Positions 1 to 64,000 of a DNA stretch of 64,000 bases are shown one piece after another. A model generated the notes under the pieces. It was not told the origin of the DNA. It saw nothing but the letters and a program-made list of their open reading frames with translations, and made no database searches. How positions within the stretch are numbered: the stretch's first letter is position 1; every line of letters starts with the position of its first letter. Origin of the DNA: Ramazzottius varieornatus. Taxonomy: Eukaryota > Animalia > Tardigrada. The translations under genes were made by a program, and so were the position numbers. The DNA lies in NCBI GenBank assembly GCA_001949185.1, contig BDGG01000008.1, positions 1,240,001 through 1,304,000 of the forward strand, given 5' to 3'.

Positions 1-1422
1 AGTTTTCCCCCGTCAGTACGGTTTCAGAGAGTCCAGGTACTCGTCAGACCCTTTTATCGAGTTATATTGGTATAGTAGGATATGGGTTCCGGCAGACCCA
101 TTTTCCGGAACATTATTTTTGCTACCAAATGAGTGAAATGACCCTTTTCCGACATGAAGTCTGAGAGAATATTCAGGAATCAGGAGCACGCGAAGGTAGC
201 TTTGCCGCACCTCGCCGTGGCTCAAAGTCTCAAAAAAAATTTCGCCCTTTTGGGACGTTATTTGAGGAAACTTAAGAGCGATTAACAGCTGAATCTTCCC
301 AGCCTGGGGCTTCGGTGTCAAAACGATTGTATGTGTAGTCTAACACTGTGCGACGCCATTCTAATGTCAAGGTTTTTTCGGATGAAAATTCGAATCCCTT
401 CGGCTCTGCCTGACGTGGCCGTTTGACCAGTGGTCAGTTGGCCTAATGGCTTCTGCGTTACGTCCCTCAACGTTTGTTCCAAATCCCATGGGCTGCCAAA
501 ACTTCGAAAACCGATTCCTGAACAATCGTGTTATCAGTCAATGTTCCGGCTAATGGAGGCCGAAACCCATATGAAGGAAGTCATTTCGGACTGGGCGATA
601 TGGTCAATGGTCGAAATTGTTCAGGAAACAATTTTTTCATCTGGGGTACTTTGGGGTGGTTTGAAACAGCTGACGCAGACTTGTGCATCAGTTGTCGGCG
701 CTGCTTCTGGTCCAAAGTGCAGAGTGATCAGATGGATGGTGATAAAGTTGTAAATGGTGGATGGATGTTATCAGTGAACTTTGGACCGGGCTGGTTATTG
801 CACGTTTCGTTGCTTGGAACGTTTGCTGCAAAGCTCTGTAGGACAGTACAATCTGAGACCGGCTACGGTTACAACTCAGAACGTGGAAAGTACTCGGTTT
901 ACGTCAGGCAGATCGAAGATCAAACAAAAAATGATGTCAAGGAGGAAACGAAGCCATTTGTACAGGAGTTCACGTGGCTGGCTGTCGCGATCAAACACCA
1001 AACGTCCACTCCTGCTGCCTGAAACGGAGTGGTAAGCCCTTATGGTTAGCCAAATTGATTCTCGAAAACAACCCTTGGCAAGGGTCCACGCGAGTCACTA
1101 ACCCCTGCCCTTCCTACAGGGGTTGGTCAGCAGAAAGGATGACCACTGGTCAACGGTGACTTGTGGGTGCGCAGAGCTGCGCATTGGTCATCGAGTGTTC
1201 GTCATTGAAACCAACAACCTGATTTTGTTAAACTCGTTCCAGGACCCGTAGGATCAAACCACCCAGTGCCAAAGTTAAATAATTGAAAAAATCATTTGGC
1301 ACTGGGTCACTGTTGCGTTCCACCGCTGCTTCACAATATCAAGTACTGTACGGCCCAACTCCCGCCGTCAGACCACCAATCGATGGGTTTTTTCCGGTAG
1401 ATCTCGACAAGACATGAAGACA

Positions 1423-1478
1423 AGCAAACTAGAGTCCATATATCCTGCAGGATATATGGACTCGACTCTGAGCAAACT
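1423..1478. repeat. 32-bp perfect palindrome inside a 40-bp insert flanked by 8-bp direct repeats
   Basis: GAGTCCATATATCCTG|CAGGATATATGGACTC at 1432-1463; AGCAAACT at 1423-1430 and 1471-1478. Confidence 0.8.
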
Positions 1479-1878
1479 GTTCGCTTAACAATTCATTCAT
1501 CCCTCCAGAGTAAGAGGTGAACGACATAATTAGGGCATATCAATTTTCCCACCATAATTCGGGCAACGCAAAAGGTTTGAACATTACCTTCAACGCTTGA
1601 TTCATCTCTCATCGTACGTGTGTTGATACAATATTACCTTTTTTACCATTGGACAGACCCATCTCTATCCCCGGCCAAATTCCCGTAATTTACAACGCTT
1701 TCCCGTTCTCAAACCTATTGAAACCTCGGGGAGAGGGATCAGTCTACCTCAGGAAACAAGAAGCGGTTCATTACGCGCAGCAGGAGCTGAGAAAACATAT
1801 GCCCGAATTCGAGTGAAAAACCCCTATGCCCGAACTATGTCGTTTACCTCGTACCAAAAGTTATTCCCAAAAAGCTGT

Positions 1879-1892
1879 CCGGAAGTGACGTC
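1879..1892 (+). promoter_or_regulatory. Overlapping ETS/CRE-like motif upstream of USP10
   Basis: CCGGAAGTGACGTC lies ~240-390 bp upstream of the candidate USP10 starts. Function is inferred from the motif only. Confidence 0.3.
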
Positions 1893-2270
1893 GTCAGTGG
1901 CGCATCACCCCCTCTCTGCGTCCTCTCTCCTCGAGGCTTTCGGGATCTTCAAAAAGCGCTCTGCATGTTGATCGAACACCGGTTTTTCGGTTTATTGATG
2001 TAGAAGTTGCGCAATCGTGACAGATTCCGTTGCAGTTTGTAATCTGGCAGCGCGAACGCGACAGTTGCTTGAATCTCGATATATTTATATTAGGCGGCGT
2101 AAATCACACGTCCAATGGCGTCCATCAGTCGGAAGTCTGAAATACTTGAATGATCTTCCGTTGATTATGTTCGCACCTTAATCTGTTCCGCAGACGGAAT
2201 CGCTGCAGCGTCACAAGGAGCATTGAAGTAATAGCAGCTACAGGACACTGTTGGACTGTAGTCAACTACT

Positions 2271-4170
2271 ATGGAGAAGCCCCACGACAGCCTAACGGAA
2301 GTGTCATGGATAGTTGAAGTGAAAGGACCTCTCCCGGATGTTGTCCCTACAGAGAAACCACGGGAGGATGTCGTCGCTGCAGTCGAGCCTACCGCACCAG
2401 TACAGCCGACAGCTCCTCCGCCAAAGAAATCATGGGCCGACCTAATGAAGCCTGTTGCTTCGTCATCTCCGACTCCCAAGAACGACGTCAACCTTTCCTT
2501 ACCACAACCACCGTCAAGCACCAAGACCAACATTCGGACCGGACGCTCGTCGTCGATAACGCCTCAGCCATTCGTCGTGACTTCCGAGGCAGAGCGACAA
2601 CATACCGAAGAGGAAAAGATTCAGCGATTGGGAGAGATTATGTTCTCGAAGAATTTGCTTGGTGCTGAAAAGAAGTTTGACCATCGTACACTCTTCCTGA
2701 CTCCTCGTGGAATGATGAACCGTGGAAATGCTTGTTATATGAATGCCGTGTTGCAAACGCTGATATTCTGCCCTCCGTTCTTCCACTTACTCGGTAAGGA
2801 CTTTCATGACGAAAATTTCGAATTTTCATTTGGTTTATTCGAATGAATGTTGTTTTGTTTTTAGAGTCATTAGATGTTCCATCGTACGACGACGATGATC
2901 AAGTGGCCCAACTTCCGCCGATAACTGACGCATTTGTCCGCTTAGCTAAATGTTTCCACAGGATACCAAAGACGGGAGCGCGGAATGCGCATCTACGGAC
3001 TGAAGATCCCGCAGTCGATCCGAGCTTCGTTTATGACACATTAGAAGAGCACGGTACAGCATCGCACAAGGAAATGCTGTCTCGTGGATCACAAGAAGAC
3101 GCACAGGAATCTCTCAACCATATTCTGTTGCTGATACATGAAGAGATGGCGAAGGCGGAAGCGACGATCAGGGACGACCATGATGGAAGAACGAATGGCG
3201 TAGATGCACAGTGGAACGACGAATGGACTAACATCAACAAGAAGCAGAAGAAGAGCATCATGAGAAGCTGTGTCGACTTTAAAGATACTCCTATCTCGGG
3301 CGTGTTTGGAGGGAAGCTGAGGTCGATACGGAAACATCACGGCGCGAAAGAGTTCGAGAACGTCGAGCCGTTCTTCATGTTAGATTTACCCATCCAGGTT
3401 CGTGCCGGGGGAAAATGTTGTTGATGACCAGACGTTGGCAAATGGATTGGCTCAGTTCGTTCTTCTAAGCGGCGCACGCACTCAGCCACCATCACGGAAG
3501 ACGTGCGCCACTTGGGATAACAATCGAACTTGAAAAGGTCGTTTTCCCAAGCGGCGCACCCAATCAGCAATACCAATGAAAATGTGTGCCGCTTTGGAAT
3601 AACCACCTGGGGAGGTCATTTGTCGACGACGCCGACGTTCCAGTTTTCAGCGGAATCTATACCTTCGTATTCTTTCAGGATCCGAGAGTAAAGAGTGTCT
3701 TTCAAGCCATCGATAGGTTCATGGGTACCGAAACACTCCACGGTTACGTCGATCGCGGTCAGGAAGTTCGCGCACAACGCCATTACAAGTTCGAAGAGCT
3801 TCCGGCGGTCCTTATCCTCCACCTGAAGTATTTCGAATACTCTCCCACTGGTGGCTTGGCCAAGCTTCAGAAGAACATTGAATTTGAAGCCACACTCAGA
3901 CTCCCTGAAAGATGGTTCGCCGAACGACACTTCAACCCAGCCAAGTCTGTCTATCGGCTGTCCGCGGTCGTTTACCATTACGGCGAAGGAACGGAAGGTG
4001 GCCACTACACGGCCTGTATGTATCACCCGGCGTCTCCTAGTTCGTGGATTGAGGCGAATGATTCGGTGGTTAGTGTTGTCGGGTTTGACTACGTTCGAGC
4101 TCCGCAGTTTAACCGAGTGCCTTATTTGCTGTTCTACCGGCTGCAAACCAACAATTACACTGAATCCTGA
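2271..4170 (+). CDS. USP10: Ubiquitin carboxyl-terminal hydrolase 10-like (spliced; true start may be upstream near 2115)
   Basis: KSWADL motif, Cys box GMMNRGNACYMNAVLQTLIFCPPF, QEDAQE, His box HYGEGTEGGHYTA and WIEANDS; GT-AG introns near 2794-2864 and 3398-3679. Confidence 0.85.
3428..3633. mobile_element. Palindromic ~124-bp family, dimeric copy (USP10 intron)
   Basis: Two GYGGCGCAC-N24/25-GTGYGCCRC hairpin cores between GGCAAAT...ATTTGTC outer arms. Confidence 0.7.
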
Positions 4171-4349
4171 ATATTAATGGTACTGCTTTTACGGTAACGT
4201 GAATACTTTGGTAAATTCTGCGGCAAATTTTTAGCTTCTTCGATAACGTCTTCCCTCCATTTGATTTTTATCGGCTTTCCACATTTTGTTTCGAGATAAG
4301 TTTCCATGAAAGACTTGAAAGTCATTACATGTGTGCTCGAACTTTAAAC

Positions 4350-4350
<1 letters not shown>

Positions 4351-4385
<35 letters not shown>
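4351..4385. repeat. (TG)17 microsatellite
   Basis: Read directly from the sequence. Confidence 0.95.
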
Positions 4386-4387
<2 letters not shown>

Positions 4388-4673
4388 ATCTCATTCCGAT
4401 GGAAACGTAGGTGAGTTCACCGCTTGTGGCCGTCATGTTGACTCTTCAGACCTTCCGTACTGTTCTCGGCGAGGAGAATGGAGTTTACCTTTTGAAGGCA
4501 AGATAAGCGTGCTCGTTTTACAACGGCGAACCAAATTTTCCGTACGCGTGGCTTCCGTGGCATTTAGTCGTGGTGTCTCGAGTCTTTCGATCGCCATCGG
4601 ACGTTAACGTTGAAGTAACTTTTCTCTTTCCATCAGGTATGTAACTGGGATTTAGAGCGCTTCCGTTTCCGGA

Positions 4674-6618
4674 ATGGCCGATCCTAACCAGCCGCGTTAC
4701 GTGCACACGGACACTCCGCACCCGCACGTGTCCGCGTCATCACCCCCAGATGCTAACCCCAAAAAGAATGTATGGCCTTCTTACTACATCGAACTGCAAT
4801 CTCTGGGTTCGGGAGCTTACGGAACTGTGGTGTAAGTGGCCTAAATTTTGGAAATTCAAGAGAAACCAAAGTGGTACGGACAACCAGGTTTATTTTCTAC
4901 AGTGAGGCGGTGGACAAGAGAAACGGCCGGAAGGTAGCCATCAAGAAGCAATTCACAAACTTCAGTGTGGTGGACAAGAAAGCCAAGCCTGTTCTGGCCT
5001 TGCGAGCGTACAGGGAGCTACTGCTGCTGTGGACCTTCAGAGGTCATCCGAACGTAAGGTTGTTGTGTTTTGAGTGTAGCTTCGTTGTCCATAATGGTCA
5101 TCAACTGGCAGATACTGCATCTACTTGACGCATTTCCCCTGCAAGCCGACGCAACGATGGGAACTTTGTGCACGGTGACCAACAAGGTGGACACAGACTT
5201 GGCGGCAGCTTTGCAGCACAAAAGAATAAAACCAGACATGAGACCGATCATCATGTACGGTGTTTTATGCGGGATGAAGGTAAAGGTCACACGGTTCCAT
5301 AAGGCTTTCTCATCCGCATCGCCACCATTAAAGGGAACTTTGGTGTCTGACATTGTGTTGCTCCTTTACATAGTACATTCACTCGGCGGATGCAATTCAT
5401 CGGGTATGTGACTTAATTTGTATGACTACTGTTATATCATCCTGTGAGACGAAGGGCTACTCGTGGCTTGTCCTGTGTACAGGATTTGAAACCGTCAAAC
5501 ATTGGAATTTCTTTCGATGACACCGGCAACGTTCGAGACGTCCGGCTTCTGGACTTTGGCTTGGCACGAAAATTGAAAGTTGAGATGTCCTATGTAGTGC
5601 AAACAATGTGGTATCGCGCTCCGGAAGTATGGCTCCAGCCCGGAAGATACACAAAAGCCAGTTAAGTAGGGCCAAATGAGTTTATATTGCCGTATCTGTT
5701 AGTAACTGCTCTCTCGTGTTTTGCAGTTGACCTTTGGTCCGTTGGGTGCATATTGGCTGAACTGATTACTGGGCAAGTTCTTATGCGCGGTGGAACAGGT
5801 GAGCGGTTTTTGGTGGAAGACCTATCCAGAGTTGATGTCCACTTACTTATATTACCATTCTAAAACAACCACGACCTCAAGACTTCGAAATTGTTGCAGC
5901 CTTCGGCGCACAGTTGGAAACAATCTATGGGTATCTGGGAGAAGCGGGTAAAGATTTCTTGGAGACCGTGGATCCCAGTGTATGTATCGGTTACGAAAGC
6001 CGCGGTTACTGTTTTCTCTACGCCAAATAAATCATTCAACAGATTTCCTCAAAACTACCTTCAGGTTTCTGTTCTAGTATATCGAGATGATGCACAAGTT
6101 CGAGAAGGAAAAATCCAGTTCGCAGCGCATACGGCTGTCCGAAGTCCTGCCGGGATCTACAGAACAAGGTAAAATTTTGTTTGTCGCAAAACTCGAAACA
6201 CGATGGGGATACTGTACCATCATACGCTTTTCATTAAGCTAACATTCGTTACACTGAACAAGCTGCGAAATTCATCGTTGCAGAGCGGGACCTGTTAGAT
6301 AATCTTTTCCGCTGGAACCCGGACCAACGCTTTACTGCTGCTCGGTGCCTGGAGCACCCTTATTTTGCGGACATAGTGCAGAAAAAGGGTCTCGGAGCAA
6401 GGTACTTGGGCGCCCATCCCGAAACACTGCAGGATTTTGAGAACTGGGATTATCGTACTCGACTTCTGGACCAGTAAGTTTTTCAGTTTATTCCCGCATT
6501 TTATGCAGTTCTGCAGTATAAGACTAACAGCCACGTTTGCTTTCCAGAATGGGTCGATGAGCAAATTAGTAGAATCATACGTGACCTGAGCAGGACCAAC
6601 GAGGCTCCAGCCGTCTGA
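4674..6618 (+). CDS. Atypical p38/SAPK-like MAP kinase, copy A (about 10 exons)
   Basis: Spliced translation gives LGSGAYGTV, VAIKK, RAYRELLLL, YIHSADAIHR|DLKPSNI, DFGLARKLKVEMSYVVQTMWYRAPE, DLWSVGCILAEL and RFTAARCLEHPYF. Possible frameshift near 6453, after the kinase domain. Confidence 0.85.
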
Positions 6619-7900
6619 TGGTTCGACAGACTGGAATTGCTCATGTGCTTCTGGTGGCAAGCTTCGCAAATTAATCGGTCATTCCTGCATATGTTTCCTT
6701 CGAACCATGTTGTAGTTACTGAAACAGCAAAATTTTGCGAACTGGGTCCGGTGCATGGGTATTGTCATGCACGGGATAAACCATGCGCTAGATAAACCTC
6801 TGGAAGACTACCAGTCCACCAATAAGAAAAGATGTGCAATACAGAGCACGCAAACACCCTAGGTCGTCAAAGGCGCCGATTTTCGCCCGTTTGATCAAGA
6901 CCGGCAGACGAGCATGTGTGATTAGATTATGAAAGTGAGGTGATACGCCCATATAGCGCGGTTTTCGATAGGCGCCCACAATTTCGGAGTTGTGAGTACG
7001 ATACCATAAAAGTGGTCTACATCTTGTCGGCAGCATCTGAACTTTTGAAAGCAAACCAGAACAGCAAACTTCCCCTCGGCATGGCAGAAAGGCTCACGGA
7101 ATGGCCGACTCGCCACCCGAAAACGGGCAGCGAACTGCTTGGAAAAAGAGCTTATGGTAAAGTATGGTGAGTATGCATAACTTCTCTAGCTTCCTAGTTT
7201 AGAAAATCAAAACCAGGCGCATATTGTGATAACTGATCCGCCGCAGGAAAGTTACCGAAACCAACAGCGGAAGCGCCACAAGGAACGTGGTACTCAAGGA
7301 ACAAGTAACCAACTTCCAGGTTTTGGTGGATCGAATGGGCAAGCCAGTTATTGCACTGCGCGCTTATCGAGAATTACTCTTTCTTCTCACTTTCCGGGGT
7401 CACCGTAACGTACATTTCACACCGGCTATCAGAGCGCCAGATTGAGCGCCACCGGAGAAAATTTTTTAACGATAGATAATTTATCTTCTGGACACGTTTT
7501 CACTTTGGGAAAAGAGTGAAATAACGAAGTTATGCACCGTCATGGATTTGATGGACATGGACTTGAAGGCCGCCATCGATAAAGAGTTGATCGCCAGAGA
7601 GCAGACAGCTCTCGTCGTATACGTCGTTCTTTGCGGATTAAAGGTACACGCACGGTGGGGTAGTTTGGGCCAGACGGAGAAGACGGCAAACTTAGATTTT
7701 GTATGGAAGCCAGAAACAGAAATCGGACTAATGTCGTAACGCAGTAAAATTCAACCGCAGAAAATTGTCGGTGACAATGGCCATCAGCTGATCAGCTGTT
7801 TTACTCACACTTCAAAGCTGCTGTGCATGGCTACTCGATTTTCTCTCGGAGAAGCCCTGGAATCGTTAGCTCGATATTCTTTCCGTAAACGTTTCTCGAA

Positions 7901-9941
7901 ATGTCCCAGCCCTTCAAGACCAAGCGGCCTCGGCGATACAACGAAGAAGCCCTGAAGGATGCGCTGTCTGCTGTCGACAATGTAATGGGGCTACGCGAAG
8001 CAGCTCGAGTTTTCAAAGTTCCGCGCAACACCGTTCCACGTTATGTGCAAGATACGAAGGCACGTAGGATGGGTAAAGAAAGAACGCTCAACGATTTTGA
8101 GGAAGGGCTGCTGGTTGATCTGCTCAAGAAATTCGGAAATACTGGATTTCCTCTCAACAAAACCCAGCTGCGCATTTTTGTAGACGAAATGGGCATTGCG
8201 AAAGTACAGTAATTTTTCTTGTCGAACGTTTTATAATAATAATTTCGAATGTTGACCTTTGTCAGGTGTTGGGATAATTTTCAGTAAGGAATGGCATCGG
8301 CGTTTCTTTCAGGAACAGAAAGAAATATCCCTTCGACTAGCCTCAAACGTTGACAGGAAGAAAGCACGAGAGTGGACTGTCGAATGTGCGGAATCATGGA
8401 TCGAGCTTCTCGGCGGGCTGAATGACCAAGGTTACCTTTCAAATCCAGAAGGAATCATCAAGCTTGATGAATCTGGCTTCGTTCTGGGTTTTGAAAGGGA
8501 AAGAGTTTATGCGGAGAAAGGGAAGAAACATGTGGTTTCATACACAGAAGGCTCAACAAGAGATCAAGTGACAACGCTGTTCTGTGGAAACGCAGCGGGC
8601 CGGATGTTCAAACCTCTGGTCCTGTTCATTTGGGCATCATGTATCATAATACTAACGACAAGCTCTATGTCGCAGTCAATCGATCGGACGTGATGGATCA
8701 CAAGGTGCTGACGGACTACTTCCGGCAGGAAGTTCTGCCGTATGCTCCCGACAAAGCAAGTCACGCTCTGCTAGCAAATATAAATTCCACGTTATCTATT
8801 TAATTTGTGGCTCTTTTGCAGTGTGTTGTACTAATGGATGGCCACTATAGTCACGTCACAAACATACAGCTCTTCAAGCTTTGTATCGAGTCCGGTAAAG
8901 ATATGTCTCATATGTCTACTTTCCGGTCAGACGGACAAGCTACAACCGCTAGATAGCTGCCCATTTGGAACCATGAAACCGAAGTGTTCGGCTTACAAGT
9001 CCTTCCATCTTATCGACCCGCAGTTTGAAGTAACACTAAATTATTGCAGTCTGTAAAAATTAACTCATGGACAAGATTTTGATACAAGGACGTACCGAGG
9101 TCCCTAAAAGGTCCGCGATTTGGCCGTTTTCCTACGAAGTTTTCATTGAATATCAGTCAGGGTTGTGCCGGGCACGGGTCTGACAGGAAACTTCTTAGAA
9201 AAAGGGCTAAATCGCGCACATTTTAGGGACCTTGATACGACCTTGTTTTGATACAATAGTTCTGACTTTCAGATTACTCGGAACACCTTCCCAGGAATTT
9301 TGGCGGAGCTGTGTACTCCAGGAGCCAGCATGTTTTCCTTCGAGTTTGAAGCGTTATTGAAGAGTGGTTTTCGCAAGACTGGTGTCTCCCCTTTTTCCCC
9401 TGACGTCATTCGTAGAACGGTCGATAAAGAGCTGATCAAGTACGACGAACCTTCCTTACCAGTGTTGGACACAGAAAGTTCCCCGATGAAGAAAGTAGCA
9501 GCCATCTTTCGTTCCGACAAGGTGAAAATGGATGACGGCATGGTCGAATCAAGCCTTGAGTCGATCGACCACATCCGGTCCAGTTACAAAAGCGTGGCGG
9601 ATACGGTTGTGTTTGCTGCAGGCAAGGCGTTCGCTTTTTCTAAGCCGAAAAAGCAACGGAAGGCGAAAGATACGCGGATTGCGCTGGAAGCAGGCAGAAA
9701 TATGCTCAACAGTGAGTATATGGAGGTGATTGAGCAGCGTCTGAAATTGCGAAAAGAGCCGAGCAAAACTACACCGAAGTCCCGTGGAGGGACGAACAGA
9801 AAAGGGATGGCCCGCGAACCTTCGCCGTCTGCTTGCCTTCCAGTACCGGATATTCCTTCCGCATCTGAACCAAAGTCCATGCCTAAGAAAAGTCGCAAAA
9901 AGAAAGTGTGCTCACCTGAGGAACCTTCCGCCTGCCCTTAG
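7901..9941 (+). pseudogene. pogo-type transposase (psq-like HTH, CENP-B-like HTH, DDE_1), frameshifted and intron-containing
   Basis: YNEEALKDAL..GLREAARVFKVPRNT, LDESGF, CGNAAG, MDGHYSH and KLQPLD motifs lie in different frames. Confidence 0.8.
9085..9245. mobile_element. 161-bp MITE with 8-bp TSD, nested in an intron of the pogo element
   Basis: CAAGGACGTACCGAGGTCCCTAAAA...TTTTAGGGACCTTGATACGACCTTG with ~55-bp imperfect arms; TTTTGATA at 9077-9084 and 9246-9253. Confidence 0.85.
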
Positions 9942-11288
9942 TCGAATGCTGATGTGGGTACGCTCGTACCAGCTCCTCCAAAGAAACGTATTGGGTCGAA
10001 GAAAGTGCAGTAGGTTCGCTTCGCTGGTTGTGACGACTTTGATTTCTGATTGTGATTGTAAACAGAGATTTAATATCTGGAGTATCTTGTTTTCGTATGT
10101 GCTTATGGTGGGCTTGTTCCGGAAAAAAATAATTTCAAAAAAAGTGTCATGCTTCGAGCTGCTCGTTCCGATACCCAGCACGAACGTGCAGCAGTACAAC
10201 CAGTAGTGCTCTTTTTTACACGAAGCAAGAAACTCCTGCCCGTGCCGCCGTAGCGAAACGGCCTGGCCCAAACTATTTACTGGCCCAAACTATCCCACCG
10301 TGCGTGTAGGGATCTCACGCTCTAACTTAGTGTAATCTCATAAGCATATTTTTCAGTACATACATTCGGTCGAAGTTATTCATCCGGTAAGAAAACGACA
10401 CCCCGCCCGGGGCAAAAGTGAAGATGCTGAAAACACTGATGTCTGTTTCTTACCATCCATCTGCTCCTTCAGGATCTAAAGCCTGCCAACATTGGGGTCG
10501 CATTTCAAGACGGTCGTGTTTCCTCAGTTAAGCTTCTGGACTTCGGACTGGCGCGGAAGCTTAAAGTGGACATGTCCCATCATGTTTTGACCCTGTGGTA
10601 CCGCGCACCGGAAGTATTGTTCCAGCCCGGACAATCTACTCCGGCGAGTAAGCCCGCAGTTTGACCAATACTTTACATAAAGATGGCCGTATTCAAAACT
10701 TTTCATAATTCGGATTGCTCTGCAGTTGACATGTGGTCCATTGGATGCATTCTGGCCGAACTGATTTCCAAGCAAGTCCTCATGAAAGGGACCTCAGAAC
10801 TGAATGGTATAGTTTTCTCCTTGTACCGGTACTTGGAAACTAAACAGGTTTCAATGTTAATGGTTGTGCCATTACAGGTCAGCTGAGAAAGATCCACGCA
10901 CAGCTAGGAAGCCCAGGCGCAACATTCATCCAAGATCGAGTGCACCGGGATGTAAGTTCGGTACAAGTAACTGATTGTCGTACTTGTATTTGTCAGCTTT
11001 GACGACTGCATTGGTAGTTCCACTGGTCTTTTCGTAGCACCGAGGTCTATTCTTTTTGCTCATGAATGAGCCCGAACAGTTCGCTCCATGGGCCGAAAAC
11101 ATTCCCGGCATGAACGAGCAAGGTATGTCCTACATCTTGGCAATTTCAAAAGTTGTAGCGGTGCTTCGGCACCCAAGATCTGATGTGATCAACCGGCAAA
11201 TCGTTCGACAGCAACCCAAAGTCTTACTCACCCGTATTTTCGGGATTTAGTCGAGCAACACGGGGATGGCGGACTATACACCGGAGTA

Positions 11289-14087
11289 CACAACAGGGAT
11301 CACAACAGGGATCACAACAGGGAGGGGAGCACTCTCGTACAGAGAAATTTCTGAGCCGCTGCCCAGATCCCTTCCTAGAGAAAATCTTGAGCGATCTTCC
11401 GACTTCGGAAATCGTTTTGCATGTTTTGATTGACAGGATTTGCTCTTGGTCATCCCGCCATCGGGGATATTTTTCTTGATTGTCCGCACGCTACAGACCA
11501 ACCCGACCCACCGTGGTGTTTGGACTCTGACGTCAGCAGGCAAAAAATGAAATCTGTTGCGTGCGTGAAATGTAAAAGGTACCGGCACAGACGATATTCT
11601 TATCGGCCTTCTGGCATCTGACCTTCATGCTGCACGTTGGAAAACGATAGAGTCGAGACAACTTCTTTGTTGTCTTCTCCTATCACAGCTGGAAAGTATG
11701 AAGAGTCAGCCAGGAAAAAACTGGAGAGATAAGAGCTTCCATCAAACACAAGCGAAAACCGTCTCCTCAGTTTTCAAATGCACCACAGTATTCTGCAATA
11801 GCGTATACCGTAGTCTGACAAAACTAACAGGAAGCTGAGAGATGTCTTCCAGTTCTTCTTTGTATCCCGCGGATGTGAGGCATATCGCTCATTTATGGAA
11901 AGTTCTTGGTCAGTCGTTTTTTGGGTCGAATAAATACACTCTGACCACTGTGGCAGGTCGCCGTAAGGCAATCGCGCATCTGTGCCAGCGAAGTCCACGC
12001 ACCATCCAGAACATCACTACGAACTGGGATTTGATAACTGGTCCACCGAGCGGAACTGCAGTCGAGAGCAACACCGTTCCGGAAGATGACGTAAATGAAA
12101 CCTTGGTCCCGGTTGTCGAGGCGGAAGAAATGGAGGGTGTCGCGGGCGTCGGTCGGCACTTGTTGTTCGTGCGATCATTCACCGGGAGTACAAGAGTAAG
12201 GTACACATCACGGTGGAATCTCTACTGCCATTGGTGGAGGAGGAAGTCGGTGTTAAGGTGTCGAAATCCACGATGTATCGTGTGTTACGTCGAATGGGCT
12301 TCCGATATCGGGATCGGTCCACTAAACACGTGTTTGGTGGCCCAAGCCTCAAAGTCAGGCGTATCCGTTACATCCGAGCGGTTCGTCAGTTTCGACAGAA
12401 GAATGCCCTGATTGCTTTCCTGGATGAGACTTGGTTAAACGACAAATACCAGTTTCGCAAGAGTTGGATCGAACTCGACAAAGAAAAATCCACCGGCACA
12501 GCCGAAATCCTGTACTAGGACTGCGGACAGTCGCATCCAAGTGGATCGGGAAAGCGTCTGGTCACTTTCGACGTGGTGACGGATAGGGGATTCGTTCCCG
12601 GATGTGGTCTTATCTGGGAAGCCTCAAAGCACACTGGGGACTACCACGGGAATTTCAACTACCAAAACTACGAGAAGTAAGCCAGTCTGTCAAATCAATT
12701 AATAAAACGTTGTGTAATCTGTTTTGATAGTCTTTTTATTCGGAAGAGATTTGCTCGTTGCACCAGGTCAATCAAGTGGCTTGATTTTGAGAAAAGTAAA
12801 AAAAAGTGGGTCAAAACTGAGTTTTTTGAGTATATCTCGCAAACCATTGGTTGGATCTTTCCGGTCCGAGCAGACAACATGAAGATGTCGACTGGGTCTT
12901 TCTGATCGTGAAAGAATTTGTGATGAAACTCTTACCGTGACGGAATGCCAATGCTTCAAGTTTTCGATGACGTCATGATAAATTTTGGCTGTTATGGTTT
13001 TAGGTTCATGGAGGAGGTGGTGGTTCCCCGTTTGGAAGAATTTGCTCGACTCCACGGATATGACAAGGTTGTGATCGTGCTGGATAACGCAAGTTATCAT
13101 TCCCGCTTGATGCCACAGTTCAGAAGACCCAAGAGAGTGAAGAAAGAAATCCAGCAGTGGCTGACGGACCATAGGATCGAGTTCGGTGCGCGGGAACTGG
13201 TGGCCGAGCTATGGCAGAAGGTGACGAACTTTCTGAAAAATCACGTGGGCGACAGGTACTACATGGATGACTATTTGAAGACCGAAGAAGGCATCGAGAC
13301 AGTTCGTCTGCCGCCCTACCACTGTGACTTCAACCCGATTGAAAAATGCTGGGCCCGCCGCAAAGGGTATGTCGCCAAGCAAAACACCACCAGAAAGCTG
13401 CCTGACCTGATCAAGCTGTGGGACGAATCTGCTGATATCTTCAAGCCAGAAGACTTCCCCAAGCTCTTCGCCCACTGCATCAAGCTTGAGGATGACTACT
13501 GGGATATCGACACAAAGGAAGACCGCATTGAGGCAGTTGGTGACGAGCACGCCGATGAGGACGTTGCTGAAGAGGGCGGAGACCTGGAGCCCCTGGATCA
13601 AGATCTTGACGATGACAATGACCTAGCTTTGCTTCCGTTTTAGTGTCTTTACCGTAGCCCGCTTGATTACGAAATTCGTCCCACGCCCGTAATACTTTGT
13701 AGATTAAAAGAAAATAATCATCCCCCATTACCATAAATTAGCCGAACCCTTATTACAACGTAGAACGTTTCCTGTAAAGACTGCGGACGGCTTGGGCGCT
13801 TGCTGTGGTACCCGATGTAAAACGCGGAAGTATGGGACAAAACTTTCAAAACAGGTTGACTGACGTCAGAGTCCAAAGACCACGGTGGGCGGGTTGGTCT
13901 GTGGCGTGCGGACAATCAAGAAAAATATCCCCGATGGCGGGATGACCAAGAGCAAATCCTGTCAATCAAAACATGCAAAACGATTTCCGAAGTCGGAAGA
14001 TCGCTCAAGATTTTCTCTAGGAAGGGATCTGGGCAGCGGCTCAGAAATTTCTCTGTACGAGAGTGCTCCCCTACCTGTTGTGATCCC
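11289..14087 (+). mobile_element. IS630-Tc1-mariner element with long (~228 bp) TIRs, Sailor-like
   Basis: 11308-11536 is a near-identical inverted copy of 13860-14087; termini CACAACAGG...CCTGTTGTG; preceded by TA. Confidence 0.88.
11698..13643 (+). pseudogene. DD85E transposase with nonsense codons, a frameshift and one intron (12677-13003)
   Basis: HTH VSKSTMYRVLRRMGF; IAFLDETWLN; GDYHGNFN; VIVLDNASYH; RLPPYHCDFNPIE. I counted 85 residues between the second D and the E. In-frame stops at ~11836 and 12516. Confidence 0.85.
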
Positions 14088-14366
14088 GACCCATGACAGC
14101 TTTGAAGACGCCCGAAACATAGCGCTAGATGAGTGGAAAAGTACGCTGCCCTACCCGGAATAAAACAAAACAGAATCTGGTTAAGTTAGCTGTGGATGTG
14201 CGAAGTAAAATCAGTAGTCTTTACAGCTCCACCCATTTTCTTTTCCACAGGATTTTTGGATACAAGAATCGAAGAAATCAAAGCAACATTGCGGAATGGC
14301 AGTCCAGAAGTGGACTAGGGCGGTCTTTGAAGCTTCACGCTGATAACCTTTGCGTAATACGCGACA

Positions 14367-14494
14367 GCGACAAAACGAGTTCACTTCACCCAGATCGGTT
14401 TTTTCTCGAAGTGGCGCACGCTCTCAGCCACCGACACAAAAGACGTGCGCCACTCGGGAACACGATCTGGGTGTAATCGTTTGCCGAAGTCTCA
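14367..14494. mobile_element. Palindromic ~124-bp family copy
   Basis: CCCAGATCG..GTGGCGCAC-N25-GTGCGCCAC..CGATCTGGG. Confidence 0.8.
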
Positions 14495-14806
14495 CACACC
14501 ATCGCACTAGCCTACGGAGGAACCCAACTGCGGAAATTGTGCCATTCAAAAGAAGACTGGAGGTGTACACAAGTGTGGAAGAAGTCTGGTCTTTCGATCT
14601 AAAACCGCAACTTCCGGGTCAAGCTCGCAACTAGCAGTTTTGACAGTTTGGAAAGACGAGTAAATTATATGAACACATAACTGGCGAAAGCGTTTAAGGA
14701 AGAGTAGCTAACTAGACATATCCGTACAGATATTGCACCATCAACGTTTTCCAAATTAGAGCTGTACAAATGAAAGAAAATATTACGAGGTATCGAGTGC
14801 CATATT

Positions 14807-15476
14807 CTATGACAGGTAAGACATGTCAGTATCGGGAGGGGGACCTTGCATGTTGGTCTGTAGCTGGTCTTGAGCAAACTGAATAAACGACTGATACTGT
14901 TCCGCCAGCTTTTCCTGTAGTGCATGTTCATACTCTTGTTTCAGTCGAGTGTCGAGTTGAGCAATTTCACGCTGGCAGGCTTCGACGGCCTGCTTGGTTG
15001 AGTACCTCGTATCGCGATCTGGAGAGTCACTCTTATTCGTTGACGTGAAGGAGGACTTTGGACTGCGTGGAGGAGAGACAGAACCACTGGAAAACAGGCT
15101 TAAAGGAGGAGGAGAAGATGAGCTTGGGGGTTTGGCAAAATGTTTAGAAGAAAGACCAGCTGAAAAGAGACGGAAACAAATTATTGATAGTAAATCAATC
15201 AGCCAAAAATACTGTAACATGGTAGGGCTGTGGAGTAATCATATCCCGTTTCTCCAATCGGATAGACAGCATGTTTAACATCTGCGTACCTGTACCAACT
15301 TCTCGGAAAGGTGAGGACAGACGTCCAGACCGAGGAGGAGATCCAAAGGAAGCGGAAGACAGGCCAAAGTCGCGATGAGGGACACGCTTGCACTGTGACG
15401 GGCCATTCTGAGCATCACCCTCTTCCACAGCATCGATTCGCCGTTTGGTCGGCTGGAATAACGTTACACAAGCCAT
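14807..15476 (-). CDS. akirin: Akirin (2 exons)
   Basis: N-terminal MACVTL..KRR; C-terminal LKQEYEHALQEKLAEQYQSFIQFAQDQ..SYLS. Confidence 0.88.
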
Positions 15477-16442
15477 CTTCGTGCGAGGACCTTCGAGGTA
15501 AGATCAGTCAAGGTTGGAACATTCCCAAACTGATATAACGAGTTGAACAAAGGACAGCCAACATCGATCCCGAGTCTTGATGTCTCCACTCACCTGAATG
15601 TTACGTAACAACGATTCGAGCTTCAGAGACGTCCTTTCTGACTTTCCGGATGCTCCGTAGTTCAGGCTAAACTGGAGATCAAAGAACACGTTCAGCTGTA
15701 TGCAGACGCATGATCCGTAATCTGATCGAAGCGAAGAAGAATGGCAACATCGAAGTTCGGAAGTTGAGAACTGGTTTAGACTTTGGCACTTTGGAATTAA
15801 GTTAATCGCTGATTCCAGTTGAAATGCCACATGGAGGGCGTAGCCTGTGGACTCCAGTTGGCTGCACTTGTGCACCGCTCAATACGTGCGCAAGAGCTGG
15901 TCTCCCGTTTACCACATGGATTGTGCGCCTGACGGAGGCGGTCCGTTCAGCCTCGCTCGATGACAACCAATCAGGACACCGACTGTCCTATGATGTCCTG
16001 AGCAACGATGCTAGAAAAGTAAGAAAACCAAAACAAAATCCGTGGCTACCGCTGGAGTATTTTGTAGTTCCGCGTATCAATCGGACGTTTATCTTCCCGT
16101 ACACATGTAGCATTCCATATCCGCAGATCACTGGAAAGAAGTCGGACCTAGCAAGGACGCTCAGGAGCAGAAGAGTAGCCCAAGTGCAACGTGACTCGTA
16201 CTGGACGTTGCGAAGTATCAAGCTGAACGGTACTACGATAATCTCGGCGCAAGTCATGAAACCTGATCGAAGCTGTCTGTGTCGTTTTTGCAGTGAACAC
16301 TTCAAGCCTCTGTTCCTGTGTGAAATGAGAAGCAATTGCGTGTCGATTCTTCTGATGCCTCGCTGGCCGAAATATGGATGGAAGCTGCAGCTTGAGTGTT
16401 TAAGAGAAGGGCTGGTAAAGCTGGCCCAGCTGGACTGACGAT

Positions 16443-19400
16443 ATGTCGACTGGCATCCCTGCACCATTCTTAAAGTTTAAAGACAAATTCCTGTGTTTTA
16501 CTTCCGGAACCAAGATGAGACGCTTGATTTCCCTCGCCAGCATACTAGGGCTCTACTTTCTTCTGATATCCCTTCGACGAGCATGGTCCAGAGAGTACGC
16601 ATCGATCATCCAGCAACTTCGTTCTTATTGTCTGTCTCTTGTGTTTGCCGACCACATATCTAGTTGTATTTCAGGGAGGAACTTCTGGTAATACCCGCCA
16701 AGCCGCCTACAAGATTCTTGCCGAAGGATTCGCCGGTTCGAGATTTCTTTTTGGGGGAAACAGCCGGGTTGGCCTTCGCGACACATACGAACGATCTCTC
16801 ATTCGTATTCCTCTATGCTCCCTGGTGCTTATTTTCTCATCAAGCGAAGCTAGAATTTGATTCGGTCGCAAGACTTTACAAATCTCAGGTATATTGTACT
16901 TCACTTTAAGATTCTGGAAGCCGTAGGCAGGACTGCAACCACCTGTTGCCTTTATTGGGGGCTTGACAAAACAACTCAACAAGATCGTTTCCAAGTGGCG
17001 CACACTTTCTGCCGGGAATACTGAAAAGGTGCGCCACTTGGACAGTGATCTGGTCGGGTTTGTTTGCCTAGGTCCCAACCTATCCCAATTATTTATGTAT
17101 TTTCTGTCTTTTCAGGCAGCTTTCATTGCCATAAACTGTGCATGGCATGCTGGACATTGTGCACAGTTTAAACGTCCGGAACATTTCCCGCTCATCGGAG
17201 CTTATATGGGTCGCCTAGGACGTTTGTTCATAACCTATCGAGGTATCGGTGATCTTCTTCGAGATTTAGACCAATAGATCAGTTGTTACGGGTTTCATTT
17301 TTCTGGTATTGTATTGCAGGGGTTCCGAACAGGTTGCACCTAAGTATTTTTATCGAAAGACTTCTGAAACCCTTCACAGTCTTAACAGCAGAGCATGACT
17401 TCAACACTTTCATCCATACGAATGAGGTCAGGTGCAAACAGAGATCATTTTAAAACTCGCCTCTTTGCATCCTGACTAGCTTGCATTATAGGTGTCCGTG
17501 GTGGCTTCTTTGGATCTATCGACTCGCCTGTCGCGCGGTCTTCGCACAGTGTGGAACGTTTCTTGCCTCATTACGCGACATGGTATATCAGCGCACGGAA
17601 GTCTCCGGTCCCGGTGTACGGTAATCTGAACCTTGTTTCCTGCAGATCCACGTGGAAGCATTGGAATGGCTGTTATCAGTAACCAGAAACTCGCGCTGCG
17701 CATTGGTTTTCCGCGTCCCGGAAGTGCGCACATATTCCGGCTGGGACAGGAAGTGCAGGTTAGTTTCTCCTTTGCAGAAGACAGAAAGGACTCTAATACA
17801 TGGTCTAGCGATGGTGTTGTTATTATAGAGAATATCACTGACGGATGGACTGGAAGATGCTCAAATAGAAGAAGCCGTGTTAGAAGTGGGCAAGAGCTTG
17901 GTAAGTCTGTCACGTGCCTTATGTGGTACATCGATGTTTGATGCTTATTGTGGGCAGCCTTTGCGATGGATTTTTCCACTGTTTCAACGGAGTTTCGCCC
18001 TATCCCAAATACTGCGAAAGAACGCGACTATGATTATCTTCACACCCTACACGAAGGGTGCAGTCTGCAATCAAATTGTGACCATCGTAAGTCGATCCTT
18101 TCTGTCACACCGGTCGAGCAGTCATGATACCATTCGTTCTGGTAGATTCAACGTTTAGTAGCTTCTTATGGAGACTGCGACAAGTCGAGCAATCTGATAC
18201 AGCTTCTCGAGTCCGACGCTCGCCGGTTCGTCCAAGAAGCCTCAGAGAAACGTCAACGCTTCGAGTACTGCCGGTCCCTTCTCAGAACATACGGCTATCT
18301 TCTGGACAAGCTTGATGTCAAGAACTCACTCCGACGGCCAAACTGCGTGTGCCTTGCAGACAGCTCTCCGTCTTCTGTCGCCGAATTTTGCTGGTCCAAG
18401 TCGCGACCATTCCGCCTACCGGTGCAAGGTACCAAACTTCATTAATACTATCACTCAAAGCGGTTGAGCACACTGGATACTCCGTGTGAAAAATCATCGT
18501 GTAGAAAACATGGGAGGCTGCGAACGAAGGCGGATGCGAAAGCAGTCAAAGCGTACGAGATCGTCAGCTCAAGTAGCACACGCTTCCAGCACATATCAGG
18601 TGCGGAAGTATGACTTGTTACTCCCCCGACGAAGATTTTCAAAAACTTCTCCTGGCTTCGAACCTCGGAATTTTTGATCAGGTTATCCACTCATACTAGC
18701 AAGGTACTTCAGTCACTTTTTCGGCATCGTATTCGTGCCTGTACTGTAAAAGAATAGGGGAAGAGCAACGATAAAGTCTCGGTAGCCATTTTTGGTAGCC
18801 TCTGCGGAAGAAATTGTTCTTTCTCGCTGGGGTGCTGAAATTCTGCGACATAGTGATAATCCTCTGGTATCAGAACCCCTCTTCCTGGTGTACGAAGGAG
18901 AGTTCCCAGTTCCACCTCCTGCAGTTTTGCGCAAGCGTTTTGTTCAGTGTGCACTCTAGAGCTGACTTGCAACAGTAGTGCTTTGAGCTGACCGAAAGAT
19001 TTCGTTTAGTCAACGGCAAGTTTTTTTATCATTCTTCCCCGCTCCAGAGAGGTTTAGTCTGCAGCTATCGTTATGCCGGGCGGAAGAATTTTTCAACGGT
19101 CTAGACTGTAAGATAGCAATCAGTAGGTAACCATAATTTTCCTATGGTGCCGCGCACGATTCGAAATTTCCTGCGGTAATTCAGCTCTTTCGAAACATTC
19201 CAACTTTTGCTGCAGAACGACCTACAGAGCCCGGTCTTTGTCACTAGTAACAATGCAATCTGAGGATCAGTTCGGTCTCACTCAGAAACGGGAGGTTACG
19301 GATAGGCAAAATTTGTGTTCATCGCACGGTGCGCGAAGTGAGCGGGGTATCAAACTCTTTGATCTTTTCCCCTTCGGGTTATGTCTAAATATCTAGCGAG

Positions 19401-19887
19401 GATTTTAGGAAGACACTTCAAACTCTCTTAAAGGTTTTGCAAGAGTTTGGAAAGGATCGAAGTCGACATGCTCCCCCTGGACGTTGTTGTCCAACTTCAG
19501 TTGCGGTCTTCCCGAGGGGTGACTTCCGACCTAGGAATCTCCAGAGCGGAGAAGACGTACCAAACCTCATACGGTTCAACCGTTAGCTGCTTGATTACGA
19601 GAAACGAAGCATATCTTAGCGCCTGTCTGGGATACGCTGATGCCTTGAGAAAATTCGAATAGTTGAATCGCCTAAAATTTTGGTTATCCATGATTCCGAC
19701 AAAACCATTCCTGCCCTACCCCGAAGCTGAAAAACTTGGGTTGACAGAACGCCAAACGATAGCTAGGAGTTGAAAGAGTGAGTGAAAAAATTCTTAGGAC
19801 AAACGGACAAGGGGGAGTGTAACTATGAATTTTTGAAGTTGACTTGTTTCCAGGAGTAACAAGTCATACTTCCGCACCTGATATCAA

Positions 19888-19936
<49 letters not shown>

Positions 19937-21812
19937 CATAGAATATATGACGAAAGTACAGTATCTGGGAAGCCGGCAAACGAAACGAACAAGCTCATGG
20001 GAGGACCGTATTTTTACAAGATTGAAAATACGAGCCTTGTTTTCTATTTAGGTTCGGGTGACTTCTCAAACCTGCCTTCGATCAGCTGCAGCGGAAAGCA
20101 AGGTTGTGTCAGTGGAATAGCCAACCGCCGCTACTACTCTCTCTGCTGTCTCCCAATGCAGGCAGAACAGCTGGACGATACACAGCGGGTGATGGCCGAA
20201 GTGGTCCGGTGTCTGCCAACCGGTGTCCGGTCGTGCAACGCCACGACCGAGCTGGCTGGTGCCAAGCAAGAACGCGCGGGAGACCTCGCAGCCCAGTTGC
20301 TCTTACAGGGCCTGAAATGCCGGACGAACAAGACGTTAGAGTTTGTGGCCATAGATCCTGTTCTTTACCCGCACTTCCTGACGAACTTGAACGTGGAGGT
20401 AGATTCGCAGCGCACAAAGCTCGTGATTGTGAATCGACAGGTACAGGTCGGCTGTGCTAGACTTGTCTTAACTGTTGCATATTGCTGAGGAAGATGTGTT
20501 GGGCTTTCGCTCTACAGATGGGAGAGACTTACGTGATGGTGGACAAATTTTCCGCCTTTTCAGCAGGTACAGTGCTTGGAAGTTGGGCTGTTTCACAAAC
20601 CGCCGTTCTCACAATTCTTTTCCCGGTGTTGAGATCCTGACGGTTTTCTTGGTTTTTTAGCGCGTTTCATCTTGAACTACACGAATGGTCAAGTGGCCAA
20701 CTATCGCAGGTCGTCGACTTCCAGCGTTCTTCCGGTTGACACCTCTGCTTTTGGTCTCGTTGGGAATGACTCTTCTCGTTCGAGAACAGTTAAAGTAGTT
20801 GATTTGTCAACGAGATCGTTCGAAGAAATGGTCAAGAACAACAAAGAGGTAAGCCCATGGTACTACTTCCGGTTCAGAATTTCTCCACCACAAATTCACA
20901 ATATCACTTGCCTGTCTTGTCGCAGTCAAGACTCAGGGCTTTTCTTGCTATTTAGGACGTACTGGTTCTCTACTATACGCCGTGGTGTTCATTCTGCAAA
21001 ACCGCTGCCGTGGCGGTCTACAACTTAGCTTCCATCTTTTGGGGAATACGCGGAATATCCTTCAAAAAGTGAGTCATTCACTTTCTCTTGTCCTCTGTCT
21101 AGTTCACTATGTTTTCGGTATAGTTCGTTCGGCTACCTGATGCACTGTTTCTTTCGCGCAAATAGGCTCAATATCCACGATAATGATCTCTCATGGGAGC
21201 ATAAAGTAACCGAAGTGCCTGCCATTCAGCTATTCACGTCCTACCGGTACGAAATAACATGCGTAATGGCTCCTCATTAAAAAACACTCTGGGAGTACCT
21301 TAGAAGATAACCACTCCGATTATTCAAGTCACGCATTCTAAGTTGACGCTCGTTGTTTTACTGTATGCAGGAACGTGGACAACATAGCGATATTCCCGCC
21401 GTCTTCCCTAATGAACCTCCTTAACTTGCTCAAATTCACCCTACTGCACGTAAGTCCCACGGTATGGCAGCAGTTCATATCGCAGCGCTGTGATAACGAT
21501 TGCTGGTTGAGGAACCAAATGTGGTCCCGGCGACTGCATCGTGTACTCGGTAAACAGGTAAAGATTACCCGAAGTGTACTTTTATACGATAAATCGTGTA
21601 ATGTTCGCTCTTTGCGTGCGCGACTTCATCGTACCAAGTCAAAGCTCAAGGTACTCCAAAAGATATTACTATCTCCCACGCCAAATGTTTTTATTGATGA
21701 CTTTTATAGCAATAGCAACCGCTCGGGAACCGGTGTACTACCCAGTCTTCGTGACTTCGAGCTTCCCATGTTTTTTAGAGAGGTTTTTGTGCAATCGATT
21801 TCTGACAGTTGA
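16443..21812 (+). CDS. TXNDC11: Thioredoxin domain-containing protein 11-like (multi-exon)
   Basis: N-terminal TM, VIPAKPP..SPVRDFFLG, FLYAPWC, FIAINCAWHAGHC, DVLVLYYTPWCSFC, NDLSWEHKV and a C-terminal coiled coil. Confidence 0.8.
16956..17077. mobile_element. Palindromic ~124-bp family copy (TXNDC11 intron)
   Basis: AGATCGTTTCCAAGTGGCGCAC-N25-GTGCGCCACTTGGA..GATCT..GTCCCA. Confidence 0.8.
18596..19881 (-). mobile_element. Full-length but decayed mariner element (1286 bp) in a TXNDC11 intron
   Basis: 29-bp perfect TIR TCAGGTGCGGAAGTATGACTTGTTACTCC with TA TSD. Minus-strand relics MDNQNFRR.. (19691) and ..LIPEDYHYV.., which resembles LAPSDYHLF. Confidence 0.85.
19891..19932. repeat. (TA)21 microsatellite
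   Basis: Read directly; adjacent to the mariner end. Confidence 0.95.
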
Positions 21813-21992
21813 ATGAACTAAAGTGACCAAACATTTTGACGTGATCTTCCAGCTAGGGATCAGGGACTTCTTATTAGGTCTCGAGGCGATGCAAATGTCG
21901 TGTTGACAGAGCGTAAAGTTTTAGGAACCATCATTCGAGGAAACATGAGTTATTGTATTAGGAACGCGAACGGAGAGGCTTGTTTGGCACCC

Positions 21993-22041
21993 GCCTGCAT
22001 ACATGCGCGCTAAAATTTCGAATGGCTAGATGTATGCAGGT
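21993..22041. repeat. 50-bp-class spaced inverted repeat (ACCTGCATAC-N29/30-GTATGCAGGT family)
   Basis: GCCTGCATAC-N29-GTATGCAGGT. Confidence 0.6.
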
Positions 22042-22168
22042 GGATGATTCCGCATGCTGTGTGCTTGGTTGGTGTCGGAGGTTCTCTCTCGGCAACCAAG
22101 ACCTATTTTTACTTTTCCAGCTAAGTTAAGTTAGTGGAAGTTTGCTCTGCGGAAGTTCAAGTTTCGCT

Positions 22169-22549
22169 ATGATGGGGATGAGAGTAGAGAGCACAAAATT
22201 CTTTCAAACACCAAGACACGAAGAAACTTCAGGCGAGAGCTCTGATGGCGAAAGTATGGATCTCCAAGAGCCTGCGTTCTCTTTCTCAAAGAGACTGGCC
22301 CGAGGGTTGTTCGTCGACGAGGATTCAACTATCGTCAACGCTCAACCCATTCGTGCATCTGCGGAGGACTTGCGGTTGTTAGAAGGGATGGCCTTCTTGG
22401 ACGCCACGGTGGGCGCAGTGCTCTTAATTGGGCTACGCCAGCTCGTTAAATTGCGACCTGCTAGACCGCGGGAATGGCTGGCTTTCTATCTTCTCAGCCG
22501 GAAGGGACCGGAAGAGGATGATTCAATTAACATAGTCAAGCGCCAGTAA
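22169..22549 (+). CDS. Dpy-30 motif protein, intronless and divergent
   Basis: FLDATVGAVLLIGLRQLVKLRPARPREWLAFYLL matches the Dpy-30 dimerisation motif pattern YLDQTV.P.LL.GL..L...RP..P.EFLA.YLL. Confidence 0.75.
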   Translation: MMGMRVESTKFFQTPRHEETSGESSDGESMDLQEPAFSFSKRLARGLFVDEDSTIVNAQPIRASAEDLRLLEGMAFLDATVGAVLLIGLRQLVKLRPARPREWLAFYLLSRKGPEEDDSINIVKRQ

Positions 22550-22712
22550 CGCCTACTTCCCGTCTCGTGAAACGACCTTTCTGACTCGTGAAATAACTTG
22601 CTGTTTTTTTCCCGGAATGCGCTGGAAGTCTTGATCGACATGTGGGTTAACCCTGTGGGAAACGTCTTTCTCTTTTGTTCCTTGTGCAGTGAGTCATTGG
22701 ATTATCGACAAA

Positions 22713-22837
22713 TGGGACGCGGGCAAATGACTTGAACCAGATCGTGATCTCGAGTGGCGCACGTATCCATTGTGGTTGGCTGAAAGTGTGCGCAACTTGG
22801 GAAAACGATGTAGTTCAATTTCTTTGCCCACGTTCCA
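22713..22837. mobile_element. Palindromic ~124-bp family copy
   Basis: TGGGACGCGGGCAAAT..CCAGATCG..GTGGCGCAC-N25-GTGCGCAAC..TTTGCCCACGTTCCA. Confidence 0.8.
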
Positions 22838-23309
22838 GTTTTTTCGGACAGACAAGTCAAAAGCGGATGACACCGGGTATCGTAGATCATGAAGACTTAT
22901 GGTCGGGCGTGACAGATTGTGGCCTCCTATTCAGAGTCGTGGATGCATGTTGATCCCTTCGCTCAACTATGATGTAAAATCGAAAGAAGGAGTCTAGCCA
23001 GTTTAATGGTTCAAGGGGAAAGGCAGGAAATAGTTATTGTCAGCTATCGTTCTTAGATGCTGCAGAATGAATTTTTGCTCGAGGATGAGAAACTCGTTTC
23101 CTCATTATATGGAACAACGCGCGTGTGTGCCTGAGTAGGCGGAAATCCCGTATTTAAGTGTAGCCTCAAGATGTCTGATGGGCGCTTTGAACCATGAGGA
23201 CTTCCCACGCGCGTGTTTTGCCTTTCAGCAGCATTCTCCCAGTCAAGCGTAGCCTCCAAACTATTTGGTGCGTGATATACGAAGGTCGCCGACTTCCTGG
23301 TTCCTTCTT

Positions 23310-23434
23310 TGTGACTGATGATTTCACCCAGATACTGTAGCTATCCCAGGTAGCGCAGGCTTCTGTTGTTACTGGTTGATACCGTGCGCCACTTTTGAAA
23401 AACGATCTGGGTGAATTCATTTGCCAACGTCCCA
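23310..23434. mobile_element. Palindromic ~124-bp family copy
   Basis: TTCACCCAGAT..GTAGCGCAG-N25-GTGCGCCAC..CGATCTGGGTGAA..GTCCCA. Confidence 0.75.
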
Positions 23435-23446
23435 CTTCAGCGATAT

Positions 23447-24192
23447 CAGTGTTGTAGCTAGTTTTACTCCCAAGTTTGATTACAGTTTTACTCCAGTAAA
23501 GTAATTTAATCTCACGGTATCCGGTTTTAGTTAAAAAGATTCAATTTTAGGCCCGGCCAATTTAGTTTTACACTCGTTGAAAGGCATTTTACAGTTGACT
23601 CCCTTGAGTTTAGTCTTACGGTACTTTCGAGATGTGGTTTTAGTTTCACGGAATTTACTTTTAGTCTTGATAAAGTTATTCTACTCCCTCCTCAACAGCT
23701 ATTTACGTTCAAAAAGTTCCTCAGTTTCAAACGCGTTTAAAGATTAGAGGGCCTTAAAAAGTGAAGAAACAAGTTGAAAACCACGATAAACCGACTTAGG
23801 CTCTTTGAATTGTTGCCTAGTTTGTCCACACCAAACTTGATATCAGAGTTAAAATGATATCTTTCTCATACTCTTTTTATTATTAAAAGCAAACCTGAAT
23901 TTAACTCCGACTCTACTGAGTCTAGTCTACACATTTTACTGATAGTTTTACTCTCTTGAAATTCAATTTTACTCCCAGCCCTCGCATTTTAGTCTCTGGA
24001 TTGGATTTTACTCTTACAATTTAGTGTTACTCTCAAGCGTCTACACTCCCAGCTCTCCTATTTTACTCCACAGACCCACAGTTTCGCTCTCGGCTTTTGA
24101 TTTTACTCTCAGGTTCACTCCCGGGAGTAAAGCTATAACTGAGAAAAAGAGTAAATTAATTTTACTCTAGAGTATAACTAAACGCAACACTG
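23447..24192. mobile_element. AT-rich non-autonomous hAT-like element with reiterated TTTTACTC motifs
   Basis: ~25-bp imperfect TIR CAGTGTTG..TAGTTWTACTC; many TTTTACTC/GAGTAAA motifs; no matching TSD. Confidence 0.6.
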
Positions 24193-24388
24193 GTCTCTCC
24201 CAACATGTGAAAAGGATTCCCTAGGGACAGTGCGAAATTCGACAACGTGTCAACAGAGAAAGTCGATGAGGGACCCTACACAAACACAACAGCGAGGTCC
24301 GGAACTCGCGTGATCACCAGATGAGATTAGAGAAGCCTTCTTGCCACCCTCTGTAGTGATCCTCTACAAATCAACGCCACAGGCGATG

Positions 24389-25103
24389 TTATACTCTATG
24401 CTGTACGACAAAAGGTTTCTCGAGTTTCTCGCGGCTCTTTATTGCGCTGACAGAGTTAATCTTCATCCTTCTGCTGTAGAGTTCTTCACTCTTCAGCACA
24501 CAAGCTTGGATGCTTACCCATAGTGTCGTAAGGACTCTGTGGGTCTCTGAGGAACCGAGGGTGGTTCTCGCAAGTAGCTCTCACTTGCAGCCATTGCAAG
24601 ATCTCCACGTAATTGCGCCTCATTGAGCAGTGGAATCCTCCCGCAAATTATCCCGGATATAATCTTCTGTACTTCTTTCTTTACGAAATCCCTCTATACA
24701 GATCTTTGCCGGAACTAAGACTTCAATCACACAAATTGTAATGATCCCCGGAAGAAACTAAAAGCTCAGTTTGTGCGTATACGCGTCGCACGGGTTCTTG
24801 AGTATGTGGTACAATACACCTCGTTAGGGATGTTGGTCTGTTTTTCCCCACCTCGTTGCTATTCTTTCCGGTTAATCTTTTCTTTATACGCCAGGCATCG
24901 AATGTTTGATCTCGCACGAAACACGAAGTTGACCGATGCCACCAATTTGAATTATTTTTGAGTGGTGACACTGCGTTTGAAACGGAAGTATGAAACTCTT
25001 TTAGGGTTGATGAGGTGGGAAAACGTTTTATTTTGACCTCACCTTCAGCTGGACATGTCGGTGGGTTATACTTTTCTGATAAATTATGCATTGCCGTGGC
25101 CAT
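24389..25103 (-). CDS. Candidate 3-exon orphan gene (~184 aa), no recognised family
   Basis: Exons 25103-24783, 24693-24518 and 24446-24389 join in frame across 89-nt and 71-nt GT-AG introns. Confidence 0.35.
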
Positions 25104-25499
25104 TGCGCACTTCAGTATTCGATTACCGGTACATTATCACCACAGACGCGGAATTGTGATCCCGGGTCCAGTGTTCCCCCTCTAGCCTCCCACGTAAGCT
25201 TTGCTGACTTTTGATACCTCGCGTTCGAGTGCAGTAATCTGTTTGACTGAATATTTGCAGGTGGATAATGTCACGACATTGAAAGGGACCTCTAAGCTAA
25301 TCGGATAAAATTGTGGGTGGATCTGCGGATCAAACGGATAACCTTTACCTACAGACATATTGTATGCCGGCTGCATCCGGAATCCACTTCACTTCACTAT
25401 TCAGGTAGGGTAAATTTCTTTACCCGTAAAAAAGTTTACAAAACATAATCGCGGAAAACCAGACGGCTCGATCAATGCTGCTGTAGTTCGACATGATGT

Positions 25500-25620
25500 G
25501 GGGCGTGGGCGAATTAATTGAACCAGATCGTTCTTCCAAGTGGCGCACATTACCAACCGATAACAATGGAAACGTGCGCCAACTAAGACAGCGATCTCAG
25601 TTAATTTGGTCGCCCATACA
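25500..25620. mobile_element. Palindromic ~124-bp family copy
   Basis: CCAGATCGTTCTTCCAAGTGGCGCAC-N25-GTGCGCCAA..CGATCT. Confidence 0.78.
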
Positions 25621-27158
25621 GGTTGATTCTTATTGCTTCGACGGATTTTGCAGTGCTACAGAAAATTCCGGTGTAGCTTCTCTGCTCTCAATTACGTCCA
25701 CAGGTAGCTCTGGTTCTCGAAATTCTCTCCGAAAATTTCATTGAGATTGTGCGATCGAGAGAAAACCAAGTTTGAAAAGCTTTGAAGTACTCGGAAATTG
25801 GTGTCGTTTTCGAAGTGAAAATTCAGCTAAGTTCGGATATGTACGCCACTGTACGAAGCTTAAAAAAATATTCCGCTCATGCTATCTTGTTGAAGCAGCG
25901 TTCCGCACACGATAGAAGTAACTTAGAAATAACTTCTTTTCATGTTTCTGTTTTTGGTGCACACTGTAACCATTAAACGAACTGCTAAGAAAAATGTTAA
26001 AACTGTTTCGTGAATTATTTTATACTTTCTTGTTTGGTAGTGAATGAACAGTGTTCAATCAGCTTTTACAAATTAGCAAAAAAATTTGTGTATGGAATAA
26101 AACTAGTTTGAAATAATTTGACAGTCTTGCTCGCTAGAAATATTCCGGCGATTGAGGCCAGCTTTCGCCAGCAAAATAGGTCATTTTCTGCCGATCGCAC
26201 CTATCAGACAATCAATGTACTAACGACAATACAAACGCAGGCCGCAAAATCCAATGACGATCGATCGAACGAGCGAAAATACGGTTGTAACTTGTAAGCA
26301 GCCAGAGACAGGTTTACCACAGAATTCTGAAATCCGTCGAAGCAATTGGAATCAACCTGTGTAGGCTGAAGGTCCCGAACTCAATCAGTATTATTTCTGA
26401 AACTCTAAACGTACTCTTGAGCCCGTCGATCGCGGTGTTTTCTCCATCTCATAGGTTGTGGTTGAAAATAACCGTCAAACGGTAGTTTTTGCCCTCCGGC
26501 ATATCAGTCCATGTGATACCGACGCATGTATACGTAATTCTACCTTGCGGGCTCATACCTGAACGATTACACAGTATGTCAACTAGGCGCGGTTGTTTTG
26601 CGGTTGCTTCAGAGGGAAGTGTTCTGGCGTACCGCCAGGGAAGAGCGAGCTCGAGCCGTAGGGGAAAGAACCAGATGGGACGGGCACTCCATAAATTGAT
26701 CCAATAATCGGGAAGTTTTGTCACGCATATGCCGAGTGCCACCACTGTCATCTTGAGTAATGCTTCCTTGGTATTCTCCCATCACCTTACTAACCCATGT
26801 TGAATAGATACGGCGTTGTTTTCTTCACACCACATGAGCAGCTTAACGTGATAGAGTATCCTTCTTGTTATCCCCCTTTTTAGGTGTTTCCTTTCACTCC
26901 AATTGGTCAATCAATACTTGTGATCCGTTCAGACATAATCTTTCTTTTGAAGCCGGAAGATTCTATTCTGAATAATTCGATTGGGGGAAGTTGTGATCTG
27001 GGATTAGGTGTAAATTTATCGGCGGGAAAAGCGACGGGATTGATGTTCGTAATGTGCCGCTCAATATAGCCCGTTGAAAGATTCATAGGAATTGTGGTTC
27101 GAAGTCAAGCAAGGCTTCACTGAAGAGCCTTCGTTTCTATTCGACGGAACCATGTCTC

Positions 27159-27282
27159 GAGATGGAGGCATACGAATGCACCCAGATCAGTTTCCCAAGT
27201 GGCGCACGCTCTCATCCAATAACATGGACAAGTGCGCCGCTGGAGATGACAAACCGAGTGAAATCATTTTGCCGACGTCTCA
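27159..27282. mobile_element. Palindromic ~124-bp family copy
   Basis: CCCAGATCAGTTTCCCAAGTGGCGCAC-N24-GTGCGCCGC..TTTGCCGACGTCTCA. Confidence 0.75.
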
Positions 27283-28110
27283 GTTAGCTTAGAGGCTGCT
27301 TTCAAGTGTCAGGTAGACCGCAGATTGAAATTTCAAGTGAAACGTGGGCAAGGATTATTTTTTTCCGTTTGAAAAACAAGCATCTGCTCCCGCTTGTCTC
27401 CATCATTTCCGGTTCGCGGCTGTTTTCGGCCTACTTGACACTGAGCGATACCACGGATTATTCTAGTTAGTCTACGCACCATACGTGGAACTCTACTTTT
27501 TGATACATGGTTAGAGTGTAGAAAACTGTCAGCCATCTTCTTCGCTCGCTGTGAGACATAAGTAAACGGAACGGCGCGGGAAGTCTTGCATGAGATGAGT
27601 TTTATGAAGCGATGGGCACTTTTGATGGGCGAAAACAAACTCATTATGTGACATGTCCTTTAATAACTAGCGCGCATTCTTCACTCTTCCTCTCGATGAA
27701 TTTCACATTCGCAGTGTAGTCGCGACGACCCTCGCATGCCAATGAAGACACTTTCTTCGCCTAGCTTGATTATTTTAATACCATCATGGCCCGCGCTTTG
27801 TTCGCCTCAGAATTTCTCGGAGTGGGTTTTTCTGTTTTGTCTCGTGAAACCGCCTCAGAACCAAAAATTTTTTTCCACAGTTTTTGGTCGAAATAACCAG
27901 AATGATCTTTTAATTTTTCAGTTGATTGGGTTTCTGACGTTATTCCGCTGTTTCTTCCAGACCGAATGACGACTATGGAAGACGCCTAAATTTTCACTGG
28001 CTCCTACTCACGTAAAGGATGGTCGATGACAAAAGAAACTAATCAAGTTACAAAGATCTGTGGACTACCTTTTGGAAATAACGCAACCCGGAAGTTGAGC
28101 AAGGTTCTCA

Positions 28111-31045
28111 ATGACGTCGCATACAGTTGAGGTTTCAGCCAATCCGACTGGGTCACACTGGAATGAAAGCGAGGATGCAGATTGTCGCTTGAATTACACC
28201 ATCGTTCTGCTCTTCCTCAATGCCACCAATCCCGACTATTTTCGCCACCGAACCAACGATATCATTATTCTTTTCTCCTTGGCCGTCTTGGGCGTCGTGC
28301 TCAACTTGTGCATGGCCTGGTCCTTGATGCACAAAGCGACGTACAAACAGTCCGCCAACGGGCTCTTGGCACTTCAGCTGTCTTTCGCGGACCTTCTGGT
28401 TGCCTTATTTTGTCTCACATCCGATGGTACAATTTTCGACCAATTTTGCATGGTTTATGGAGTATTCATTTTGAAGGCGGGAGACCGGCAAATGAAACGT
28501 GCGAAATCGTTATCTGGAGTGGCGTGCACTCCCAGCTAAAAAACAATAGATCTGTGCGCTACTTGGGATGACGACCTTTTACGTTGCGCTTACCAATCAA
28601 ATACCTCCAATATTTCCAGTTCTGGTATTAAGTTTCCGTTAATATTTCACAATCATTTTCTAGTTTATTGTTTTTTTCGGAATCCTTTTCCCATTTTTTC
28701 CCCAACTTTTCTGAAATCGATATGGGCGTCTGTGCTTTTCCAGGTATTTGGAATGTGACGATGCAGTGGTTGGCCGGGAATCTGGTTTGTCGATTCGTCA
28801 AGTACATGCAAATGTTTAGGTGAATTTCCCAATTCGCATTGATTATTTGGTGTTATTAGCGATCCACGGTGTCGCTTTAATATTGTGATGAAAACGACCA
28901 CCCAGGGACAATGTAATGGCGGCAATCGCCATGTGGCATCCTGGGTTCATACTCTTCACCCTTCTGTTGCAGTCAATATGCCACCACGCTTATGCTGACG
29001 GGGATGACAGTGGAACGGTGCATCACCGTCACATTTCCAATTAGTCGATGCAGCAAGGAAGCCACCATGAAGCGGGCCAAGTATATTAGCATCTTCGGAT
29101 GGGTCTTTGCTGGCGTCTGCAGCATTCCGCAAGTAATCAATTTTACGCGGTACTTTTCTAAGATGACTAGTGTGCTGTCTTGTATAATTCATTACTGTGC
29201 TCCATCTTCCTACGTGAACATAAATTTTTTAAGACTTCGTCAAGACCTCGGCATACAAAATCGGCCATAGTTCCAGCCACCTATACGCTATACACTGTTC
29301 TTCTAACAAGGGGGTTAACGCAATAAGCTGCCTCTGACCCACAAACTAGGATCACTGGTGGATAGAATAGAATTTCCTCCATTGTTTAAGCCAATAAACT
29401 AGACTCCTTGTCGTTCCGGGAATAACAACAGGACGCGGGAGTGACGGAAATTTAGCCGCTAGTAATGGATCTGATGACTGATTTCGCTGGTTGTGCCATA
29501 TTTTCGTCACTTCCACATCCTGTAGTTTATTCCCAGAACGACAATGGGTCTAGGTTATTGGCTCAGACAATGGGTCTAGGTTATTGGCTCTATCCACCCG
29601 TGATCCTAGTTTGTGGGTTAGAGGCGGCGTATTGCGTTAATCCCCTTGTAAGTTAGCATGCAGCATGAAGTGTGTATCTAGGTCCATGAAGTGTGGCCGT
29701 TTTTTGTTTGTCGACATTCCGTACGAGACTAACGACGTAATTTTCTTTCAAATTTCGATGAAACTAAAGTTCACGGGAGGTAGGAACATTATGACGCTGA
29801 AGATTATCTGGAATTTTTCAGGCAGTGATTTTCCATGTGGAAAGGGCGCCCATCTGCGTAGACTTCTTCCAGTGTGTCACACATGGATTCTACACCAGCG
29901 ACGAACAAGAGCTAGCCTACACGATGACCACACTGTGCCTAATGTTCCTGGTTCCACTGCTGGTTATATGCGTTTGTTATGTCGTTATTTTCGCCAGCTT
30001 TTCAAAGGAAGCGCAGCAAGCCATGGGTGGGTACGGAAATGACCAAATGAATCGCATGTTAGGTCCATCCATTAGGTTTATTGGCCTGTACAGTGAAACA
30101 AAAGCCCACTGAAAATCAATGAAGTAGAAGAAGGACAGGCCGGAAATAAAAGGATGTTATCAATTTCTACTTTGCGGCTATTTTCTCCCTATGTAGTCAC
30201 ATTGACATTAATGTGGCGCCTGCTGGGGAGGGAGGTCCACGTCGGCTTTCCGGTTTATGTGAGACTCTGACGCCACGTTGCTAAAAATCGTTTAATATTT
30301 TCATGTGTCTTTCTCAGGTGATGCACGTGACGGAAGTTTGAACGCTGCTCACGTATCGACAAAGCGGACGGAAGTGCCCAAGTTGGGCCGTCGTTTATAC
30401 AGAAGAGCTCGCCGGATGTCGCTGTGGATGACATTTGCCATTGCGCTTACGTTCGTGATATGTTGGAGTAAGTCACTGAATTTTTCAGATGGTTGAAGTA
30501 CAGAATGGAATATGGCTTTATTATTTTAGCGCCATATTACATTGGAATGTTTACACATTTCTTCTCGTGGGAAACATCAGCCAGCTCAGAAACCATCAGC
30601 TCGATGTTTTACTTTGGTAAGATGAAGCTTGTGTTTATGCACCTTGTGAAATGACAGACGTATCGTCGAGTAATGATACTACTTGCGGGCGGCGCTTCAA
30701 CGTGGGGGGATGGAAGAAGGTCCCCGAGGTCTCCGAAGCTTCTACCTTCCTGTCCATGAAGTAGCACGATGATTGACGGTCTCCTACGCCTAGGTTTCTT
30801 CTGTCTTTACAGGCATGACGAATTGCGTGATCAATCCCATCATCTTTGGAGCCTTCCAGTTCTGTTCCCGACGAAGAGCGGTACCGGAAACACGCCTAGA
30901 CAAGCCGTCGCAGCAGGGACGGAAAAAAACGTCACTACTGACAGAAGAAACAGTTATTCCAAACTCCTTGGTCTCGAAGCATGTTAACGGTTTCCGGAAC
31001 AACTCCTCTGATCAGTCTTTTCTGTATGATAAAATCCATTCATGA
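28111..31045 (+). CDS. GnRH-superfamily rhodopsin GPCR, most like corazonin receptor (multi-exon)
   Basis: LSFADLLVALF, WNVTMQWLAGNLVCRFVKYMQMF, ERC at the DRY position, ECL2 IFHVERAP..DFFQCVTHGFY, FVICWTPYY and NCVINPIIFG. Confidence 0.8.
28479..28605. mobile_element. Palindromic ~124-bp family copy (GPCR intron), degenerate
   Basis: GGCAAATGAA..GTGGCGTGC-N26-GTGCGCTACTTGGGA. Confidence 0.6.
29307..29648. mobile_element. ~340-bp MITE in GPCR intron
   Basis: ~60-bp imperfect TIR CAAGGGGRTTAACGCAATA..CCCACAAACTAGGATCAC; internal tandem duplication of GACAATGGGTCTAGGTTATTGGCTC (29540-29590). Confidence 0.8.
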
Positions 31046-31200
31046 AAGTCGGCACCCTTTCGCGTTCCTAGAAAAAGTCTTTCACGCTAGTGACTGTTCA
31101 TTTACTTTTAGTAAATCCATTACAAATAAAGACAAATCAAAACTTATCACGCACATTCGTTTTCTGTTTTGTCATCAAATTCTAGAAGAAGTAATTCAAG

Positions 31201-31893
31201 TTACTTTCCGTAACTGTAAGAAGGGTTAACACAAACATTAGCGCAGTTGTTCCGGCAGCACTTTTGTTGACCATAACAGTTTTGATCGTTGACGCATTGA
31301 TTGGTGCATCCGCCTTGATACGATGTCATCACTGGACAGTAGCCTGGCTTGGATGATGATGTCCCTCCCGAAGTCCCGCCGATGGGATTCATACACTGGA
31401 ACGAGCAGTTATACAGGCAGCACTTGGCCGATCCTCCGCAGTTAGCATCGCTATTACAGTAGCGCGGAGTGGTCCCGCAAAAGGCAGCTGCATTGTTGTA
31501 AGGGCAACTTCCGGGTTTCGTGCCTGTACCGCCGGTCGCTGCAGGTGTCGTACAGACTCTACCACAGCCGTTCGAGCAGCACTTATTGTTTCCTGCACAG
31601 GACTGGTCGTTGGTGCAGCTGGTTATACAGATGCCAGCGGTGCCCGGAGGGACAGCAGGACAGAATCCAGGCTTGTCGTAACCGGAAGTTCCGGATATAG
31701 GTGTGGCGCAGTAGTGGAAGCCCGTGGTGCCTATCGGGCAGCATTTCTGCCCGTTCGGACACATGGCGTCGTAGTTGCACTGCATGGCTCCATTGGGAGG
31801 ACCTGTTGACGGGCAACTTCCGGGTCGCTGAGAGTGTACGGTGATCATGAAAGCCAACAGGAAGACCACAAGACAGCTCTGTCCGTTGGCCAT
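31201..31893 (-). CDS. Secreted four-WAP-domain protein, intronless
   Basis: Signal peptide followed by four (K/R)PG.CP...C..D..C....KCC...C repeats; the first has only 6 Cys. Confidence 0.9.
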   Translation of the reverse strand: MANGQSCLVVFLLAFMITVHSQRPGSCPSTGPPNGAMQCNYDAMCPNGQKCCPIGTTGFHYCATPISGTSGYDKPGFCPAVPPGTAGICITSCTNDQSCAGNNKCCSNGCGRVCTTPAATGGTGTKPGSCPYNNAAAFCGTTPRYCNSDANCGGSAKCCLYNCSFQCMNPIGGTSGGTSSSKPGYCPVMTSYQGGCTNQCVNDQNCYGQQKCCRNNCANVCVNPSYSYGK

Positions 31894-32754
31894 GGTGGAA
31901 TCCAGAAAAGGATGAAGCTTCTTGAAATTCTTCGAAAGCGAAAAAGGAGAAACGTATCGGCTGGCGAGTTTGCGTGTCTTATATCGTTTCAGGAACCGGA
32001 ATGATGGTGTAGCTATGTCACAAATTTGCTTTCTTACTACAACTTACACCGGATATCCCTATCTAGAACAAATTTAACCTGGCCTTGAGAACAAGCACTC
32101 CGCAGCGGTTGGTTACAGCAATCAGAGAACCGTGTGCTTCTAATGGTTTAGTTCAAGTTTATTGTTTGCGATGACGCGACTTCGAGTTGGTCAGTTGGAA
32201 CGCTCAACAGGTGGACTTTGATTTCCGGAAGACAAACAATGCCAGTTCAGCTCGCTTCAAGACAAGCCGGTAAGTTAGATTTGGTCTAGGGAAGCCGAAT
32301 AAGCGTCTCGAATGTCTTTGGTTATCGTGAAGTTCGTTAGTTACACAAATTGATAAAATAGTTACATCAGTCCAGGTACCTTGCGTCCAGGGACCAAGTC
32401 CTGTATGAACTGCGCTCACCGCTTATTCCGCATCCGCACAATACGCAGTGTACCACATGGATACGGACGGTACGGGTACGCAGGTACACCCGTGCGAAGC
32501 CAAGACTTCAGAAGAACCTTTCCACGAAAGATCGCAATCTCCGATCGCAACGCGCTGGGATTGGTTAGAAGATGCTGCCAAATGGTTGGTATCTGCAGGT
32601 CAAGTTTTAAACTCTGAACACTCAAGAGCAGCGACTGAAATTCTGGACTGTCATTCGAGTTTTTAATTGCTGCCTGGTCCTCGAGTTGTCTCAATTTTAC
32701 GTCGTGTTTCTTTCAGGTCTGCCTTCTCTTCTCACTTCCTCATCCTCTCTCAAC

Positions 32755-33582
32755 ATGGCTCTATCCCACCAGCATTTTCTAGCCACTGTCCTGACTTGCT
32801 TGGTGCTGTTTCAGCTTGGAGTGCAGGGTTTTCAGACAAATGACCAGGAAGACGAGAAGACTAACGACCTTACCCCATCAGAGCGCGCGCTGATCCGGCA
32901 AGTCACAGCTTCTCGGGCCATCTATCCAGGTTTCGGAGGCTTTGGCTTAGGATACGGCGGCTTGGGATTCGGAGGTTTGGGTCTCGGATACGGCGGTTAC
33001 GGGCTCGGAGGTTTCGGCCTGGGACTCGGAGGTACGGTAGCTTTTTCACATTGATTGTTTGATTTACTTCCCGGTCCTTCTTAACTGTGTTAGTACTTCC
33101 GGATGCTGGTTCTTTCTGAGACTGTCTCCTGCAGGCTTGTTTTTCGATGAGGATAGCGGCCAGGATCAGGAAGCCACGATCGATGCTGTTGGTATGGAGG
33201 CCGGCGACGAAAACAACGATGAAGATGTCCCAACGGAAAGGAAGGCCAAGGGAGGAAGGTTCAAGCCACAGAAGAAGTCCAAGGCTAGCAAGTACACCAA
33301 GTCTGGAAAGAAGCCAACATCCACCAGAGGAAGGGGAAGAGCGGATGACACGGTCACGCTAAAGATACGGTTTCCTCGACAGTCTTTGAAACAGGTCATC
33401 AAGCAGTTCGGGTAGGCTCCCTCTTGATCTTCGTACATCTTGTGGTCGCATTCTCGAGCCAGCCAAACCGATAAACCAACCGAATTTTTTTAACGAGCTG
33501 GTTTCCATGTTGTAGGTTTCAATGCAAGGACAAGTTACCGTCGATCGAAGATGACGAAAATGATGTCGGATCTGCCTTTTAG
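32755..33582 (+). CDS. Secreted Gly-rich (GFG/GLG/GYG) protein with acidic and basic tracts (3 exons)
   Basis: Signal peptide MALSHQHFLATVLTCLVLFQLGVQG; exons ~32755-33031, 33135-33411 and 33516-33582 splice in frame. Confidence 0.7.
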
Positions 33583-33838
33583 ACGATCAAGCGCCCTATT
33601 CTTTTCTAAATCCAGTCTGTTGTGATCTGTTTTTCTAGTCGCACACAGTACTTGCACACAGTCGACCTCTAGTTTTTTGTACAGTTTTTATGCCGTATCG
33701 AATATTTTATTTTATAAAAAGTTTTGTTGACGATCCTGGTTTTTGAAATAGTTCTATTTTTCCACGGAGAATCGCTGTATGTAAGTTATGAATTCCAAAG
33801 AACGAAACGTTTTGCTTGTTCAGTTTTCGTTTTTCTTG

Positions 33839-34729
33839 TCAACTTCTGGGAGCAGGCGATAAGGCTTCCATAGATTCATCAGCTACGTCAGTACAGATCA
33901 TGCAGGTGCCATCGTGACTTGTACAGCATTTCCTACTTCCTGGACATTCAGAGTCTCCATGGGATGGTGAACATTCATTCTGGACACAGCGTCCAGCAGA
34001 AGGGTTGAGAGTAACTTTCGGACAAGCCTCAGCTTTGTACGTGCGGGAACCAGAAGTTGAATCAGACCTTGAAGCAAGTTTCATTCTGAACGGAGAGGTG
34101 AACTGTTTACGGGAAGTACCGTCGGCGTTCAGAAGGTCCTGCCCCAGGATCCGCACTTCCGGGTTGGCTGCGCTTGATTGGTTTATTGGCTGCAAGCATT
34201 TTAGCCCGCAGCCATTGATCAGGCAGCATTTTCGGGTTCCCCTGCAGGAGGAGTCCGACACGCAAGATACTGTACAGTCCCCGAACGTGCTGGTGGACAC
34301 TGGACAAATTCCAGCTTTGAAGAGCTGAGGAACGATAGTCTCCTCGGAAAACGATCTTACGGCTGCTTGAATGGTTGTGCTTCTCGTTCGAGGTCTTGCT
34401 CGGGCGCGGGTAGTACTCGAAAGTGGGGTGGAAGGGATAGTAGATGTTGATCTTGATGTTGATTTTGATGAAGTTGAGGTTGAAGTCGAGCTTGAGGTGG
34501 AGGCCGAAGTTGAAGTTGAGGAATGCGACAGGGAAACCGTCATGTTTCGGAATGTTGAGCCTAATCTCGTACCTTGAAAAGCGGAGCAGGAGTATCAATC
34601 GACAGTTGGTCTGATGTTAGCGGCTAGCTTACCATGAGGATTGATTGTTGAGTGGCCAGACGCGCAAGAACCTTCTGTGATGAAAAATGCAACAACGAAA
34701 ACTGAGGGATAAATAACATTCGACATCAT
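33839..34729 (-). CDS. Secreted Ser/Thr-rich protein with two WAP domains (2 exons)
   Basis: Signal-peptide exon from 34729 splices in frame to an ST-rich tract, KAGICP..CVSDSSCRGTRKCCLINGCGLKC and CP..DSECPGSRKCC..C. Confidence 0.82.
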
Positions 34730-35241
34730 TGCAAACTCGTATGAATTTTAGTCAGATATCAAAACACAGTTTCCTTCCCGAAGAATCATTTGCAAGTCCA
34801 AAAGGAAAATCTGGTTACTTTATATGTATGTATGCTGTGGATGTAGCGTGGCGCAGTACATCCGCAAGAGCCGAAAAGCCCGGAAGTAAGTTTGTTTCTA
34901 GCCATGCTCGGACGGACCGACATTATTCTTTCTGGCAAGATCTAATGAGTAACAAGAAGCTTGTGACAATAGAAGATATTTATGAAGCTATACACCAGTA
35001 GTTCGGACATCTGCTAACGCAGCGGATTTGTTTGATGTCCTACGTAACCACAAAAAAACAATCGCAATGAGCATGAGGAACGCTTCGGCTCCTTATGAAG
35101 TCGTGCAACTTCTGTAAAATATGACAAGATGCTCACTTTACTCCAAAGCGTATCTTGCTGGGTAAGCTCGATAGGACGGGATTAAAACTACTCTCAGGAA
35201 AAACTGGCATAATTGTCGAGTGAAAATAGCTACAGTACGCG

Positions 35242-36327
35242 TTAGACACCCAAGCCGATTTCAAGACCAAGAAGATTCAAGCCCAACAGCTGATGTCCCT
35301 TTCTTGGAGCTTTCGTGGTTTGCTGATTATCCTCGTCCCCACTTTCCTCGGTTGTTCGGCGATTATGATGTCCACGACCGCGACCGCGACCGTGATTAGT
35401 CGCGGTAGAAGGAGATTGAGTGGTCGGCCGGCTGGTAAGCGAGGTGTCCGAGTTGTTCGATGTTCCTCCATTCGCGCCATTGTTGTTCTGAGAGCCTGCG
35501 CCTGTATTCTTGGAGGTTGCGGCCTGTCCGCCTTGCGACGCTTCGGTATTGGGTCCGTTGGTATTTAGTCCGGTCGCAGGCCCATTCTGATTCGATTGCC
35601 CGGTGTTGTTCACCGTACTGCTCCCACCATTATTAGTGGACCCACCGTTAGGCTGGTTAGAACCATTACCTTGAGTGTTGGCGTTTAACTTACCGCTATT
35701 CGGCTGGCTGTTTTCAGTACCTTGATTGCTCGCTTGGCTACCATTTGGCTCGCTACTTCCGGTTCCCTGATTGTTCGACTGTCCGTTACCAGGTTGACTG
35801 GTTCCACCCTGGTTGTTCAAAGCCGATTGTCCTCCCTTGGACTGGTTCGGTGAGTTGACGGAAGAGATCCCTTGACCGGTATTACCATTGCCGCTTGCAG
35901 GAACATTACCGGCGTTATTCGATCCCGCATTTTGCCCGCCGTTCGCATCTCCTTGTTGAGCTCCCTGGTTCAGGTTAGAGCTGCCTTGTCCAGCGTTATT
36001 GCCTGTGGCTTGATTGTTGTTTTGGATATTTCCGGGATTAAATCCTGCGTTCTGTCCCGCGTTCAACCCAGCGTTTTGACCAGCATTCTGCCCGGCATTC
36101 TGGCCCGCGTTCGAGTCCGTCTGCGGTGCTAAGGCGCCTGAGTTGTCCGTTGCTGGTTGCCGATTTCCGGTGGTCTGAGGCGCGCCGCCAGTAGTCTCCG
36201 TCGTCACCTTAGCATCCTTGCCGAATGGCTTGAAAGGTTTGAAAGGCTTAAAAATTAATTCGTCGGCATTCACTAGCGCTGCACCTATTCCGACTGCGAA
36301 CAAAACAGGTCCCAGACATGATACCAT
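35242..36327 (-). CDS. Secreted Asn/Gln/Gly-rich low-complexity protein, intronless
   Basis: Signal peptide MVSCLGPVLFAVGIGAALVNA, (FKP)3, NAGQ repeats, a long N/G/Q/S tract and C-terminal LLGLNLLGLEIGLGV. Confidence 0.8.
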   Translation of the reverse strand: MVSCLGPVLFAVGIGAALVNADELIFKPFKPFKPFGKDAKVTTETTGGAPQTTGNRQPATDNSGALAPQTDSNAGQNAGQNAGQNAGLNAGQNAGFNPGNIQNNNQATGNNAGQGSSNLNQGAQQGDANGGQNAGSNNAGNVPASGNGNTGQGISSVNSPNQSKGGQSALNNQGGTSQPGNGQSNNQGTGSSEPNGSQASNQGTENSQPNSGKLNANTQGNGSNQPNGGSTNNGGSSTVNNTGQSNQNGPATGLNTNGPNTEASQGGQAATSKNTGAGSQNNNGANGGTSNNSDTSLTSRPTTQSPSTATNHGRGRGRGHHNRRTTEESGDEDNQQTTKAPRKGHQLLGLNLLGLEIGLGV

Positions 36328-36655
36328 TTCTCCGTAATTCGTAGGATAAACGATGGAATATCCGCGCAGCAATGTAAATTTAGCTGCAGGAAAGCAAGTA
36401 TTTTTCTCTGCAGAAAAATTCATATGATAGAACCGAGAGTTTTTCTGCTGCTGGAAGCTATTGTTCGTACCACTTTATGATAATCAACAGGTTTTCCTCG
36501 TCGACAAATCAAAACTATTCGATTGCCGCTTTGGCCGCATAACTGCATAAAATACTCATTAATTATTACTTTGATTGCCGTAACTCAACAAACGGAAGCC
36601 TAAAAAAACCAGACTAATTCTGCCGACGAGATCAGTCGAAGGATAGAACAGAGGC

Positions 36656-39600
36656 TCATGTACTAGACTGCGGAAGGCTTCCGTTTTGTGATTCTTGGTT
36701 TGTCAGCGCCAGCGACGATAAAGATACAATGCTAGCTGGTTCGTGCGGTATTTCACCGGCATGCGGCTCCACAGAGACCCTTCGTGCAGAGTCCTTGTCA
36801 ACACTTGCTCCCGCTAGATTTCTCTTCTTCTTTGGTATGTACGCGCAAACTTCCTTCTCGATGTGGAAGGTAAAGCCGTCCTTTCCAAGAAGCCAGTACG
36901 TCGGCATCGCGTCCTTTCCCTGCACAAATAGAATTTCTCCACTTCAGTCAAGCATCATAACCAATAATCCATGCAGGAAATAATTTAGTCGACAGACATG
37001 TGACTACCGGACAGACATCGTCAAGAACGCATTAGCCAAAGCTTAACGTACTTTCACTTCCGTCTTGCCGCGGTATTGACAGTCATAACCGCCCAGATCG
37101 TCCAGGATATCCTTCGAGGACTGACTCAGGTGGATCATCAGCTCTAAAAAAGCGGCAAAGTCATAAAATACGTCCAATATCTTTCAGAATTTATAGCGAC
37201 TTCGTAAGTACCTTTTCCAGTCGATTCCTGCGAAAGAAGATCACAGTTTACAGCAAAATTTCTCAGTTTCATCGCAAGGCCAACTTACCATTCGGCTGGC
37301 GGTATTCACAGCATCTCCGAATCTGTGAATGCAAATTTTATCAATATTGACAGCACTTCCCGGCAGACCGCTAGAATCTACCCTCCTTCTCACCACTTAC
37401 AGGCAATACCGAGGCATGCGAAGACCTATAAAGGAATCAAATTGCCATCAAGACAAAGCAGCGTAGTGACATCAGGAGGAAGCAAGAGATAAGCTGTAAC
37501 GACTTCAATTGGTGGAACGCTATGTGGAGCATACCCACAATACCGGCCATGACGGTGCCGGTATGAAAGCCGATCCTCAATAACAGCTTTTCATCTGGCA
37601 TGTGGGGTATCTGGAAGTCCCGAATCAAGTGCTGCAGATCGAGGGCCAAAGTGGCAATCTCGCCTACAAGCCAAAGCGACGTCAACAATATGCGGTCTCA
37701 TCATCGCAGTTCCGGGAAGAAAGCCGAAAGTAATATACTAGACTTAAATATCGACAGAGCTCGAAGATATATTGTACTGTAGTGCTACCAAATTATCGCG
37801 CACTCAACCACGTGAACAGTAAATGATGCCCGCTGACAGCCAGCGAGGCTAAACTGATAACATCTGATCACACCGGACAGCGATGACTCATCACGTGGTT
37901 CAGTGCGCGATAATTTGGTAGCACTACAGTACTATTTTTTAAGTCATATCAGAAGACCTGATAGTAAATTTCAGGATATTTACCTGCGTGTCTTAAACCG
38001 TTTCTGCGAGGCAGTCCTGAGACCATCATGTATGCATCGCCTACAAGAAAATTGAAAATGGAAAGCAGAATTAGGACGCCGCGAAAGAGCGGAACATGAT
38101 CGCTACCGCGGGTGGCGCATCTTTCCCTTGTTATTGGCCGAATGTATGCGCCACCAGGGAAAACGATCATGGAGTCATTTGCCGACATCCCGACTATAAC
38201 AACCCCGAGAAAACCCGATCAATCAAACGAATAAGGAAGTATGAAATGAGGACTTACCGATTGTTTCTACTTTGTAGACGTCATAGATATCTATTCGATC
38301 GTCGAATCTAATTACATAAATTACACAGAGGTAATAATTATATCATTGAACGAACTGGAGAACCGATCCGTAAACGTGAAGGAGTTTTCCTTACTTTGTG
38401 TAAAGAGAGTTCAATAAATTGACCACCTGGAAAGAAATACCAAACCGTTACGAATCAACTCCCTCGTACTCCGAGTTTCAATGGAAAAGGCGAATTTTGT
38501 ATGACATATGAGACGTCGGCAAATGAACTACGCCAGATCGTTTCGTCAAGGGGGCAAAATTCCATTGGTATTAGCTGTAAGTGTGCGCCGCTTGAGAAAA
38601 CGATTTGGTTCATTGCTTTTGCGCAGTTCCCATACGTGCTTCACGCGTCAGAAAAATAAAGCCATGTGCCGTAACCTGTTACCTAATATTTACATTTAAA
38701 AAGCACTTGACAAACCTCTCCAGGACTGGATGCGGCGGAGATCCGCGTGAATCCTACGATATCGGAGAAATAGACCGTAACGGAGTCGAAGGTCTCCGGC
38801 TGGATGGGAACGTTGTCCAACAACGCCCGCGCGACTGATTCGGGGTACAAAAGACCTAGCAGTTCTTCTGCTCGCTGATACCGAAGCAGGATCGCGTTGT
38901 TCTTGTCAGCGGACTCTGAGAGCTGTTGGTCGATCTTACGGCCATGTGACTGGGTTCGTCGCCAGTAGAGGTGATAGAGGGCAGGTAGAACGACCAGAAC
39001 GATGAGAAACAGCAAGACGACTCGGACAATACTACCGGCACCGGCGTACCTCTCACGCTGAAGGTTCTCTAACTGGCAAGCGTGGAGGAGCTGTTCTTTG
39101 CTTCGGAGGTTCTGGATAAGGGATGGCAGAACCGTAAAACTGGAGTTCTCCGAGTCGGTTTGAGAAGGAAGAATGGTGCCGTTTCCGAAGAGCGCTTTTG
39201 ATCTTTCCGAGACGAACCCGTGAAAATGATCTACAAAGTATTCAATCAGCGCAGGTATTTTTTCACCGAAAAAGGCACATGGCATAACATCGTTTCCAAA
39301 TCCGAAAATGAGAACTCAAAAGAAATTCAAAATATTGGATGATCAAGATGGGAAGTGGGTAAACCATTAAACCTGCTTATTTCCCAAGTGGCGCACACTT
39401 TCAGTCAACGCCAATTATAGAGTGCGCCACTTGAAATATTGATCTGGCTTGATACATTTTCCCATGTCCCAGATATCTTTTGAAATTTCTGATTGCCGGG
39501 AGAAACCATGAAAAATTTTCAACAACAAGTGAAAGCTGGATCGCTTTTCAAGTTTACCGAGCATTCGTTTGAAGCTGTCCAGCCATTCGATATAGTGGGG

Positions 39601-41220
39601 AAAACAACAAGGATGTGCCGTATCGGATGACATGTTGGAAATCCGACAAGAAGGCTGCAAACTCCTATCAGCTAGGTCGATTCCCAAGTCGAGAAGGACT
39701 GATAGCCAGAAAGTTAACAATTCACGGTAATCGGGGCTAACTGCCGGGATCACAGAGTTGGTGTGGAGCATGTGGGCTACAGCAGCAAAAGTGTATGACT
39801 GATTAGGGAACTGAGAGCTCGGCACCGATGATGGCCAACGAGTTGACGACCCTTGAGACTCTGACGGGCACTTGACAGGGAAGGTAGTGGGGAGATGGCC
39901 AGATGTTGAATTGCTGCTGGACCTGTGAGGGCTCAAAAAGAGACTGCGTACTAAACGCGGCGTAAACGGGAAGTGTCAACATGGAAAGAGCCAGCAAGGT
40001 ACTAAGTGCAAATCATGATATCCGGCAGTGATCCTCCGCGCCCAACGCTGTTTATACAGGATTAGCAGGAAACCGTGGGACTAACTTCGTCTGCTAGATT
40101 TCATCAACTCGTTCCGGGCGGGTTCATGCCTGTCCTGTCTCCTATCGATAACGTCTGAAAGCTTTACCAACTTCAAACATTTTAGTGTTGGATTTATTGC
40201 TTATTCCTTAGTTTAGTTTATGTTAATGTGTTGATGTGTTAATGCATCTAATGTGATTCGATCTTATCCAAATTGATTTTACACCCGGATGATGATTTAG
40301 ACACTTCCAGCTCTGTTTAGTTGAAAAATCGAATTCAGTTGGAGTTCTGTCCGTAGTAAAAAAATCGAATTGTGAAGATGCCAGAGATAACTTTGGTTTG
40401 ATGCCAGCAAACGAATGTTCAATCGAAAAGACTACAAAGATAACCCCCACAGTGTCTCGCGTTGGTTAATCGAGAGCAGTAGAGCTTTGTGGCAAGCGGA
40501 TTGCGTGGCTACTCACGATCCCTTTGAAAAACTTACTCATGCAAATAATCCACATTACTTCCGGGTAACTTTCCTCTTGCCCCCCGCATTTCCACGGAAA
40601 CGCTAGAACATCAGCTCATGGAGCCTCCCAGAAGAGTAATTAAGCCGACGATCTATGACTTGCACTTGGACCCACCAACAAAAGAAGAGAAAAACGGGAG
40701 AAAAACTCACTAACCTGGCCTCATGACCAGGTTGCGTGTGGGGGAGAAGACTCCATTGCAGCTGATCCAGCACAGTCGTCCTGGCACAATACATGTTGAC
40801 GGCGACCTCTTCTGCCTCCACTAGTCGACCACGTAAGGAAGAGTAATCCAGGACAACAAACAGGACCTCAATTAACATGACAATGATAACTAGAATTAAT
40901 GACGTGAGGGGAAGTGCAAAAGAGCCGAGTTTAATGGGCTGACAATTCTGGCTTTTAGCACAAGGGGCACAAGGCCACTTAGATGATGTGCGGAACACAG
41001 CTCGTGTGATGCAGTTGAGTCTCCAGGGTTTGCGGACAGTGGCCAGCGGTAGATCGCTGTGGACTGGTAGAATTGAAGCCTTCCTACGTTTGAACATGGT
41101 AGTAAAACCTCGAAGAACCATTGGGCGGACTTTCAGGAGCATGTCACGAGGACATGCAGAAGCAGTGAGAACTTGGGTGTCCGAGTCGCTTGTCCAGCAT
41201 AGACAGTCTGGTGGAACCAT
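36656..41220 (-). CDS. Membrane guanylyl cyclase without kinase-homology domain (many small exons; 5' part uncertain)
   Basis: TM IVRVVLLFLIVLVVLPALYHLYW, short coiled coil, then PETFDSVTVYFSDIVGFT, YKVETIGDAYM, LRIGFHTG, MPRYCLFGDAVNTASRMES and TYWLLG. The Glu and Cys indicate GTP specificity. The upstream TM-bearing ORF at 40603-41220 is assigned tentatively. Confidence 0.8.
37777..37929. mobile_element. 153-bp MITE with TA TSD (Tc1/mariner-type) in cyclase intron
   Basis: TIR CTGTAGTGCTACCAAATTATCGCGCACTSAACCACGTGA, flanked by TA on both sides. Confidence 0.88.
38072..38191. mobile_element. Palindromic ~124-bp family copy (cyclase intron)
   Basis: ATGATCG..GGTGGCGCAT-N25-ATGCGCCACC..CGATCAT. 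Confidence 0.72.
38509..38632. mobile_element. Palindromic ~124-bp family copy (cyclase intron), TA-flanked
   Basis: TA|TGAGACGTCGGCAAATGAA..CCAGATCG..GTGCGCCGC..AAAACGATTTGG..CCCA|TA. Confidence 0.72.
39349..39471. mobile_element. Palindromic ~124-bp family copy (cyclase intron)
   Basis: TGGGA..TTTCCCAAGTGGCGCAC-N25-GTGCGCCACTTG..GTCCCA. Confidence 0.78.
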
Positions 41221-42546
41221 GATAAGATAACCATACTAGGATGTCGGGTTGGTTTTCGGCTCCACACTTCCTGTGAGAACAAAGGTCGCGTTAGCAGTCT
41301 GATCGTTCTGGCACTGTTCAAAAGACGTTAGCGTACACTAATTCTCATGTAATACTAATAAGATGCAGCAGGGTTCCAAGAACGGAAAGACTTGGGCGGA
41401 CACAGAAATGTAAAGGTTTAGACAAAACTTTCGTCGATCGAAGCTATCTGTTGTCGTCGGACCGGAACGCAACAAAGCCAACATAAGATTTAACAACGAA
41501 CATGGAAATGGCCTTAACGACAACCAGCACTTATAGCGCGCGCGACCTGCACGAAGGTGCCATCCCACCTTGTCGGCGCTGGTTGCAGAATATTAAAGGA
41601 AGCAGATGATACCATTGGACATCTCGTTGATATTACTGAACACTCACAGTAAGAAGCTTCCGGGAAGGTCCACAGGCACAGACATGATGGCTTATCATAC
41701 ACCCACTCGCCCTTGAATTCGTACAGGTACGCCCTACAGGATAACTTACAGAAGTCCCATGACCCACGTAGAGAGTCACTTACTCAAAGTGCGCTCAAGG
41801 AAAGATCGCATTTGACGGCGCATGTTCCGGCTGTTCTGTCGATATGAAAGTTAACCTTTGTACCAAGAACATGACGAAGACCCAGAGAGGATCTCGAACC
41901 TAAGTTAGAACTGGAGTGAGACACCTGGAAGTCTCTTCCTGCTGCCCGCCTAATCCCAGCGGAAATACTTGCTACGCACTGCTGGATCAGATCACGCACC
42001 GCTTGATTCCCTTGTCGACCAGTAGCTAATTACGAACGAAAAAGACTTCCCAAGGCATCATGCGTGCACACTTTGTAAAGTTTACCGTCTGTATGTACGC
42101 ACAAGCTTTGTGGATCCACTTGGAACTCGGAACGTCCGGAAGGATCTATCCACCACTGGTTCGAGTCAGCAAGCCATATGTGCCTGCTGTCATTAGCTCG
42201 AAATAGATCCAGCGGGGAAAAAGTGCTTTTCTTCTGCCTTTGAAGCTTAATGTAGGCTGATCTCAGCACGACATGGTACCTTGTGAACAATCCGGTGAAC
42301 TACGCCTATGTTCCTACTTCCGAACAATTCGATACATCTTCTTTAATCTGAAAAATCCGTAATTGCACTCCTGGATCCACCACACCCTTGAACAAGTTCA
42401 AACCATTACATCAAACAACGCCTGATTGAGACACATCAATATCTTCCATTAGAGTTATATCAACAACATCGATGTACTATGGATCTATGCACTATTTACG
42501 TACTGTAGTGGTGTCTGTAGTACCCTACTGTAGAGCAGAGGAGCAC

Positions 42547-42969
42547 CTATCTGTTATCCGTCGCGCTTCCCGAACCCGCTAGCGCCTTAAAGGGCCATTG
42601 CCACTGGTTCTCCGGAGCTGTGGCGACCAGTGGTTCCCACGGTCTCCAGTTCAGCATACTGCGGGCGAGTTCCAGTTCGTTATCAGCTTGGAGGATGACT
42701 TCTTCCAGTAGGCCTGCGTTGATCTTCTGCTCTAACTGGACGGGGTCCTTGTACTTTTCCACCATCTCCAGACGTTCTCTCACCACCGCTTCCGCAGACT
42801 GACGGTAGACTGATTCCTGAGGCATCTGCTGAAGGGCGCGAAGTGTTCGGGAGTACGACTGCTTCAATAGGCGATGTGCTTGTTCTTGCACCGGAAGTCC
42901 AGTTAGGCCTGTCGTCCGGAAGGCGTGAGCTACCATGCGCGGTCCTGTACCTCCTAGTGATGCAGCCAT
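42547..42969 (-). CDS. NDUFA5: NADH dehydrogenase 1 alpha subcomplex subunit 5
   Basis: TTGLTGL.V, YR..AE, LEQKINAGLLEEVILQADNELELAR, WRPWEPL and QWQWP. Confidence 0.93.
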   Translation of the reverse strand: MAASLGGTGPRMVAHAFRTTGLTGLPVQEQAHRLLKQSYSRTLRALQQMPQESVYRQSAEAVVRERLEMVEKYKDPVQLEQKINAGLLEEVILQADNELELARSMLNWRPWEPLVATAPENQWQWPFKALAGSGSATDNR

Positions 42970-43468
42970 CCTTGCGAATGTCCTGTAAGGAAATAAATAA
43001 GAACACAAACGACCACACAGTTTCCAGAGTCGGGAATGGGGAAACAGTCAAAACGTGCCTTTTTAATTCAGAACAATAGCAGGGAAAAAGTCGAGACATT
43101 GCGATAAATAGCAGCAGACTAGATTCGCATGGCGTATGGCTGATTGCCATGCTTGATTTGGGGACAAAGATCATTAACCGAGTTTTTTCCCCGCGATAGT
43201 CGTGGCGAAAGGATTTGGAAATCGGGAATCCGTCTTAGAAGTTCGATGAGTTCGATCTCGACGTACGCTCGACAGTTTTCCGTGATTCAGTGACCAGCAG
43301 CACGCCATATGGAGAAGACTAACCATCGCGCGTGAAGTTGGTAATCGGTTTGTGGACTGCGCGTCAAACGGTTATTGTACTCGTACAGTCGTACTTCCGG
43401 AACGATGCTACTCGGGTCGAGTTAACTGTGTTTTCGCCATCAGCACTGGTTTGCGGTCTGTTTCAAAC

Positions 43469-46400
43469 ATGGACAGAGACAGAAGTCCAGAGAAGAGTCC
43501 GAAGAAAGGAGCGGTCCTAAAATCGCGTCCTTTTCGCCTGTAAGTCATTATGCAAACGGTGATAGTCTCGATTCTCGAACTGCTCCTATTCTTTTTTAGA
43601 CTCCATCAACTTATTTCCATAACGCATATCGACTTCAACGCAAAGCGGATAGTTGCCTACACAGAACTTCAGATAAAGCTATTATCACCGGACACGAGGA
43701 ATATCCGTCTAAACTGCAAGCAGTGCAAGATATTCGGTGTGACCATCGACGATGAGATCGACGCGGAATTCAGCCTTGTCGACCCTACTCTGGACATCTG
43801 CCAGGTACTTCTTAACCAAATTTATTGATGGACTATTAAAAATTCTGTGAAAATATTCCGCTTATTCCGTTGAGCAGACCGAAACTGGGAGGTAGCAAAC
43901 AAAAGACCTCACTTTTCACGCACTTGCATACAGGTGGCTTTATGTTGACAACGAGACGCAAGTATGCAGGTACATGAAACTGGAAGAGCTGGCTGCTGAC
44001 TCGTTTGGTTTGCAGTGTTGGGTTTACTTCCGGTACGCTAATCATCTCGGTTTCGCTTTTCACTCTTAGGGAGAGAAGAAAAAGAAAAATCTTGACTTCT
44101 TCTCCAACCAAAACGCGACATTATCCAAACTAACCAGTGCTGATCGAGGAGAAGGCGAGCTGACCATTACGCTCCCTACTCGACCTCGCAGTCCTTCCCT
44201 TACGTCTCTCCACAACTCCGTCACCACTCGAAGTCACAGCGGGGATATCGTCAAGCTCGGTGTCGAGTTCGTGGTCGAGAACCCCCAAGCTGGGTTGTAC
44301 TTCGTTCTTCCAGCCTCGGAAGATGACAAGAAGAAGGGACCCTCTGCTAAGAAATCCCTCGCAGAACGTGGATGCTACCTCTTTTCCGGAGGACCCGAAA
44401 ACTCTTCGAGGCTATGGTTCCCGTGTGTCGATTCGTATGCGGAGTCTTGTCCGTGGAATATCGAAATCACGGTCGACAAAGACCTTACTGCGGTTTCCTG
44501 CGGACAGTTGTTATCGACCGCACTCACACCAGATGATACGCACAAAGTTTTTAGTTATGAGTTAACGATACCAACATGCGCTTCTCACATCGCCATTGCT
44601 GTCGGGTAAATTACCTCGCTCTGGAATAATTCCTATTGTATAATTTGATTAATGTTACTTTGGTATTTTCAGACCTTTCGAAGTCTTCACGGATCCGAAC
44701 ATGAACGAGATGGTTCATTACTGCCTTCCCAGGTTACTTCCTTCGATGAAACATGCTACGAGCTACGTCCACCAAGTCTTCGAGTTCTGTGAAGAGTATT
44801 TGAGCGATCGGTATCCATACAGTATCTATCGCCAAGGTATGTTACACCTGCATACATGAGATCGTAGGTAAGTCATCGGTCGGAAGTATGCATGTTTGTG
44901 AAAAATTCTTTTGTGCTTTCTGTAGTGTTTGTGGACCAGACCTTCGTGGACCTGGCTTCCTACGCCACCCTTAGCATCATTAATTGCAAGTACCTCTCAC
45001 CCAAGCACATTATCGACACACACATTCTGTCTCGAAGTATTATGGCCAGAGGTGTGTGCCAGCAGTTCTTTACCTGCTACCTCCGACCTGGTTCCTGGGA
45101 CGACACCTGGATCGCCTACGGTATTTCTTCCTACCTTCACGGCCTCTGGTACAGAAAATACTTTGGTAACAACGAGCACCGTTACCAAATCTACCAACAG
45201 ATGAGCCAAGTTACGACGTTCGAACGCCAGCAACGCCCGATAGTCTTGGTGAGTAAAAGATGCACAAACTTAGCAAATATTGAACGGGGAAAATTTCTAA
45301 ATAGTTTGTTTCATCTAGGAAAACAAACAAAGTCTGAAGAAAGTACTACTGAAAAATGATTTTATTTTCCAGGTTTCTCCCAAAGAAGCCTTCTACGTCA
45401 ACCAGAACTTTCATTTCCAGCCACTGTTCCCGCAAACGTGCTCAGAAGAGTATAACAACATGCGAGCGTTAAAGGCGCATTTGGTAGTAAGGATGCTGGA
45501 AGATAGGATAGGACAACAGGCGTTGGCGCAAGTCTTTAACAAGATGTTGACACTGGCGGCTAGCTTCGCTGCGTCGAAGGAATACGAAGCTTGGAGTGGC
45601 CTGCTGTTAACTACGGAAGATTTTCTTAAGGGGATCAATACGGTCACGGTAAAAGATATCCAGCCGTTCTTCCAGAAGTGGGTGAATTCCGGAGGACACG
45701 CGAGATTCAAAGCGAGGTTCGGTTATAACCGAAAGAAAAATACGGTCGAGCTGGGGCTCGAACAGGAAGTCTCCAGTAAGTGGACCTTGTAGAAATCAAC
45801 AGCCACCCTCGCTCTGGATGACACAGCAGTTTACCAGCAGCCGGAATTTGCGCAAAAGGTTGTGTTGACCGTACCGCCTGCCATACTGACGCTATTTTCT
45901 GTTCTAGCCAAAAACTGCATCCCCTACGCCGGTCCATTTCCCCTTTCTGTTCAAGAATTGGATGGTGCGACCAAGCACATTGTTCTGGTAGAAGAAAACA
46001 CGACGAAGTACGATGTGGTGTGTCACTCGAAGACTAGAAGACACAAGAAGAAGAGGACGCCAATTTGGACAGGCGAGGAAATGGACATCGACCTGAACGA
46101 CGCCGATCCGGACTGTCCTGTCTTGTGGATAAAGTACGCGCATAGAACCGACCAGTGGATGGTACGTTCTTTTCCACTTTGAGAACTAAATCATGCGATG
46201 ATTCAGGCTGGACCCGGACTTGACGGTCATCCGAACGATCACGTTTGACCAACCTGACTATCAGCTCCTCTTCCTGGTTCGCCATGAACGAGACATCGTA
46301 GCTCAGTTGGCCGGTATCGAAGCGCTGGATGCACTTCCCACTGCTGTCACGAAGACAGTTTTGAACGCAGTCTTCGAGAACGAAAAGTATTGCTTGTGAA

Positions 46401-48532
46401 ACCGTACAATAAGCATTTCGAGATAGGATAGAACTACAAGCTCGGCAAACAAACGCGACCAGATCGTTTTCCCAAATGGCTCATCTTGTCGTGGTTTGGC
46501 TGGAAGTGTGCGAAATTTGTGAAAACGATCTGGTTGAGTTTTTCGCCAATGCCCAATTGTTTTCGATCTACCATTCCTAGTTCTGACGTACTAAATTTTG
46601 AATTATTTTCCAGGCAGTTTTACCGGGTGAGGTTAGCAGCTGCCGAAGCTCTCGTCAGCCTGACGAACAAGCTGACACAATCCGGAACTCCGTGGAGTAG
46701 TCCGCCACCTTTGTATCCGTTCTATAAGAGGCTTTTCTTCGTTCGCCTGCCGAACCTCGTGACAGCTGGAGTGCCGGTTACTAGCAATATCATCCAGCGA
46801 AACGACTTCCGGGACCTCGTAAAGTACTTCATCCAGAGGGAAGTTCCCGTCATCATGGCCAGACTACGCAACTCCAAGGGAGAATGTCCGACTGAGATCA
46901 TCACGCTTCTTCTCGATATGTGGAAGTACAACGAGAACCGGAAGAACTTCTACTCCGACTCGTATTACCGAGCTGCATTGGTAAGAGATTTGGAGAACTT
47001 CTCTGTGTAAAACTTTAGGATATTGCACATAGAAGGTGAATTTTTCATGCTTCTGCATACTTTGGCGCAACATTATTTTTGTAGTCGGGTGTATGGAAGT
47101 TCGTGAGGGACATTCGGCGGTTTTGATTGTCTCTCCCAAGTTGAGCTATTCTTTTTCAGATTGAGGCAGTTGGTGAAACCTTCACAGAATCCGCTGGAAC
47201 ACTGTCCATGTCCGACGATCCAAAAATCCAGTTCGAGCAACTTTCTAACTTGACGAAGCTGAGCATGGAGAACGTCTTTCGTGCGTTGAACCACGAGAAG
47301 AAACTCCCTTCCCACCAGTACGTCATCACGATCGCATGCCTAAACGTCTTTCGTAAGATGCATCGTCTCGGTATCCTGCCTGTCGAATGGTGCGTCAGAC
47401 TGTACAAAGAATACACCCACCCGATTCTCTACCGGGACGTTCGCATCGCTGCGTTCGGTCACTTGGCGGACCATCTGCACACCACGGCTAAGGTAGTTCC
47501 GGATCATGGGCTAATGGACTTTCTCCTGACAGCTGCACAGACCGACTTCGACTCGAGTGTCCGCCATGGTGTGCTGAGACATCTAATCGAAAAGCCACCC
47601 TTCACGATCGAGAATGCCAAACCGGAAGACTGTGCTCTAAGCTCGGTGGACTTGGTCGAGCGGCTGTGGAACTGGATGAACAGTGCCGAACCGTATGACT
47701 CGAGGATCAGATGTGACTTGGTCGATCTGTATTACAGGTAAATCCTAGATCTTTCCCTTGAGCGACGAGAAGTCAAGACGATACGCGTCTGTGTACCTGC
47801 ATACAGGGTTCTCTGTACTCACAGTGGTATGCGGGTATGTAGGTTCGCGTCTTGTCCAGCGATGTCAGTACCTGCATACATGATATCGTTTAATCGTTAT
47901 ATGTCTCGGTGTGCAGGTTGGTGTCTCATCGGTTCAGGGACTTTTTACTAGATGTTTAAGGATCTGAATGTGGATGGTTCTTCAGGTTGTATGGAAGGAA
48001 GAGACCAGCTCCTGTTCCGATGCCCATGTTGGGCATGACGTTGAATCTGAAGGATGGGAAGGCCACCTTGAGTGATGCGGTGAAGGAAGAATGTCAGCCA
48101 ACGTCCTCGCCGGCACAAGCCAAGACTATGGAGGAACCATTCAGTGGGGAACCTGTGCCGCTCAATCACATTAACAATGGCAACGAAGTTTTGGCAGATG
48201 GCTTCTCTGGCTTTGATGAAAGCCGCGATGGTTCTTCGTTTGTGCCGTCGACTTCTAGAGGACACAAACGAAGCAGCGAACACGAGGTACGCCACCTTTT
48301 CAGCGTCCGCTTTCTGTACAGGTGAAACCCTTACTGACCTGTCGTTATTGTGTAGGTGTCAACGAATTTGGCTGGCAACGCGAAGTCGCCGTCGATTAAG
48401 GAGGAGCGAGCTGACGGAGAAGAACACGAGCCATCACATCATAAGAAGAAAAAGAAACATAAGCACAAGCATAAGCACCATAAGAAACACAAGAGCCATG
48501 ATCGGGACGACGAGCGTCCAGAAGTGTTATAA
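43469..48532 (+). CDS. TAF2: Transcription initiation factor TFIID subunit 2 (multi-exon)
   Basis: [77 protein letters not shown] and a His/Lys-rich C-terminus. Confidence 0.93.
43922..47918. repeat. Five intronic copies of ACCTGCATAC-N29/30-GTATGCAGGT within TAF2
   Basis: Copies at 43922-43971, 44846-44895, 47051-47100, 47795-47844 and 47870-47918. Confidence 0.7.
46433..46555. mobile_element. Palindromic ~124-bp family copy (TAF2 intron), degenerate core
   Basis: GGCAAAC..CCAGATCGTTTTCCCAAATGG..GTGCG..AAAACGATCTGG..GCCCA. Confidence 0.7.
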
Positions 48533-48807
48533 CCGGCATTTTTATGGAAGTTGCTCTTTGTAAGTTGCATTGTAGCTGAACCTGTGATAGAACTTTTGAC
48601 CTTCAGGCCGTGTATACCGGCTTTGTGTCTGGTTTAACCACTTGTCGCATATGATTTTGTTTTTTAGTCAGAGTTTATGCGAATCTTCTAAGCGGTAAAA
48701 ATAAACAAGAACATCCATCTGGAGCTCTTATTTTCGATTTTGCCACGATATAGGCGAGAAACTACTGAAATATTTCGTCGACTGCTTAATCGATTTATAT
48801 TAGATGG

Positions 48808-50134
48808 TTAATAAGGCTTGAATTTTCTCGAAGCTTTCATTTGTGCAACCTTTTGCTTATCTTCTTCAAATCTTCTTCGAAGGTCCGTCAACTCTGCAGT
48901 ACACAAAACCCACCTAATGTTAGAACTGAACCAGTAAAACTGCCAAAAACAGATATGCACCGAACTTACGTTTCACTTTTCCTTCCCGGACCTGAAACTT
49001 GTAGAAATCCTGAAGCTCCTGAAAGAAAATACAACATAGACAGTTTTCCCGTGACGATCATAGTCGGCCACCTTCAGGCTTATTGCCCTACCTTTTCTGA
49101 GTTTTTTTTCTTGACAGCAGACTCGGCAGCCTCGCTAGTAACCTTTTCCTGCCTTGTACCTCGTTTCTTGCCCACTCTGGTTACCGTCACCCAGCCGTCT
49201 TCGTCAGGTTCGCCAAGGTTCTGCTTGACCTTTTGTTGTTCTGCTTCTTGCCTGGTGTCATATGCTTCCATATACTCGTCAATTTCCCTTTTGAGGTCCA
49301 CTAAACTAGGCAGAGGGCGTTTCTTCTGATCCATCCATGCTATATATAACCGAAGACCGTCTACTCCCGGTTGCGGTACGCGAACGGACCAACGAAAATT
49401 TTGAAGACTAGAACTAACCTGCAATTCCCGTCTTCACACGAGAAGCTTCTGTGGACAGTATTTGAGGGTCGTGCTTCGCGGACACAAATTTCAGGAACTT
49501 CTCAAGTCCTTTGGAAGAGTGAAACACAACGATGGCTATTTTATCCACCTGTTGAAGAACAATTAAAACTATGGTACATCTTCTCAACGAAAAGTGAAGG
49601 CTCCAAGCTAAATGACCTTGTACCTGCAGAGGAGGTTGATCCACCCATCTGAAAATGTCAGACTCGGTCTTAGGAGGGTCTTCGGAAGTCAGGTCGTTCT
49701 GGAAGAATACCTCGTCGATTTTACCGAAGGAAGTAAACAGGTTTTCCAGCGCTGCCTGCAAGTTAGGATCGGAGAGTTAATCTCTCGGAGAGTTATCTCC
49801 TTTTCGAACTTTTCATAAAACGTTAACCGTTCGAAAGAGCTTCACGAGCTCTGACAGACCCACTTCGGTACAGTACGGTAGTATATTCAACACGGTGAGT
49901 GTTCGGTCTTCGGGTTTCCGAGCGCTCTTTGAGGCCAAGCGCTTCTTTCTCACAAAGAACTGTCTTATGGCTGTTGATGACTCGTCGAACTTCCACAGCA
50001 AAACTGCAAAAATGTAAGCCAGTGATAAGATCATCTTCGGCATGTACCAACTACCAAGCGACCCAGCATGTACGATCAAGCACGCGCACGGAAACCATAC
50101 TTTCCAGCCATCTGTACTAACCGTGAAAGTCCAT
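48808..50134 (-). CDS. RRP7A: Ribosomal RNA-processing protein 7 homolog A (multi-exon; start uncertain)
   Basis: DRTLTVLNILPYCTE, RRM-like region, EIDEYMEAYD, EPDEDGWVTVTR, FYKFQVRE and MKASRKFKPY. Confidence 0.9.
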
Positions 50135-50601
50135 CTCTTGTCAGCCCACTTCCACCTTTCCCACCTTTCCCACCTTTCCCAAAGGATGATAAGTTTTCGG
50201 GATTACCGGATCGCCCCAGGTGTCCCGCCGGCGAACGTCAAGCTGAAGATTGAGAAGATACGAGAATGCTCGATCAAATAGGTTGAACCGTAACTGTAAC
50301 TTCCTCTGAGTCAAGATTTAACAATTAACATTGTCCAATTCGAATGCAGTATCGAGGAAATTGCGATCTAACTTCCGGTTGTACCGGAATTGCCAAAAAC
50401 GACGTACACAGTCCGCCCTTCTGAAGCAGGGGGATTAGGTTATTGGACAATCCTGAGTGCGTGACGTCAATCGGAAACTTCATTATTGATTGGCGTTGTT
50501 GGAAATTTTGAAGCGTGGCATTTTTGTCCTTTTCGTTCCTCAAAGATCTTCAGCGTTTTCTTCGCAGGTTGTCTCGACTCGGACCACGGAGGACAATCAA
50601 G

Positions 50602-50940
50602 ATGGCAAGCCTGGGAGACATTGTCGTGAAGCTGTATGATGAATACCGTGTGCGCACGCCGAAGAAGCTCAAGCTGATCGACGCGTACTTGCTCTACATC
50701 CTCCTGACTGGAATCATCCAGTTCCTGTACTGCACCCTCGTCGGCACGTTCCCCTTCAACTCTTTCCTCAGCGGCTTTATCTCTACCGTAGCCTGCTTCA
50801 TCCTGGGAACATGTCTCCGCATGCAAGTTAACCCGGAGAATAAGGTGCAGTTCGGACATATCAGTCAAGAGCGAGCTCTGGCCGACTTCATCTTTGCGCA
50901 TGTCATCTTGCACTTGGTTGTCATGAACTTCATCGGTTAA
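50602..50940 (+). CDS. DAD1: Oligosaccharyltransferase subunit DAD1
   Basis: [34 protein letters not shown] and [23 protein letters not shown]. Confidence 0.97.
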
Positions 50941-51112
50941 GATTTTGAATCATGGATGTAAACCGCCTCCTCGGCCGTAGTTATACCTTCTTCATGCACT
51001 TTTGTTCTTTTCTAACCGTACTGCAAGTGTATCTTTGTCGATGGACTACAGTAGTTACACTACATATGTGACATGTCATGTGACATGCAGTATGTATGGG
51101 GCTTCTTCTAAC

Positions 51113-52563
51113 TAGAGCTGTAAAAAACCAGACCAGACCACTTGGAAAGTAGTTTATATGGTTTATGAGGTTCGTGGTTTAACATCCAAACCGAACCATC
51201 TCCAACCATATGGCATCTCAAACCAAACCACTCAAACCGGTTTCGATCACGCACCAAACTATATAAACCAGTGGTTTATAGTTTAATATGGTTTGCGGTA
51301 GTGCTGGGATAAATATGATATGTCGTATCTTATCGAAATATATCGCATCACATTGATTCGATATGTCAAAAATATCATATCGAAATATCGACATGGACGG
51401 TATATCGCTGAGCGGAATATGATAAATGAAAATATCATATCGCGGTATATCGATATATTTCTGATATATCGATAAATCGAAAACCCGCATTCGAGAATCG
51501 GAACTTCGGAAGTCAATACTCCGGTTCGGTAACGCGCAGGCAGCGCAGCCTTACTCGTAATGTAACGCGCACATGCATCCAAGCTGACTTCAGAGAAGTG
51601 AACAGTCGGCGTACCTACGTGCGCAACGACAGACCTTGGTAGATTGAGCAACGAACTTACTCGCATACACGAAGAAATCTGACTTTTGTTCGGACTCGAA
51701 CGTAGTGAACGACAGCTGTTTGGTGTCTCTGTGGCCCTTTCTTGATTTCGATAGTTTTCAACATGGTACTGGCTTGATATATCGATATATCACTGCAATA
51801 AAATTCGATATATCAACAATAACATATCAGAAATGTATCATATCGAAATATCGATACGTGGTTGGTATCTAAAACGGAATATAAATATTGAAAGATATTT
51901 ATCAGAAAATATCATATCGTATTTCATCTTATTTATCCCAGCACTAGTTTGCAGTAAGGGCAGACTTCGTACGAGATCTGCGGATTCCGTGCCAGAACTC
52001 GAGCCGAAATTGGCCGTCTGGTAGTGCCAATCCTTTTCCATCCACTGCCACTGTGCGCAGCCACATCGTTCTGAGTGGCACGTGATGCACAGCTTTAACT
52101 GGGTGAGCACCGTGTCACAAGCTGCGCGACATCAGAACGCCTTCCGTCAGGTAAAAATCGCAGTTCCGGCAGTGTTGGACAACACTGCTGGTGGAAAAAT
52201 GATTGCACTACCGGATGGCTTGCCATGGTGCTTCTTTAATTCCAGCACGCGCCAGTTTTGCCTGTTTGCGTGTGTTCGTAGAGAGACCAGCCACTCTGGC
52301 TCAGTTTCTTGTTCTCGGTGGTTATCTTAGTTGTTTAGTCAAGTGAAGAAAACTGGCAGAATTTACTATGTGCTGGTGATCGGAAAGTTGTTCGCAAGCC
52401 GGTTCAAACCGGCGGTTTATGTGGTTTGGTTTAAATGGTCTGGTTCAAAATTTGGACCAAACCAGTTTTTGTAGTTTGTGGGAGAAACCATTTTCATTTA
52501 ACCGGTTTGGCATGCAAACCACCACTTAAACCAAACCATATGTTCAAACCATTAACAGCTCTA
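51113..52563. mobile_element. Non-autonomous hAT element (1451 bp, composite) with AAACC subterminal repeats
   Basis: TIR TAGAGCTGT...ACAGCTCTA; perfect 8-bp TSD CTTCTAAC at 51105-51112 and 52564-52571. Confidence 0.92.
51299..51946. mobile_element. Nested non-autonomous hAT element (648 bp) with ATATCG subterminal repeats
   Basis: TIR TAGTGCTGGGATAAATA; TSD GTTTGCGG / GTTTGCAG (7 of 8 match). Confidence 0.88.
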
Positions 52564-52597
52564 CTTCTAACAAAGCAAAATTCGCCTCTTCACAAAT

Positions 52598-54268
52598 TCA
52601 ATTTGCAGTCTGCATTTCCTCGGGCATCTGAAAGTCTGCTTCTCGATTCTGCGGAAAGAACTTCTGCTTTAAGTTACTTGTCGTATCAGAGTCCGTTATT
52701 CTACCACTTCCCAGACACTGGGCGCCCATATAGAACACGGCGTACTGGCCAGGCGTCATTGCGAACATTCTGTTTCTTAGTCGAACACGAATGTTTTTCT
52801 TTTCAGGATCGTCTTCACTGAAGATTATAGTTGCGGGGACTACAGGGTTGGCATGCTGAAACCGGAACTCGACGTCCATTTCCGAAGTATACTCACGGCC
52901 AAGAGGTGATGTGGGTATGCCCGATATCCAGTACATGTCTCGTACTTCGAAGGAGTCTGAATACATGGCGGGGTTATCGTGTTTCAAGGCCTAAAATAGA
53001 ATGTCAAAGTTAAGGACAGCTTCTTTAATCATCTCTTGATGATTTTACCACTAAGATATCTCGAGTTATTGAGTCCTTGTACGCCACAAAGTATGGTGCG
53101 GCCAGTCCTCCGATTAGCGCCCTCTGTCCCAGTGTATAAAACTGAACTCCTGTAAGAAGAGATACCAGTTTGAAGCCATCGTTCCGTGAATACGGAAGAC
53201 TAGGTCTTATCAGCGGAAGGTTTCGTCGATATTGTGTAGTTACCGTTATGTCGACCGACGACTTTACCGCTATCGACGTCGATGAACCTTCCGGGCCTTT
53301 CGGGACAGTAATCCTTCATGAAAGAGCCAAAGTCCCGTTTGCCAATGAAGCAGATTCCAGTACTCTGCAATTTTCGCAATGAAAGCTGTAATGTTTCCGG
53401 CGGAAGTACATTTGGCCAGAGCAAGGAAGTACGAAGCCACTCAGCTTACCTCTCTCTTTTTAACGATGTCTTTGAAACCCGCTTGCTTGGCTTGTGACTT
53501 TATCTGGTGCTTGAATGAGCCACCCACAGGGAACATTGTGTTCTGTAGCGCTTCTTGGGAGATTTGCGACAGAAAGAGCGTCTGGTCCTTGATCGGGTCC
53601 CGCCCTTTGTACATCTTGCAAACTACGAAGCAAACCTCGAAACTATCTCAGGCTGTGTTACGGAGCCAAGAAGTTCTAAACTCACCTATATCGGGAACCT
53701 TCTGTTCAAGGTAAGGACCGAAGGAGCTCTGGGCGTAGTGTCCCGTGGCAATTGCATCAGCACCATGTTTCTCCCGCGCATACTCGAGAAAGGAGGAAAA
53801 CTTTACATGCCGGTTGCAGAGTACGTCAGGGTTGGGCGTGAGTCCGTTCTGGTAGTCTTCAATTAGCGGTCTACAAAGAGCGGAAACCCGGTTAGAAGAC
53901 AAACATATGGTTGCCAGGATGCAAGACAAATTGTTATAGTTTCTTACGTGAAAACATGGTTCCAGTACTCTTTCACGAAACTGACATCATGGAACGGTAT
54001 CTTCAGTCGCTCACAAATCTCCGCGGCGTCGGCGCACTCTTTATCCGCTTGGCATTCGCCTTTCTCGTCCGCGACATCCCAGTTTCGCATGAAGACTCCC
54101 ACAACGTCGAACCCTGTATGGCAAGTTCCGTACGCTGGGAAACAGTCGTATATATACGTCAACAGGACGCGAAGAAGTAAACTTACTTTGTCGTTTGAGA
54201 TATAAAGCCGACATGCAACTATCGATTCCTCCGGACATGCCGCACACCACCCGCTTGATGGCACTCAT
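52598..54268 (-). CDS. TRMU: Mitochondrial tRNA-specific 2-thiouridylase (MnmA family), multi-exon
   Basis: [53 protein letters not shown] and TPGQYAVFY. Confidence 0.95.
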
Positions 54269-54784
54269 GATCGAAAAGTTCCTTCCCACACCGAGTTTGT
54301 TGGGGACTTGACCGTGAGGAAATTCCAGCTGATCAGTGCGCTCGTCACAATCCGACCTCTACGACGACGTATGCCGTTGTTCGTTCCAGCTCCAGGCGCC
54401 GACGCCTGTTTATCCAAAGCTGCAAGGTCCACTCTAACGCCGTATTCTGCAGATCGACAGGACTATCCGGAAGAGTTGCAATTGTGGGAGAACATCGACT
54501 GTCATCGAGATTCGAGGACTCTGGCAGAGTGTTGTGACTGTTAGAAATCGCAATCTCGCATTTACGGCTTAACTGCAACGACGTCGCGTCGTAAGTGGGT
54601 TGATCGTTATCAACGTTTGATTGTTCAGTTCACCTTACGCTACCGGAACTTTGAAATTCTGTACTGCCAAAGTCCGGACTCCGGACGTTCTGCAATCTCG
54701 TCTGACTTGCTCGCACATTCGAATGATAGTTGCCTCGTAGGTGGAAGGAAGGATAAATAGTAGACGTGCCCGGATAGCTCCATT

Positions 54785-55688
54785 ATGGCCTCATTGAGCG
54801 CAGCGTCTGTGATTAGCTCACTGCGATGCTTGGCGATATCTCCTGTTAGAGCCACCGGAAGTCGACTTCTTTCTGCTCCTGTTACTCACTCTTCCACGAT
54901 ATTCTCACCTAATTCTGACCTGGCCAAGAGTGGAGTCTTCGCGACAGCGTGTTGTTTGTCCCGAGGGTTGCACACCACCACTTCAAGTCTCAAATCCTAC
55001 AAAAGCTCCATGAAAACTCCGGGAGACGCGATGGACCAGCCAAAGAAGTGGAATGCATATAACAAGGTTCTACTACCTCCACAACAGCCTGTTGAAACAA
55101 GAAGACCTGCCCAAGTCTTTCACCAGCGAACTCAGATTAGAGGAAGCACCCTCAGGATGTGGTACGCAGCCAGCGCCATTCGTGGAATGTCCATCGACGA
55201 TGCGCTGGACTACTGCACATTCAGCACCAAGAAAGGTACGGAACAAAGCTGGTGAGTCGGTCACCCGTATTATCATATGGTATCAGCGGGTGACCGACTT
55301 GCCCTGTCTAGCTCGAATCTTGTTTCTGTACAGAACTTCATGCGGCAATTACACAAATATTTCGCGTGTTCTAGCGCCCAAAATCATCAAGGAAGTTTTG
55401 CTGGAAGCTCAAGAAATGGCTCTGACACACCATAACTTCGAATTCAAGAGCAAGATGTGGGTGGCTGAATCGTTTTGTGGTAAGGGAACCATCGTTAAGG
55501 GTGTACGTCGACATGCCAGACGTCGCTTCGGGGAAGTCCGCTATGGCTTCACCCATTATTTTGTCAAGCTCGAAGAAGGCGATCCGCCAGCGCAGTACTA
55601 CCTACCGACGTTCGTGAATGATCTTGACGGTCTGACTGCTGAACAAATTACCCAACTTCGTAGACGACGTGTGGGAAGAACGTTGTAG
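54785..55688 (+). CDS. MRPL22: Mitochondrial ribosomal protein uL22m (2 exons)
   Basis: Transit peptide, KWNAYNK.LLPPQ, IRGMSIDDAL, EFKSKMWVAESF and HYFVKLEEG.PP. Confidence 0.93.
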
Positions 55689-56210
55689 ATGGTTTTCATC
55701 ATGCTTTCTATTTCTATTCACGTCAGCGTACCTGCATTTTCTCCTGTACTGACGGTAGCCAGTTCAGTTGGTAATCTGGAATCCATTATCCATCTGTTTA
55801 TGTTCCTCATTAAAACAAAGAAAGAATGACTGACATTAAGCAGAACGGAAACTTTGTTCGTGAGTCGCAGTCGCAGCAGCCCGCAGCTAGAACTTATGGG
55901 ATGAGATTCAGAAAGTCGACAGTCTACGGAGAGAAGTAATTATTTGCCAAAGGCTGAACTTCTGAACATGTTGCACTTGTATCATCGTGCAAGTCGACGG
56001 ACTTACCTGCTGAGTCGAATACCATCCTGTCAGCTGAAGTAAGCGAAAGTTTCTGCTTTGACGAAAGAAAAGAAACTGCTCCAACTTCCCCACGGTTAAA
56101 TCGCTGGTCACGACATCTTCCTCGTCCGTTAGCCCCTCCATCAAGACTCTTACATCACATACATTACGTAGTAAGTAGGTAAGGATTGCCTTGTGTAATG
56201 TTGTTATGTC

Positions 56211-58564
56211 ATGGACATTATTGCGATTGCACGTGCCCGTATCGATCTTCCCATCTTCTCATTTTCATCTCCTGCAGAGTTCCGAGATTCTCATCCACTT
56301 TTCAGCCGGCGCAAGCTTCTCTCACGACGCGGATATCCGGAGGCTGAGGCACGAAGAGCCGAATATTCACTAAAGATGGACTTCACATGCCCCGTAGCGG
56401 AATCGCTGGATATTTGCTCGGTGGAAGATCAACCATATGGGAACGGAAGTCTCTACTCGAACTCAACTTGGGATCATAATGCGACCATCGGCCAATATCA
56501 CCGGGAACCTACCCGATCCAGACTTTACTACATCTTTAGGAAAGCTGCTGCAGCTCGCGGTTTCGGGTCGGAATACCAGTCAGACTTGAGAAGGCTAATT
56601 GGAGAACGATGGAGCGATTGGATATGGGCCATATGGGTAGTCTGCCCTTTCCACGAAAATTACTGTACTCGAGGTGCTAACTTGCCTCTTGTTCTGTTTT
56701 CACAGTCCATAGCGATTCCTGGGACCATCCTACTGGGTCTATGTGCGCACTGTCTTCAGAAGAAACTGTTCAAGAGGATGCGTTTGCCTGAAAGACAGCA
56801 CACCCGAGAGAAGTTGTGGAACTACGCCTTCTACAAATTCATCTTCATATTCGGAGTGGTCAACGTCGACTCTATGGAAGAGATGATTATCTGGGTAGCG
56901 TGGTTCGTCATGCTGGGTTACGCGCATTTTTTCATCGTACTCTCCAGGGACAGGTGCGAAAGAGGAACAATAAAATGATCAGTGTTGTTATTCCGATCGA
57001 AATAGACTATTGATTATTTTTCTTTCACGTGATGGATCTTGTTCTCTGCAGGTGTGAGTACATGACGTTCTCGCCATCGCCCTGCATTACAGAACGCAAG
57101 CGAATACTGGCTTTGTTAGCGTCGATCATCGTCCTTGCCGTGGGCATTTTAGGTCTCAGTGCCAGTCTCTTCTGTGGCGGTTTCTATCACACGGGCGTGT
57201 TTCTGGCAGCAGAAGGCGCGCTGGTTTTACTTCCCACGGTGCAAATATTCCTTCGCTATGGGTACCATCAGTTCAGAATGCAAGGCCGTGGAGCTGTCAA
57301 GTGGGAAAACAGGACGAATTTGTACCAACATATTAGCTTCGGCATCGACATGGGTAATCGTTATTGAAAACAACTTTTGCTTTCTCCTTAACCGATCTCT
57401 ATGGTTTGTCCTCGTTTTTTGCAGGCAAATTGTCGGTGGACCTCGTTCATCACTTGCATATGATGTGGCACGTCTGCAACCTCAGCGCTTCAAGTCTGGT
57501 GATCGTCGCCCAGATCCGAAATCTTTGCGCGGAGATTTTCCGAAAGTAAGCTTACCGTAGTTCACTTCCGGTTATGAATTCATGCGACGGAGATGCTAAT
57601 ATTTCAGGTTTGCCCGTCACCGAAGTTACATAGCGATCAGAAGACGGCTACAACTGACGTTTCCCAGCGCCACGGCTAAAGAGATCGACAAACAGGGAGA
57701 TGTTTGTTCCATCTGCTGGGACAAGATGGAGCAAGCTCGGAAGCTTCGCTGTACCCACGTCTTCCACGAGTAAGTTCAGTTTGTCTATTCTGTACCGCTT
57801 GTGGTAATCTTATTCCGCAGTCTGCATGCATTGAAATTTCACTCTCTGTTTTTTTAGGGCTTGCTTGCTGTCCTGGTTGGAGCAAGATATCTCGTGCCCA
57901 GTTTGCCGAGTTAACCTCAGCGATTCCTTCGACATGAAAAGCGCCAGGGCTGCCCACAACGCAACGAATGTCGGCAGATTTTTCGTCTTTCAAGGCTCGC
58001 GCATCAACAACTGGCTTCCCAACGTCTCCGTTACCGGTAAGACCAATTCTAACCACATTTTAGGATGTGGTCAAGCATTCCTGGCTTTTCAGTTTCGCAT
58101 CCTCTTCACGATACCTTTGGCGACGGCGGAAGTGTTGAGATCATGGCGGAGCAAGTCTTGCAGGTTTTTCCTCATGTGACATACCATGCGGTCATTCAAG
58201 ACTTGCTGGAAACGGGGTCGGCAGAATCTACGATCGAGAATATTCTCAATGGAACGATCAACCTTAATCGAACAGTAAGAACATCGCTCTTTCTCTTCAT
58301 CTCCGTGGTTAGCTATCGTTCTTTGGATTGTTTTAGGCTCCTCCGGTGATTGAACCTCGAGAGCCATCGCATGTACAGGTCCCCCCAACAGAACCTGGCA
58401 CCGTACCGGATACGCCGGAAGCCTGGCGAGCATTGCACGTCAAGCGGAAAGAGGCTATGCTGGCGGCAGCGAGACATAAGTACATCGAGAAGATGGCCAA
58501 GGAAAGGAATGCGGAAGAAACGAGAAGGGCGCAGGCAGTGTCTCTCCAGCCCGGACTTCGGTAA
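56211..58564 (+). CDS. AMFR: E3 ubiquitin ligase AMFR/gp78-like (start uncertain)
   Basis: KLWNYAFYKFIFIFGVVNV TM region, RING-H2 CSICW..CTHVFH..CLLSWLEQDISCPVCR, CUE (QVFPHV..DL..T.S...TIENIL) and G2BR-like KRKEAMLAAARHKY. Confidence 0.9.
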
Positions 58565-59959
58565 CAGTGTCTACATACGGAGCACTGCACATACACTGAT
58601 ATGATTATCCTTGTAAAGCTGTGCGTCGGCTAGAAGTTTGTAGAAACAGCTTATCATTCATTGCACTTACGCGGCTTAGTGTGGGCAGATTCTTGTTGAA
58701 GGTTTTGATCGAGGGAAGTCTTGTCTGTCTGTCTGTCTTTCTTGTGCAACGAGAAAGGGGGAGCTCACTCCGAACCATTGGAAATCATTGTAAAGACTCG
58801 CTGAGAGCTGCAATGTGAAGAAATCAAGTTGAAATTTTGTGGTAAAACATAAAACTGGAAAAACGCTGTTTGGGTAAGATGAAGTAAGAAAAGAAATCTT
58901 TTTACGATAGCACTGTAGAAACCGAAACCTGTTGATAAAATCCGTGTCGGTTAAAAACCGACACTGATAAAATTTACCGTCAAAGCATTATGAAACGTTT
59001 CCGTCAAGCATCAAACTTCAATAAAAGAGCACGGTCCGGAATTTTGAGAGGCCCAGTTCGTATCCGATGATTCCGATCACTGGAGATCGCTGGGCTCATT
59101 CGCATGGGAAAGAGCTCGGATTCGCGAACGAAGAGGGTAGGCGTCAAAGTCCGTGATCTTGTGACAGATACCCATGGCAGCCGCTTGCACTCTCTTGTGA
59201 AATGACGAGGATTCCACAGGCATCGTGACAGGATCAGCATCGCGAATGATGCGCGGAACTGCAAGCAGAATGACACAACAGTTTAACAGATTAATTGAAT
59301 CCGACCGCATTACCTTTCGAAGAAACCACCGGCTTTTCGGGCTCCTCCCTGAGCTCCCGCCTCTTCACGAATGGCGGAATCTTCAACGGAATTTCTTTGG
59401 CGCATTCCGAGAGATCGTGCGGGAAGAGTTTCCGCACACGTAAAACTGCAAATCGGGTTTCTCGAGTCGCTGTTTCGGACCTTCTCCATGGCTCTGCTGG
59501 CGGCTGCCAAGCCGTGGATGTTCGTGTGAGCCATGAAGAACAGCGCCAGACGACGCTCGTAACATTCATACGGATTCTGCTTGTCCAGGTCGCGCTCGAA
59601 CTCTCTCTCCTGCTTTGACTTACTGGGCGAGTCATCTGGTGTCGGAAAGTCTTTGGGTCTTCAGATGGTCCTTCCATGACGCGACTTTACCATGGTAGGA
59701 TTGTCTGCTTCTTTGTCTTGGAGAGAATCTGCGTTCTCCATTGTCAAGAATTTGGCCTTGGTCGCCTGTCTCTGCAGCCACTGAAACTCATTAGTCCAAA
59801 AGACATGTTCGATGACAACATGCATCGACCAAGTGTGGGCTACTGTACCTGAAGCCGGTACTCGGGGTTTCTCCGAGCCTTGGATCATTGCCCGTCTGGC
59901 CATTTCGGACACGGAAGTTGCAGCGGCCAGTGTGTTTGGCAGGTTGTCATCTTCAAGCT

Positions 59960-60916
59960 TCCCATCCGGTGTACCTACCGTCAGAGAGGTCTGGTGAAAC
60001 AATTCAGGGTGAACGGTAATAAAGAAAGACTGATCGAAAACAGGCATACTTACATCGGATGTACATCGGATGGCGATCTTTCCGGATTTCTGTATGGTGA
60101 CGGTGGGGCCGGAGTCGCCGAAACTGATCGTCGCACCTTTCTGGATTTGCGGATCGAACCTGCGAAATATCAGACGAGCGAGTTGCCGATAAAGACACCT
60201 AAACAAGCAAAAGGGTAGGATTTTCACTCACACTACTTGTTGGTAGAGGGAGTTGAGCTTGCGGAGGTTGACCTGGAATGGGAGCTCGAAAGCCGTGTAA
60301 ATGCAGTTGAACCGAAGTTCGAAGACCCCGACATCCGGGTCGAGTTTGCTGAACTCCCATGCGATCTTCAGAGCGACAACGTTCACTTCCATCAGGCTAA
60401 AGGAAAAAAGACAGATTACCAACCGGAATTCTCAGTACCTCACGAGTAACTCACACGCGAAAAATTAATTCAGTGACGTACGTGAATTTTGGGAGATAAC
60501 ACAGTAGTACCTCTTTTGCCCAAAACACCGAACGAACCTTCCCGATTCACGTGACATTCCCCGTTGTAGAATGGAAATACGATCACCATCTATGAAACAG
60601 AAGGAAGTCAATCTGATTGTAAATTAGCCCAATATTAGATTTCAGATCCAGAAGGGATCACCGAGCAGGGATCTTCAGTACTTACCCACTGAGAATTCTG
60701 TTTCCGGCTGAACATGGTGCCGCAGTTTGAAAGAACCGCATCCAGTGGTGCTTTGAAGGCCGCGGTCTGGGACAGCCGGAAGGTGGAGAGTACGCCCAGT
60801 CCGCTGACTTCAATATTATTCTCGAACTGGAGCAGTGAATCCTTTGGTTTAGTGGGGAACTGGGTTTGGCAGATGCTCCGCGCAAGCCTTTGCAAGTTCT
60901 TCTTCTGCACCGCCAT
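59960..60916 (-). CDS. Highly divergent TBP/TRF2(TBPL1)-fold protein; probable C-terminal extension towards ~59000, unresolved
   Basis: Exons 60916-60686, 60589-60511, ~60396-60233 and ~60159-59990 align manually and colinearly with both TBP repeats. One splice junction (60511/60396) is phase-inconsistent as read. Confidence 0.55.
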
Positions 60917-61016
60917 CTTGGACAGTAGGTCGGTTCGGGATCTCGCAACCTGCACAACACAGAAAATGATTTCCGTCACAGTTACGCTAGTATCGAACGT
61001 CCGATTGCACAAGACG

Positions 61017-61899
61017 TAGAGCTGTAACTGTTAATGGTTTGAACCATATGGTTTGGTTTGGTTTAAGTGGTGGTTTGCATGCCAAACCGGTTAAATGAAA
61101 ATGGTTTCTCCCACAAACTACAAAAACTGGTTTGGTCCAAATTTTGAACCAGACCATTTAAACCAAACCACATAAACCGCCGGTTTGAACCGGCTTGCGA
61201 ACAACTTTCCGATCACCAGCACATAGTAAATTCTGCCAGTTTTCTTCACTTGACTAAACAACTAAGATAACCACCGAGAACAAGAAACTGAGCCAGAGTG
61301 GCTGGTCTCTCTACGAACACACGCAAACAGGCAAAACTGGCGCGTGCTGGAATTAAAGAAGCACCATGGCAAGCCATCCGGTAGTGCAATCATTTTTCCA
61401 CCAGCAGTGTTGTCCAACACTGCCGGAACTGCGATTTTTACCTGACGGAAGGCGTTCTGATGTCGCGCAGCTTGTGACACGGTGCTCACCCAGTTAAAGC
61501 TGTGCATCACGTGCCACTCAGAACGATGTGGCTGCGCACAGTGGCAGTGGATGGAAAAGGATTGGCACTACCAGACGGCCAATTTCGGCTCGAGTTCTGG
61601 CACGGAATCCGCAGATCTCGTACGAAGTCTGCCCTTACTGCAAACTAGTGCTGGGATAAATAAGATGAAATACGATATGATATTTTCTGATAAATATCTT
61701 TCAATATTTATATTCCGTTTTAGATACCAACCACGTATCGATATTTCGATATGATACATTTCTGATATGTTATTGTTGATATATCGAATTTTATTGCAGT
61801 GATATATCGATATATCAAGCCAGTACCATGTTGGAAACTATCGAAATCAAGAAAGAGCCACAGAGACACCAAACGGCTATCCTTCACTACGTTCGAGTC
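61017..61899. mobile_element. Truncated inverted second copy of the composite hAT element
   Basis: Near-identical reverse complement of ~51693-52563, including the junction of the nested element; only one terminus is present. Confidence 0.92.
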
Positions 61900-62354
61900 A
61901 TAAGATATTTTATTTTCACGTTGCGAGATACCGTCTCGCATATGGCTTCTTGATACCTATTAGCATCAAGGATATTGGAAGACAGAGACTAGCCAGAGGA
62001 AACCATGAATTTCAGCCTAGTCAGGAGGCAATGTTTGCCTACAAACATACCCCGCAAAACTCGCGCATTTCCGGTCCCGTTTCCGAGACTTGCGAAAAAC
62101 CTAATTTCGCCTCACTCACGACTAATTTCCGTTGATCAAGCAAACTCAAATTTTAAGTCAACCGTTTGCGACATAAACAGCTCGTCGTGAGGAGGACCAT
62201 TGTAACAGAGGGGCGGCACTTCAGGACGTCAGCCCAGATTTTCTGTGATGCAAATTTGATTGAGCGGGGAGCGCTTTTGCGTGCTGTTTTAGTCTAGTAC
62301 GAGCTTCGTCTACCTCCATTCCGTTAAAACCTTGCTGTTTCATGCAGATCCAGA

Positions 62355-62720
62355 ATGCCGCGTGTATCCGCTTCCAAATCGGCGAAGAATAGTGGGAGGA
62401 AATGGGCTGCCGAAGACAATGGCGAACCGGCGGACAGCCGGGACGGGTCGCGGAGGGATGAAGACCAGACTGGCCCAACTCCATTCAATCTCTCCACGCG
62501 ATTCAAGGCGGATGTTCTGAAGAAGTGCTTGTCCAGTGGCTTTGAGGACTCCAAGACCAAGCTATCCAACGAAGCCCTCATCATGATGGCCGAAGCTCTC
62601 CGTTTTACTGTTTATGAAACGCTGGCCAGAGCTGTAAATCAGGCGAGTGCCGAACAAGTCAACACCGTGGAAGTCTCTCACGTTGAGAAGATTTTGCCGC
62701 AGCTGATGCTTGATTTTTAA
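62355..62720 (+). CDS. CENPX: Centromere protein X / MHF2 histone-fold protein
   Basis: FEDSKTKLSNEALIMMAEALRFTVYETLARA..VEVSHVEKILPQLMLDF. Confidence 0.92.
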   Translation: MPRVSASKSAKNSGRKWAAEDNGEPADSRDGSRRDEDQTGPTPFNLSTRFKADVLKKCLSSGFEDSKTKLSNEALIMMAEALRFTVYETLARAVNQASAEQVNTVEVSHVEKILPQLMLDF

Positions 62721-62945
62721 TGTGTTCTGCCGTATTCCACGACGGTGATGTCTTGTGGCGATCTGTAAATATTTTACCCTTGATTTTCTTGTTTTATTGA
62801 TTGAATGCGTTTATTCGAGTAATTACTAACTTTAATTTTAGTTCTTTCGGTCTGAATTCTGCGGTAAACATGAGCCGTCTCCTCTTCTCCTGTTGACGCC
62901 CATAGTTGAATGAAACTGGGCTGTTCATCTCTTGCGAGTGTACTA

Positions 62946-64000
62946 ATGGATGCGACCGTCTCTGTTACGGTGGTTGGTCCACCGGAAGCGCCTGTTGTCG
63001 TAAAGGTACAGTATCATAACGCACCGGACTAGAATCGATCCTAGGACCAATCTCTGTATGGGTACATCGTGACACTTTCACTGGACATCATTTTCTCTTG
63101 CAGAAGACCATTCAGATCGTGAGCGAATCGAAAGGACTGGCGGCGATCAAGACCGAATACATTCTGAAAGATTATGTGCGCGAAGTGGACGTTGAATTTC
63201 TCTCCACTGCTGACCGAGAGAAGCTGGGGGTTAACGAGATTAACGCTGAAGCGAACGGAGATCAAGTCTCCTCAGGCAACGGTGCACCAAAGCTGAAAGG
63301 AAGAAACAAGAAGCGAGCCAAAGCTGGTTACCGGGACGCCATTAAAGTCTGCTCATACGTTCTGCAGAATAAACTATGTCCATATGGCGAGAAGTGTCGC
63401 TTTGCTCATGACGCCACCAGCTACCTCTCGTCGAAACTCCCGGACATTGGTGATAAGTGTATAAACATTGAGAGACGTGGAGTTTGCCATTACGGTATGA
63501 CATGTAGGTTTGCATCGAAAGACCACGCTCCAATAACTGAACAAGCGACTCAGTCTAACGCAGGAGAGACAGAAAAGACGTTCCATCCCGATGAAAGAAA
63601 TGGTTTGACGAGGGAAGTCCAACGCATTTTACGGAAACGAACCTTCGTCTTCCAGAAACGAAACAGAAATCAAGACGTTGAGACCAAGAAGCAGAAGCAG
63701 GCGGAAGACGGACAGAAGGACTCGGCGGAAGTAGAGCTCGAACCTTTGGTCGATCTTGCCCTGAACGATAAACCAAGTTAGTGTATTATGCAAAACAGTA
63801 ATTGATATACAGGTACTCTTTACAGTTACTCGAAGAATTTTTTTTGGTTTAAGGTGTGGAAGAGAAGCCGCTCGGATCGGTGACGGATGAAGACCAGATT
63901 CCTCTTCGGCCTTCCGAGAAGAAGAAGCTTGACTTCCGCAACAAGCTCTACCTGTCCCCGCTGACGACCGTTGGCAACCTGCCCTTCCGAAGAATATGCA
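62946..64000 (+). CDS. DUS3L: tRNA-dihydrouridine synthase 3-like, 5' part (runs off the window)
   Basis: [16 protein letters not shown], two CCCH-type fingers ([11 protein letters not shown]; [10 protein letters not shown]) and [32 protein letters not shown]. Confidence 0.92.

Follow-up and report, generated by a model that had tools for sequence, protein, structure and literature searches.

Canonical TBP (Pfam PF00352) has two repeats, each with a colinear S1-H1-S2-S5-H2 pattern, and carries four intercalating Phe residues, numbered here as F193, F210, F284 and F301 of human TBP after PMC4180970. TRF2 of bilaterians, also called TBPL1 or TLF, has a two-repeat TBP core with loss of TATA-intercalating Phe residues and a basic C-terminal tail after the core; its signature as described by Duttke et al. 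is F210W and F284H, with F301 kept (PMC4180970). [quoted passage not shown]

We analyzed a locus of the tardigrade Ramazzottius varieornatus that resembles each of these systems in part. It lies in a 64-kb window, i.e., the whole stretch of DNA that was analyzed (contig 8, positions 1240001-1304000), of the 55.8-Mb genome, and its database label is hypothetical protein RvY_13152, 375 amino acids (aa) in length. The locus shares the colinear pattern of both repeats with canonical TBP, and it shares the two-repeat core, the loss of intercalating Phe residues and the basic tail with TRF2. The loss of Phe also recalls the C. cohnii factor as cited there; that factor, however, is sole and functional, whereas the locus is a supernumerary copy with a disrupted open reading frame (ORF). 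An intact TRF2-like gene is found separately on contig 5 of the same genome; the ORF of the locus, in contrast, is broken twice. We consider it fairly probable (roughly 0.65) that the locus, an extremely diverged duplicate of TRF2/TBPL1, is a transcribed unitary pseudogene of young age, in the sequenced strain at least.

Transcription and splicing of the locus

A genome-wide search found the locus to be single-copy and detected no processed copy of it in the R. varieornatus genome. The stretch is contained in 20 runs labelled "RNA?"; 15 of these name a study, and four studies are represented among the 15. One run from each of the four studies was used for transcript mapping to positions 58800-61300; the contig totals of these four runs are 12-27 Mb, compared to 56 Mb for the genome, with approximately 0.3-0.75 of sampled words present. 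Six joints were found in the contigs, all GT..AG and on the minus strand, five of them in four of four runs and one in three of four:

60686 to 60589, minus strand, intron of 96 nt, four of four runs
60511 to 60396, minus strand, intron of 114 nt, contigs of four of four studies
60232 to 60159, minus strand, intron of 72 nt
60054 to 59974, minus strand, intron of 79 nt
59849 to 59771, minus strand, intron of 77 nt
59314 to 59258, minus strand, intron of 55 nt

Within the gene, no base or indel difference between RNA contigs and assembly was found in the four runs. Because the genome holds no processed copy that could mimic splicing, the spliced contigs represent genuine transcription of the locus, i.e., the gene is transcribed from the minus strand and spliced. 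The 55-nt last intron is also retained in separate contigs (59231-59343) of two runs, beside the spliced form. The exons are as follows:

60686-61057, minus strand, exon 1, 5' untranslated region (UTR) and coding sequence (coding 60686-60916, ATG at 60916); contigs reach 61035-61057
60511-60589, minus strand, exon 2 (79 nt), strands S2-S5 of repeat 1; present in every spanning contig
60232-60396, minus strand, exon 3 (165 nt), H2 of repeat 1, then S1' and H1' of repeat 2
60054-60159, minus strand, exon 4 as spliced (106 nt), S2'-S5' of repeat 2
59849-59974, minus strand, exon 5 as spliced, with the acceptor at 59974 and not at the annotated 59990
59314-59771, minus strand, exon 6 as spliced, a single 458-nt exon with the conceptual stop TGA at 59632-59634, then 3' UTR
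58800-59258 and continuing beyond 58800, minus strand, last exon, 3' UTR, entered by the joint 59314 to 59258

Exon 1 encodes an N-terminal extension followed by S1, H1 and the start of S2 of the TBP-like repeat 1, and it ends at a consensus donor (TGG/GTAAGT, phase 0); the donor of exon 3 is GTGAGT, phase 2. The four peptide stretches from which the original prediction had stitched a TBP-like gene were all found on the minus strand exactly as quoted, and all are bordered by GT/AG.

The database protein RvY_13152 is an artefact of its gene model

RvY_13152 maps exactly to 60690-60916, 60232-60396, 60054-60159, 59849-59990, 59330-59635 and 59077-59258. This model skips exon 2 via a weaker donor 4 nt upstream, uses the acceptor 59990 where the RNA uses 59974, removes 59636-59848 where the RNA removes 59772-59848, and places a donor at 59330 where the RNA has 59314. 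Two of its introns, 293 and 213 nt, are unusually long beside the 63-72 nt of the others, and they coincide exactly with departures from the RNA. RvY_13152 is an ORF-maximising artefact, and it is unfit for structure or orthology work because the transcripts contradict its model at four of five introns. We found no mention of RvY_13152 in papers or supplements.

The locus had been described as a cryptic gene, possibly with a long C-terminal tail down to ~59000. It is not wholly cryptic, since the gene is already in databases as a mis-modelled protein. The tail is not coding: the transcript after the conceptual stop is 3' UTR, and the proposed tail, as well as residues 214-375 of RvY_13152, is 3' UTR read in convenient frames.

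Descent of the locus from the TBP family

Among 24,736 Pfam families, TBP (PF00352) was the best for RvY_13152, with an E value of 8.6e-4 for a match of residues 109-164 to profile positions 8-66; this single stretch scores 19.5 bits, below the curated cut-off of 22.9, which is thus not reached in both repeats. An exon-by-exon Pfam search of the locus gave no match, and a six-frame genome scan with PF00352 gave 29 hits, none of them at the locus. A custom hidden Markov model (HMM) built from eight TBP-domain ORFs of the R. varieornatus genome matched residues 95-161 of RvY_13152 (19.7 bits, P 2e-8), and hhalign aligned residues 76-165 with a probability of 81% and an E value of 1.2e-5; exon 3 falls within both of these matches. 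The peptide of exon 2 matches S3-S5 of repeat 1 of TBP paralogues, with a best score of 41 to an intronless paralogue (L014) and an empirical p of 0.002 against 4,000 random open 26-mers of the window, taken as the maximum over 8 targets. By comparison, a MAFFT placement of the last 26 residues of exon 1 on S3-S5 was rejected, as its score was at chance level (p 0.96). A weak match of exon 3 on contig 1 (L012; E 0.03) was judged to be chance on reading, and a PDB sequence search yielded nothing relevant.

With the 188-aa ORF, the whole of RvY_13152 and its residues 30-215 as queries, no orthologue was found in 1.84 billion representative or 5.8 billion clustered proteins, where only RvY_13152 itself matched; exon 1 as a query likewise matched RvY_13152 as the sole database protein among the 1.84 billion representatives.

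All structure models are of the mis-spliced RvY_13152, which lacks exon 2. Over residues 30-204, its model in the ESM Atlas reaches a TM score of 0.51-0.54 to clusters of archaeal TBP and to clusters of TBPL1; by ESM language-model features, TBP-domain clusters are nearest (score 0.88), which is a lead only. AlphaFold2 was unconfident with the single sequence (pLDDT 38), and the Foldseek result for that model carried no meaning; with an alignment of TBP paralogues, a biased test, pLDDT was 63-79 over residues 110-165. For this biased, alignment-guided model, each of the first 34 rows listed by Foldseek was a TBP (best E 1.3e-4), and the Z from VIA-align was 7.7.

The blank exon-by-exon Pfam search, the six-frame PF00352 scan that misses the locus and the unconfident single-sequence AlphaFold2 model would fit a chance resemblance, with the locus being an unrelated orphan transcript. 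We give this reading hardly any credence, as independent lines converge on TBP, namely, the profile (P about 3e-8), hhalign, the ESM model, and intron positions, phases and exon lengths shared with the TRF2-like gene. Altogether, TBP-family descent of the locus is well supported, and the two-repeat TBP/TRF2 ancestry originally read from the stitched exons agrees with the profiles, hhalign, the ESM model and the intron positions.

Residues at the intercalating Phe positions

We compared the positions of the four intercalating Phe residues in alignments with the TBP paralogues. Both repeat 2 positions lie in exon 4 and are Q at the locus, with "IQKGA" at F284 compared to "LFPGL" or "LHPAA" and "TIQKSGK" at F301 compared to "LIFVSGK"; the F210 position, in exon 2, is N. 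The equivalent of F193 is ambiguously aligned, but no Phe is found there. The earlier claim that the Phe residues are replaced is therefore borne out, with Q and Q in repeat 2 and N at F210, and with no Phe at the ambiguously aligned F193. The EPEL stirrup of TBP contacts TFIIB; TRF2 has EPEL at this site, whereas exon 4 of the locus encodes DPQI. The hallmark residues of TRF2 are also absent, with N, Q and Q at the locus compared to W, H and F at the F210, F284 and F301 positions of the TRF2-like gene of the same genome.

Introns in common with a TRF2-like gene

The R. varieornatus genome holds at least 29 PF00352 matches by the six-frame scan. In canonical TBP of this tardigrade (L001) the core is a single exon, unlike the core of the locus with its four introns. 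Two other TBP genes are referred to below:

G000:C5:2541500-2544800, minus strand, TRF2/TBPL1-like gene (L017), exons 2141-2446, 1652-1734, 1342-1509, 955-1049 and 530-774
G000:C7:1490200-1492200, plus strand, divergent intronless TBP paralogue (L015) of 234 aa, ORF 567-1268, Pfam TBP E 2.5e-22

The TRF2-like gene is intact, with five exons, an 897-nt ORF of 298 codons and a basic-then-acidic tail. The phases of its core introns are 0, 2, 2 and 1; the internal exons measure 83, 168 and 95 nt. Once corrected for the two lesions described below, the locus has all four of its introns at the positions and in the phases (0, 2, 2 and 1) of this gene, and the internal exons of the locus are of near-identical size, i.e., 79 nt (80 expected), 165 nt and 106 nt (95 plus 11). 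The counterpart of exon 2 of the locus is the 83-nt exon B. Exon 3 aligns gap-free and in register with the 168-nt exon C (z 4.0), and exon 4, likewise gap-free, aligns with exon D from the first residue on (z 5.5); Pfam profile position 33 falls both at the beginning of exon D and at the matching residue of exon 4. Sequence identity between the two is approximately 20% in repeat 2, and the pairwise similarity in repeat 1 is not significant. Because intron positions, phases and exon sizes are common to both, we consider the TRF2-like gene the probable parent of the locus.

The genome also contains TBP homologues borne on Polinton/Maverick elements. Intronless TBP-like genes lie beside Polinton-type genes at six loci (L003-L007 and L014), and the TBP ORFs of these and of L015 have no introns in the domain. 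Most PF00352 matches are intronless TBP-like ORFs of 190-250 aa, present in several near-identical copies and some of them frameshifted (L003-L010, L014, L016 and L018-L020), on contigs 1, 7, 11, 13, 14, 20 and 24. Some TBP-like ORFs face an A32-like packaging ATPase head-to-head or lie close to a putative polymerase-like ORF.

These homologues belong to the same family as the locus and have comparable similarity to its exons 2 and 4, which raises the question of whether the locus might be a relic or domesticated copy of such a gene and not a TRF2 duplicate. Exons 2 and 4 score equally or higher against the intronless paralogues (z 5.5 and 5.0 for L014), phmmer ranks L004, a neighbor of an A32-like ATPase, as the best partner, and the hits by ESM features are viral TBP clusters. 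Against this stand all four intron positions and phases common to the TRF2-like gene, set beside domains without introns in L003-L007, L014 and L015. The element-borne copies that were read are also multi-copy and beside element genes, unlike the locus, and they keep the Phe positions of FPG and F/Y-x-x-GK that the locus has lost. The neighbors, moreover, are all ordinary host genes, and no element genes are nearby:

62355-62720, plus strand, single-exon CENP-X (MHF2) histone-fold gene, Pfam E 2.7e-18
from 63020 onward, DUS3L-type CCCH zinc-finger gene
about 58065, plus strand, CUE-domain gene, convergent with the locus
about 55014, mitochondrial ribosomal protein L22 gene

We therefore regard an origin from a Polinton/Maverick-borne gene as highly improbable and retain descent from the TRF2-like gene.

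The CENP-X gene lies approximately 1.4 kb upstream of the locus in divergent orientation. The intergenic DNA between them (61028-61240 and 61700-61830) is repeat-like, with blocks rich in GGTTTGG/CCAAACC and in ATATCGATAT. RNA contigs of other genomic copies, with differing flanks and small indels, align to 61028-61176, and this suggests that a dispersed repeat lies at or near the 5' end of the locus transcript. At the other end, transcript contigs extend approximately 2 kb past 58800 toward the convergent CUE-domain gene. It is probable that the two genes overlap at their 3' ends, and contig depths are for this reason not specific to the locus gene.

Two frame breaks in the mature transcript

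The ORF of the mRNA from the ATG at 60916 has 104 codons. The 79-nt exon 2 joined to exon 3 reads GCC TGA, with the stop at codon 105 (TGA 60392-60394), two codons into exon 3; this stop overlaps the ATG at 60389-60391 of the repeat 2 frame as TGATG. The phase inconsistency that had been noticed at 60511 to 60396 is thus genuine. Exon 2 (lesion 1) has 79 nt where 80 are needed for phase 2, and the junction, AG/T in the TRF2-like gene, would be expected as AG/C at the locus. This break is not an assembly error, because the RNA contigs carry the identical 79 letters with no base or indel difference, and it is not escaped by exon skipping, because every spanning contig includes exon 2. A frame-keeping spliced transcript across 60511-60396, on which the original prediction depended, did not appear, as in each of the four studies the contigs carry the joint 60511 to 60396, which breaks the frame. 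Ribosomal -1 frameshifting or transcript slippage at an AAAA run was also considered and rejected, as there is no slippery heptamer, the run has only four A's, and the contigs have no inserted base.

The second lesion is located at the end of exon 4:

60050-60071, minus strand, 11-nt tandem duplication that includes the exon 4 donor, 10 of 11 positions identical

Here the 11-mer ATCCGATGTAC is followed by ATCCGATGTAA, and the spliced donor is that of the distal copy, GTAAGT. If ended at the proximal copy (60065), exon 4 would be 95 nt with phase 1, matching exon D of the TRF2-like gene. Tandem 11-mers of such kind number only 7 in the 64-kb window. The repeat 2 frame, covering H2 and repeat 2, is open from the ATG at 60557 for 135 codons. 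The ancestral frame of exon 5 encodes a loop and an H2'-like helix, whereas the actual mRNA frame ends there at TGA 59885-59887.

The ORF map of the RNA-supported mRNA contains no ORF spanning both repeats. When both lesions are bridged, by one unknown base after exon 2 and by ending exon 4 at the proximal copy, the phases become 0, 2, 2, 1 and 1, and a single ORF of 278 codons results, with the stop TGA at 59632-59634, compared to 298 aa for the TRF2-like protein. The mature transcript therefore carries frame-disrupting lesions, as a transcribed unitary pseudogene does. Log-odds of codon usage, with long ORFs from the window as the training set, favor the TBP-type frame in each of exons 1-5; for exon 2, the score is +5.0 in this frame compared to -12.7 and -0.9 in the others.

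Could the locus nevertheless encode a protein? Minor or regulated isoforms might restore the frame and produce a two-lobed, Phe-less TBP-like protein of about 275 aa, with the major isoform being unproductive. On paper, frame-keeping routes exist through the acceptors 60385 and 60430, the weak donor 60501 and the proximal donor 60065; splice sites and transcription are maintained, codon bias favors the TBP frame in exons 1-5, and assembled contigs hide rare isoforms. Yet the assembled contigs of four studies carry only the frame-breaking joints, the rescue sites are weak, one being an AG that follows a strong acceptor by 11 nt and the other a GTACAT that competes with GTAAGT, and both rescue sites would be needed within one molecule. 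We think a functional gene of this kind unlikely.

We also weighed a reading in which the mRNA yields one or two half-TBP polypeptides, alone or paired as a split saddle. ORF1, 104 aa, would comprise lobe 1, and ORF2, which overlaps ORF1 and has 135 aa from the ATG at 60557 (or starts from the ATG at 60391), H2 and lobe 2. Both are open, with codon scores of +15.1 and +15.4, and jointly they cover the whole domain; the overlap of the ORF1 stop with the start of the repeat 2 frame would also suit this arrangement. Reinitiation after a 104-codon ORF, however, is inefficient in eukaryotes. The ORF1 stop, moreover, lies upstream of four exon junctions and may make the mRNA a target of nonsense-mediated decay, and ORF2 ends out of frame and without helix H2' owing to lesion 2, which fits decay better than design. 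Half-TBP products are accordingly quite unlikely in our view. It is very unlikely that the frameshift is itself a design, a natural "split TBP" with ORF1 and ORF2 separately translated; if that were true, the lobes would assemble into a Phe-less saddle or serve as half-site decoys for TFIIA/TFIIB-type partners.

A probable decaying TRF2 duplicate

The reading that we prefer is that of a decaying TRF2 duplicate. In this reading, a TRF2/TBPL1-type gene was duplicated, and the copy kept the four introns and the two-repeat TBP layout but diverged extremely and lost its intercalating Phe residues. Lesion 1, one base short in exon 2, ends translation from the start codon at codon 105, and lesion 2, the 11-base duplication, moved the exon 4 donor and breaks the frame a second time. 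The duplicate is still transcribed and spliced at consensus sites, but its mature mRNA has no single two-lobed ORF, and presumably no functional protein is made from it. The proposal of a working, lineage-specific factor found no support, given the two frame breaks in the dominant mRNA (contigs of four studies); pseudogenisation, named originally as one alternative, is the best reading, with both frame breaks present in the transcript contigs.

The decay appears to be recent, as suggested by intact splice sites, a positive codon bias and an ancestral frame free of internal stops past the first break. The stop-free ancestral frame carries limited weight, as 166 codons are open in a second frame of the locus as well. 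As counterpoints to a pseudogene, all six introns are still accurately spliced, RNA was assembled in every run examined, and the TBP-type frame is stop-free over exons 1-2 and over exons 3-4 with positive codon-usage scores. Because of this open frame and these scores, some constraint, or a function of a short protein, could persist at the locus. The lesions could also be strain-specific, if the RNA runs, all with the same species label, derive from the sequenced strain.

If the preferred reading is correct, the locus represents a lineage-specific TRF2 duplication in a tardigrade that diverged almost beyond sequence recognition and was caught decaying. It would thus offer a small case study of the birth and death of basal transcription factors, in which parentage may be read from common intron positions where sequence similarity fails.
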